From contig NW_026515692.1 in the NCBI RefSeq assembly GCF_025526975.1, forward strand, positions 186,001 to 250,000: a stretch of 64,000 nt of DNA, given 5' to 3'. Under the pieces are notes generated by a model, which saw nothing but the letters and a program-made list of their open reading frames with translations, ran no database searches and was not told where the DNA came from. This document shows, one piece after another, positions 1 to 64,000 of the stretch. Both the position numbers and the translations under genes were made by a program. The stretch is from Fimicolochytrium jonesii. Taxonomy: Eukaryota. Within the stretch, counting starts at the first letter, position 1. Every line of letters begins with the position of its first letter.

Positions 1-621
1 CTGAAAGTTCCTGGCGGGTTGTTTCTCGCATGATTGGCACCACCACATCGAAACGCCATTTGCTTCCTTCCGTCCGCAGCCACGGCAGACTGGCTGTTCT
101 GGAAATGCAGGTGGCGAGCGGAATGGCTCGATAGAACGTTCACATCCGGCACAAATGGCGATGCCGGAGGTATTCTCCGGAGAGTGACATTCGTCGCAAT
201 GGTAAAAGTTCCTCTTCGTGGGAGTCTGACAGCCGTAGCAGTACCAGAACTCCTTGTAAAGGCCTTTCTGAACCTTCTCTGTGCAATAATAGCACAGTTC
301 CGGTGTATGCATCTTGCCATAACGGGCCTCTCGGTTATGCAGGGTTTGGAAACGTTCAATCAACCAAGGGACGTCCAAAAAGTTCGCCAATTGCTCCGTG
401 TTCCGCAGCGCTTGGCCAGAGGCTAGTCTAAGAAGATCCAGAAAAGGCTGTTCAGGCGTAGCTTTTGAAGAAGACGTCAAAACGTTGATTGTACAGTTAT
501 AGGACACAGCTAAGAAACCTACCCTCCAGTTCTGAAGCGGCGACTTCAGGACTGTTTCCAGTGCAGTCCTCTTCCATGGCTTTGATAAGTTTTGAGTGCC
601 CTCTGAGCATGTGCAAAGGTA
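1..621 (-). pseudogene. Partial inverted paralog of the Cys-rich gene at ~4.7-5.4 kb, cut at 621 by a Gypsy fragment
   Basis: The reverse complement aligns with ~4735-5357; the opposite-strand ORFs 34..426 and 4896..5324 are near-identical. Similarity stops abruptly at gcaaaggta (~621). Confidence 0.75.
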
Positions 622-799
622 GCTCTACAAGTCGGCGTTCGATGTTGACGGTCAGTGGTTAGTTCATGATGAGCTGAGAGCTGGGCGGACATCCATCTCT
701 GGGAACTGCTTTTGTTTTGTTGTGCCAGTCTGCCAGAAGCTTGAGGTCCACATACCCTCAGAAGGGGCGCGCCTCGATCCCACCTCCGAGCAGTCGGTA

Positions 800-1674
800 C
801 GGCGGTCCCACCCTATGCTGGGTTGGCGTTCCTGGGGGCTCAGAGGGCCGCGGGGACGAGCGGTGTCAATCTGCATGGGTTCGCTGTGGTCAACGGTGGT
901 GGTAGTGGTAAACGAGGTATGGGGAACTGGGAAAGTCTGGCGGCTTCCGTTTCGTTCCAGGCGGCGCTCAAACAGTCGGTTATCGCACTGGATAGCCTGC
1001 TCCATCACCGCATCAATGATGGCAGCAGGAGGCATCGTGAGCATCAGGTCCTTGACGTTCTCTTTGAGGCCACGGTGGAAGGTCGCATTCAGGGCCTGGT
1101 CATTCCAGGAGACATCGCATCATAGCTGGCGGAACTCAGCGATGTACTAGGTGGCTGCACGGGTTTGGCAAAGGTTCTGGAGCTTGTTTTCGGAGGTGCG
1201 GACCCTGTCGCTGTCTCCGAAGACAGACTGCATCTGACCGATAAAACTATCGAAGTTCTGAAGGCTGTGATCTTGGCGTTTGACTAGGGGCGCCATCCAG
1301 GCTTGCGCAGTGCCGGTGAGGTAGGTGCCAATTGTTTGGATCTTGATGATGTCGCTGGGGTAGCGGTCGGGCCGGAGAGCAAACATCAACCGGATGTTGT
1401 TCAACCACCCACGGAATTTGCTGCGGGTACCATCAAACTTCTCGGGCGAGCTGATTCTTGGCTCCAGAGCTCCAGGAGCCGGGTTGGTGACTTGACGACG
1501 GGCGTACGCATCGGCTTGAACCTGGGTGGCAATGTTCTGGGCAGCTTGTGCGTCGGCTTGCGCTTGCGCTAGGTTGGCCTGCAAGTTGGCGTTTTGGCTT
1601 TGCAAGGCGGCGATGGCTTGGCACATATCATTCCATTGTTCGGCGGTGAAAGGTACGGATCCGGATTGGGACAT
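800..1674 (-). pseudogene. gag: Gypsy gag (retrotransposon capsid) with in-frame stops
   Basis: ORFs 1147..1740 and 664..1044 share a frame and are separated by in-frame stops (TAG at 1147-1149). Capsid motifs as above. Confidence 0.85.
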
Positions 1675-1742
1675 GGTGAAAAGGTTTGGCAGATGCAGGG
1701 CTTGACGGGTTCTGAACATCGCAGTGTTGGAGCAGATCAAAC

Positions 1743-2229
1743 TGTTATGATCTCAACAACTGAGGCGGAAGCAAAGTAGAGAAGACAAGGCGAGAGCGAT
1801 GGGCGACAAGAGATTGTATTGGCAAAACAAGAGACAAGGACTAGAACAAGAGACGAGAAGAACTGGTGTTGATCTGCTGGGGAGGAAGGGAATGGGCGAA
1901 GAGAGGCCGGCTATTTATAGACAGGCAACCCATCAGATCAGAGAACAACAACAACAAGAGGGGACTGGGGGGGGGGGGGGTGCCAGCTATGCTCCTAGAG
2001 CGTGCGTGGCGAGCGTAGAGAGCATTGCTACAGCTGCTGGCTATGGGGAAGTAGTGGGGGCTGTGGAGAAGCCGTGGGGGGATTGGCGAAATGAGAGGAC
2101 AGAGGAGGAGTGGCAATATTGCAGGAGGATTGGCAAAATGAGAGGAGAGAGGGGGAGTGGCATTGACATTGGCATTGACACTGACATTGACACTGACATT
2201 GACACTGACATTGACATTGGCGTTTGACA
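1743..2229 (-). repeat. 5' LTR of Gypsy F (487 bp)
   Basis: Minus strand reads TGTCAAAC...TCATAACA, with TATAAATA at 1919-1912 and a 6-bp (TTGACA/CTGACA)n tandem array at ~2160-2229. It lies directly upstream of gag. Confidence 0.8.
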
Positions 2230-2659
2230 TTGGCGGCTGTCAGTGTGCTGTCATGAGGTAAGCTTATGGTATGGGCGCGTCGTCCATCACAGAGACGGAG
2301 ATCTCGGTGATGAGCACGCTGCGCCTGTCGTCTCCGCAGCAAAAGGAGAAGCAGGAGGTTGTTGTCACCGTCAGGGAGGTCGTCCAGTGCTGCCCGCATG
2401 TCTGCAAAGCGAAAAAGCTGGCGCAATCCTTTTCAAGATGCTGGCGGGGAATTCGTTTTGAAAGCTACGGATTGGAGGGCCCCTCTTTGTTCCCAACGGA
2501 CCGCTCGCAACGTATTCATGGCAATACCCCTCTCCGGGGACAAGTTACCGCCTTTCCGGACAGAATTTGTCGCGGGAATCTGTTCTGAACGGATAGCACA
2601 ACCTCTCTAGAGAGTTGAAACAGAGAATATATCGCGTCTTAAATGCCCTCCATTCAATG

Positions 2660-3250
2660 TCAAACATAGATGTCATCAACACTCTCACGATCGACAATGA
2701 TAGCTAATGCGTGGAGAATTCGTAAAGTCTCAAAGACCAATACAGCATCGTACAATGGTTTGTCCCCCTCCACGTGCTCATGTAGTTCATCCCATATGGT
2801 GATGATGCGGCTGCGTGTGGCGCTTGCTTTGGTAGACATAGTCTCATCTGACACTATAACGTCTAGTCTGTCCTCGTCACGCCATAGCATACGATACAAA
2901 TATCTGGTCTCGATCCAGATACCAATGTTGTAGAAAGCTCTAACATTCATCGATGCGACCTTGTACGTGTTGTACAGATACAGTAGCTCAGATACGTACA
3001 AATGATAACGAGACCATTGCTGGGTCGATAGATCAGCGATCGATGCATCAACATGAGTGTCCAACAGAGCTAGCAGCCTGGCGATATCCCCACCCATCAA
3101 CATGAGCGTCATCCGGTCGATCACATTAGCTCGCTCTGATTCTGGTATGACATCTAGAGCGTGAGGAGAGAGGTTGTAGCGTATGAGGGTACGACTCACT
3201 ATAGGCGAGTCGAACCTTACGCTGTGCACAGTGGGTACATCGGGTTCCAT
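2660..3250 (-). CDS. Hypothetical protein, 196 aa, possibly the 3' part of a longer decayed gene starting near 3.8 kb
   Basis: Open frame with globular-protein composition and a TATAAATA-like motif at ~3836-3843 on the minus strand. No family recognised. Confidence 0.4.
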   Translation of the reverse strand: MEPDVPTVHSVRFDSPIVSRTLIRYNLSPHALDVIPESERANVIDRMTLMLMGGDIARLLALLDTHVDASIADLSTQQWSRYHLYVSELLYLYNTYKVASMNVRAFYNIGIWIETRYLYRMLWRDEDRLDVIVSDETMSTKASATRSRIITIWDELHEHVEGDKPLYDAVLVFETLRILHALAIIVDRESVDDIYV

Positions 3251-4599
3251 TGTGAAAGGTGTGGGCTGTAGAGGATCAATGAATATCGGCTGTTATGTAA
3301 GTGGTCAACGAGGATGTTAATGGCCACAAGCGGATTGCTTCCAAGACGAATGCAAAGCGGGTGCGATGAGCGACCTGTGCGTGATCGTAAGTTCGGTATG
3401 AGATGCAGTTGGGGAGGTCTTCCCAGTCGAGGTAGTCCGCCGCAAGGTGAAAATAAAGTGCCAATCATGCGGCGCCGGAGTGGCGGGATCGATGATCTCA
3501 ATGAAACTGAGAATAGAGACGGTGTATACCCAACTCCGTCGGAGAAGGGCTTGTTAAACTAGAGCTTATCGATCGTTTTGACGGGGTGCTGCAAGTAGCC
3601 GCGTCCGAGACGGAGACTAGAGGCAATTTTCAGTGTTAGCGATACGGCGTCCGGGCCACCAGCAGCGGTTTGTCTGCAAGTCAGGTGTGAAGCGTGTGGG
3701 ATGGGCGTTTTTGGCGTGATCGTAAAGTCGGCACGAGATGTAGTCGGGGAGGTCTTCCCAGTTGAGGCAGTGAGACTGGATGGGTTGTGCATTCCTGCAA
3801 CGGACAACGAGAGAGGAAGTTGTAAATGACGAGGCTATTTATAACCGCAGCACGGAGTGCAGGTCATTGGGTCACGTGAGTAGTCTGTTTCATCATTTAT
3901 ATTTATTCACTTTTCCATGAGATAGTTGCTCTAGCTCCCATTTGTCCACGCCCCAGCGCCCCAGGCTTCTCCCGTCTCCATGCCCTCTTACCGTTGCCAG
4001 CTCTCGCGAAGGTTGGCACAATTCCCCAAACGTGACGCTCCAATCTCATCGTGTTTTCAACAATGGGCTATTGCAACGAATACTGCTCACATTTTTGGTG
4101 AAGGATGGGTTCTACTAGCCTCGACATTACCTTCAACAACAAACACTTGCACTATTCCGCAACGCACCGTCCGGTGGAGCTCATCTTCCTGTTTGCTTTC
4201 CTCATTTACCATATACTGCCCGTCTTCATTTTGCGTTGGTGTGGCCAAACGGTTGAGGTGGAGTTGGAGCGCAGCAGTAAGGATCTGCTTTTTGGTTTTT
4301 ATGTTATCAATTGCAAATGCAAACTCGAATAGTGCTTGAAACAGGCCTCGACGAAAAGGAGCAGAGAGGATGACAAAACGCTGACAGGATTAACGCGATA
4401 TTTGAAGCCGTACAACATCGTGTCAACTCCGGTGAAAAACCTCGCTTCAAGGTCCTCGCAGTAGGAAACCGTCCGTTACCTATTGATCGATTGCCGTGCG
4501 CCGTCAATGAAGTGACCCATAATAATGATCAATGAAGCCATGCAGGAAGAAGTTGACAAACTGAAAGCCAATGAGAGAGGGGTTTTGACCCGCTTCTAA

Positions 4600-5474
4600 A
4601 TATGATGTTGGCTGATTGGCCCGACCGGTTTCCAGAGAACTTCCAGGCTGAAGCTGCGGGCATCTATGGATATCCAAGGTCACGGTTAAAGGGAGGGCGC
4701 CGACTATGTGTAGCTCAGTTGGTGATAATATACTGTACCTTTGCACATGCTCAAAGGGCATTCAAAAGTTATCAAAGCCATGGAAGAGGACTGCACTGGA
4801 AACAGTCTTCAAGTCGCTGCTTCAGAACTGGAGGGTAGGTTTCTTCGCTGTGTCCTATAACTGTACAATCAACGTTTTGACGTCTTCTTCAAAAGCTACA
4901 TCTGAACACCCTTTTCTGGTTCTTCTGAGACTAGCCTCTGGCCAAGCGCTGCGGAACACGGAGCAATTGGCGGACTTTTTGGACGTCCCTTGGTTGGTTG
5001 AAACCTTTCCAAACCCTGCATTACCGAGAGGCTCTTTATGGCAAGATCCATATACCGGAATTGTGCTATTATTGCACAGAGAAGGTTCAGAAAGGCCTTT
5101 ACAAGGAGTTCTGGTACTGCTACGGCTGTCAGACTCTCACAAAGAGGAACTTTTACCATTGCAACGAATGTCACTCTCCGGAAAATACCTCCGGTATCGC
5201 CATTTGTGCTGGACGTGGCCTTTCTATCGAGCCATTCCGCTCGCCACCTGCATATCCAGAACAGCCAGTCTGCTGTGGCTGCGGACGGAAGGACGAAAAT
5301 GGCGTTTCGACGTGGGGGTGCCAATCATGCACGAAATGACCTGCCCAGAACTTTCAGCATTGCGACGACTGTAGGACAGACAGTCGTGCGAAGCGGATCT
5401 ACGTCTGCAAGCAATGTGGACCCATATGGACCAACATGGAGCGCAGCAGGAAGGCACTTACGCTTGTAGCGTGA
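4600..5474 (+). pseudogene. Decayed gene with a C-terminal multi-CxxC (putative zinc-binding) region
   Basis: ORF 4998..5339 has CYYC, CYGC, CNEC, CCGC and CQSC, and continues past TGA 5337-5339 into CDDC and CKQC. The inverted copy at 1-621 has CAA at that stop position. Confidence 0.55.
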
Positions 5475-5693
5475 AATGATGCACTCCACATTAGCTGACC
5501 TTCAAATTGGAATGCGTATCTTCTTCTGGGGCGTGATAGTCCGACTCGTAACAAAGAACGGGATATTTGGTAGTTGCCTCAATGCCATCAAGGATGGGTG
5601 CAGTCATAGCCGCAGACGGGGCGGAACCACTAGGTATCAGGAAAAATGTCCAAGATATGAGGATGATGCGTCCAAACATTCTGCCCTGACTTA

Positions 5694-7371
5694 GGCGCCC
5701 AATTTACTGGGATCGACAATTAGTAAATCGAGTTGGGCTCGACATCTGGCTCGAGTTGTGCGCACATTATCGATAGCTGGTCTCCAGCCCTTTTTCAAGG
5801 GGACCTCCCTCTCAATATGCCAATTTACTCAGCTGCATACCGGAGACCAGGGTCTTGTCAAGCTAAACTTGGCACAGTGCGGGATTGGTGTCCAGAGTCG
5901 ATCTCAAATGGGAGTAAATTCATGTGTGCAAGATCCACCAGGCCTGTCTCCATAGTCTAGACCCGTCTCCAGATCCAGAGCTGGGGGAGTCTCTGTCCCG
6001 AGCCTGTCTCCAGTCGCCAAGCCTGTCTCCAGCCTGTCTCCAGTCGTGTCTGCCCTCATGAACGGCCTCTGGACTGAACCTGCCTTCATCTGCGCACTCT
6101 ACCTTGCCGCCACTCAGCCAGTGCGGAAGAGATGCCTTCCTGGCAATCGTCGGAGCCTCGGGATCGGCCTCTGGGAGCGGGAGAAGCTCCATCAACCTCC
6201 CAACGCCGGAGACAGGGACCCGTTTATCGAGCACTTCCGTGTGGCTCGCGGCCCTTTCGAGTGGATTGCTGCACAGCTTCCCTGTGTCTTGTATAAAGAT
6301 CTGGCTCGGGGAGGTCTCCCTGTGCCCAAGCGCCTCGCAATAGCTCTATATGGGTGGGCTCATGGGACTTCCGAGCCAGTTGTATCCCATGTCTTTCAGG
6401 TCTCCCGCACTGCCGTGCGTGTCACATGCAAGGATGTGGCAGTTGCAATCAAGGATGCGCTCGGAGACAAGGTTCTTAGGATGCCTCCCCCGTCAGATCT
6501 GGCTGTATGGGGTCATATTGCCTCTGGTTTTGCGTCTTGCCGTGGCATATACCCTTGTAGAGGAGCAATAGACGGCACCCACTTCAGACTGCGAAAACCT
6601 CCCTGGGATGAGATTCATAATGCGTACACCAACCGTAAGGGCACACAGTTGATTATCTGCCAGGCTTTTTGTGACTCTCAGGGCCTTTTTCGCGACGTAA
6701 GTACATGGAGACAGGGATGGAGACGGAGACGGAGACGGAGACGGAGACGGAGACGGAGACGGAGACGGAGACGGGGACGGAGACAAGGATGGAGACGGAG
6801 ACGGGGATGGAGCCAGTACTGACTTTAGTGACTTTCCCCTTCCTTGCCTACCCATAGATTTGCATTGGATGGCCTGGGAGCATGCACGACAGCCGTGTGT
6901 TTGCAAACTCCGGACTTGGGCTAGGCCTTTGTGCCGGCACGCTTCTCCCTTCAGACTTCTTTCTCGTTGGAGACTCAGGCTACGCGCTGAAGCCATACAT
7001 GCTGGTCCCGTACAAAGGCCTCGTATCGCCGACTGAGCGGCAGTAGAACTTCAATTTCTCTCAGTCTTCGATCCGCATCATCGTCGAGCAGGCATTTGGA
7101 CGGTTGAAAAATCGCTGGCGCATACTGCTGAAGGAGCAGCAGGAGCTGCCAGAGCTCGTTGCAAACGTTGTCCATGCCTGTATGGTGCTTCACAACCTTG
7201 CGGCTAATGACGCCAATAGCGTCTACTTGGACAAATGGGGTTCCATCCCTCAGGAGACAGGCGTGGAGACGGCGGGTTGCTTATCAACATCCATGGAGAC
7301 CGATGATACCCTTGTAGACGGACTGGGTGTTCGCCGGCGCTGCTATTCGATATGCAGTAAAAGAGTTCACT
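5694..7371 (+). mobile_element. PIF/Harbinger DNA transposon, right end lost
   Basis: TTA at 5691-5693 precedes a candidate left end GGCGCCCAATTTACT. The CCAATTTACT motif recurs subterminally, and a Harbinger transposase follows. Confidence 0.7.
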
Positions 7372-7379
7372 TGTTGTGA
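6046..7379 (+). pseudogene. Harbinger (HARBI1-like) DDE transposase; intron 6697-6857; premature TAG at 7044-7046
   Basis: Motifs GAIDGTH, YTNRKG, GWPGSMHDSRVF, GDSGY, VEQAFGRLKNRW and ACMVLHN. A phase-0 intron (GTAAGT...TACTGAC at 6817...TAG) joins the frames. Confidence 0.9.
6707..6812. repeat. (GGAGAC)n hexanucleotide microsatellite inside the Harbinger intron
   Basis: Tandem repeat seen directly; it explains the poly-Arg and Ser-Pro runs in the ORF track. Confidence 0.95.
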
Positions 7380-7660
7380 ATAGGAACGCGCGACGAGCAC
7401 TGTTAAAGTACCCATGAGGCTGGAGTCAACTGGAGAACACTCTCGAGACGCGTCGTCCAGGAAATACCTGTATGTCCTCAGGATATACAGGTATGTCCCA
7501 CGAGGCCTGTCTCGCAGACATGTGGTTCTCCAACGAGACCGGACATCCCACATTACACCCCCCCCCAGATTCTACGATGCAAGCCTACTCCAGCAAGCTC
7601 GAGCAATGTAGAATATGAAGGTGTCCGGGATCGCACCCAGCGCAATCCTTAATGGTCCTC
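7372..7660 (-). mobile_element. Probable 3' end of another LTR element (G): PPT plus ~185-bp LTR
   Basis: On the minus strand a G9 tract precedes TGTAATG (7557), and the segment ends in ...ACA at 7372 or 7375. Only one copy is present, so it is unconfirmed. Confidence 0.45.
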
Positions 7661-7663
7661 CTC

Positions 7664-8154
7664 ACTTAGCAGTAGTCGGCAGAGGAAGCAGATGACTGAG
7701 CGAACTCTATATAGTGTGCAATGCTGTACTGTGAAGTCTGTATTGTCTTGTGGTAGAAAAGAGGACGCAAGGTCCAAAAGGGGAAGAAAAGGGTGAAGTC
7801 CCGTACGCGGAAGCGTGGCGTAAGCAGGAGGGGAGTCACATGAGGAAATAAACTACGGGAACCCTAACCGGGGACTCGGGAGGATGATACCTCCAACACC
7901 CCCACTCAAACTCACGAGTCTATCTAAGTGAAAGATAAATCTAAACAATGAGTACAATGGTGCGGCCGTACGCGAAAAGCGGGCGGACGTTGGGTGAATA
8001 GCTATGACTAAAAATGAAAGAAATGAAAGAGGAAAATGAAAGAAGAGGGAAACGCCGCAAGTATAAAACAAGACATAGCTGTCAGTTGCCCCAGAGAGGT
8101 AAGACCAATGTTCCCATACTCAACTACCTTATCCCAGACTACCACACGATACGC
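7664..8154 (-). mobile_element. Copia-A 3' fragment: 3' UTR, PPT and 3' LTR (7664-7898)
   Basis: Matches 27358-27880 and 40425-40710. PPT GAGTGGGGG abuts TGTTGGAG. Confidence 0.85.
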
Positions 8155-8573
8155 TGTGAAAGTGATCAGGTTGACAGCGTACGAGGAGATGGGGAGATTC
8201 AAGGGAGAGATTAGTATTTGTGCGCGCATGACCAGGCGTGATCAGTAGTAGGATAGAGACACACCCCCTTTCCCCCCCACTATAAAAAGGATGACACTGG
8301 CGTAGATTGGCCGTGGAGCATCTTACCGGCTATAGACTAGACCCTGAGTTTGTACCATAAGTTCCCATTTGACCCAACCAACTAGCGTACCTACGCCTAG
8401 CAGCCCGGGGTTGCCAATATATGGAGTACGCCCAAGCGTGTCTACTTGTGTGGTGAGAATAGGGATTCAGTTGGTCTCTACCTTTTACCTTGCACTCTCC
8501 ATGAGTAGATCATCTCCACCAGCGAATGACCCGATTTAGGACCTATCTCAGGGAATAAGCGACCACTTTCACA
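8155..8573 (-). mobile_element. Gypsy E 3' end: integrase C-terminus/chromodomain remnant, PPT and short LTR (8155-8263)
   Basis: 8300-8573 matches 21000-21274. A purine tract of G-runs around AAA precedes TGTGTCTC...CTTTCACA. Confidence 0.65.
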
Positions 8574-8576
8574 TTT

Positions 8577-8595
8577 TGGGGGCTTGGCCGGGAAC
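8577..8595 (+). promoter_or_regulatory. Primer-binding site of Gypsy C, tRNA-Pro type
   Basis: TGGGGGCTTGGCCGGGA resembles the canonical tRNA-Pro PBS TGGGGGCTCGTCCGGGAT and lies upstream of gag. Confidence 0.65.
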
Positions 8596-9209
8596 AAGGA
8601 GAGACCACCTTCAAGGAAAAATAGGGAAGGAATTACAAGGAATCTACGAGGTCATTTCCAAGATCGGATTGGCAAACCATATCTGCCACCTTACAAGAAA
8701 CCTACCCACGCGTCGCATTCTCTGTTTCCCTACGGAGAAGCGAAGCACCAATCTCCACCAGAGATTGAAGATCAGTCGATAGATCTTCACCAAGATCAAG
8801 ATAGCGAAACTGGCCGACGCAGAATTTGTCGCCAGTCTCCGCTCCGCAAGCCGCTCCTCAAGCCGCTCATAAACCAAGCAAGCAATTGCGGTGAGCAGCG
8901 CGACAGCCAAACGAGCAGCCTACGAGCGATACCAAAGTCCTCTGCTAATCAAGAGAGAACGCAAGTCCAAGGGCAAAGCCAAGTCCACGGATTCCCCGTC
9001 CAAGGAATCCCAGTCCAAGGAATCCTCCTCCGAGGAATCCTCGTCCGAGAATTGATCGTCAGAACAAGGCCAATCATCCGGTGCAAACCCGTCCCGGACA
9101 ACGACAGGATCAAGCAGCTTCCCAGGCGGCTTCCCAAGCACTCCACCAGCCCCAGTACCAAGGCCACCTGCTCAGGATTCCCCCGCGGATCCTCCAGCGC
9201 AAACCCAGT

Positions 9210-9429
9210 TGTAATAATGCTAGGTCCGTTGCCAGAGACTAGCTTTGTCTCCGTCTCGATGTATTGAAAGAATTCTAGAGTCTCTACCTCCCGGGGCGCC
9301 ACCCGAAGGCTTTTCTTCCCTTCGGGAGTCACCCCAGAGCGTAGGACTCCAATATAATCTATGCTACACGTGATCTTATGCCCTACGCGCTCCCTCGCAG
9401 TAAGGTGACACCTGCAGCACCTCATTACA
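9210..9429 (-). repeat. Solo LTR of Gypsy D (220 bp) inserted in the Gypsy C gag N-terminus
   Basis: TGTAAT...ATTACA termini; near-identical to 19154-19373; flanks CCAGT/CCCGT form a 5-bp TSD with one mismatch. Confidence 0.9.
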
Positions 9430-9574
9430 CCCGTCTACCCATCTATCCATCCATCCAGCCACTGCTGCTGTTGCCCCGGCGACCTCGCAAGAACAAGCCC
9501 GAGCGCAGACTCCCCACCAAGAATGGGAGCAAGAGGACACCTGGTTCACGCCGGTTGCTAGAAGGAATCTCGAA

Positions 9575-10915
9575 ATGGCAGATGGCACCCCCGCCGGAGC
9601 TCCCCAAGCGGCCACGGCGGCCACGGTACTTGAAGCGGCGGCAAGAGGATTCGAGCGAGCCCACTGGGAGTTGAAGAATGACATCTCGGCGAGATTCAAA
9701 GGCAAGCCGGGCAAGGATGCATATGCATTCCTGGAGAGGTTGAAGCAAAAAGCTCAAAGGGCCGTGGACCAAAAGTACTTCGATAACCTCGACGACATGG
9801 TGCCCAAGTTCGGTCCCCTCTTCAAGGATGGAGTGAAGAAATGGTGGAGCAGTCTGTCGTCGACCAACATTCCATTTGAGCAATTCAAGGAACAATTCAT
9901 GGCTCAATACGACGAGAAGATACCCCCTATCTACCGCTCGGCGAAAGTAGCCAGTATGAAGAAACTCAAGAAGGAAACGTCACGCAACTTCGCCATCCGC
10001 ATCAAGGAAGCCAATCATCGTCTCGGTGCCAATGCCCTGGAGCTAGGCCAGCTCGAGTATGCCTTCTACCAAGGTCACAAGCCCCGTGAGCAAGACAAGA
10101 TTGAGGAAGTAAAGATAGGGGGCAAGGACTGCTACAACGGGGCGGTGACCTTTGACCAATTTGCCGCAGAAGTGTATCGAAGAATCGACCAGAAACGGCT
10201 CCAAAGCCGGCGCCACGCCCAAAGCTCCTCCTCGTCCTCTTCGGACTCGGAGTTGGGCTCCAGTGGCTCCTCCTCTGCTTCTTCCTCGGAAGGAGAACGC
10301 AGCCGTCGTCGCCGGAACAAGAAGAACAACAGGAGGTTCCAGCCCCAGCGACGAGGATCTCCGTCGCCCATTCTGAAGACGGCCGTTCAAATTGCCCCGC
10401 CAAGTCCCATGCCTACCGCCGATATTGAGAAGCTAGCCAAACAGGCAGCAGAGAACGAGATAACCAAGTTCAAAGAGGAACTCCGCTTGACCGGTAGCCG
10501 ACGTGGACACATGGGACGGGCCTCACACTTGACGGAATTCGACGACGACCGGGATGATTATTCGGGTTACGAGGCGTACATGATGGACCGACAACGAGGT
10601 GCATACCCCCGCCAGCCGTATCCACGCAATGACTACGGCCAGCAGAGGCAGAACGACCTCAGTATGCAAGTGCAGGAAGTCGTCAAGAAGGCGGTTGCCG
10701 AAATTGCCGCGCAAATGGCCAAAGTGCAGATTAACAATGGCCAGTCCTTGGGAGGACCCCCAAGGATCGGAGACGGAAACTGTTTCGCCTGCGGAGGCGA
10801 CCACTTCAAGGACGACGTGGACCGCGAGACGGGGAGACCAGTATGCCCCAAGAAGCAAAGCCCCGGGGCAGGAAATGCCAATGCTGAGAAGCAACATTTT
10901 CCCCGCCAGGGCTAG
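9575..10915 (+). CDS. gag: Gag of Gypsy C (originally extended upstream across the solo LTR)
   Basis: Capsid motifs FKGKPGKDAYAFL, VKKWW and FKEQFMAQY; knuckle CFACGGDH...C with an extended spacer. Confidence 0.88.
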   Translation: MADGTPAGAPQAATAATVLEAAARGFERAHWELKNDISARFKGKPGKDAYAFLERLKQKAQRAVDQKYFDNLDDMVPKFGPLFKDGVKKWWSSLSSTNIPFEQFKEQFMAQYDEKIPPIYRSAKVASMKKLKKETSRNFAIRIKEANHRLGANALELGQLEYAFYQGHKPREQDKIEEVKIGGKDCYNGAVTFDQFAAEVYRRIDQKRLQSRRHAQSSSSSSSDSELGSSGSSSASSSEGERSRRRRNKKNNRRFQPQRRGSPSPILKTAVQIAPPSPMPTADIEKLAKQAAENEITKFKEELRLTGSRRGHMGRASHLTEFDDDRDDYSGYEAYMMDRQRGAYPRQPYPRNDYGQQRQNDLSMQVQEVVKKAVAEIAAQMAKVQINNGQSLGGPPRIGDGNCFACGGDHFKDDVDRETGRPVCPKKQSPGAGNANAEKQHFPRQG

Positions 10916-11229
10916 GAGCCGACAGCCTCCTAGTCCTGGAACCAACGGCTCTTGAGCAGGAAGACCACGGAGAATCGCTGCCTCAAGGCCAGGATGAAAG
11001 TCTGACCTTTCCTGCTCGGTCACCATCAGAACCGAGAAGAGGCAGTGATTCCGATTCCGAAAGTGACTGGGGGACGCGCGGAGAAAGCACGACAGCTGAC
11101 AAATTGTTACAACCCCAACACCTGTCCAAGTCGGTAGAAGAAAAACCCAACTCGGACGACCCTGACCAAACACGCTACCCGTCCCCACCACCCGAAAAAG
11201 AACTCTACTTGATCAACCTGGTTGACAAT

Positions 11230-11682
11230 AACAATTGGCAATTGCACCCGGACATCTTTCAGCAACTCGATGACAGACCCTGGGGAGGCCCACACTGTCA
11301 CACTGTGGACCTCTTCGCCACAAAGCAGAACGCTCAAGTTTCAAGGTACTGCTCGGTCGACCAAACCGATACCAATGCAACTGCCCACGACGCCTTCAAG
11401 ATCCGCTGGGACGCCGAGAATGGCTGGGCCAATCCCCCTTGGCTAGCCATTCAACAAGTGCTCGACAAGGTGGTAACGGACGGAGCAACCATTACGCTGA
11501 TTACCCCCGTGTGGCGAGAAGCTCCATGGTACTTTCAGCTCCTCACGCTCCTCGTCGACTATCCGAAATTGCTGAACCACGAACGAGACCTCTTCGCCAA
11601 GGGTTGCTCCCGCGAACAAGACGAAGGTGTTTACGGGCTTCCGCCCTGGGAACACACTGCGGCATGGAGAATCTCCGGTGAT
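11230..11682 (+). CDS. Dam-like DNA N6-adenine methyltransferase domain within Gypsy C Pol
   Basis: WQLHPDIF...WG, DLFA (11308-11319), DAF..W, NPPW (11431-11442), VLDK and TLITPVW..APW match the signature of the phage/DIRS-type Dam family. The domain has no internal stop. Confidence 0.85.
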
Positions 11683-14600
11683 TCTGCGGCCATTCACCAC
11701 TTCCAAGACCGGTTACACTAAGCATGGACCTACAAAACCGGTGCTTGCCATGTCAAGCGCCTGTCATTCCAGGACTGCTAAGCAGGGACTCTGTCCTTTC
11801 TACGGATTCCGTTCCAGACAATCCTCTCCATCCGTCGGCACCCACCGGCGACAGCGGACAAAAAAGGGGAGGAGGACGCCAAGGCGGTGGCAATTGACAC
11901 GGCCATATTGGAAGCACACAAGAAGGGTTCACTGGAAGAGATAATGCTTCTGGAGAAGACGGTCAAGCGACGGAAACGCAAGGCATGGAAAGGAGAATTC
12001 CTTGACAGCCTTGTCTGGAAACGAGTCGGAACGGGCGAGTACGACCCCAAGGCGCAATTCTTCCTGAAATACTTGAGGATAGTCACGACAGAATTGGTGA
12101 GCAAGGCAAGGCGGTACCTCGACGTCCGAGACAAGTATGAGATCACCGCGCACCCTGGGGACGACCTACCCACCCAGGACACCTGGATTGCTCCAGTGGC
12201 TGGAAATGAAGAAAGATTCCACGCCTGGAGAGAAGCCCGAGGACTGTACCCCACGGAAGACCGCATGGTCATTCCCCCTGATTAAGGCAAAGAAAACACC
12301 CTCCTTGATTCCCTTCATGCCCACGTCGAAAAGGACACGACAAGTAGTCCTGACCTACGCAAGATGTACACCATTGCGCAGATCTACGGGAAGATTGAGG
12401 ACATGCCTCTCGACAGGCTCGTTGTCGACACTGCAGCGAGTCTCAACGGCATCGATGCTACGTTATACCTGATGCTGAAGACCAAGCACAGCTCGAAGAT
12501 CAAGGCCACCAAGTACGAGCGAGAGCTGTCCGGAATTGGCGAAGGCCGTTCAATAGGCCACGTTGAATTGAGGGTAAAGCCCGGCATCAACGGACGGCAC
12601 AGTTACAAGTTGAAGTTCAACATCATACCCAACTTGGGACGACCGGTGCTTATCGGCATCCCAGGGCTCGACGCAATGGGAGCAGTCATGGACATGGAGA
12701 AGAGATCATTCGCCTTCCGACTACCAACCGAAGAGCAAATGACCACGCCCATGAAGATAACCCTCGAAGACCATCCGCTTAACACTCACCTCCCGACGGT
12801 CGCTCCGCTAGTGCCATCACGCTACAACGTAGTCATCAAGCAAGACTGAGTGGTGTTGAAGCCAATGGCGGTGACCCACGTACGGGTCGGCAGAACGAAG
12901 CAAGGAATCACCGGAACGACGTACCTTGTCGAAGGCAACAAGGCGTTAGGCGAGTCAGGCATATGGTGTGCAAACCAACTTGGAAAGGCCGACGAGAACG
13001 GAGAACACATGTACCCAGTAGCGAATCTCATGCCCAGGAAGCGCATCCTTCGGAAAAATCATGTCGTCGGAACGGCCACCGCCAGCGACCACGACCTGCG
13101 GGTAGAACCAGTGCCTGAAGTGTATCTGACGGAGGAGAAGCTGAGCGGATGGTTGACCGAAAACCTGAAGAATGACCTACCGTCACCACCGCCTGCATGG
13201 CCAAACAGCCAAAAGGCCGCGGGCCAACGTCATTGGATGATGCCCAGATTGAGAAGCACCACCGGCTCAGCATTCTACACGCCTCAGAGCCAAGAGGAAG
13301 TGAAGGCCTACGGAACGGACGAGCCGAAAGAGGGACCAGTTGAGGTGAAAGGGTTGGGACAGGAGAAGATTGGCGAACTGGCAAAAACATCGGCCATCCA
13401 CAAGATGAAGGATTTGGACGCGGCCGCCACCCCTCTAGAAGATGAGCAATCCTACACGTCACCAGCTGCCCGCCGAGGACGAGACCAAATAGAAGCAATG
13501 GCGCCTCGGGCACACCTGACACCAGAAGAAGACAAAGCATTACGGGACGTGCTCCTAGCGAATGCGGAAGCCTTCGACCCCCAAATTTCGGACAAGCCGA
13601 ACATTCCGTACAAACACCACATGGAGATAATGCCTGGGACTCTTCCCATTGCCCACCCCCCACGCCGACAGGGCCAGGAGAAACAGAAGGTCCTACGAGA
13701 GCACACCGACACGATGCTGAAGGACAACATCATCTGGCCCAGTAGATCACCATGGGCCACTCCGGTGTCGCTGGTTAAAAAGCTGGGGGGTTGACTAAGG
13801 TTCGTCACTGACTACCGCGAACTCAACGCAAAGACGATACCCGACTCCTATCCGCTGCCTCAAATCGACTCAACCATTGAATTCCTTGCCGGCAAAAAGT
13901 GGTTTACAACCATGGACCTACGCTGGGGATTCTGGCAGACACCGATCAAGGAAGAACACAAGCACCTCACAGCCTTCTGTACACCCCATGGGTTGTTCAA
14001 GTTCAACAAACTCCCATTCGGACTCAAGAATTCCCCGATTACCTTCCAACATGTAATGGACGCGGTCCTGGCAGGACTGAAGTATAGCTTCTGGCTGGTC
14101 TACCTGGACAACATCATTGTGTTCTACGACACCTTCCAGGAGCACATGACCCATGTCTCTCAAGTCCTCACCCGCATTCGAGAATCTGGACTACGAGTGA
14201 AGTTGGAGAAGTGCCATTTTGCGGTACACGCAATTCACTTCCTCGGCAAGAAGGTGGATATCAGTAGACAAAGCCAAAGTGACCAAGATCCTCGACGTCA
14301 AACCAAGAAAAGCATCTGTTGCAACGCCTCCTCGGAATGTTTGTCGTCCACCATCAGCACAGTAAGAGGTACGGCCAAATTGCTCGACCATTGTACGACT
14401 TGCTCAAGAACGACAGAGTGTGGAAATGGGGACCAGAGGAGCAAAAGGCATTCGAGGAATTGCGAGAGGGAATGGCGGACGCAGCAATCCTAAAATTCCC
14501 GGAAGAAGGATGCCCGCTGGTACTCAAGTGCGACGCGAGCAAACTCGGACTTGGAGCAGCGCTCTACAAGATCAAGGACGGAAAGGAGATCCCTCTGGTC

Positions 14601-16570
14601 TTCATCTGCAAGTCGCTTACGGACGCAGAGAAGCAATACTCGAACACGGAGAGAGAGGGATTGGCAATTCACTGGGCCGTGACGAAGCTGGAGTACTACC
14701 TCTGGGGAAAACCATTCACAGTGGAGACGGATCACTCCGCGCTGTTGGCGCTGGCCAAGCACGGAGACCTGGCAGGAAAGTGGGCGCGATGGAGATACGC
14801 GCTCCAAGACTCACAGATGGAGATTCGGTACAAAGCCGGCAGCTCACGGTCCCATGCGGTACCCGACTTCCTATCGAGAGCCTTGTTGGAAGAGAAAAGG
14901 TCGATAGGAACTCAGACGGAGGCAATTGAAGAAGCGTCTGGAGAGAGGAAAGAGGAGGTGTTCATGATGGAGGGAGAAGCGGCAGCTGCGGAGAAGACTT
15001 CAGCTACACCAGGTGTCGTTACCCTGGAAGGAGCGTTCGCCGAAGAGATTGAACAAGAGCAGAAGGAGGACAAATTTGTCGCCAGGTACCTTGCATTCTT
15101 CAAATCGGGAGAACTACCGGACAACGTCCTGACAAAGCAACTCATGCTACAGACGATCTCCGACCTACGTGTCCAGGATGGCATACTCTATCGAATTCAA
15201 GAGTTTCGCCGACCCAAGTACAGACGCCGGATGTTCAAACAGATTGTTGTACCGGCCAAATTGCGAAGATGATGCCTGGAGCTCTGCCACGACGACCTGT
15301 TGGCAGGGCACCTGGGCAGGGACAAAACCTTCAGCAGACTTCAACAGTCCTTCTGGTGGCCGGAATGCGTGGCGGACATGATCAATCACCTCGCCAGTTG
15401 CATCAAATGCAACTAGCACAAGCCGGAAATGCCGAAGTCTGCGAGAGGAGGAGAGATGGACCCAATTGTCATTGGAGATGTGTGGTGGCGGGTCGGAATG
15501 GGCTTGCCCGGACCTTTGCCGGCTACAAGGAATACGAAGTTCAAATATGTACTCGTTGTCATCGACTACGCCAGCAAATTCAGCTTCGCAATTCCATTGA
15601 AGGATGCAAAGGCGTACAAGGTTGCCCGGGCTCTTCTGGAGCATGTATTCACCATCTTTGGGGTCCCCGGGGTGATAACATCGGACTGTGGACAGCCCTT
15701 CACAAGCGAAGTTCAGAAGGCGCTATTGAAACTACTGGGGTCCGCCCCAGCATTAGCGTCGCCCTACCACCCACCGTCCAATGGGCTTGAGGAGAACACA
15801 ATCAAGACGCTTTTGAAGATGATCCAGACGTACGTGAACGAGTACACCCACGACGACTGGGACGGACAACTTCCGTACATCTTGTTCGCTCATCGGACCA
15901 TGATGCAATCATCGACATTGGAGTTGTCATTCTATCTGATGTTCGGACGCGACCCCCAGATGCCGGGATTCTTGTGGGAGAAATCCCGGAGTCATGGGAG
16001 CCGATTGTGAAAGGAGCAATGCCGGTCTGGGACTTGCGAGCGGAGATCATCAAGCGCCTGCAGATTGCATGGGATTTGGCCAAGGAGAACGTCGCCAAAG
16101 CCCAAGCACGACAAAAGGCGTGGTACAACAAGAACTCCGAGAAGACAAGCTACCAGCTAGGAGAACAAGTCTGGCTGGCAATCCCTCAGTTTCGCAAGTC
16201 GACCAACGTGGAAAATGCGACGGCCATCAAGAAGTTCGCTGCCAAATGGAGCGGACCACACCGGGTAGTAGGTCGGGACAACGGCCTCACCTACAAGCTT
16301 ATGGAACTCCTCTCGCCTGTGGAAGTCATCTACCGGACAGCCCATATCCGGCGCATGCGACCATTCACAGCCAGACGACCGCTAGATCCGACGGAGCTAA
16401 TTGAGATGGACGAAGAGGTAATTTCGACAGCTCAATTGGCACAGGCAGCGACAGCTCGAGTCTTGAAGAAGACGCCATTCAGGCCTAAAGCGTACGGGAC
16501 GTCCCACAAACTGAAGAAGCGAGGGCTTGACCCGGACACGGACTCGGAAGACTCTGATGGCAATGTTGAG

Positions 16571-16730
16571 GATGAACGGGAGGTCTAGAAGATCATCGAC
16601 CACCGCCAGGACGACAATGGGCAGTGGGAATTCAAAGTCCACTGGAAAAACTGGAACACTCGGAACGACGGCTGGGTGGTACTCTCGGACTTCCGAGGGC
16701 AGGAGCTACTGGATACGTACTGGATACGTA
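16571..16730 (+). pseudogene. Chromodomain at the Gypsy C integrase C-terminus
   Basis: REV*KIIDHRQDDNGQWEFKVHWKNWNTRNDGWVVLSDF..ELLDTYW, with TAG at 16586-16588. Confidence 0.85.
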
Positions 16731-16735
16731 CGGAC

Positions 16736-19373
16736 CGACGCGAGTGGATCCTCCCGGGTGGTATCCGGAGGGGTGGCCATTGCCTTTTGGTCCGCCAGGA
16801 GCGCACGTTTCTTCGCCTCGACCGTGCGAACAAAGTTAGCCTCGGCTTTGGCGACGTCCGCGAGGGCGTCGTTTGTTCCCAGGTCCACCTCCGTTTCCGT
16901 GCGTGAGACCCATGCGGTATAGACCTCGGTGGTCTTATCCCTCTTGATCGCTCGCTTGAATTGTTTGGCCGTGAGGAAGCCCTCCTCATTTAAGGCCGCG
17001 CGCTTTGGGTAGAAACAGCGGGGGCGAGGGCCTGTATGAGGTTTGAGTAACCGGGCCGCGCAAGCGCTGGGTTGTTGCCATCGGCGGGTGGGAGGTTTAG
17101 CGCGGAAAGTTAGTACGGTTGCGTTAGCCTCGAATTGAAGCGCCTGGAACCCATTGTTGCGCCATAAGCGTATGAGGTCAAGGTCCAGGATGTAGTGTAG
17201 CCCTAGGATAACATCCGCGTGGATCGGGGCCACGACGAACGGGACCCGAGGGGTCTTATGAGGTATTCGTTCCTCCGTGAAGACGGAGAGGTCGGCACAA
17301 ATCATCCGCGTGGCGCCGTATGATCCGGCTTTGTCACCCCAGCGCACCTCGAGGGGCGTGGGACAATCGTACGTGTTAAGATCATGGCATTGTGCGAATG
17401 AGTCGCTGATGAGCATGGTATTGCAACCAGTGTCTATGAGGATGCAGCAGAAGATGCCGCCGACACATCCATGGACCATAAACGTGTGCTTGTCGATGAC
17501 GGGCCCGGGGCGGTATGCCGGAATGGTGTCCTGCAGTCGGGGTCCGGGAAGTCCCTCGGGTTGTCTGGACGCTGATGCGCTGCAGGCGGTCAGGCCCTGG
17601 GGAGAAAATCCTGACTCTCGACGGAGTATGCGGGGCTTGGGGGCTCCTCCGCGGCCGAATGGAACTTGTCGTTGTCATCATCGAAGACCTCGGCGGGCGC
17701 CGCCGAGATCTTGAGTCGGTCCGGGTTCTTAGGGCACGCTCGGGCGTAGTGGTCCTTGCTGCCGCAAGTGTGACATTCGCCTCGCTGCGTTTTCCTCTCC
17801 TTCCCAAGGGGTACTCGGTTGGAGTTGAAGGTGCGGGGCGTATTGCGCTTGTTGCGAGCCTGGGCCGGAGCGGCCGTAGCGGGTTGGATCCGTTTGCCGT
17901 CTTCCAAAATGCGGGCGATCCCGTCGGCATAACCCCTGATGCAGAAGGCCCTCTGGGCGGCTTCCTGAAGGGTCTTGATGGGGATGTCTTCGTCCTCATT
18001 GCCCTGTTGTAGGATGAACTGGCAACACTGCTCACGGATGCAACGTCCGACCTGGTGGAAGGTCAGCCCGTTCAGGAAGTACTGACGTTCCTGTCGCAGC
18101 GTGAGATGTTCCTTTTCGGGGAGGATAGCGTTCTGTGTGGTCAGTGCATTGAAGGCCGAAACGTAGTCTGACATGCTGTCTTTGAACTTCAGGACGGCCA
18201 GTTTCGCCTCGTTCGAATTACGGAGGTTGGCGGGGTAGAACCTGCGCCTGAGTGCCTTCAGGAACTGTTCCCGGGTGGCGGGAGGCTCTCCGGAGCGAGC
18301 CTCGAGCTTCCACCACTCAGCGGCGTCTCCCGACAAGTGGGCTACAAAGTTTTTCACGCCCCCGTCCTCCGTTCTGAATTCGGTGGCTTCCAAATAGCGT
18401 AGGTGGGCGTCGACGAACTCATCCAGTTTGGCGACCATGCCTTTCCCGTTAGCCTTACCATCGAACTTGGTCAGCATCTTAGCCAAGGTGGTTCGGAACT
18501 CCTTCTTGGCGGCCGTCTTGTGCTTACGCTCTTCGCTAGCCGCCAAATGGTCCTCGCGGCTAACTCGTACTCCAGCGAAGGGGCTGTCATCTGGGCGGTC
18601 CCTTCCCAGGAGCTCAAATCGCTGCTGGAGTTGGGCGTTGGTGTTGGCCAGCTGGGCTAGGATTTGGAGGATTGTTGCCTGTCCGTTCTCTTGTCGGGCT
18701 GGGGTACGGCTCCTGCGCCGCATGGGGGAGCGGCTTCGGGTCCTCGCCGGGGAGCGGCTGCGGTGGCAGCTTGCTGAGCGGCTCCTTCGACGGGATGGGG
18801 AGATGCTCCTGCAACCTTGTCGTCCGAGCTTGTATCGCTCTGGCGTCCGATTCCGGCGTCGGGGGTCCGGGCTTTGACGTTGATGAGGTGAGCGTGAGCT
18901 GGAGTGCCTCCTTCCAGGTGACGACCCACGGGGGTGACCCCCTGCGCCTGTGCAAGGGGCGGTTACGCTCCGCGGGGCCGTTGCCTTGGCGTTGGTTGCC
19001 GTCGAGCCGTTGCGCCCTTCGATGCGGGTGTTCAAATGGATCAAGCTCTAAGCGGTCATTGTTAACTATTGCATAGCTGACGGCGGTATTAGCACCCGCC
19101 TGAGAGTTGCTCATCGTAGGTTGCCGGGGAGATCTTGAAGGGTGGTGCTACCATGTAATAATGCTAGGTCCGTTGCCAGAGACTAGGTCTGTCTCCGTCT
19201 CGATGTATTGAAAGAATTCTAGAGTCTCTACCTCCCAGGGCGCCACCCGAAGCCTTTTCTTCCCTTCGGGAGTCACCCCAGAGCGTAGGACTCCAATATA
19301 ATCTATGCTACACGTGATCTCATGCCCTACGCGCTCCCTCGCAGTAAGGTGACACCTGCAGCACCTCATTAGA
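16736..19373 (-). mobile_element. Gypsy D 5' half: LTR (19154-19373), tRNA-iMet-type PBS, gag and protease; truncated before RT
   Basis: PBS TGGTAGCA starts at 19153. Gag has an RS-rich N-terminus, LSGDAAEWW and CHTCGSKDHYARAC. A GGATTTT slippery site leads to a -1 frame with ILIDTGC and DVILG. Confidence 0.9.
17590..19044 (-). CDS. gag: Gag of Gypsy D
   Basis: 484-aa ORF with capsid and CCHC motifs; the likely ATG at 19114 is separated from it by a frameshift. Confidence 0.85.
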   Translation of the reverse strand: MIHLNTRIEGRNGSTATNAKATAPRSVTAPCTGAGGHPRGSSPGRRHSSSRSPHQRQSPDPRRRNRTPERYKLGRQGCRSISPSRRRSRSASCHRSRSPARTRSRSPMRRRSRTPARQENGQATILQILAQLANTNAQLQQRFELLGRDRPDDSPFAGVRVSREDHLAASEERKHKTAAKKEFRTTLAKMLTKFDGKANGKGMVAKLDEFVDAHLRYLEATEFRTEDGGVKNFVAHLSGDAAEWWKLEARSGEPPATREQFLKALRRRFYPANLRNSNEAKLAVLKFKDSMSDYVSAFNALTTQNAILPEKEHLTLRQERQYFLNGLTFHQVGRCIREQCCQFILQQGNEDEDIPIKTLQEAAQRAFCIRGYADGIARILEDGKRIQPATAAPAQARNKRNTPRTFNSNRVPLGKERKTQRGECHTCGSKDHYARACPKNPDRLKISAAPAEVFDDDNDKFHSAAEEPPSPAYSVESQDFLPRA

Positions 19374-19995
19374 ATGGCTTGCCCAGCGGGCGGATCCATC
19401 GGAGCACTACCCATCACCGTTGCCTACCTCAGTGAAGGGATTTAAGAATCTGCCACCGTTAAAGCCGATAGCTTTCTTTGGGCGGAAGATGCAACCCGCT
19501 GAAACACGTTACCCCGTGCACGAACAAGAGCTATTAGCTCTGGTTAGCATATGCAAGGCGAATAGGCATTACTTGCAGGATCGGACAAATGACCGAACGT
19601 TTTGTGCGTTCACCGATCACGCTAGTTTGGTCTGGCTGCAGACACAGCCCTTCCTGAGCCATTGCCAAGCACGATGGGTTGAGTCCCTGCAACAATTCAA
19701 ATTTGATATTGAATATCAACCTGGTTGTTGGAACATGGTCGCGGATGTGTTGAGTTGTAATTCTTATTACGCTCCTCGCTGCGCCAAGTGTAACAAGCGA
19801 GTGGAAATCTCTGCGGCCATGGGGATGTCCGTCGAGTATATTCCTTTGGGGAATGCTGAAGGCTGATGAGTACTTCGCTTTGCGGAAAGAGGCGTTGTCA
19901 CAGCCAAAGGAACGACAGTCTACATTCGATCGTCGTTTTTCGATCGATGACTATAGTCGTTTACTGTACCACAATACGTTCTATGTGCCAGCTAC
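19374..19995 (+). mobile_element. Gypsy E fragment (RNase H to start of integrase)
   Basis: YPVHEQELLA, FTDHASL and QARW; inverted paralog of ~22180-22800. Confidence 0.88.
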
Positions 19996-20985
19996 TTTAC
20001 GGGGAGGGGCATGGGGTGCCGGCGACACAGAGGTCATATATGGCACGTTTGCCTGGATAGGGCTAGTCGAATACTGAGAGCGAGTGCTGTTCACAGGCGA
20101 CTGAGCGAGCGGGTTCACGGAGGGGACAAAAAGTCCGCCTTGTTGTGGCGCTCGGCCCAAATTCAAGAACAAGGTAATCAATCCAGTCAGAGTGGCTATT
20201 TGATCCTTCATTTGAAGCATCTCCTCTTCCTGCTTGACAGGCATAGGTTCTTCCTGAATGGAATCCATCAGGAAGGGGTTGGTTCCGGTATGTCCGCGTG
20301 ATTCAGGCGCATCCACATATGGCGTGGGTGCATCTTTCCATTCTGCAATAGTAGCAGAAAGTTCCTCTTTCCTCTTCTTCTCATCCACAAATTCACCAGG
20401 CATTTTGTAAGGCGGGGTAGGTGTTGGTTCACTGCGTAAGTCGGCATGACGGGCTACGCCTTGATTAAGCGGAGTACGTGAGTCAATGCCAGAGCGCTGA
20501 TTAATAGATTCAGAACTCTTAACAGGGGGTTGTTGAACTTTCTTTCCTCCTCCTCAGTGGCCGCAGGTAGTGGGCCCAGCAGAGCCCCTCCTTGGGACCG
20601 CGCGTGGTGAGCGGAGGGCTTGCCGGCTGTCACTGCAGCTGCGTAGCCCTTCTGAGGTTGGGTTGTTGAATCCTTAGGTGGCATGGTGCTTTACTAAGAG
20701 AGCGGTGACTGGAGACCGTGAGTTCTTTATCCTGGAAAGTCCTCTAGTTGCGGGCAAAGCCAGGGCTCATAACTACTTAGCAGTAGTTGGCAGAGGAAGC
20801 AGATGACTGAGCGAACTCTATGTTGTGTGAGATGTAGTACTGTGAAGTATGTATTGAAGTCTGAAGTGTAGAAAGAGGACGCGAGGTCCGAAGGGGAAGA
20901 AAAGAGTGAGGTCCCGTACGCGGAAGCGTGGCGTAAGCGGGAGGGGAGTCATGTGGGGAAGTAAACTATGGGAACCCGGGCGGGA
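19996..20985 (-). mobile_element. Copia-A 5' fragment: partial 5' LTR, PBS and gag N-terminal extension
   Basis: Matches 23430-24440. PBS (A)GTTATGAGCCCTG at ~20762-20774. Confidence 0.85.
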
Positions 20986-20999
20986 ACCCGGGAACTACG

Positions 21000-23399
21000 G
21001 GCGTAGATTGCCCGGGGAGCATCTTACCGGCTTTAGACTAGACCCTAAGTTTGTACCATAAGTGCCCATTTGACCCAACTGACTAGCGTACCTACACCTA
21101 GCAGTCCGGGGTTGCCAATATACGGAGTACGCCCAAGCGTGTCTACTTGTGTGGTGAGAATAGGGATTTAGTTGGTCTCCACCGTTTACCTTGCACTCTG
21201 CACGAGTAGATCATCTCCGCTCGCAAACGACCCGATTTAGGACCTATCTCAGGGAATAATCGACCACTTTCACACAGCTCTAACTCGTACGTTTCCGGGT
21301 GTGGTCCTTCCTTCTTCACGATGAAGGGTCCGAGCCAGCTCTGTCTAAACTTGACTTGCCACCATAAACCCGGCGTTAAAGGAAAGACTTGCAACCGTGT
21401 TTATCTGACGGGGATGGTGCACCGGGTCAGGGGTGTGACATTGCAACACCTTCACCTCAACTTGCCAATGCATCGGCGCCTGCGGAATTCTACCCAAATC
21501 AACCTCGAAAGGGCAGTATCCAGTTCTGTTCTGCGTACGGTTGTAGGCAAACTCCAACAATGGCAGTTTGTCAACCCAATAGTCTCCCGTTACATTAAGG
21601 TATTGTTTAAGCATCCTCTTCAAGATAGCGATACACTGTTCGACCTTTCCGTCCGTCTGTTGATGTCGTGCCGTGCTCAAGCTCTGCTTAGAGCCCAACA
21701 ACGATTGAAACACCTTCCAGAAATCTGCCAGGTAGCGGGGATCTTGATCTCCGACGATCAAAGCTACAGTACCTGTATGGCGCCATACTTCATGGAAGTC
21801 AAGCTGGGCCAACTCCTGGGCGATGACAGATAGTTGATGAAGACAATAATACTGTCGTAAAACGCATCATCATGCACCTTCCCCCCCCCCCCCCGCCCCC
21901 ACGACCGTGTTATTGGCATCGAGACAGGATCCATACCCATCGTGTGCCAACGTCGGTCGGGAACTGGGAGCGAACAAAGTAAGCCAACGCGCTTATTGTT
22001 CGGTCACTTGAACCTTTGGCAAGACCCACAAGTCTTGATGTACCCTCTCACATCTGCGTCCATATCGGGCCAGTAAAACTCACGTAGGAGTTTGCCCAAT
22101 GTACCTTGTAGCCCCATATGCGAGCCAGAGAGCAAAGAGTCGTGGTACGCTTGCAATACTGTTCCTCGTGAAGCAGCTGGCACGTAGAACGTATCGTGAT
22201 ACAGTAAACGACCATGCCCATCGATCGAAAAACGTCCATCGAATGTAGACTGTTGTTCCTTTGGCTGTGACAACGCATCTTCAGCCTCTAAGGTTCGTAT
22301 CCAATCCTCAAGCATATCATTCCCCAAAGCAATATACTCAATGGACATCCCCATGGCCGCAGCAATCTCAACTCGCTTGTTACACTCGGCGCAGCGCGGT
22401 GCATAATAAGGATTACGACTCAACACATCTGCGACGGTGTTCCAACGACCAGGTTGATATTCAATATCAAATTTGAATTGTTCCAGGAATTCAACCCACC
22501 GTGCTTGGCGATGGCTAAGGAAGGCTGTTTCTGCAGCCAGACCAAACTAGCGTGATCGGTGAACGCGCAAAACGGGCGGTCATTCGTCCGATCATGCAAG
22601 TAATGCCTATTCGCCTCGCATATATTAACCAGAGCTAACAGCTCCTGTTCGTGCATGGGGTAACGTGCTTCAGCGGACTGCATCTTCCGCCCAAAGAAAG
22701 CTATTAGCTTCAACAGTGACAGATTCTTAAATGCTTTCACTGAGGTAGGCAACGGTGATGGGTAATGCTCTGATGAATCCGCCACCTGGGCGTGCCATCC
22801 TCCTATTGCAAAACCCGATGCATCCATAAACACGTATAAATCTCGCTCTGGGTCATACGACACGAGCGTAGAAGCTGTAATAATAGCTTCCTTCAGCTTA
22901 ACAAAAGCTGTTTCCTCAACATCGCCCCATGGTCTATTGCCCGACTGTAGCTCTGTCAATGGATACGCGATGTATGCATAACGATCGATGTATTGACTCA
23001 GGTAGTTTGTCAACCCTAAGAAAGATTGGACCTCTTTCTGTTTGGTAGGACGTGCACAGTTTTGCACGGCGTCCAATTTCGAGAGTGCAATGGCCATCGT
23101 ATCCTCTCCCAGGATATGGCCGCAGAATTCAAGCTCCTTCTGCATCCATTTACACTTGGACGGCTTGACATAGAGTTTATGCTCAGCGAGAGCAGCTAAA
23201 ACGCTATCCACATGAGCGATATGCTCCTCAGCCGTTTCCGAGAAGATTAAGATATCATCCAGGTAAGATATGACATACGCATCATACATCTTCCCCAATA
23301 AGTTATTGGTTAACCATTGAAACGTTGCTGTTGCATTCGTTAATCCAAACGGCATAACCAAGTACTCAAAGTGACCAAACGGGTCTGCAATGCTGTTTT
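21000..23399 (-). mobile_element. pol: Gypsy E pol remnant (RT-RH-IN-chromodomain-like), interrupted in RT by Copia-A at 23400
   Basis: VMPFGLTNA, YLDD, DAS, HDS..GH..C..C, HQQTDGKVE and WLGPF. Confidence 0.9.
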
Positions 23400-24500
23400 T
23401 GTTGGAGATATGATCCTCCTGAGTCCCCGGTTAGGGTTCCCGGAGTTTATCTCCCCACTTGACTTCCCTCCCGCTTACGCCGCGCTTCCGCGTACGGGAC
23501 TTCATCCTTTTCTTACTTCTCAGACCTCGCGTCCTTTTTCTACTTCAGACAACACTGTATAACTTCTTATACGATATAGGGCTTCGTCTTCCCATTACAT
23601 AGAGTTCACTCATAGTCCGCTCTCCTCTGCCAGCTACCGCTAAGTGGTTATGAGCCCTGGCTTTGCCCGCAACTCGCGTACGAATCAGGACAAAGAACTC
23701 ACGGTCTCCCATTGCCGGTTCCCTCAGTAAGCACCATGCTACCTAAGCATTCAACAAACCAAACTCAGAAAGCAGTATGTTAAATCTGCTGCATTAGCAG
23801 CCGGGAAGCCCTCCGCTCCCAATACGCGCTCTCAAGGGAGAGCTCTCCTGGATCCACTGCCGCCAGCTACTAGAGGAGGAGGAAAGAAAGTTCAAACCGC
23901 TGTTAAGAGTTCTGAATCTATCAATTGGCGCTCTGGCATTCACTCACGTACTCCGCCTATTCAAGGCGTACCCCGTCATGTCCAACAACAAAGCGAACCA
24001 ACACCTACCCCGCCTCACAATATGCCTGGTCGATTTGTGGATGAAAGGAAGAGGAAGGAGGAGTTTTCTGCGACTATTGCAGAGTTGAAAGACGCAACCA
24101 CGCCTTATGTGGATGCGCCCAAATCGCGCAGACCAGCGGAAACCGGAAACAACCCCTTCCTGATGGACCCAACTATGGATCCCAATCAGGAAGAACCTAT
24201 TCCTATCAAGCAGGAAGACAGGCTACTTCGTCTGGAAGACCAAATAGCCAATTTAGCTGGATTGGTTACCTCTTTCTTGGATCAGGACCGAGCGCCTCAA
24301 CAAGGCGGACCTACCGTCCCCTCCATGAACCCGCTCACTCAATCGCCAGTAATCAGCACTCGTTTTAATTACTCGGCTAGCCCAATGCCGGCCAATTCGC
24401 CATATGTGACTCCGTTGTCACCGGCACCCCATGCGCCTCCTGAGCACGCTGCGGCTTACACCGTCCCATATTCTTATCAAGCCCTGGAATGGCAGCCATA

Positions 24501-25861
24501 CAGTCAGTGGACATAAAGCTGTGTGCATGCCAGATTAAGTCAGTGTCTGACGCGCGTTGCGCGACATCAACTCATTATCCTTAATCTTGGGCATTGCGAA
24601 ACCTGACCTATGAATGGATCTAGATCTGAATTTCGCTAATACCTAGTTGTCCCCCCATTGGCTGCGATTACGGCTGCCATTCTTGATGGCATTGACCGGG
24701 TCAATGCATCAAGATGCGGCTGCATTGTGGGCCATATAGTTTGCACAACGTTGTCCAACATTCCAGGGGTAGGGTTCGCTTTCGATACCTTCCTTTTGAG
24801 CATTGCCCACAGATTCTCAATCGGATTGAGATCTGGACTCTCCGCTGGCCAGGGAAGAAGCTCGATGCCGTGTTCATCAAAGAACTGTCGAGTTTCAGCT
24901 GATGTATGAATAGACATGTTGTCCTGCATGAAGAGAGGATTGGGCAGAAAACTCTCAAGATTCCGCCACATCGGCAACATGTTAGCAGTAAGATGTTGCA
25001 CATAGGCAGTAAAGTTAATCCCTTCACGGTTTTGACCCTCTCGCTGAACACGCTGCATCTCTTTCATTGGACCTACTGCATTTCCAATGAATGCTCCCCA
25101 GTACATGAATGTTTTTCGTCCACTCTTCCTGGTGCCCTGGATGCAATCGGAATGAAAACGTTCAGTTCGTAAGCGCCAGCACCGCATTTTAGGTACCCAG
25201 CCAATTTCAAAGGACGTCTCATCAGTCCAGAAAACACGAGACCAGTCCGCTTCCGTCCAGTCTTGGTGCTGCAGCGCAAATGCAAGGCGTGCTGCTCAAT
25301 GGTCCTCTGTCAATAGTGGCTTTCGGACCTTGAAGCGCGAGGTGAGATAAAGCAGGTCCCGCAGGTAGCGACGCACTGTTTTTGGGGACACTTGGAGTCC
25401 GGTGAGCTGTGTGAATTCAGAAGTGATCTGTTTTAGTGTTTTCTCCCAAGTGCTACTGTCAGCAACAACAATGCGGAAGGCAGCCAAATCATCGTCAGAA
25501 GGCTGGTACTTAGCTGGTCTTCCTGTTGGCTTCTTCGATTGATAGGAGGTTGGTGCAGTGGCACCCTCGTTTGCAAGCCTCTTAATAGTGTTCCTCACAG
25601 TATTCCTGTGAACGTGCCCCTGCCTTGCAATTTGAGATGTCGTCTTGCCTGCTATATGGAGGGCAACTATGGCTGCCCTTTTTTGTGGTGTGAGAGGTTT
25701 CCCCATAGCTGAGGTGGTGAAGATGTTGGCGTGCATTTCGCCATCACCGCTTTGTCGCTGGCTTCAATACTCAAGCTTGCGGCTCGAAAACGCGCTGTGC
25801 GCTTTGTGAAACGGTCATCGAAATCCATATGGGGTGCACACAGCTCTTTGTCCACTGACTG
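24501..25861 (-). mobile_element. Full-length Tc1 (DD34E) transposon, 1361 bp, TA target duplication
   Basis: 27-bp TIRs CAGTCAGTGGACA(TA/AAG)..GCTGTGTGCA with 2 mismatches; TA at 24499-24500 and 25862-25863. Confidence 0.95.
24636..25706 (-). pseudogene. Tc1 transposase with one in-frame TGA (25296-25298)
   Basis: HTH N-terminus, WTDE, QDN and SPDLNPIENLW, with 34 residues between the second D and the E. Confidence 0.93.
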
Positions 25862-27883
25862 TACATGCAAACAACTTCTCAAGTCCCTGCTTTCCCTGAA
25901 ATTCCTCAAGAAAGTGAACCTCTGAGACCAGTTACTCCCGTAACGTCCCCTACGGCCGGCAAATCACCATCCAAGGTCTTCGCTAACAGTACACTCAGTA
26001 AACTCGGCACCTACATTGGTGAAGCCAACGTTGCCAAGCTACAAGTGTTCATCGATCACGTCGACATGATTATGAAGTATCAGATGATTTGACCTTCCAA
26101 ATGCATAGACTACGTCATCAACACGCTCACTGGATCTGCTATCCAGTGGTGGGAAAGCCTTCGCGAAGTCGACCGCTCTTCCATTATTTCATGGCACGAT
26201 ATTCAAGACGTCTATGGACTGCCTCCTCGACCCGGACTACGCTCCGCGATGTTAGGTCGCTTCATTCCCCGCACTCATTTGCCGCAAGTTCTTAACAGGC
26301 TGCGCGCACTGATGCCCAGGTCCATTAACCATCAAAGTTCAACCAAATTCGTTGCCCAGTTCAACCTTTTGGCTGGACAACTCCCTGGGCTCCCGGAATC
26401 CGTGCTCCGTGCCGATTTCCTTCAAGCTCTACCCAAGAATCTGAGTACCCAGATCAACTGCCCAGGAAGAATATGACGATCATCTTCGTCTTTCTCAACA
26501 AGCTGCTATCCGTATAGCCACCCAGATCAACGAGAAGACCCCGAGTATGCCTCAGTCGGGCGCATCCGCTGCCCACGTTACTTCCACTCTACCTCAGAAG
26601 AAGAACAACAAATCCAAGACTGGCGGCTCTAGAGGCAACCCCTCTACCCAATCCTCGTCTTCTGACGCAACCAAGAAGCCTCCCCGGTGCAAATACTGCC
26701 AAAGGGACGGCCACAAGTCGGAAAACTGCTTTACTTACAAAGCTGTCAAGGATATCATGGACAAGAACGCGAAAACCAAGCAGGACGCACCCGCTGCAGC
26801 CTCCATGGCTTATGCCATGCACGTTCAAGTCCAACCGACCAACCACGTTGTCCGCCTCTTCAAGGCAAATGTGGATCCCGGTTGTACAGGTCATATGACC
26901 CACTATATCAAGGATTTAGATCCATCTTCTCTTCAAGACTACCAACGCCTTATTGGACTCGCGGATTCTACTACCATTACTTCCCAGAAGAAGGGCACCG
27001 TATCCAACCAATGTATGTCAGGCGGCAACACGCCCCCTCTGTGCGATGTGTTATTGGTTCCGGGTCTTACCCAGCCTCTTATATTAGTCGCTAAATGCAC
27101 TGATAACGGCATCACCATCTCCTTTCATCCCACCGACGTCGTTGCGTTCAACACCGACACCGAATTACTCGCAATGGGAATCCGCCAAGGCGAGGCGTAT
27201 ATTTCGAGTGACGGGTTACTACATTCGAACCCAATGCACATGCACTGATTGAATCCTTAGGTAGCATGGTGCTTACTGAGGGAACCGGCGCCGGGAGACC
27301 GTGAGTTTGTTATCCTGATTCCTACGCAAGTTGCATGCGAACCCAGGGCTCATAACCACTTAGCGGTAGCTGGCAGAGGAGAGCGGACTATGTGTGAACT
27401 CTATGTAATGGGGAGACGAAGCCCTATATTGTATAAGAAGTTATACAGTGTTGTCTGGAGTAGAAAGAGGACGCGAGGTTTGAGAAGTAAAAAAAGGGTG
27501 AAGTCCCATACTCAGAAGCATGGCGTAAGCGGGAGGGAAATCACGTGGGGAGATAAACTATGGGAACCCTAACCGGGGACTTGGGAGGATGATACCTCCA
27601 ACACCCCAACTCAAACTCACGAGTCTATCTAAGGGAAAGATAAATCAAACAATATGTTCAATGGTGCGGCCGTACGCGAAAAGCGGGCGGTCGGGGGGAT
27701 GAATGGCTATGCCTAAAATGAAAGGAAATGAAAGAGAGAAATGAAAGAAGGGGGGGGGGGGGGGGGGAGGGAGGATGACGCCGCAAGTATAAAACAAGAG
27801 ACAGCTGTCAGTTGCCCCAGAGAGCTCAGACCAACGTGCCCATACTCAACCTCAGTATCCGAGACAATCAGTCGATATGCAAA

Positions 27884-28525
27884 ATGATGGCGAACAGGGG
27901 CAAGAAAGACGGGAACGGAAAGACGAGCGGCAATGGAAAGGACGGCAAGAAGAAGAAGCAGACAGCCTGCAAGTCGGGGAAGCCGAGTCCTCCAGCTGTA
28001 CCTCCGCCGGGACCCTCAGTACCGACTACGCCCTCAACCCGCGCATCCTCCGCAGCGGCCGCAAGTTAGTCGTCCATGTTGTCCTCCCGTGTGAGAGAAG
28101 CTCTGCGACTAGCAACCGAAAGGACAACTACGAGAATCTAGCGAAACATCTGGCGACTACCCACGCGAGGGTCCAGAGATCAAAGAAGAAGAAGGGGTCT
28201 TTCGAGGCTTTGATGGATAAGGTGGACTACCTGGGTTGCAAGGCAGTGTCGGAGTCGAGGTATACGAGTAAGGGGCATATCAAAGGAAAAGGCAAAGGAA
28301 GCAAAGTGCCGCAGCGACGCAGCCAAGCGAAACAAGAGGTATAAACTGAAGAAACAACTTGCATACTTAAAGAAGCACATGGAGGAGTCGTCCTCGGAAG
28401 TTGAGAGTGACGGGGATGGAAACGGTGGGGGCACTTGTTCAGGTGCTCCGCCTGGAGGAGGCGGAGCCGGAGGAGGAGGAGCTCCCGGTGCCGGGGCAGC
28501 AGCGACTATCACGGTGGCAGGTTAA
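27884..28525 (+). pseudogene. Antisense accessory ORF of Copia-A, decayed copy
   Basis: Translates with stops and frameshifts into a homolog of 40716-41369; TATAAAA at 27788-27794. Confidence 0.7.
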
Positions 28526-29994
28526 GGTGCCGAAGTCGTATGTAGTGCCCAGAAGCCGTCCCGGTATGGGTGTGCCGTATGTCTCATTTGGACGTAGTCG
28601 TTGCCGGCTGTCTATTGCTAGCGACACGTCCTTCTTGAATTGCTTGAATAAATTTCGTATGTGTCTTGGGAGGAAAAGGCTTTGTAAAGTAATCAGCCAG
28701 TTGTTTCTGCGTCGCAGTGTCGAGGAGTACGACGTCTTTCTTCGCCACGCAGTCGCATAGCTTGTGGTAGCGTATGTCATTGTGTTTGGAGCATTGAGTA
28801 ATAGCCGTGGAGTTGGCAATCTTGCGTGCGCTCTGAGTGTCGATGTAGAGTGGCGTGGGGTCCTTGATGTTGCCGTATTTGTCGCCGAAGACCTCTGCGA
28901 TGATCGAGCGTAGCCAGATGACCTGGTTGTAACCGAGGGCTGCGGCGATATACTCAGCTTCCGTGGAGCTGAGAGCCACGCACTTCTCCTTGGTGCTTTT
29001 CCAGTAGATAAGCTGGCCGTTGAAGAAGTTGGTGATGGCCGCGGTAGATTTGCGGTCGTTGACAACGTCTGCGTAGGATGCGTCCGTATAGACGCGAAGT
29101 CCAGCTTGATCTGAATGACCGGACTTGTAGGTAAGCTCGAAGGTGCGGGTACCTTTGAGGTAGCGCATGATGCGAAGTACATCATTCCAGTCGGCTTGGT
29201 TAGGAGCTGAGACTTGACGTGTGACGAAGCCGACGGCAGTTGAAATATCCCAGCGCCAGGTAATGGATGCCCACATGAGGGCCCCCACTGCTTCCTGGTA
29301 GAGAGGCTTGTTGGGGAAAGGGGGACTTGCAGAGGCGGGTCGGGTACGCGCGGAGACGACGCACGGCGTAGAGGCCGGGGTAGCATTTTGTTGTCCAAAT
29401 CGTTCGAGTAAACCGTCGATATAGATAACATTGCTGATTTTGAGTTGGTTCCCAGACGGCGAGAGCTGGTAATCGAAGACAAGACCCAGACAGTTCTTGA
29501 TGGGACCGAGATCCGTACAGTTGAAATGAGAACATAGTTCACCTTTCACTTGTTTGACGTGTACGGGAAAGCAGCAGGCGATGAAATCGTCCACATAGAT
29601 AAGGAGCATCTGGAGGGCGTCCAGAGTGCGCGTCGTTGTCGCATAGCGATAGAAGACGCAAGGGCAGTTCTTTAACGGGGTAAAGCCGAGAGAACTGAGG
29701 GCTTCGCGAAGAGTACGGTACCAGAGAAGCGGAGACTGCTTCAGACCGTATAGAGCCTTGCGAAGGAGGTATACCCAGTCTCCGCGCGGTTTGCGGGGTC
29801 TCTATAGCCTTGAAATTGTTCAACATAGACGGGACTGTCGATGTGGCTGCATAAGAATGCGTTGGGGACATCAAGTTGATGAATCTCCATACCGAGAGAG
29901 ACGGCAATGGCAAGGAATAGGCGTAGAACGGACATGGGTAGGGTTGGAGCGTAGGTGTCGATATAATCAATACCTTTCGTTTGTCGAAAGCCTT

Positions 29995-32900
29995 TATTTA
30001 GATAGCATCAAGATGCGGCACTTAGAAGGCCCTGCAACACTTAGGACGCGTCTTGGGAGGCTCTGAAGATGTCTGGACCGTTTCCCAGACATCCAGGCAT
30101 CAGCACTGCGCTTTCATGATGTTCTTAGAGCTCATAGCGGTCCGTAGTGCCCGTATGGAGCTGTGATCGGGTTGTAGTATGTAGGTCTGGCTTGATTGAG
30201 CTTGTGGTAGCCTGTAGCACCTTCCGCGGACTCGGCAGACGCCCATGGGGCATCAGCAGGTACCTGTGAGGCTACACAGACTTTTCAAAACCTTACAAAC
30301 CTTACCAACCTTAACTGCGGCACTCAGAGACGCCTTGGGCGTTCTGAGGGGGTTTCAGAGGGTGCTTTGGAAGCCCCAGCACATAGCTAAATCCCCAAGA
30401 AAGAAGCCCCAGATTCCTATAAAAGGCAGACCTGTTGCCCATCCCCGCTCTTCACTTTATCCTCTTCAATACACAACTTTCTATCGCACTACTCTAGCTA
30501 CAGTACTGTCGTTTACATCACAACAATGCCCTTTAGGCAGCTACGTCTCTCAGTCATCGGCGAACCAGTCTTGGTGACCTCTCAGATACACCTATATCAG
30601 CTAATGTTTCAATAGGTTATGAGCCCTGAGCTTTATCACCACTAAAACCGTCTTTGCCAATCCTATTCAAGACGTTCCCAACCCCCTACGGACGCTACCT
30701 ACGCTCTACCCTCGACATATCCTTCCAAAAACACCAATTTTCGACAGAAAACGTACCAAAGTGCTCAACTCGACAAGATACGCACTACTTGACACTCAAA
30801 ACGCGTCCAACGATATACCATCATCCAAAACGTGTCCAAACACTCGAACAGATGAATTTAGCTCGAACACACAATGGCTGGAGACTCAGAGACTTTGAAA
30901 CTTATGGTGGATAAGTTCACTGGGGAGAACTACCATCTATGGAAGTTTAGGTTGATGATGATGTTGAAGGCGAAGGGACTTTGGGTGGCAGTGGAAGCTG
31001 GGAAGTAGGAGAAGGAAGGAGATACGGCTACAGCAAGCCCGTCGAAGGGAAAGGGGGCTGAAGGAGAGGAGGAGGAGTCGATGGAGAGGAAGGACAAGAG
31101 AGCTTTGGCATACATCTGCCTCAGTCTGAACGACACTCAGCTTATGCGTGTGCATACAGCTCAGACGGCTTGGGAAGCCTGGTCTAAGCTAGCTGAGGTG
31201 CACCAACGAGAGGGGCACGCCATCAAGCTCTTCCTACGTCGAAAGTTCCTTACCATCACTATCAACGAGTTAGATTCCATCACAAACCACATCAACGAAG
31301 TCAGACAGCTTGCACAACAGCTGGAGGCTATTGGTGCACCAGTACCCAAACACAAAATCATGACCACCTTGATATACAGCTTACCAAACAGCTACAAACA
31401 AGTTATCACGAGCCTCGAAAGCAGGGCAGACGACTTAGACATGGAGTTCTTGACAGCCAGACTTCTGAAAGAAGAAGCTAGGCGCAAGGAGAACTGAAAC
31501 CAGTCAGATCGACTGGAAATGCCGTCGTTCGGGACGGGGGACACCAGCAGGAGGCAGGGGGTTCAGCCAGGTTCGCCAGGAAGAAGGGAAAGTGCCATCA
31601 CTGTGGCATTGAAGGGCATTGGAAGAACGAGTGCAAGAAGCTCAAACGAGAGCTAGCTCAAGCCAACAATGCGAATCAAGCTAAACCACACCAGGCCAGC
31701 CAGGGAACCGGCTTCCTCGTCATGGCAGCTATGAAACGCACGGAAATCAGCCCAGAGTGCTGGATTATCGATTCAGGAGCCTCCTCGCACATGACACACG
31801 TCAGGGGATGGCGCCGGATGACAAGACGCTGGAAACCGAGATCCAGGTCCAGCTAGCTGACAACCGTTCAGTCCTAGCCACCGGAACAGGGTCCATCTCG
31901 ATCAGAACACACGGGGAGCATGCTGGCACCCTTCAAAACATCTGGTTCATTCCCAACCTGGAAAAGGACCTCATCTCAGTAGCCCAGCGGACTAAGAACG
32001 GAGCAGAAGTCGTGTTCTCGAGTGCAGAGTGCACAATCAAGACCAGGGACGGTGCTCTTGCCTTCAGAGCTCTCAAGGAGAATGGCCTGTACACCATGAC
32101 AGCCCAGGCTATCCCTGGACACGCCTACTCAGCAGGAGCACTTTGTAGCACACCCTTTCATATCTGGCATCAGAGAGTCGGTCATCTGAATGCCCAAGAC
32201 GTCCAGAAGCTCACCAACGGCTACCAACGTGACATCAGAGTCACCGGACATCCTGATGGCCACATCTGCGAAGTCTGCACGCTCTCCAAGCAGTCCAGCG
32301 CTCCCTTCCCGAAGAAACAAGCTACCCGAGCCACAGAAGTCCTGGCACTCGTCCACACTGACCTCTGTGGCCCCATGAGGACGTCAACCTCTGGGGGATG
32401 TATCTACTTCGCATCATGGATTACTGACAAGTCCAGAATCGTCCAGGTCAAGCTCCTACGCAAGAAAAGCGATACCTTTGATGCCTGGGAGGAATACAAG
32501 GCTCTTTTGGAGAAACAGACTGGGAAATCAATCAAAGTCCCCCGATCGGACAAAGGAGGCGAATACGAATCCATCCAATTCGCCCTTGCACTCAGAAAGG
32601 CTGGAATCCAACACCAGCACGCCGCTACCGACACCCCACAGCAAAATGGAGTAGCGGAACATATGAATCGAACTCTAGTCGAAATGGCACGCTGCCTACT
32701 CACCCAGGCTGGTCTCGGACATGAATCCTGGGGCGACGCTCTGCTTGCAGCTGTCCACATTCGAAATCGTTGCCCTTCGGCTGCCCTAGACAACTTCAAG
32801 ACGCCATATGAAGCCTTCTTCGGTCGCAAGCCCCTCCTCCTTCATCTCAGAGTGTTTGGATGTATAGCCTATGCTATGGTTCTCACGAAAAACTGAGGAA

Positions 32901-35603
32901 AACTGCACAACAAAGCCAAGAAGTGCCTCTCTCTCGGTTATCGCTCTTCCAGCAAAGCCTGGAGGCTCCAGTCACTCGAACCCGACGATCAGGGCGCCAT
33001 TATCGAATCAAGAGATGTCCAGTTCAATGAAAACAAGTTCTACAACAGCCTGGACAACGAGGATACGCATGAAGACACGTCAGATCGCTCCTATGACAGC
33101 TTAGCGAGCTTTGAATTCGATCCTGAGCCTGACAGCATCGTTTCGCACGCACCCAAGCCCACAGACAACACCGAATTGCGCCCGCACGCTGCAGAGGGGG
33201 ATTTTGTGCCCCCTGGCGCATCTCCCAACCCACAACCTGACACTGATCAATGGGCAGAGGCCCCAGAGGACCTAGACGACCAGGAAGCCCAGGAAGATGA
33301 CGATTTGGTGCATTACAGACGCATCAGACGCTCCCAGAGCACTCGAGTACGCCAAAGCAACCTTGCCTATGCCCTGGCTACCGAAGTACTGCACACAGAG
33401 CCCAAAACCCTCAAGCAAGCTCTAAACTCGAACGACTCAGCCAAGTGGAAGAAAGCCATGGATGCTGAATACGCATCCCTCGTCAAGAAGGGCACCTGGT
33501 GGCTCTGTCCAGCACCCAAAGATCGCAACCTTGTCGGCTGCAAGTGGATTCAAAGATCAAGACGAACGCTGATGGCAGTATCCAACGCTACAAGGCCAGA
33601 CTAGTCCCCGAAGGCTTCTCACAAGAAGAGGGAGTTGACTCCAACGAAACATTCGCACTAGTGGCCAAGTTCGACACCATTTGGCTACTCCTGTTGTGGG
33701 GAGCAGCTGGACCAAATGGACGTATCCACCGCATTCCTGAACCCCACACTCAGTGAGGAGATCTATGTGAAGCAGCCACTGGGCTACATCAAGCCAGGAG
33801 AAGAGCATCTCGTGCTTAAACTCAAGAAGACACTCTATGGTCTTAAACAAGCCCCCAGGGAATGGAACATCGAAATCCACGGCACTCTCGTTGAGAAAGG
33901 CTTCACATGTCTTGATTCAGACCATTGCGTCTATATCAGATTCTTTGAGGGCTGGCTACTCATCATGATCCTCTATGTGACGATCTCATACTTACGAGCA
34001 ACAAGAGACTCGATCTTGACAACTTCAAGGCCAAGGAACTTCAGAAGGCGTACAAGATGAATGACCTTGGTGCCCTACACTACTACCTGGGCCTCCTAGT
34101 CACCCGAGACCGAGCCAAACGACTCCTGACACTCAACCAGACTGGGTACATCGAAATATGCCTTGAAGCATACGCCATGATCGATTGCAAGCCTGTATCG
34201 ACTCCCAGCGTTGTGGGAAGCCCTCTCACCAAGGAAATGGCACCTCAAACGCCTGAAGAGACTGCAGAGATGCAAGACAAGCCCTATCGAGCCATTGTAG
34301 GCAGTGTGACCTATGCAATGATCGGCACAAGACCATACATAGCCCAAGCAGTTGGAGCTGTGAGCCAGTTCTTAGCCAATCCAGGCAAAGGACACTGGAA
34401 AGCTGCCAAACGCATTCTGGCCTATCTCAAGACGACCAAACAGCACCAACTTCGACTGGGAGCGGTCCAAGGAACCCCCGAACTCGTAGGATGGTCAGAC
34501 TCAGACTGGGGAGGCTGCCCAGACACTCGGAGATCGACCGCAGGATACCTCTTCACCTTCGGCGGCCCAGTAAGCTGGAAATCACGCAAACAACGCACTA
34601 CAGCACTCTCCTCCACCGAAGGCAACCACATGGCACTCACTGACGCCTGTAAAGAAGCCATGTGGCTCAGATCTCTACTCAGAGAACTGAGCACGCACCA
34701 AGACAAGACAGAACTCGTCCAAGGCCCCAGAGTCCTCTGGTCAGACAACCAAGGAGCTATGGCACTCGCCACGAACCCAGTTCACCATGCACGAACCAAT
34801 CACATCGACATCAGATACCACTTCATTCGTGACCAAAACGCACACAAGACAGTTATCCTCCAGTACTGCCCAACAAAGGAGATGATAGCTGATGCGCTCA
34901 CCAAACCCCTCCCCATGCTGGACTTCACACGTCTAAGAGCTGCGATGCACTTAGAGGCTGCAGAGCCTTCAAGTGAGAGGGAGTATTGAGATAGCATCAA
35001 GCTGCGGCACTTAGAAGGCTCTGCAACACTTAGGACACGTCTTGGGAGGCTCTGAAGATGTCTGGCCCATTTCGCAGACATCCAGGCGTCAGCACTGCGC
35101 TTTCATGATGTTCTTAGAGCTCGTGGCGGTCAGTAGTGCCCGTATGGAGCTGTGATCGGGTTGTAGTATGTACATCTGGCTTGATTGAGCTTGTGGTAGC
35201 CTGTAGCACCTTCCGCGGACTTGGCAGACGCCCATGGGGCATCAGCAGGTACCTGTGAGGCTACACAGGCTTGGCAAAACCTTACAAACCTTACCAACCT
35301 TAACTGCGGCACTCAGAGACGCCTTGGGCGTTCTGAGGGGGTCTCAGAGGGTGCTTTGGACGCCCCAGCACATAGCTAAATCCCCAAGAAAGAAACCCCA
35401 GATTCCTATAAAAGGCAGACCTGTTGCCCATCCCCGCTCTTCACTTTATCCTCTTCAATACACAGCTTTCTATCGCACTACTCTAGCCACAGTACTGTCT
35501 TCTACAACACAACACTGCCCTTTGGGCAGCTACATCTCTCAGTCATCAGCTAACCAGTCTTAGTGACCTCTCAGATACACCTATATCAGCTAAGGTTTCA
35601 ATA
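29995..35603 (+). mobile_element. Full-length but decayed Copia-B element; 620-bp LTRs (29995-30614, 34984-35603); 5-bp TSD GCCTT
   Basis: TSD at 29990-29994 and 35604-35608; PBS GGTTATGAGCCCTG at 30615; PPT GAGAGGGAG before 34984. The LTRs differ at roughly 30 sites by eye (~95% identical). Confidence 0.97.
30873..34989 (+). pseudogene. Copia-B gag-pol (GAG-PR-IN-RT-RH) with multiple stops and frameshifts
   Basis: FTGENYHLWKF, CHHCGIEGHWKNEC, WIIDSGASSHM, WHQRVGH, VHTDLCGP, SDKGGEY, QNGVAE, LYGLKQAPREW, SDSDWGG and IADALTK. Confidence 0.95.
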
Positions 35604-36619
35604 GCCTTGAACGATGCCACGGCCCTTGAACTTCTTGAAAGTACCATCCGGGTTGAAGATTTGACAAAGTACCCAACTAGAACCGAGTAAGCGCTGATCG
35701 CTCGGACGGGGTACGCGCTCCCAAGTACCGTTGTCGATGAGAGCTTGGAACTCTTTATCAGCAGCGCGCTTAAAGTCGGCTGGTTGAGGGGAGGCCATTG
35801 CTTGGCGCCAGGTCATAGTGACAGATTGAGGGGTGTCCTCGGTACACGTGTTGAAGGCGCACGAGTAGCCCTCAATGGTTTGGGCGTGTAGAGCGGCTGG
35901 GCGAGTCTCCCAGATGTCCAACACTTCAGTCTCAATGAGATCAGAGCGTGGTTGCCAGGTAGGGGTAGTAAAACCAACCCACTTGACTGGGTATTCCTTT
36001 TGAGCGTTCTTTCCTTTACCAGGACGTCGGTTGAGGATGCGTTTGCTGGGGATGGCAAAGGACTCTGAGGAAAGGGAAAAGTCTTCTAAAATGTTGAGAA
36101 GAGCAAGATCCTGACAAAGGTGTTCAGTGAGGCAGTAGGTTCGTCGAAACAAACGTCACAGGAGACCGCAACAATGTCCCCTACTGGATCCCATTTGTAA
36201 TAACCATTGGTACCTTGATGGTGCACGTAGCCCACGAGGTATGTCCTTGTAGAGCGGGTGGCCATCTTGTCCCGGCCGTTGGGTGGGACGACCGTGTACG
36301 CAAGACAGCCAAGCTTGCGCAGATGCGCAACACTTGGGCGGCGCCCGATCAGGTATTTGAAACGCGATTTAGCGTCCGGTGATGCATTTGATTGCGGGTG
36401 TTTGTAAGATTTTGAGGGACATGCCAGTTTGATTCTTGAGCCACTTGTGAAAGATCATCAACCTTTCTTGAATAGTGGATGACTCTTTGTCTGTGATAGA
36501 GTAGGTACGGGCAAAATTGATGCCATCATCGAGGAACGCGAGACTGTAGGCTGTCCATCAATGCCAAAGATTCGAAAAGATCCTTGTAAATCGCTGTGTA
36601 TCAGCTCGCCAGGCTTGTT

Positions 36620-37571
36620 ATCTGCGCTGGCTCACAACACTCAACGCGGACGCACGACGGACCCCGTTGGGTCAGATCACGCAGTAGTTCAACGCAGGGC
36701 GTGATGATCCAGTCAGTTCCCGTACAGTTCAACGCCGGTTGAGTGACTTAGGACTTCAGCGGTCTTTTGCGGTCACAAAGCCTCGTCTCCTGCCCCATTA
36801 TAAGCGGAATCGGCTCGCATTTGCTAGAGCATATCGCGACTGGCACATCATGGATTGGGCAAAGCTTGTGTGGACGGACGAAACGTCGTGGGAGCTTGGA
36901 CATGAGAGCCAAATTCGAGTCTGGCGTCGCCCTGGAGAACGTCTTCATGAAGACTGTTTTCAGGCAAACCCTTCACGTGGACGTTCCATCATGTTTTGGG
37001 GCTGTTTCATCGGCGACCGCATTGGCCCGTTTGTTAGCTACCGTGGACGCCTTAATGCGGAGGCCTACACGCAAATTTTGCAAACCCACTTCCTTCCCTT
37101 CATCGAGAGGGTCACCAAGGATGAGCCCGAGCTTGAGAACTGGATCTTTCCGCAGGATCACTCCCCCGTTCACACCGCGCGAAGATCAAAGGAGTTTTTT
37201 CGACAAAAACTTCATTCCTTGCATGGAATGGCCTGCATATAGTCCCGATTTGAATCCCATCGAGAATCTGTGGGCTATTCTGAGGAATCGAGTCGAAAAA
37301 CAGCGCCCAAGCACTCTCGATGAGCTTGAACGGATGGCGACGGAGGAATGGGCATGTTTGGACCCTGCGATGATCTTTTCAATTACTGACAGCATGCAGT
37401 GGCGTATGCAGCAGGTTATTAATGCCAAAGGCGGCAGCATTGACTACTGAACCATCCCCGATAATAGTGCAGAATAGGTTGTATAAGTATGTTTTCATGT
37501 ATTGTATAAAAATAAACCCTTGCTGCATATAAAACCACGCGAAAATTCCGAAAACTTTTGTCGTGGTACTG
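36620..37571 (+). mobile_element. 5'-truncated second Tc1 family element with a frameshifted transposase (to 37450)
   Basis: WTDE, QDHSPVH and WPAYSPDLNPIENLW; right end ...TTTTGTCGTGGTACTG followed by TA (37572-37573). Confidence 0.88.
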
Positions 37572-37764
37572 TACAAGACGTTCATGTAGAAGTGGGGGGG
37601 TAATGGAAGCAACCAATGCATGGGCATTAGACTCCAAAGTAGTAGACCGTCCTTCTAAATAGTGTGCGTCGCCTTGGCGGGCTCCCATTGCGAGTAAGTT
37701 GGTGTCGGTGTCCAATGTAACGACGTTGGTGGGGTGAAAAGAGACGGTGATGCCCAAGGAGGCA

Positions 37765-38980
37765 TCCACTGTTACCGCAAGGTTTATGATCTTTCATAAG
37801 TGGCTCAAGAATCGAACCGGCATCTCCCTCAAGATCCTACGTACGGGTAGGGGAGACCCGCCCAGCCGCTTTCAACGCCCAAACCATTGAAGCCTTCTCG
37901 AACTCCTTCAACGCGCGTACCGAAGACACGCCTCAATCCGTCACTATGACCTGGCGACAAGCAATGGCCTCCCCTCAATCAGCTGACTTCAAACTCGCAG
38001 CTGATAAAGGGTTCCAAGCTCTAGTTGATAACGGGACTTGGGAGCTCGTACCCCATCCGCGAAATCAGCGCGTACTTGGTAGTACTTGCGTATTTCGTCA
38101 AATCTTCAATCCGGACGGTACTTTCAAGAAATTCAAGGGCTGCGGTGTCGTTCAAGGTTTTCGCCAACAACGAGGTATTGATGACAACAACACCTATGCC
38201 CCCACCCTGCCCATGTCAGTTCTACCCGTATTCCTTACCATCGCCATCTCTCTGGGTATGGAGATTCATCAACTTGATGTACCCAATGCATTCTTACGCA
38301 GCAACATCGAGGGTCCTGTTGATATTGAACGATTTCAGGGCTACGAAGATCCACGCCATCCACGCGGAGACTGGCTATACCCCTATGCAAGGGTTTATAC
38401 AGTCTGAAGCAGTCCCCGCTTCACTGGTACCGCACCCTTCGTGAACCCCTCGGTTCCCTTGGCTAGCAAACGCTGGGTAATTGCCCCTGCGTCTTCTATC
38501 GCTGCGCGGCAACCACGCGTACCCTGGACACCATCCAAATCCTTCTCCTTTACGTGGATGACTTTGTTGCCATGTGTCTACCCATCTATGTCGGTCCAGT
38601 TGAAGGTGAACTATGTTCTGACTTCAACTGTATGAACCTTGATCCCATCAAGAACTGCCTTGGTCTTGTATTCAACTAGAAGCTCTCGCTGTCAGGCAAC
38701 CGCTACATCGATGGATTACTCAAACGATTTGGACAACAACACGCAACCCTGGCCTCCACCCCATGCGCTGTGTCAGCGCGTAACCGACCCGCCTCTGCCA
38801 GCCCCCCTTTTACCAACAAGCTTCTATACCAGGAAGCAGTGGGCCTCTCATGTGGGCATCCATTGCTTGGCGCTGGGATATTCCAACTGCCGTCGGCTTC
38901 ATCACCCGTCAGGTCTCAGCTCCTACTTGAGCCGACTGGAATGATGTACTTCGCATCTACCTTAAAGGTGCCTGCACCTT
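37765..38980 (+). mobile_element. Copia-A internally deleted fragments (IN, RT)
   Basis: MTWRQAMAS, GTWELVP, HQLDVPNAFL and YVDD; paralogous to 42000-43920 in inverted orientation. Confidence 0.85.
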
Positions 38981-38984
38981 CGGA

Positions 38985-40260
38985 CGACGAACATTGGCTT
39001 GGTTGCCATCAGTGAACCCGTGAGCCACGTGGGCGCGACGAGCTGCAGTGAAAGCTTGATCAAGAGTGATGGGATTGTTGTTTTTGATGTTGATACCGTT
39101 TTGAACTTCAAAGTTTTGAACAGCATCAACAAGGTAATGGCCGATCATTGGATGCTTGAGAAGACCAGCCTTGAAGTAGCAAATTTGGTCAGTGAGAAGA
39201 ACCATGCCTTGAGTATTATCAACACGATGAGCGGCTTTGAGTTCATTGTTGGTGTCTTGAAAGATTTTTCAAGGGAATCTCGGAGCTTGAGGCCGGACAG
39301 CTTGAGCTCGATAGTGTTGCGCAAGTTGCAAGGATAAAAATGAGCGATAAGAGCAATTTGAAAAGCTGTTCAAGTTGCAGGAGGAGCAGCGGCAAAGGTC
39401 GTATTGTACCACTCAAGAGCAGTACCCTTGAGGTAGGAAGTAAGCGTGCGTAGTAGCGTACTCAGCCATAGGGAAAGCTTGAGCGTTTGCGCCTCCAGTA
39501 CCATCCGGTGCAGCTTGTACAGCTGGAATAGCAAGAGAGTCAAGAAAGGAGTGGTGTGACGAAAGGAACTCCTCGATCCTTTTGACAGCTTTAGCACCAT
39601 TGTATTTGACGAGCTTGTTCTTGCGAGGGTTCAGATACGTTTCTTGGGAAATTCGTGCTTTTCGACAAATGTCTTATCAAGGAATAACCCAGTTGCGCTG
39701 CTATCAAAAAGAACACGAGCAAACTTGTTCCCGATGCGACAATGAGAGACCCAGAGTCAAGCAGACAGTGGTTCAAAGGCAGGTTTATCGGTAGGATCGT
39801 ATGTTGTAGGCCGAGCAGAGCTACCGAGGGGCTCTATCGACCTTGGAAAAAACTCGAAGATTGATACGTAGTAGTATTCGTAGTATTCGCAGAATTGACG
39901 GCGTCATCGAGAATTTCTGTAATGCGTAACCCAGCATCAACCTGATTGGCTGAACCTTGTTGTTGATTAGATTGGCAACTGCGCTGCGGAGTTTAAGCGC
40001 CACGACCGCGCTGTCAAAAACCACCGCGTCGCTTCTGGGTTTGCGAGCCTTGCTGTTGCGTTTCGGGATTTGACCAGCATTCAACTCTCCAATGTCCCAT
40101 TTGTTACAAAGGGGACAAGGAGTCGTTGGACGTTGACGAGGATCGTGAGTAGTTTGCCATTGTCCACGTCGACAAGAGGGCTGTTGACGTTGGTAGGGAA
40201 CTTGAACTGGAGTGAGACGACTCACTCCAGGGGGATAGTATGACCTACCGAGGGCATTGG
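38985..40260 (-). mobile_element. Decayed Gypsy gag fragments related to Gypsy D, with a possible LTR/PBS near 39590-40015 and a zinc-knuckle fragment
   Basis: YLKGTALEWY and HFYPCNLRN (compare Gypsy D RFYPANLRN); a frameshifted CPLCNK.GHWRVEC; ACA-ATGGTGC at ~39603-39594. Confidence 0.6.
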
Positions 40261-40284
40261 GATGTAACGGGAACACACATATTT

Positions 40285-40348
40285 TGGGTTAGTGGTTAAG
40301 ACACCTGGCTCTCACCCAGGTGGCGTGGGTTTGATTCCTACCTTCCCC
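40285..40348 (+). tRNA. tRNA-Glu(CTC)-derived sequence, a pseudogene with no paired acceptor stem
   Basis: D-arm TAGTGGTTAAGAC; anticodon arm CCTGG-CTCTCAC-CCAGG with CTC at 40311-40313; T-arm GTGGG-TTTGATT-CCTAC; downstream T5 run. Confidence 0.7.
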
Positions 40349-40715
40349 AAACATTTTTCTCTTCTTTCTGTGACTGCACCACCTCTCCGGGGCGTTCCAA
40401 GCGATCGGCACGATTCTCTTGACAGGGGACTCGGGACGATGATACCTCCAACACCCCCACTCAAACTCACGAGTCCATCTAAGTGAAAGATAAATCTAAA
40501 CAATGAGTACAATGGGGCGGCCGTACGCGAAAAGCGGGCGGACGTCAGGTGAATAGCTATGACTAAAAATGAAAGAAATGGAAGAGTAAAATGAAAGAAG
40601 AGGGAAACACCGCGAGTATAAAACAAGAGACAGCTGTCAGTCGCCCCAGAGAGGTAAGACCAATGTTCCCATACTCAACTACCGTATCCCAGACTACCAA
40701 ACGATACGCAAAACA

Positions 40716-41369
40716 ATGGCAAACGGAGGCAAGAACGGCGGGAGTGGCAAGAAGAGCGGCGATGGCAAGAAGAAGCAAACGGCCCGTAAGACGGTAGCGC
40801 CCGCGGCCCCTCCAGCTGCACCTCCGCCAGGACCCTCACGACCGACTACACGCTCTACGCGCACTTCGTCCGCAGCGTCCGCAAGCGACTCTTCGATGTC
40901 GAAAGCCCGAGTTAGAGAAGCCCTTTGATTGGCGACGCAGGTGTCGACGTTGAGGTACCGGAAGGATAACCATGAGAACCTCGCGAAGCATCTGGCGTTT
41001 ACGAAGGCGAAACTGTATCTATTGAAGCGAAAGAAGGGGTTGTTCGAGGCTTTAATGGAGGAGGCAGACTACCTTGGATGTAAGGCAGTCTCGGAGTCGC
41101 GATATAAGGCAAAAGGCGGCATATCGAAAGAGAAGATGAAAGAGACGAAGCGCCGCAGTGATGCGGCCGAGAGACGGGAGCGAGACAAGATGATGAAGCA
41201 GCTCCAGTACTTGCGAGAGCACATGGATGATTCGTCTTCGAGTGAGGATGGAGATGGTGACGGAAACGGCGGGGGAGGTGGTCCAGGGGGACCGCCTGGT
41301 GGAGGCGGAGCCAGAGCCGGTGGAGCCCCCGGTGCCGGGGCAGCGGCGACTATCACGGTGGCAGGTTAA
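40716..41369 (+). CDS. Antisense accessory ORF of Copia-A (~217 codons, one TGA at 40926-40928); unknown function
   Basis: TATAAAA at 40617-40623 and an ACAATGG start. The paralog at 27884 has CGA at the TGA position. Protein layout: basic N-terminus, Pro/Ser linker, charged helical core, acidic/Gly tail. Confidence 0.7.
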
Positions 41370-42259
41370 GGTGCCGAAGTCGTATGTAGTGCCCAGAAGC
41401 CGTCCCGGTATGGGTGTGCCGTATGTCTTATTTGGACGTAGTCGTCGCCGGCTGTCTATTGCTAGCGACACGTCCTTCTTGAATTGCTTGAATAAATTTC
41501 GTATGTGTCTCGGGAGGAAAAGGCTTTGTAAAGTAATCAGCCAGTTGTCTCTGCGTCGCGGTGTCGAGGAGTACGACGTCTTTCTTCACCACGCAGTCGT
41601 ATAGCTTGTGGTAGCGTACGTCGATGTGTTTGGAGCATTGAGTAATAGCCGTGGAGTTGGCAATCTTGCGTGCGCTCTGATTGTCGATGTAGAGTGGCGT
41701 GGTGTCCTTGATGTTGCCGTATTTGTCGCCGAAGACCTTCGCGATGATTGAGCGGAGCCAGATGACCTGGTTGTAACCGAGGGCTGCGGCGATATACTCA
41801 GCTTCCGTGAAGCTGAGAGCTACGCACTCCTGCTTGGTGCTTTTCCAGTAGATAAGCTGGCCGTTGAAGAAGCTGGCAATGGCCACGGTAGATTTGCGGT
41901 CGTGGACATCGTCTGCGTAGGATGCGTCCGTATGGACGCAAAGTCCAGCTTGATCTGAATGACCGGACTTGTAGGTAAGCTCAAAGGTGCGGGTACCTTT
42001 AAGGTAGCGCATGATGCGAAGTACATCATTCCAGTCGGCTTGGGTAGGAGCTGAGACTTGACGTGTGACGCAGCCGACGGCAGTTGAAATAACCCAGCGC
42101 CAGGTAATGGATGCCCACGTGAGGGCCCCCACGGCTTCCTGGTAGAGAAGCTTGTTAGGAAAGGGGGGGCTCGCAGAGGCTGGTCGGGTACGCGCAGAGA
42201 CGGCGCACGGCGTAGAGAGTGGGGTAGCGTTTTGTTGTCCAAATCCTTTGACTAAACCG

Positions 42260-44965
42260 TCAAAATTGGTAACATTGCTGATTTTGAGTTGGTAACATTG
42301 CTGACGGTGAGAGCTGGTAATCGAAGACTAGACCCAGGCAGTTCTTGATGGGACCGAGATCCGTACAGTTGAAATGAGAACATACTTCACCTTTCACTTG
42401 TTTGACGTGTATGGGAAAGCAGCAGGCGATGAAGTCGTCCACATAGATAAGGAGCATCTGGAGTACGTCCAGAGTGCGCGTCGTGCTTGCGTAGCGATAG
42501 AAGACGCAGGGGCAGTTCTTTAACGGAGTAAAGCCGAGAGAACTGAGGGTTTCGCGAAGGGTACGGTACCAGAGAAGCGGGGATTGCTTCAGACCGTATA
42601 GAGCCTTGCGTAAGAGGTATACCCAGTCTGCGCGCGGCTTGTGCGGATCTTTGTAGCCTTGAAATTGTTCAACATAGATGGGTCCGTCGATATCGCTGCG
42701 TAAGAACGCGTTGGGGACGTCGAGTTGATGGATTTCCATAGCAAGAGAGACGGCACTGGAGAGGAAAAGGCGAAGAATGGACATGTGTAGGGTTGGAGCG
42801 TAGGTGTTGTTGTAATCAATACCCTTGGATTGATGAAAACCTTGAACTACACCGCGGCCCTTGTATTTCTTGAAAGTACCATCCGGAACAAAGATTTGAC
42901 GAAGTACCCAAGTACTACCGAATACGCGCTGATTGCGCGGATGGGGTACGAGCTCCCAAGTACCGTTATCGATTAGAGCTTGGAACTCTTTATCAGCTGC
43001 AAGCTTGAAGTCAGCTGTTTGACGGGAGGCCATCGCTTGTCGCCAGGTCATAGTGACGGATTGAGGCGTGTCTTCGGGATGCGCGTTGAAGGCGTTTGAG
43101 AGGGCTTCAATGGTTCGGGCGTTGAAAGCGTCTGAACGAGACTCCCAAATATCCAACGCTTCAGTCTCAATGAGATCAGAGCGTGGTTGCCAGGTAGGGG
43201 TAGTAAAACCAAACCACTTGACGAGGTATTCCTTTTGGACGTTCTTGCCGCGGCGCTGATGTTTGGAAAGGATGTGTTCGATAGGGAACTCCTCTTGCGA
43301 GGCGGGAGCATCTTCTAGAAGATCTAGGAGAGCAGGATCTTGACGAAGGTGCTCAGGGAGTCCAGTAGATTCTTCGAAACGAACGTCACGGGAAACGGCG
43401 AGAGTGTCGCGTGCTGGATCCCATACATAATAACCTTTGGTGCCTTGTTGGTGAGCATAGCCCACGAGGTACGTCTTGGTAGCACGATTAGCCATCTTGT
43501 CCCGGCCCTTGGGTGGAACAACAGTATACGTGTGACATCCAAGCTTGCGCAGATGCGCGATGCTCGGGCGGCGACTGGTAAGGAATTCGGAGCGAGATTT
43601 AGCGTCCGGGGATGCAATTGAATGCGGGTAGAGGTTGTGCAGGTAAGAGCCAGCCTCCAGGATGTACGGCCAAAGCTTGCGGGGTAGGTGAGTGTCCGCA
43701 AAGATGGCGCGTACGCGGTCCAGCAACGTCCATTTGAAGCGCTCTGCTTTTCCGTTTTGTTGACTAGAATACGCAACAGTAGACTCATGGGTAATCCCAT
43801 TGTTGTATAGGTACGACGTGAGCTCTCCAGTGTCTTCTCCTCCCCTATACGTACGCAGGATCTTCAGGGAGACGCCAATTTGATTCTTGAGCCACTTATG
43901 AAAGATCATAAACCGTGCGGTAGGAGTGGATGCCTCCTTGTCCTTGATGGAGTAGGTACGAGCGTAATTGGAGCCGTCGTCGAGGAATGCGAGACTGTAG
44001 CGCTCTCCGTCAATGCCGTGGATCCGAAATGGACCTTGTAAATCGCTGTGTATCAGCTTGCCGGGTTTGTGTGGCGGGGATGTCGATTCAGGGAAGGTAA
44101 GGCGGGTAGCTTTGCCGAGAGCGCATGGATCGCAGCGTGCGCCAGAGTCCGGCGTAGCCCCCACTGAAGGCCAATCCTCTACTATCTTTGGCATAACCGG
44201 GAGAATGTGGTTTCCAGGCTGTCCAAGACGTTGATGCAGAAGTTGGGGGTTTATACAAGCGACCAGTGCATGTGCATTGGGCTTGTAGGTAGTAGCCTGT
44301 CCTTCTAAATAGTACGCGTCGCCTTCGCGCATTCCCATCGCGAGTAGATGTCGGTCGGTGTTGAACGTAACGACGTCGGTGGGGTGAAAGGAGACAGTAA
44401 TGCCGTTATCAGTGCATTTAGCAACAGATATGAGCGGCTGGGCAAGACTGGGAACCAATAGAACATCGCAAAGAGCGAGAAGGTTGCCGCCGGACGTAGG
44501 TTGGATAAGTACGGTACCCTTCTTTTGAGAGGTAATGGTAGTCGAATCCGCGAGTCCAATAAGGCGTTGGTAGTCTTGAAGAGAAGATGGATCTAGATCC
44601 TCGATATAGGGGGTCATATGATTCGTACAACCGGAATCCACGTTCGCCTTGAAGAGGCAGACGTCGTGGTTGGCTGGTTGGACTTGAACATGCATGGCAT
44701 AAGCCATGGAGGCTGCAGCGGGTGCGTCCTGCTTGGTTTTCGCGTTCTTGTCCATGATATCCTTGACAGCTTTGTAAGTAAAGCAGTTTTCCGACTTGTG
44801 CCCGTCCCTTTGGCAGTATTTGCACCGGGGAGGCTTCTTGGTTGCGTCAGAAGACGAGGATTGGGTAGAGGGGTTGCCTCTAGAGCCGCCAGTCTTGGAT
44901 TTGTTGTTCTTCTTCTGAGGTAGAGTGGAAGTAACGTGGGCAGCGGATGCGCCCGACTGAGGCAT
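42260..44965 (-). CDS. pol: Copia-A polyprotein segment (zinc knuckle, PR, IN, chromodomain, RT), broken at ~42300 by a short duplication
   Basis: VDSGCTNHM, LHQRLG..CDPC, IHSDLQGP, QNGKAER, EYLVKWFGFTTPTWQP, LYGLKQSPLLW and YVDD. Confidence 0.93.
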   Translation of the reverse strand: MPQSGASAAHVTSTLPQKKNNKSKTGGSRGNPSTQSSSSDATKKPPRCKYCQRDGHKSENCFTYKAVKDIMDKNAKTKQDAPAAASMAYAMHVQVQPANHDVCLFKANVDSGCTNHMTPYIEDLDPSSLQDYQRLIGLADSTTITSQKKGTVLIQPTSGGNLLALCDVLLVPSLAQPLISVAKCTDNGITVSFHPTDVVTFNTDRHLLAMGMREGDAYYLEGQATTYKPNAHALVACINPQLLHQRLGQPGNHILPVMPKIVEDWPSVGATPDSGARCDPCALGKATRLTFPESTSPPHKPGKLIHSDLQGPFRIHGIDGERYSLAFLDDGSNYARTYSIKDKEASTPTARFMIFHKWLKNQIGVSLKILRTYRGGEDTGELTSYLYNNGITHESTVAYSSQQNGKAERFKWTLLDRVRAIFADTHLPRKLWPYILEAGSYLHNLYPHSIASPDAKSRSEFLTSRRPSIAHLRKLGCHTYTVVPPKGRDKMANRATKTYLVGYAHQQGTKGYYVWDPARDTLAVSRDVRFEESTGLPEHLRQDPALLDLLEDAPASQEEFPIEHILSKHQRRGKNVQKEYLVKWFGFTTPTWQPRSDLIETEALDIWESRSDAFNARTIEALSNAFNAHPEDTPQSVTMTWRQAMASRQTADFKLAADKEFQALIDNGTWELVPHPRNQRVFGSTWVLRQIFVPDGTFKKYKGRGVVQGFHQSKGIDYNNTYAPTLHMSILRLFLSSAVSLAMEIHQLDVPNAFLRSDIDGPIYVEQFQGYKDPHKPRADWVYLLRKALYGLKQSPLLWYRTLRETLSSLGFTPLKNCPCVFYRYASTTRTLDVLQMLLIYVDDFIACCFPIHVKQVKGEVCSHFNCTDLGPIKNCLGLVFDYQLSPSAMLPTQNQQCYQF

Positions 44966-46034
44966 ACTCAGGGTCTTCTCGTTGATCTGGGTGGCTATAC
45001 GGATAGCAGCTTGTTGAGAAAGACGAAGATGATCGTCATATTCTTCCTGGGCAGTTGATCTGGGTACTCAGATTCTTGGGTAGAGCTTGAAAGAAATCGG
45101 CACGGAGCACGGATTCCGGGAGCCCGGGGAGTTGTCCAGCCAAAAGGTTGAACTGGGCGACGAATTTGGTTAAACCTTGATGGGTGATTGACTTGGGCTT
45201 CAGAGCTCGCAGTCTGTGAAGAACTTGCGGCAGGTGAGTCCGGGGAATGAAGTGCCTTAACATCGCGGAGCGTAATCCGAGTTGCGGGGGCAGTCCATAG
45301 GCATCCTGAATATCGTGCCATGAAATTATGGAGAAGCGCTCGTTTTCAGGAAGGCTTTTCCACCACTGGAGAGCTGGTCCAGTGAGCGCGTTGACGACGA
45401 AGTCTACGCATTCGGAAGGCAAAATCATCTGGTACTTCATAATCACGTCAATGTGATCAATGAAGTCTTGGAGCTTAGTAACATTGGGGTCGCCGTTGTA
45501 GGTGCCGAGTTTACTAAGCGTAGTGTTGATGAAGACTTTGGAAGCTGATTTGCCGGCCGTAGGGGGTGTTACGGGAGTAACAGATCTCACAGATTCACTT
45601 TCGTGAGGAATTTCAGCGAAAGGAGGGCTTTGAGAACGTGTTTGAAAGTAAGGATGCCGTTCCGGGGCTGTATAAGCGTTTGGGACAGAGTCAACGCCTA
45701 TGTGTCCCTCCGGGCATACACACCACCGAGTCTCCAGGGGTGATCAGTCCCTGCTTACTCATTACGGACGGCGGCCGTAAACGCATTTACCCAATTCGGA
45801 TGTATTTCATAATGGCTCAATGAAGAGGTTCCATATTCGCTTCTCATTGCGCCTTCTGCGGAAGCAATGTTGGACGGTTTATGTTGGGACATTGCTGTGC
45901 CAATAATTCATCAACGAGAATCAAGATGATGCGCGACTAGATAGTCCCCTTGAGGCATGGACATTGAAAGATTATTGGACGGATGTTGCCATTCGGGGAG
46001 CGCGTCGGAATCATCGAGCGTGTTTGGGGGTGTA

Positions 46035-46445
46035 GTGGGACCTGGATCTCAGTTTCCAGCGACTTGCAGTCCTGCAGCCATTCTTCAACGTGTCTCATGT
46101 GAGAGGAGGCTCCTGAACTGATTATCCAGCACTCTGGGCTGATTTTGGTGCGTTTCGTAGCTGCCATGAAGAGGAATCCAGTTCCCTGGCTAGCCTGCTG
46201 TGGCTCGACTTGCTTCGCATTGTTGGCTTGAGCTAGCTCTTGTTTGAGTCTTTTGCACTCGTTCTTCCCATGCCCTTCAACAGTGATGGCATTGGCCCTT
46301 CATATTTAGCGTCCATAGCGTCCTTCCACTTTGCTGAGTCGCTCGAGTTCAGTGCTTGCTTGAAGGTTTTGGACTTTGTGTGCAATACTTTGGTTGCAGG
46401 AGCGTAGGCAAGGTTGCTCTGTCGAATTCGAGTGCTGGAGCAGCT
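46035..46445 (-). mobile_element. Short rearranged Copia-B fragments (knuckle-protease; RT start)
   Basis: ECWIISSGASSHM and KQALNSSDSAKWKDAMDA match 31600-31850 and 33340-33470. Confidence 0.8.
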
Positions 46446-46808
46446 TTTAAATGATTTTACACCTGCACCAGTGGCGGGAGCAAATTATATTGCTCATGAG
46501 AAGCCGCTGGCTCAAGTGAGCAGCAAAAACATTGATGTGCTAGGGTTACTATTGCTTGGGACGCGGGTGGGTGCACATCTACATAACCCGGCCACATCGC
46601 CCTCCTACCCTACCCTCGTTACCGGCTCTCACCTCCTTACTCCCGCCTCCCCGGATGCCTTGGGCGACAGTCAACCCGATCATACCACCGCGGGCCTTTC
46701 GTCGACGCCAGCCTTGCGTATTAACGTCGCCCATACACCCCCCGATATCCCATGCCCTACGCTTTCGTTTTACTCCTCCCCTACTGCTCCATCGCGTTCC
46801 CTGGCATC

Positions 46809-47240
46809 TCATCCGCGGTGGTTTTTCAAACAAAAACGAAATCCGGAAATGGGTACTCGCCCTCGGCGAGGTTGCGAATCTACGGCCCAGGTTCCAGTAC
46901 GCGCACCCAGCCCCAGTTGCGCTCGGAGAAGACATGGACAACCCCGTCCTGTCGTACCGCAGTCATAGACGAATGGCATGCGATACCTCTGTTTATGCTT
47001 CCTTACTCCACCTCCTCTGGTTCCCGGCGAATACCGGGATCTCCAAGTCCCCCGCCGAATCGCCGCCATTGCCTTTGCAAACTGCGACCAACCCGTATCG
47101 AACGTCTGGGCCGACTTCAACAGCCTCGAGATGGCAGTGGCATCATTCAAGGTTATGTCCCCCATCTCGGCCGGCTCCACCCCACGATCGACCATCGCCG
47201 CCACGTCGGGTTTTCTGGGCCTTCGCCGCAACGCCCGGAC
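46809..47240 (-). pseudogene. Possible MULE/FAR1-type (WRKY-like) DNA-binding domain remnant
   Basis: FVYDCGTTGRGCPCLLRA...GTWAV...NH resembles the Mutator N-terminal zinc finger. No catalytic domain is seen. Confidence 0.3.
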
Positions 47241-47539
47241 TTCCTGATACTTGCACCGCCTCGTTTGGCAGGTTTTCTCGCTTAGCCCGCTTGGCCTTCT
47301 CAACTTTCGCCCCCACCCTTCCCATACATAGAAAACCTTGTATATTGAAATCCTCCAATCTATCACCCATAAACCCTAACCCTAAAGCAAGATCAGTGCG
47401 AACATCCCATACCGTTTCCAGCTCCCCGGTTATTGTTGTGCATCCTTTGATTGGTTGTGCTGTCCGGCTCCTTCTGAACTTCCAATCCGTTATGGGCAGT
47501 GAAGGCTTGGTGCGGTGGGGAAGGTCAAACCATGACGGT

Positions 47540-49420
47540 AGCATATAAGATCGGGATTACATGCTGATTCTGGGACCAGACACCTGACGCCAAGGCTAGG
47601 AACCGAATTTCGGGACATGTCCTGAAATGCCGGTCAGTAAGAGTTGGTTGCAACTGCGGTCCCGTCCTGTTGAAGCGTGAAGCAACTGGCTGGACGGGAA
47701 ACCGCTCGGACTTAGCTGCTGAGTTGCGTTGAAGGCAGAGCAATGGATGAACGAGGAGCTGTCCAAACCGCAGAAGTTATGCTCTATTACGTACCTACCA
47801 AAGAAGCTCGCATCCTATACACAAACGCACACACCGTTGAGAATGCACATGTAGGACGAGCCAACTGGCACCTAGCCCCACTCCGAGAACGTTACCCATC
47901 CCACCAACACAGTGGGATGCGTGTTGGGGCATGCAGTGCTGATGCAGTGTCGAACACGTTTAGGGATGTACAGTATTGCTTTGTTTCCTTTCGATGAGCA
48001 ACACTTGTCCGAGGGGATTGTGGACCAACTTGTGGTACTGCTTGCGTGACAGAGCTTTTGGTCCAAACCCCGGCTTTGACAGTACGCTGCGAAAACCGAC
48101 ATTTTGCTTCCTCAGCACTGTGTATCATCGCTAAATGACAACATTATTGCAACGCAACAGAGCCGGGTACGGTGGGACGCTTAAGGTTAAACCTAAAAAC
48201 AAAATTGACAGCGTCGTCTTGTGCTGACCAAGTCTGTATGTACGACTTCCGCAATCCTCCATGCGTTATTTCGTATCACCTCCTCTCCGAGACTGCTATA
48301 TCTTAACTTCGGAGTGCAGACAGTGGACCATCCGAATCGAACGATTATCAAACCCGAGGCTGATTCTCGTTCAATCAATATTCCCTCATGGCTAGCACCG
48401 ACGATCGCCGCCAGGCGGCGGTGGAAGAGGGTGGCGGCGACACAACCAAAATCGCCGATCTTGCAGTCCGCTCCACCCGACATGAAGCCCACACGTACTT
48501 GCCTGCGGTTCCGCTGACCGTATTCGCGCCTATGCTTGTAATCGTCGCGCTGTTGGCGACGCTGATTCCAGTTAGGTGAATGACAGCACTTCGCTTCCTT
48601 GCTAGCGTCTCGAGCTTTTGCCAAGGCTTGCACTGTTTCATCAAGGGTCACTTCTCTGGTGTTGGGCGACGTAAAAGAGTTACAGCTTATATTTTCGTTC
48701 TCAGACGTTCAAGTTCCTGAGCGATGGCAGTACGGTAGCGGTCAACACGCTGAGCCACAACTATTTGGATACATTGATGGATCAGGTAAGTATTGGAGGC
48801 TTTCTTGCTGCTCTCGAGAAGATGCGAGCGAGGGCGGGAAAGTGCAGAGTGCCGTCCCATGGCTACAGCTTATACAGAGTCTGGTTTTGATCCGTGTCAG
48901 GTGTCCGACAAAATCTCTTTCGCAGTCAAACAATACATCCCCTTGGTGGAGGTTCTCACAGCATCGCCGAGCGTCGTCAGCACCTTCGCCGGAAGTATGT
49001 ATCGCTCACTTTGAGCGCCTGGAAAGGAATTCTCGAATGACGGCCTCTTACCTCCCCATTCGTTTTACTTTACGTAGCTGCACGCAATTTGAACACTGCC
49101 CCATGGGTGTCCGACATTATTCGAATGGAACTGCTATACGGCCTGGACACAATAGGCTGCACGCAGGCCGTGTGGAGGTCAGGCTTCAGGTTAGTCGTTC
49201 TGCGTTCCTCTCCGCATAGTGGCTGGAAATATTTTTCAAGCTGAAAACGATTTCGTAGTCCGGCTAACGTAAACGGGAACAATGTAACGACAGATACGGC
49301 TCAATTGGTGCAGGTAAGTAACTTCCCGCACGTTCGCGGAGGGTGCCACAAAGCGGCGGAACCGTTCGTCAATGCAGCAATTTCTAACCTCTTCAAAAGA
49401 TGTCCGCCTACAGGGCATAT
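47540..49420 (-). pseudogene. Heavily decayed protein kinase (TKL-like) remnant
   Basis: Collinear fragments REVTYLHQL..YIVPVY (~49300), LGDAVR..KGMYCL..KEIL (~48950), CKIGDFG (~48455) and CPEIRFLALASGVWSQ (~47600). HRD and APE motifs were not found. Confidence 0.45.
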
Positions 49421-49854
49421 GGAATGGGTTACGTGGTATACAAGAGCGACTGGGATGGTAAGTAGGGAAAGTGACTAGCTTTCCCTCACGTGAATTTGGG
49501 TACCCTGCGGAAAATGTCCTTCAACCCATCTCGTTCCCAGACCCGACCGCAAACACGTCGCTATACTTCATTGATAAAAAGGGTAAGTTCGTTCTCTCAC
49601 TGGCCGGAGCTCGTATGGAGTAACGGCGTCGAGGTTGACGTAGCGTTCAAATTTCACAATCAGCGTATACGATTCCAAGTACTCCCGCTGCGTATCAGCC
49701 AATCGCACAGTTCTCGATGGCGACGAATCAACAATTAGGCTTGCTGCCCGTCAGAAATCGTACCTACTGGAACGGTAGGATCGCGTCTCCTGCCGCTCAT
49801 CTTGCCCCGCTAGCCTGACTCCTCCTGTTTTGTCCTTGGGCGGCGTCCACAGCG

Positions 49855-51262
49855 TACGTTTCGAACTACAATACATTCCTAGCGTATGTGACGACACCGC
49901 ATTTCCCGACCGCGACGAGTCAATTACCGAACTATCACTGCTCTGCGGGTATACGGGTGGATACCACTTGGCATGACGTGCTTGCAGCCAATAAGCCGAG
50001 TCCTGACAGCGGTATGAATTTGCTCCTCATTTGTTTCTTCGCCCGATTGAGCTCAATGACAGTTTGCGGACATCTCAACGGAATTCAATTCCAATTTTTT
50101 CCCCGTCCGTTTACAGTGATTACACTCTTCAACCAAGCGCTGGTCAATGTTGCCAGCAGCAACACTTTTCCAAATGACACAGCGATTCAGAGCAACAATA
50201 AATTTATTCTTCCCGTCACCGATGCCCTGACCTTGGCGCTTCAGGCGACTGTGCGTAGTAAGTTCGGGACGTTCGACGACGTTGCCAGTGTCAAGCCGAC
50301 TAGATACGAAGATGTAGAGATCATCGGGTATCCAGGGTCTTGGGTAAGGCTTTGGACAATTCCTGGAAGGCAGTTTTGGAAGCGTTGACTGGAAATTGAT
50401 GACTTCTCCCAACCTTTCCTATGGCCCGATGATGACCTTCAGATACTACTCACAAAGCGGATATCAGTCAGTACATTCCCAGATCAGGACAATGGTAAAC
50501 TTGCCCATGGTGTGCTTAGTAGGTTGATGATAATCGTCGACGGCTAAATGTTTTTTGGCGCGACCTCCTCGTAGTGCTCGTGCTAGCCATTCCACGAGAA
50601 GTTGTAAGTTGACTATGACCAGTATGACACCACTTCCCATCCATTCCTGTTCACTCACAAGCTCCACTGTCATCCTTTCATTCAGGTGTACGGCGCTACG
50701 GACGCAGCCTGGAAGAAAGCTATTCGTGTTTCTATCGGGGTCGCTGTAGCTTTAGCCGTTGTATCGGCAATTGTTTTCGTTTTCGCGGTGTTACCGCTGT
50801 TCAAACTTGCGCGGGCAATGGCGGTGGTTACGACCTTGGATTTCAGCACATTGGAAGAGTCGAATGTAAGGGTTCCCGTGGGAAGCACAACGTCAGTCAT
50901 TTTTTGACCATCATACTATAGGTTTTGGATGAGCGCAGTGTGTTCTCGGAGATCCGACGAGTTCAAATTGTGTTCTCAACGGTACGTTGAATGTCGCTGT
51001 AAAGTGATATTGCTCGTGTAGAGATGCCGCTCCTGCGCTTCACTCACCGTCTGCACATTTATCCGCTCCTCCCGTAATTACGACCAGATGGTCAAAGCTT
51101 TGTACGTACTCTGCAAACCCATCGGCTATACTCCCATTCATACCATCACTAACGCGCTAATGCATCCTGCTCTACAGTGCGGGCGCCATAAAGAAGAATA
51201 AAGAAATGTCGGCCGGACCTCGGCACCGATCCATTAGCAAGCACCAGACCAGCAGTCACTGA
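49855..51262 (+). CDS. Multi-exon membrane protein: extracellular (Cache-like?) region, TM helix, HAMP domain and short tail; 5' exons unresolved, possibly decayed
   Basis: TM SIGVAVALAVVSAIVFVFAVL, then PLFKLARAMAVVTTLDFS / VLDERSVFSEIRRVQIVFST / MVKAF / AGAIKKNKE, joined across GT-AG introns. TGA at 51260-51262. Confidence 0.65.
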
Positions 51263-51867
51263 GAGGTTGCTGATGCTCTTCGTCCCTGCATCCTAAGGCT
51301 TATCACGGTTCGCCTAATGAATGTCGTTCATTGTGCTACATTTTTCCAGTTCTATGTTCTAAGTTTCTAAGTTGACTCGAGTTTTCTGCTGTGTGTCTTT
51401 GTCAATGAAATACAAGTGGCTGCCGACTGTGGAGTCACGAGCCTGAACAAAAATAAAACAGAGAAGGGTCCTCGTCGAGATCTGTTACCCTTTCCGTTCT
51501 CTCCCTTCCGACGTCCTCCTCGACGTCATAAAAGGACTTTACGCCGCCACCTACCGGCGAATGTGGGTCCTGCGTTGGTCGTGCCATATGGAGAGAAGAA
51601 TCAAGAACATGGAGAAGACTGTACTGCTGTCTCTCGGTAACTCTCGCTATTCCCATTTCTACCGCTACTACGGACACCTCCGTCCGTGTTCTCCATGTGG
51701 GCCTGCACGGCACCACATGGAAGAGAGAGGGGCTTACACCACGCCAATGAGGACATACTGAAGCTGATTGAAACCATGAGGAGCCACTATCATTTCATTG
51801 CCATTCAACCACCGGGCCAACGGAGAGCAGGTCCGATTTCAGACCTGGTTTAAACCTTATGCATGCA

Positions 51868-51919
51868 CTAACCCTAACCCCTCCCCCCCCCCCCTCCCCA
51901 ACCCTAATCCTAACCCTAA
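51868..51919. repeat. Interstitial telomere-like (CCCTAA) repeats split by a poly-C tract
   Basis: ctaaccctaacccc...ccccaaccctaatcctaaccctaa; a shorter patch lies at ~47372-47385. Confidence 0.6.
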
Positions 51920-53164
51920 GGGTGGTGCCATGATGGGAAGAAGGGTGGGAATGAGGGGGGACAGTGGATGACAATGATATGTGGATGTGTCACGAGCGAT
52001 GTGCAGCGAAGGGGGACGCAGCCTTCGGCATACTGTTGTGCTGCCAGTCTGCCAAGACAAAACGCTCACCCGGACCCTCTGTAGCTGCTTTCTATGATTC
52101 GAACACAACAGCTTTCTATGATTCGAGCACAACACATACGTCTCCCTACACTCAGATGTAATGTAGACTGGCGTCTGCAGGGCTCAATAAGGTGATATCC
52201 GCATATACTGCAGCGGCATCGAAGTATAGACGGACTGGATGGTGTAGTTCGCTGCTATTCCGTGCTAGTAGAGAGGTACTTGGTTCAAGGAATAGGAAAC
52301 GAGCTCCATCATCTCTCAAGAGCTCCGCAAACCGTGTGTCATGGCTCTTGAAGAACACGCTGAGTGTGACTTAACGCGTGGCACCCGGCCATCCACATCA
52401 CTCCCCTCAGATTCTACGATGCCTCAAGCATGTACAGTATGAATATCTCTTATGATGTCCGGGGTCCACCCTAGCAGACCCGTATGACATTGCTCTCGTC
52501 AATATCACAGCCTGGAATCGGTTAGTCCTATGCATGTCTGCTACCGATAAGGCATGTACACTGTGAAAACAGCAGTTGTGCCGAGCACGTTGCCTGTTTA
52601 TGCGTTGACTTTCCGTCAACTAGGTGACCCGTGGCAGGGAGCACCACCTATGTACACCTGCAGATACACACCACCAAGCTCTTGGATGATCAGTCCAAAT
52701 CGCCCATCACGGCGGTACTCGTGAATGCATTCACTGATGCGGGTGTTCTGAACCTCTTGGGACGTATACGTATCGTTTTGCAAATAGCACGTTGCAATCC
52801 TATCACAGTTTCGACGTATCTCGCTTGGCCCGCCCAAATGATTGTTCTGCCCTACATATATAGCCTACGTGCCGCTGTGTGACTAGTGGCAATTCCTATT
52901 GTACAAAGGATGATCCTGCCATGAGGGTGGAAGACGGACGGGGGGTTTTGCATACAGAAGCCAGGCACTCTGACAATCAAGGCGATGGATCGGCGATGAG
53001 TTTCCAGTTTGCTGAGGGGCCAGTGTGCCTTCGCCCGGGTTGAAAACTGGAGGATGTTGGAGCCTTCCGTCGCCGGATCTTTAGACTGAAGGTAATCGGT
53101 CCAGACACTGGGTCCCACTCAGTATCGCTCCGAAGAATTGCGTCTCAGATAACCCAAATCAACC

Positions 53165-54965
53165 TCATTCGTTCTCGTACTCGTCGTCATCATCGACACC
53201 CTGTTCTTGAACCTGATCCAGCTTCGCTTGTAGCGGCGGCATCTCATCCGGGTGGATGTCCAAGGCCTCCCCGATGTCCCCATCAATTGCGGTCCCACTC
53301 TCCCCACGGGCCTCGGGCCCCCCGCGCACGCCATCCCACCCGCTCCTCTCCCCTCCAATCTCTCTCATCCTCCTCCTCCTCCTTTCAACCCTCTCCAAAT
53401 CCAGCCACTCAAACAGCCCACAATTCACTCCCGGCTTGACCCCTTTGCCTTCATTCCCGCCCCCTGCACACATATAAAAATACCTCCCCAACGAACTCTC
53501 CCTCTTCAACACCACCCTCAACTCCGCCGGATTTCCACATTTGCACACGGGTATCGCTTCCTTCGCTCTGTACTCGTCGCGGGCGACGCGGAAGGTGAGG
53601 TTGATGCGGGTGGAGCCGGAGATGGGGTGTGGGATGAGGTGAAGAGGGTTGGTGAGTTTGGGGATGGAGTGGCGGTAAGATTCTTGGGTGGGCGGATGCA
53701 TGATGAGGAGGGAGTTGTGCGGGAGGGGGATGTTGTAGGTTTGGGGTGGGGGTGTGGAGGTGGGTTGGGACGTACTGGATGTGGGGATTGCGAGACGGCG
53801 GAGGCGGAAGGGACGGGTGGCGCCGAGGGTTAGGGAACCAATGGTTGGGCGGGGGCCGATGTATGTCAGCTGTCTTGGAAGAGTGAGATTGGTGTAGACG
53901 GGAGACCCATGACAAGAGAATGGGACCATACCCGATCCGTATGAGCTCCAACACCATCCGCGATCCCCTTATAACAATTCGCCACGACGATATTGGAATC
54001 CCACTCCCCTTGAACCTCCATCTTCTGCCGTGGACCGCCCGGAGCTTCCCCTCTGTCTCTTGCCAGCATTCTCTCATTGACGCGTTGAGCGATGATCTTG
54101 CGAGCCTCGGCCATCTCGGGGAATATATGCCGAACGTCGGTTGTCTTCTTGCCCCCGTAGTAGAAGTCGGTGTCGGGGATACCGTACGGGGCGGAGTCTG
54201 TTGCGGTGGAGAGTGGTGGTGTGGTGTAGAAGCTCGTAAGATGTGGTGACTCGACCTCTGTGGGAGGGTGACGATGATCAGCGATTGGTCAAAGTGTGCG
54301 GACATCGAAAAGGAGGCGTGGGTTGCGAGCATGAATGCTCGCTATCGCTCGGTTCACCTACCTCGATCGAACAGGACAAAACGGCGATTTCTCCAAGTAG
54401 TAGCCTCATCCATTAGTTTCACCAGCAGGGCGTTTGCTAACCCATCGGGAAGCACGTCGTGGAAAAGTTCACAAGGAACATGTTGGGCGACATTATCCTT
54501 GTTCAGCGTGATGGGTGCAGTTTTCAGACCGTTGTCTGCATTTTTAGCCGAGAGGAGATCGAAGGCGTTGCGAAGTGGCACTTTTGGTGTCTGTGGGGAG
54601 ACGGGGGCTGCGGAGGAAGCAGGGGTATCTGAGGATTCGACTTCAACTGAGCAGAGTTCATCCGGTGACGCTGGCGCTCCTAGTTCGTCGGCTACCCGCG
54701 GTTTCTTTGCAGGTTCGCGGCCATACGGGACAAAGAATTGGGAGATGCTGGCAGGTCTCTTGCTCTTCCCTGTACTTCCTGGGCGGCCGCTTGCCTGCTT
54801 CTGCTGTTCTTCGACAGACTTTGTGTCTTCGCTCAAGAGCGCCTCGATTGTGTTCTGCACGTCACCATTGCATTTGCGGAGAGCGGAAAGGAGTTTGGCC
54901 TCTGAGTGGGTGGGCGAGTCGAAGATGCTGAGGAGGACGGCGAGAGCGGCGTCCTCGCTTTCCAT
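53165..54965 (-). CDS. AlkB-family 2OG-Fe(II) dioxygenase with N-terminal CUE-like domain and C-terminal GRF zinc finger; exons 54965-54362, 54257-53932, 53869-53165
   Basis: Spliced protein reads REVESPHLTSFY, ANCY..GVGAHTDR-LTYIGPRPTIGSLTLG, LPHNSLLIM..YRHSIP, RINLTFR and CKCG..GRYFYMC..C.LFEW. Introns are canonical GT-AG. Confidence 0.92.
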
Positions 54966-55550
54966 TCGAACGGAAGGGCGGTGCTAGTGAGTGAGAGAGA
55001 TTAGATTGGTTTAAGAAGTGATAAGTGGGTTCCGCGGCCTTCTTACTGGGCCCACGAGACGAACGAGAAAAGTGAGAAGAGAGAGCCAGACACCTTCCGG
55101 ACATCCTTTCCAAATGGGCAACGCGTCACGTAAACCGACAGCGTTTCTCCCTTCCTCCCGCGTCCTGTCAATCCAACCGCTGGACCCAACCAGCCAGTCA
55201 TCCACGCAAACGGCAATACCGATGTGCTTTCCTTTGTGCACTTGAGGTGGATCAAGCTCAAGCGTAACCTTGCCAAGCAAGACGGCACGCGACCCTTAGG
55301 CGGTCAGCTCCTCATACTCTCGCCCTGATCTCCCGCGTCACACCGCACGTCAGCTTAAGCTTCTTACTTCAATGCGACACCTCCAAACGAGCGGCCGCAA
55401 AGGGTGAGAGGTCCCAGTCCAAACTGCCCTGTGATCATGACAATGGGGCTTCCCAAATGCCGTGCTGGTGGCTGAGGAAACAGGGCTTGCGGTGGGGGTG
55501 GGGTAGGGCCAGCGTGAGCGTCCTCAGAAAAAGTGAAGCCCGGCGCGGGG

Positions 55551-55557
55551 TATAAAA
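55551..55557 (+). promoter_or_regulatory. TATA box upstream of the secreted-protein gene
   Basis: TATAAAA about 120 nt upstream of ATG 55675. Confidence 0.5.
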
Positions 55558-55674
55558 GGGACGGAATGGACGTGCTGCATCCCATCGTTTTCCAAACATT
55601 CAAGCAATCAAAGTCATCTGGCAAGATCAACATCTAACCATCTATTTCGAAGACCTCAAGCGCCATCCAAAGCC

Positions 55675-56265
55675 ATGATCTCCATCCTCTCCCGCCTTTA
55701 CACCTTCCTCCTCCTCCTCGCCCTCCTCACCCTCCTCCACGCCCCACCCACCTCCTCCGCCCCCTCCCTTACCATCCGCCGCATCACCCGCCGCCAATCC
55801 TCAGGCAGCGGCAGCGCAACCGTCTCCGGTCACCGCACCGACGACAATTCCCCCCCGACGTCCACCAAGTGCACCATCGGCGCCGACCCCTCCATCAAAA
55901 AACCCACCTACGGCAACTGCACGACCGCGCACAAGTCTCAACTCGCCGACTGTGACTCATCCGACTCCTCCTGCACCGACGCCGCCACTCAACGCCTCGA
56001 GAACTGCGGGCTCCTGTGCACAACCACCGACGAAGCCGTCACAAAATGTGCCAAGCAGTGCGAAAAGATCTGGGAGCGGTTTGAGAAATATGTGTGTAAA
56101 CCCATCTTGGGCTCCAAGGATGGCGGGAAGGGACCGCATGGTGCTTGTCAGAATTCGAATTGGGAGCAGTTGGGGGCTTGTCAGGATATCTGTGTAAAGT
56201 TCCATGCGGGGTTGGGAAACGTCACGGGGTCGGCGGGGAGTGGAAGTGGAAACGGCAGCGGCTAG
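55675..56265 (+). CDS. Small secreted cysteine-rich protein (196 aa, 12 Cys)
   Basis: Hydrophobic signal peptide, Kex2-like RR sites (IRRITRRQ), repeated CxxxC spacing and an AAGCCATG start context. Confidence 0.8.
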   Translation: MISILSRLYTFLLLLALLTLLHAPPTSSAPSLTIRRITRRQSSGSGSATVSGHRTDDNSPPTSTKCTIGADPSIKKPTYGNCTTAHKSQLADCDSSDSSCTDAATQRLENCGLLCTTTDEAVTKCAKQCEKIWERFEKYVCKPILGSKDGGKGPHGACQNSNWEQLGACQDICVKFHAGLGNVTGSAGSGSGNGSG

Positions 56266-57203
56266 GAAGGATCGAGTCGGATGGCGGATGGCACCGTCGA
56301 TGCGTCGTGCCGGTTTCCTCATTGCAGGATCCGAGCCCGTCCCCGCTTTGCGAGACCTTCTCATTCCGGCTCTCGATTCCCCCCAACCCAGAGTCATCCA
56401 ACTTGTAGTTGTCCATGTCGTGTAAATCACAGCATCTGTCCATGTTGTAACTTATTCCATGTATGTTGTCATCTAAGAAAAAATAGTCATCTCCGTTGTA
56501 TGCCTCCCTTGTAGAGTTGACAAGCTTGGGAACAACGATTTTTTCCTTCGTACATGTTCCACGATAACATATTCTACACGTGTATTCACGGTGTCCACAC
56601 CCACGCAGAGCGATTGATTCCCGCACAAACACCCATGCGCTATCTATCCTCGCCCTATCGTTCCTGAAGCTGTCAGGCTCCTCACTGGGTCGGCTCCGAT
56701 CGCTACCATTCCCAGATCCCTAGACTAGGTGTCTAAGCATATCGGGTATGCGCCCCGGCGCTACGCCGTGAACGGGTGCATGGCGACGGCCACCCGACGC
56801 AACCGTCCCTCCCAACTATGCCTCAGTTCCCAACAATACGCGTGCACGGGCCGCACTTGATTTCCATGTGCGATTATTCGCATGTGGGGTAAGGCGCTCA
56901 CCCGGAAGGAGTGCAGGTACATGTCGCCCGTCTGGACGCCGTCTTCCGATGCATGAACCCGCTCCTGGGGTCAAGACAGCCTATCCTTCGCGCCGTCTTT
57001 CTGGGAGACTGCTCGAGGCAATCGGGGGAAGACACGCTTGATAAGGTTGCGTTGTGCTTGCCTAAAAGCTGGGCCACAGGTTCCCGCCGTCGGGAAATGG
57101 CCGTACTCTATTATCTAGCGCTTCGTTGTGCTGCAGCTCGGGTAGCCCAGAGACCGCCGTCCACACGGCCCGCGTCTTCCCATCTCTATCCTAGACTGAC
57201 CCT

Positions 57204-58211
57204 TCATTCCATCATCCTCTCCAAAACCCCGCGGATCTCCTTCCATCCGTCCTCCGCAACATGCACCGTTCCCCATTCCCACCCGTCCTCCCCATCCCCT
57301 CCCTCGCCCGTCCTGGCACCGCCCATCAACGTGGTCAAAGGCCGCACAGGAATCCCAAACCGCTCACACGCGGACGCGACGGACGCGGACGGCTGGATGA
57401 GGATGCCGAGCCCAGCGTGCGTGAGCAGCGGGAGGTCCGAGACACTGTCGCCGATTGCGACGGCGGTACGTAGGTGGGTGGCACCGGTGCGGTCTGCAGT
57501 GGTGGGGTCCTGCCCATCAAAGTGTCTCGCTGCCATGTATTCAGCGACCCGATGCAGTTTGTCCACCCCCGTAACGCACACCTGCCTGATCAGCCCCGTC
57601 GACACTTCCCCGCGATCCTTGTCCCCCGCCTCGAAAACCAGACTGTTCGAAATGACCATCACATCACCTTCGCTCCCCCCCGCGGCGGCATCAACAGTCC
57701 CCTTTATCAGATCGTCGGACCAATTCACAGAACACACAACCACATCCTTTCCCGCAGATCTGAACACCTCCACGACATCCCACCACCCCTCCCGCGTCTC
57801 CACACTCGCCCCCGCCTGCCGCATCGCCGCGCGCGTGGCACCGGCAAGCACCCGTGAAGCCGCGACGCGGGCGATGGAGGCGGACTCGACAGGTGTGAAT
57901 GATTGCAGGTAGTCTGTCAACGCTGAGGGTGAGCCTGAAATCGTTGCCGTGGAGTTGGCGCTTGGGTTCGTTTGCAATGTAGCTAACGCGGCGGTACGTT
58001 CGTAATCGTCGAGGTATTGCGAGACCAGAGCGTCCCATTGTTGGTGTTGCCGCTTGCAGGCGCATACTTCGTTCGGTGGCGAGGACGGTGGTCGGTTTCC
58101 TGGGGAGGAGCAGGTGCACGGAGCACAGGCCACGGCGCTAAGGAGATGGAGGGTGTCCTTTTGAGTGATGGTGCCATCGTAGTCGAGGATAAGCGTTGTG
58201 AGGAGCGGCAT
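57204..58211 (-). CDS. HAD-superfamily hydrolase (Cto1/thiamine-phosphate-phosphatase-like), 335 aa
   Basis: Motif I LDYDGTIT, motif II CSVNWS, K in TGVDK, motif IV IGDSVSDLPLL. Confidence 0.88.
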   Translation of the reverse strand: MPLLTTLILDYDGTITQKDTLHLLSAVACAPCTCSSPGNRPPSSPPNEVCACKRQHQQWDALVSQYLDDYERTAALATLQTNPSANSTATISGSPSALTDYLQSFTPVESASIARVAASRVLAGATRAAMRQAGASVETREGWWDVVEVFRSAGKDVVVCSVNWSDDLIKGTVDAAAGGSEGDVMVISNSLVFEAGDKDRGEVSTGLIRQVCVTGVDKLHRVAEYMAARHFDGQDPTTADRTGATHLRTAVAIGDSVSDLPLLTHAGLGILIQPSASVASACERFGIPVRPLTTLMGGARTGEGGDGEDGWEWGTVHVAEDGWKEIRGVLERMME

Positions 58212-59869
58212 TTGCGACTAGGGCATAAGTTCAGTTTGTTTTGTGCGATAGAATTCGACGGGGGAGTCAGTTCATGGAGGGACGGTTATGTTACAGTGAA
58301 TGGGGCCGGGTCCAGCACTAGTCATTAGTCCCCCACGAGTAGGAGGTGTGCATGGGCCCATCCGAAGCTTGAAGCCAGGCGAGACTCAGCGCCGACATAC
58401 GCTTCTCTTCCCCGTTTTGCCATGCCCTTTTCCACATAGACATCTCTTCTTGCAACCCCACGGCCTCTACACACAGGCAGCGGCCACCCCAGGTGATTGT
58501 GGTAGGATATGTGCGCCAGAGGCCGCTCTTCAAAACTGTCTCATTACATTTTTTTATTTTCTCTTAAAAACAAAGAAATGCCTATGTTAATTTGCTTCAA
58601 TGTCAAAGATAGAGGGCTCCTCCTCGCTTTCCTCTCCCACAACGCCAACCCGACTCCACTCTTGCACCTTGCTGTTGCAATCTGCGACAACAGCCTCTAC
58701 ATATTATGTCCTTGGTGATAGCAAAGCAGTTCAGGCACTTGCGCTGCTTGAACATCGCTCGAACACTGCTGCGGTGATGGCAACAACCGCAAGAAAGGGG
58801 CTGGCAGGGGGTGTTACAACTGGCGTTGATGTTGCATGGGAACGCACCTTGAGTAATGTCAATGTGATTCCCAAGCTTGACTTTGATCTGACCTTGTGCA
58901 TTAGGGCGTCGTTGTGCGAGGGGGATGACCACCTTGCCCAGCAGCAGACCAGCGATACGGCCTGGTGGTTACCGGATTCTTGCCAGCCGTTTTCGAATCC
59001 TTCTCATAGGCAGGGCCACCACTGTCTCTATTATAGGCAATGATCTGCTGAAGAATGATGAGGAGCTTGTCCGCGGCAACCTGGAGGTTGCACTCCTGAT
59101 CTTTGCGAAATTGGAACAACGACTTCCCGGCGATCGTTCCGCGGAGCTTTCTTGGCGAAGATTCAGTACCGCCCCTTCCTGAGCATCGGCTTCTTGGAGG
59201 GCAGCTTTGAACATGACTCGCTGCTCGGCTTGATTGTGCTGCATCGTGGGATGGATGAGGGGACGAATGACTGAAGTTTTTGACGGCATCTGCGGTTGCC
59301 TGGTCTCGTCCTGACGCTTCGAGCTAGCGATGAAACAAAATAACGATGCGGTAAGCGGCTGAAGTAAACCTTCGATGAGGGACTTCATCGGGAATGGGCC
59401 ACTTGCAGGGAAAAAGCCGGACGGATCGTTCAGACGGGAAGTACGTCGTTGTGCAGACGAGTTCCGAACTCGGAGGACCCCCCACCCCAACGAGAATCCA
59501 TGGAGACTCTTCAATCTCCTACCCAGCGCTGCTACCTTCGCATTGCACCTACGTCTACTTTAGGGCTCTGATGAAAAGACAGATCTGCAGACCTCGCTAA
59601 CTTGTACGGTCTCATCAACACGAAGGCTGTCGTGGCCTACTTCTTAGATATTGGGGTGATTGAGAAATGCGGGCAAATCATGGAAGAAGGTTTCGTGGGA
59701 TGGTTTGCGCAAGCTTTTTTGCACATCTTTGTAGGAACCGTGGTTTTAGTCCATAGCCAGCGCATTCCACAGGCGTTACACTCGAAGTGACCCGTCTTTG
59801 CGGCCGGACTATCCATCGGCGTAGTCGATTAGAGCGGCTTCAGCGTGCCGATTCAGACGCGATACTTCG

Positions 59870-60000
59870 AAATCGCCATGTTCACAGCGTGGACGAGAAT
59901 TGATGGGAACAACTGTCGGGCAACAGCTGCAGTTGACGTTCAGTTTCTTCCAGTCCTTCTCGGTAAGCGCCACGAAGCACTTCGGACAGCTTTTTAACGG
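59870..60000 (-). pseudogene. Second copy of the Cys motif found in the adjacent F-box protein
   Basis: CPKCFVALTEKDWKKLNVNCSCCPTVVPINSRPRC versus HPKCFAALTEYDWEASHTNCSHCPTGTAINSRPDC. Confidence 0.65.
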
Positions 60001-60682
60001 AGGGCGTTTGGAGCCAGTACTGAATAGTTCTTCGGCGGCGACGGTGGCTTCCAGTGAAGAGATAGCTCACAATGTGCTCAGTGCGCCGACCTGAGACGAG
60101 TATTCATTTCATTGGGACGGGTATTCTCTCCATTTTAGGTATGTACAGTATAGACATAACAGATGAGATTGTTCGAGTACTGATGATTACTGTACTGCAT
60201 ATGAGGTTGATTTCTTGATTTCCGTAAGCTCGACTTACTTTTCAAGGGAGGGCAGTGTTTAATAGATGTGAGGGGCAAAGGGCATATTTCCTTTTTCCCT
60301 AGTAAGGCAGCCGTGCTTCTAAGGGCAACGTTCTTGCGTATATACGCCGCATGTGCATGTTCGCCATCGCCTAAATGATGGATCCGGTTTTCTTTGTGCA
60401 AATCTTCGCGCACATTCTGGTGGGCAGACCATAGGAGCAATGAGTGCTCTTATCCGTCGGCCAGCGCATTCGACAGGTGTCACACTCCCAGCGACCCCTC
60501 CCGAACTTTCCGGGAATTGCTATCAGCAAAGTAGATTAGATCGAGGCCTGCCAGCGCACCCTGCGATTGAGAAGCTGGAACAAACTTACCGAGGCATGAC
60601 CCGTATAGGTAAACTTGGAGAGTAGAGACAGGGAATAAAAGATCGGAGTCAGATAAGGCATCCCCCTACCTAGAACATTTGA

Positions 60683-61609
60683 TCAGGTTCTCTTACGGCT
60701 GGTAGTCCAAGCAATATGGCCTGCACATGTCTTCTTGGAGCAGTGAAGTGCAGTTGCGACTTGGGCACTCAAGCACGCGAAACACCAGTAGGCGGCACGT
60801 TCCCTATCTGCAGACCATTCGAGGCGAACGTAGCGTCGTGGAGGCAAGAAAGGGTCCGTCGATATCTGAGTCTCGGCAAGCTGGCAGTCTGGCCGAGAAT
60901 TTATGGCGGTGCCTGTCGGACAATGGCTGCAGTTGGTATGTGATGCTTCCCAGTCGTACTCCGTAAGAGCCGCGAAGCATTTTGGATGAGCGCATGGTTT
61001 GCAGCCTCCGCCGATGGCCCAGTTAAGGGGCCCGGTGAAAGACGGCCACGGACCGCGGAGAACGTATGGGCACCATGCGCTGTAGTGGTATACCATTTGC
61101 GAGCTGCCTACCCCGTCAAAAAGAATGTTGTACTGTGTGAGGTGAGGGAGGAAGCAGAATGTCAAATTGAGCACGAGGACGTACGGCGTGTCAATGAGAT
61201 AGAGCGGTCCGCGTACCTTGATGGAGGCAATCATGGCGTTCGACTTGCGGGGATATTTCTCCAAAAGTCCCAAGTGCAGGACCAATGCAGTGCGAGGGCC
61301 ATTGCGCATGCTCGGCTTCCACCCATACTTGATGAATAAGACTGCGTCCGCTTCAGCTCGAAAGATTCGGCAGGTTTTCCTACAGTGCATTAATGTAGCA
61401 AACGACAGCATGTTGAAGATCAATCGCCGCACCTCAGGCGGAAGAAGTGCGATTCGTGAGTACATGATACATTTCATTTCGTTGGCACCGTTTTCGGGAC
61501 ATAGGGCACGCTGCTTGCTCATTGAATCAACCATCGCAGCGGGGCCGAGTGAGTGAGAGTTTGTGCGGGCGCGAGAACCGACGCCGCTTAGTAGATCGAT
61601 GATTTTCAT
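60683..61609 (-). CDS. F-box protein with a Cys-rich C-terminus (probable intron near 61135-61215)
   Basis: F-box signature LLPPEVRRLIFNMLSFATLMHCRKTCRIFR. Confidence 0.7.
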   Translation of the reverse strand: MKIIDLLSGVGSRARTNSHSLGPAAMVDSMSKQRALCPENGANEMKCIMYSRIALLPPEVRRLIFNMLSFATLMHCRKTCRIFRAEADAVLFIKYGWKPSMRNGPRTALVLHLGLLEKYPRKSNAMIASIKVRGPLYLIDTPYVLVLNLTFCFLPHLTQYNILFDGVGSSQMVYHYSAWCPYVLRGPWPSFTGPLNWAIGGGCKPCAHPKCFAALTEYDWEASHTNCSHCPTGTAINSRPDCQLAETQISTDPFLPPRRYVRLEWSADRERAAYWCFACLSAQVATALHCSKKTCAGHIAWTTSRKRT

Positions 61610-64000
61610 CGATTCCGGGCCCCAGACTGCGAGGAAGGGGCCGGGGGACGTGTAAATGACGGTTTCTGATAGAGACTGCGTTAACGATCGAGGTGGAAAC
61701 TAAGTGGGAGTGCCTTGTGATGGAAATCTCTTGTAGGACCCTGGAGATGCGCCCGCCTTTTTTTGGGCGAGGGCGGACTCCCATATCTCAGGAAGAGCCC
61801 TGCCGTGCTTCCACGCGACATCAAATGACAACATGACAGTTCCTCCCATTCCCTCCGAGTCGCGCTGTCGATTTTTTCGCCGACATCGGTAATAATTTCG
61901 CTCGCAAAGCTTGGATAAGATTCAACAAGCAAAATGAATAAATGATCCTAATAAAATAATGACCCAGAGCAGAAACGTCAAGCTCGGGAGGGAAGATCCC
62001 CCTTCGCTCAGAGAAAAGACGAGGAAAAATGATCTTATGTGCTGGTATCGCCATATCCTAATTCGGTCTGCTGAATGGGCACATGAACCTTCTGTGGAGG
62101 CGTAGCCAACTAATGCTAGATATGCAGAACTAAATGTACATATTCCCAACGATACTAAGAAGCTACAGCCTTTTCTGGAGAGACGTTCCTGGTTCCTAGG
62201 GTTAACTTTTGTGTTTCGATGTGTAATTGAAAAGCGGCGAGTCACATGGTATGCCGAAGAGTTCTCCTTTTCCTCTCGGGCTAAGTTGGAGCGCAGGCAG
62301 CGTGTGATTACGCATGTAGTTGTGCTAAGCCGTAGCGTAGTATTGCTCTGGCCAGTAGTATGTTTCCACCGTCCCTTCAATGTTGCCCCATGAGATGGAT
62401 CTCCTTTATCGCTGTCACCAAGATTGACAGATTTTCGTCCAAAGGCCATAAGGGCAGGTGGTTCGTTTATCCTTGCGGAGGCGTTTTGCACATGAGATGC
62501 ATTGCCAGTGCCCAATTCCTGCCCTTCTCCCGTTCTTTTCCTGTGGTGAGGAAAGGTCAGAACAACACGCGTCACGAAATGATCGATGAACACACTTGCA
62601 TGTTTTTCCTTCGACGAGCGCTGGGGCATGGAATGCAATGGAACGGGTACGATTAGATTAATGAATCGGGAAGTCTATGACATAGAAGTTTGTCTCTGTG
62701 TTCCTGCCGGCTTGCTGCCAAGTCCCATGACCTCCGGAGTCCTTCCGAGAGCAATTGGCGGCAGCTTTCGTCGTTACGCATGCAAACACAGAAACTCCTT
62801 AGGTGCGATCCTGCCGATGCAGGATTAGGATATCTTGATAACACTCCCGCAGAATATCAACCTTTGCGCGAATTGATTCCAACGCCTCTCGGACATTAAT
62901 TATAGTTCACTTTCAGGTCTGTGCATTCGTTGTCGAGTGCCGCTGCACAAATAGGATGGGGGCATTGTTTGTAGTCGTTCTGATTGCCCGTTGGGAAGCC
63001 TGGTGTTGCTAGCGACTTGTCAGAGTCCATTTCGGTGGTTGAGCTGTTGCAATGGAGCACGCGCGTTCGCTTTTCGTATACGCGGCGATGAAACCAGTTT
63101 GGCCCTTTGCCAATGGCTCTGGGTTGGGGCAAATCAATTGAGGCGGCTAGATGGAGCACCGGAAATGATTGCAAGGTGACTGAAATGCAGAGCGTCGGCC
63201 AGCGCTCAATGAGTAGCGGTCAAACAGGGCGAAAGCGATGGGGACCTGGCATGTGGTCATTGTCATGAAGCACTCCGCCGTAATCAGATGGGGGGACTTG
63301 GATAGAAGAAAATTCTAGTTATCATATGATCACATATGTAGAATGAAAGGTGGTGGCGGGATCGACAGCACAAAAACCCAATTGACAGCACATACGCGCT
63401 GTCGAATTCCTCTTCTGTGCAAAACGGCTGGCGAGGCTGCAAACGAGAAGAATAATACGAAGGAAAGTCCACGGCACATTTCAACTCCTACATATGATAG
63501 TACGACTCTTGCAGAAACGAGTCATTCGATACTATTTTTCCTTGAGAATTCTTCCCCGGGGCGGTGAGTGGACCCTCTGTGGCCCTCTGTGGCCCTTTGT
63601 CGGAAAGCGGGAGGGCAATGGGTAGGTGGACAAGCATGGATTTCATGTAGACCCTCATCGACCACAAACTCTACAAGCAGACTTACAAAAGTGCCAAAAG
63701 ATGCTTTCGCGAGAGATGGACTGTGAAGCGCTCATCCGGATGTAAATCTGTATAAGTGCGGGTGGATTCTAAAAGGGCGGCCCTGTCGATTTTCCTTACA
63801 ATGAGCAATATGACTCGCAAATAGCGGGGCAGCAACGAAACGAACAGGAGCTAAGGAAGCCCCACGCCACAGTCGAAGTTGCACATCCCTGGGAGAGTAC
63901 GACGATTACATGGACAAGTCATCCTATGTCATCACAACAAAAAAAAGGCTGCCCCACCCCACTTATCACGTCGATGTCACTGAGGCGGGGGAAGGGTTTA

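Follow-up and report, generated by a model that had tools for sequence, protein, structure and literature searches.

Ty3/Gypsy elements that carry a DAM-family methyltransferase, and the idea that they mimic the host's 6mA, were described in May 2026 by Fernandez-Moreno et al. (bioRxiv 10.64898/2026.05.21.726589), whose text places these DAM-LTRs in five lineages (chlorophyte, chlorophyte-ochrophyte, ichthyosporean, Pyropia and Euglena). The text of this preprint also states that DAM-LTRs are enriched in hosts with AMT1 (9/13), that their insertions are more often marked by 6mA and more highly expressed, and that eukaryotic DAMs expressed in E. coli did not raise 6mA. In DIRS1-type elements, a methyltransferase (MT) domain of the same family as the one described here, with a common C-terminal tail of ~47 amino acids, lies behind RNase H and is accompanied by a tyrosine recombinase (YR) (PMC3783388; PMC4738411); Iyer et al. 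regard these DIRS domains as likely inactive and derived from PCIF1 (PMC4738411). As for the host, the available text of one report lists Fimicolochytrium jonesii among the few chytrids with high 6mA and gives its genome >1% 6mA (PMC11258239). In Spizellomyces, a related chytrid, 6mA marks expressed genes and 5mC is confined to transposons (PMC12695648).

Here, we analyzed a window of 64,000 nucleotides from F. jonesii contig NW_026515692.1 (the whole stretch, to which all positions refer), which almost certainly contains a copy of a Ty3/Gypsy family whose Pol is headed by a DIRS-type N6-adenine methyltransferase domain. The origin agrees with a host gene at 57210-58217, whose product shows 100% identity to a protein of F. 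jonesii. On the plus strand, a gag-like ORF is followed by a Pol spacer, the MT, its tail, a linker, protease (PR), reverse transcriptase (RT), RNase H (RH), integrase (IN) and a chromodomain. The order PR-RT-RH-IN, with an RVT_1-type RT and a DDE integrase, is that of Ty3/Gypsy elements, and the matches to RT, RNase H, rve and Chromo each exceed their Pfam cut-offs. The latter two bear out the DDE integrase and chromodomain claimed in an earlier, sequence-only reading of the locus, although the first catalytic Asp of the integrase is a Gly in this copy. The same reading had found no tyrosine recombinase; in agreement, tblastn with two YR-bearing proteins matched the MT region only. The element thus lacks the DIRS1-type arrangement (an RT-RH-MT ORF plus YR, with neither protease nor DDE integrase); rather, its MT is N-terminal in a Gypsy Pol that has both. 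Pfam found no DNA_methylase match in any of the element's 10 plus-strand ORF pieces, and no cytosine DNMT is listed for its relatives P0156 and P0157. Because it has no DNMT, the element is not an EpiLTR, a type that combines a DAM with a cytosine DNMT and a chromodomain.

The element resembles the DAM-LTRs in its Ty3/Gypsy RT, its DDE integrase, its DIRS-related DAM with an NPP triad and its high-6mA host, and the function proposed in the preprint's text is the same. It has two features of the DAM-LTRs, a DAM-family domain inside the Gypsy Pol frame and a conserved Asn-Pro-Pro triad (NPPW). The sequence-only reading knew of no well-characterized Gypsy element of this design, a statement overtaken by the DAM-LTRs; because the preprint's text already covers such elements and the notion of 6mA mimicry, the element is not the first of its kind. 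It differs in the position of the DAM, which lies ahead of the protease here and in the interval between RT and integrase in the only arrangement that the preprint's text states. In that text, 'fung', 'chytrid', 'gag' and 'protease' do not occur, and because it names no fungus, the element likely represents an additional, fungal lineage of DAM-LTRs. In the literature we found no fungal or chytrid Gypsy element with a Dam-type domain, the nearest accounts being the 2026 preprint and a cytosine-methyltransferase paper.

The gag-like ORF (9404-10915; 446 codons from its first ATG at 9575, all open) contains a CCHC-like knuckle at 10781-10846. Because it has no Pfam gag match, we assign it as gag from its position and this knuckle only. 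The pol frame opens at 10888, in the -1 frame relative to gag and overlapping its end, as the sequence-only reading had noted. The slippery site that it named there is present (CATTTTCCC, 10895-10903), but its slippery run, T TTT CCC at 10897-10903, is non-canonical in that it differs from X XXY YYZ, and the gag frame of the gag/pol overlap holds no canonical site. Beside it, a 13-bp stem-loop at 10906-10939 spans the gag stop. Its folding energy of -27.1 kcal/mol (z -2.8) was equaled in 2 of 200 shuffles, and of 1029 windows of 42 nt sampled across the element, just one is as stable. Slippery run and stem-loop together (10897-10939) form a likely -1 ribosomal frameshift signal.

Pol begins with an acidic, low-complexity spacer (10888-11220) that is not conserved; no alignment to 10 relatives scored 60 or more. 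It leads into the DIRS/Dam-type N6-adenine methyltransferase domain (11221-11682, open, ~154 amino acids), with DLFA at 11308-11319 and NPPW at 11431-11442, and the frame is free of stops from 10888 to 11718, as had been claimed. Against Pfam Dam (PF05869), the profile that the sequence-only reading proposed as a check, the domain does match (E=0.0033), but at 17.6 bits it stays below the curated cut-off of 28.1, and this E-value would fall outside the preprint's threshold of 1e-5. The phage profile phrog_111 matches weakly as well (E 0.01), and the element shares the NPP-aromatic motif with the phage and bacterial Dam-type enzymes, including T4 Dam. A phmmer search of 1.84 billion representatives retrieved 4862 relatives of the domain at E<=1e-3.

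The AlphaFold model (pLDDT 92) adopts a SAM-methyltransferase fold, in line with the Rossmann fold that had been expected, so that a predicted Rossmann-type fold and motif IV, (N/D/S)PP(Y/F/W), are both present. The five best Foldseek matches at E<=1e-3 are all PCIF1/CAPAM, and PCIF1/CAPAM (PDB 6IRX) also leads the wide structural search (Z 11.3, rmsd 3.4, 154 residues aligned), followed mostly by rRNA adenine methyltransferases; T4 Dam (Z 7.8, 114 aligned) and E. coli Dam (Z 7.5) match less well. This best structural match has no counterpart in sequence: identity to 6IRX is 14%, sequence searches of the PDB retrieved no methyltransferase, and the domain of the element is element-encoded and without a WW domain. 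By its modeled fold and motif, the domain is a SAM-dependent amino-methyltransferase, for which transfer to adenine is predicted.

The MT is followed by the ~47-amino-acid tail (11683-11823, interrupted by stops at 11719 and 11779), whose homologue in DIRS elements is the C-terminal end of their RT-RH-MT ORF. In a profile comparison by hhalign, devised after the sequences had been seen, it aligned to DIRS tails with a probability of 91% and a score of 28.4, whereas 100 column shuffles reached at most 14.3; the profiles drew on the 47 of 105 DIRS proteins and 6 of 13 RH-DAM-IN proteins that had a findable anchor and at least 35 residues. The tail of a second N-terminal group (one of three usable) gave no match, and with an HMM built from 39 DIRS tails the window scored at chance level (110 of 500 shuffles equally high). 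Of 154 classified homologues of the domain, 105 have it downstream of an RNase H of DIRS type. As its origin, we propose that a Gypsy element captured MT and tail together as the 3' end of a DIRS pol ORF. Neither the two quick trees (6 short rows were dropped from one of them) nor a careful LG+G4 tree of 47 chosen rows, from which P0006 was excluded as a long branch, show that such a capture was direct and separate.

Beyond the tail, a linker (11824-12357, ~29% identity to relatives) connects the MT to an aspartic protease (12358-12717). Pfam gave no match for the latter at E<=0.1, and we therefore identified it from its DTA motif (Asp codon at 12427) and its 40-47% identity to P0001, P0048 and P0157. 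The Ty3/Gypsy RT (13690-14259) has YLDN (14101-14112) in place of YxDD, where relatives have YVDD. RNase H and the integrase core (14304-15989) and the integrase C-terminal region with the chromodomain (15998-16723, chromodomain 16589-16723) complete Pol, the latter region being cut at the junction with an antisense element. The sequence-only reading had stated that the frame is kept into protease and RT across point-mutation stops; indeed, five stops interrupt it (11719, 11779, 12283, 12847 and 13792), all TAA or TGA. Past the RT there are two frameshifts, one after ~14259, and three further stops (15270, 15414 and 16586). With eight stops, two frameshifts, mutated RT and integrase sites and no LTR of its own, this copy is dead.

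The architecture itself is real, family-wide and conserved. The unrelated metagenomic protein P0001 carries MT, tail, linker, PR and the start of RT in a single open frame and aligns collinearly to the window along 845 columns, with 37% identity (E 1e-176), and the MT also runs into PR in P0048, P0010, P0009 and P0016. These proteins bear directly on the reading that a nested DIRS fragment is in frame by chance in a single copy. The heavily nested surroundings and the DIRS tail of the domain would suit such an insertion, but identical junctions recur in independent elements at 37-50% identity and neither a DIRS RT nor a YR flanks the domain. Because P0001 and P0048 have the same MT-to-PR arrangement, a chance insertion, which the sequence-only reading had named as a possible refutation, is itself refuted, and we leave it next to no probability.

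The MT is better conserved than the protease (53-67% versus 40-47% identity to relatives, with 29% for the linker). NPP[WYF] is present in all eight N-terminal-type relatives checked, and N77, P78, P79 and W80 as well as D36-L37-F38-A39 are invariant in six of six clade sequences whose overall identity is 41-58%. The RT clusters with Gypsy-type, not DIRS, RTs in a quick tree (SH-aLRT 100). In this tree, which contains no named reference RTs, it stands apart from three RTs that we take, by their motifs, to be chromovirus-like. The nearest RTs, P0156 (78%) and P0157 (75%), come from contigs equal in size to those of MT-bearing proteins (11016 for P0156, P0012 and P0048; 28653 for P0157 and P0002), and on this basis only, MT and RT likely travel together. 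Among 28 RT relatives, P0182 alone has a true MT; weak A2-profile matches, present in most of these 28, were rejected as artefacts, being at RNase H positions and due to RNase H columns in the A2 alignment. A search for the DNA of the relatives did not find it: 232 pattern matches in JGI metagenomes reduced to two loci, of which the one inspected (L002) is a DIRS element; the yield was 0 of 54 and 0 of 600 in viral contigs, and a single weak hit of 17 in prokaryote genomes.

The best explanation, to which we give an even chance, is that this is the dead copy of a Gypsy family whose MT, packaged in active copies, would mark the family's own cDNA with 6mA and so give new inserts the active-chromatin mark of the host. 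A few ribosomes would slip by -1 at T TTT CCC ahead of the hairpin and produce Gag-MT-PR-RT-RH-IN-chromodomain; the fusion would assemble into the particle with RNA, and the protease would free the MT. With SAM, the MT would then N6-methylate adenines of the reverse-transcription product. A domain of only ~154 amino acids would take an RNA:DNA hybrid or the single-stranded cDNA as its substrate in preference to naked duplex. After integration, a putative host AMT1 would maintain 6mA at ApT, and the insert would stay transcribable and away from 5mC silencing. That co-assembly with MT release, cDNA methylation and maintenance by AMT1 all hold jointly is slightly less probable than even.

The sequence-only reading had proposed that a Gypsy-borne MTase mimics the host's 6mA; the architecture and the high-6mA host fit this proposal, whereas its DNA substrate is weakened by the PCIF1 fold and by the E. 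coli result in the preprint's text. That this copy is dead and has no LTRs of its own counts against the proposal as well. The PCIF1 fold and the E. coli result favor an active PCIF1-like RNA methyltransferase that would mark cap-adjacent or internal adenosines of the element's genomic RNA, to the benefit of its stability, translation or packaging, and leave DNA unmodified; Iyer et al. indeed assign the DIRS domain to the PCIF1 clade (PMC4738411). Yet identity to PCIF1 is just 13-15%, a common fold does not reveal the substrate, and most of PCIF1 is missing (154 model residues versus a 482-residue chain). The weak matches to phage DNA methyltransferase profiles and, in the preprint's text, the 6mA enrichment on DAM-LTR insertions also point to DNA, and we consider an RNA mark unlikely. 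To a similar degree, we doubt that the domain is non-catalytic, or its catalysis dispensable, and that it binds nucleic acid or SAM inside the particle, or provides a tether to either RNA polymerase II or chromatin. Iyer et al. suggest as much for the DIRS domains (PMC4738411), and the negative E. coli assay would agree, but the invariance of NPPW and DLFA in sequences of 41-58% identity is as expected under selection for catalysis. Methylation could also shield the cDNA during transit against nucleases or sensors of the host, or favor its integration, the link to active chromatin being incidental. According to the preprint's text, DIRS elements retain the domain even where the lineage lacks 6mA or AMT1, and it therefore has some use independent of host 6mA. 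The enrichment of LTR-borne DAMs in AMT1 hosts and the place of F. jonesii among the few high-6mA chytrids (PMC11258239, available text) argue against this role, which we rate as quite improbable.

Returning to the marking of cDNA, a more specific version is possible if doubtful: the element would belong to an independent fungal lineage, a non-chromoviral Gypsy that acquired precisely the 3' end of a DIRS pol and placed it behind its gag frameshift, and its active particle MT would mark the reverse-transcription intermediate with 6mA and so install an AMT1-maintained active state where 5mC silences transposons. If true, this would be the first fungal transposon to forge its host's activating DNA mark. 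With this locus, the range of Gypsy elements that carry a methyltransferase comes to include fungi, and here a high-6mA chytrid, the host that the published hypothesis predicts. Since the MT folds like PCIF1 and sits within Gag-Pol, its candidate substrates are RNA and RNA:DNA hybrids inside the particle, and a substrate of this kind could account for the negative E. coli result. Activity and substrate are approachable in F. jonesii, a species that already has 6mA measurements; its relative Spizellomyces punctatus is reportedly transformable.

The surrounding region is a heavily nested cluster of transposons. No direct LTRs, PBS, PPT or target-site duplication of the Dam element's own are found at the locus, where the copy is truncated. 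A flanking LTR pair was rejected as its own, since the PBS and PPT are on the opposite strand and there is no target-site duplication. These LTRs belong to a second Gypsy element on the minus strand, with the 3' LTR (220 bp) at 9210-9429, a purine-rich tract at 9430-9456 lying ahead of it in the minus-strand direction, and the 5' LTR at 19154-19373, followed by the PBS-like TGGTAGCACC. They differ at 6 positions in 219 bp and enclose a coding block at 16706-19047 (gag 17590-19047, protease ORF 16706-17674). This element is joined head-on to the chromodomain of the Dam element, with an 11-bp duplication at the junction.

The Pol of the Dam element, the Ty3/Gypsy copy in the window, begins with a Dam-like N6-adenine methyltransferase (MT) domain, and sequence comparison tells us that this fusion is real. 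P0001, a metagenomic relative, carries the MT, a linker, the protease and the start of the reverse transcriptase (RT) in a single open frame that aligns collinearly to the window's pol over 845 columns (37% identity, E 1e-176), bearing out the sequence-only reading that an MT lies inside a Gypsy Pol. The gag-side frame spans 503 open codons (first ATG at 9575), carries a CCHC-like knuckle close to its end and terminates at 10915. As had been read, the pol frame opens at 10888, at -1 relative to gag; because it holds no ATG ahead of the MT domain, its reading requires a frameshift (or splicing). A slippery site had been claimed for the 28-base overlap, and that claim stands in part: the sole candidate, T TTT CCC (10897-10903), is followed by a 13-bp stem-loop, but it departs from the canonical X XXY YYZ heptamer. 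The stem-loop (-27.1 kcal/mol, z -2.8) was equaled in stability by 2 of 200 shuffles and by only one of 1029 42-nt windows sampled along the element. Slippery candidate and rare stable stem-loop together suggest that a programmed -1 frameshift probably joins gag and pol. The pol frame is free of stops to 11718, a stretch that includes the DLFA and NPPW motifs, and continues to the RT through five stops, all TAA or TGA, in keeping with the described order of MT, protease and RT in one interrupted frame. RT, RNase H, integrase core and chromodomain all exceed their Pfam cut-offs, so the integrase and chromodomain previously attributed to the element are sound.

Searching 1.84 billion representatives with the MT returned 4862 matches, of which we classified the best 150, plus four from a separate search, by architecture. 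A DIRS-type RNase H precedes the MT in 105 of these 154 proteins, and Gypsy RNase H or integrase adjoins it in 13; the MT runs into a protease in five, lies after an endonuclease and ahead of the RT in one, and stands alone or in other arrangements in 30. The top-scoring matches are of the MT-protease type, one of them (P0016) from the early-diverging fungus Olpidium bornovanus. Among 28 RT matches the nearest are P0156 (78%) and P0157 (75%), whose contigs equal in length those of the MT-bearing P0012/P0048 and P0002, respectively, a coincidence that hints at whole elements of like design without proving them. Against P0001 and these five relatives, the window shares 53-67% identity in the MT, 40-47% in the protease, 29% in the linker and 74-77% in the RT, and DLFA and NPPW are invariant across the six-sequence clade alignment, an invariance that argues for selection on the domain. 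Between protease and RT, a conserved region of ~100 amino acids (12800-13120, plus strand; 37-41% identity to P0001, P0048 and P0157) has no Pfam match. We take it to resemble a beta-rich stretch, similar to dUTPase, that certain Gypsy elements carry.

A profile-profile comparison pairs the ~47 residues that follow the MT with the tail at the C-terminal end of DIRS pol ORFs (probability 91%, score 28.4; none of 100 column shuffles scored above 14.3). A simpler single-sequence test of this match was negative, and Gypsy proteins of RH-MT-IN order gave no profile-profile match to the tail (0.16%). In MT trees, the window falls inside a five-member N-terminal clade (support 96 in one tree, 100/98 in the other), nested in a 23-row group (95 and 89/91) that takes in almost every LTR-borne MT together with a single DIRS. 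The RTs of MT-bearing LTR groups are scattered in a quick tree, with the window family separate (support 94). Taken together, the tail, the MT trees and the scattered RTs point to the 3' end of a DIRS pol as the source of the MT, which was then transferred between Gypsy lineages; the window family may have acquired it from DIRS directly or from another LTR element still bearing the tail. Muszewska et al. (PMC3783388) report S. punctatus and Batrachochytrium to be without tyrosine-recombinase elements, so the DIRS donor need not reside in the F. jonesii genome. P0182 carries a very distant MT ahead of its protease, with a different RT, and the N-terminal position therefore likely evolved more than once. 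P0016, from the early-diverging fungus named above (dUTPase, then Dam, then a protease-like end), makes up a second N-terminal-Dam group with P0009 and P0017. In P0070, a Gypsy-like polyprotein of 2382 amino acids (protease, Exo_endo_phos endonuclease, Dam, RT-RH-IN), Dam occupies yet another position, beside a LINE-type endonuclease.

The proposed check against Pfam Dam (PF05869) came out below cut-off (E=0.0033). The predicted model (pLDDT 92.4, pTM 0.88) has an amino-methyltransferase fold, which confirms the enzyme class. All five Foldseek matches at E<=1e-3 are PCIF1/CAPAM, the cap-adenosine N6-methyltransferase, which also leads the wide structure search (Z 11.3, rmsd 3.4, 154 aligned), above mostly rRNA adenine methyltransferases (Z 8-9.4) and the lower-scoring M.TaqI (8.0), T4 Dam (7.8) and E. 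coli Dam (7.5). This agrees with Iyer et al. (PMC4738411), who assign the domain of DIRS elements to the PCIF1 clade and regard it as probably inactive. At 57210-58217 the window holds a non-transposon ORF that matches an F. jonesii protein at 100% identity. F. jonesii is one of three chytrids with more than 1% 6mA in a generally low phylum (Lax et al., PMC11258239); in Spizellomyces, expressed genes carry the 6mA mark, and 5mC lies only on transposons (PMC12695648).

In the mechanism that we rate as most likely, at close to an even chance, the MT would be translated as a portion of Gag-Pol, and we infer the subsequent steps: it would be carried into the particle and methylate adenines on the reverse-transcription product, and host AMT1 would then maintain 6mA on the insert, keeping it transcribable. 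The fold, with its PCIF1 and rRNA methyltransferase neighbors, bears on RNA methylation, to which we assign a minor share of the probability; a non-catalytic binding role, in line with the presumed inactivity of the DIRS domain and opposed by the invariant DLFA and NPPW, is given the same modest weight. That the MT serves cDNA protection appears quite improbable, and its nesting in frame by chance, hardly credible beside the collinear frame of P0001, is refuted. Methylation of the reverse-transcription product followed by AMT1 upkeep is also the functional model of a recent preprint (bioRxiv 10.64898/2026.05.21.726589), which describes DAM-carrying Ty3/Gypsy elements in five lineages, their enrichment in AMT1 hosts (9/13), raised 6mA and expression, and a negative E. 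coli assay. The sequence-only reading knew of no well-characterised Gypsy with such an architecture and allowed for prior reports; the window's fusion, real and conserved, is a new member of this recently described kind. The preprint's main text mentions neither fungi, chytrids, gag nor protease; a fungal entry or an N-terminal DAM could still appear in Figure 2B or the tables. Our literature search found no chytrid case of an MT-carrying Gypsy. The window element is likely a further, fungal lineage of DAM-LTRs, with intact motifs and in a high-6mA host.

This copy is dead: it carries eight in-frame stops and two frameshifts, its RT reads YLDN in place of YxDD, and the first integrase Asp is replaced by Gly. 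LTRs belonging to it are absent from this locus. The flanking 220-bp LTRs (9210-9429 and 19154-19373, minus strand; 6/219 positions differ) are accompanied on the minus strand by a purine tract and by TGGTAGCACC, which resembles a PBS. They are part of a second Gypsy element, and the gag and protease of that element extend from 19047 down to 16706 (minus strand). Between these 97%-identical LTRs (9210-19373), the entire Dam element internal region lies antisense in place of the second element's RT-IN, and an 11-bp duplication, TGGATACGTAC, marks the junction near 16710. No target-site duplication surrounds the LTR-bounded unit. The unit may be chimeric and mobilisable, and may have arisen by nested insertion plus deletions or by template-switching capture.

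Fragments of Gypsy, Copia and DDE transposons are densely nested in positions 1-46500 of the window; only past ~46500 do host genes occur (HAD-like, F-box, CUE-like). Chromodomains are unusual among Copia elements; a Ty1/Copia pol at 42263-45067 (minus strand; RVT_2, SH3, beta-barrel) has a weak, sub-cut-off chromodomain match (E 4e-4) between its integrase SH3 region and RT. P0172, a Gypsy-type Pol in a database record, has a SET domain (PF00856) downstream of its integrase, and this retrotransposon may thus carry a histone-methyltransferase-like domain.
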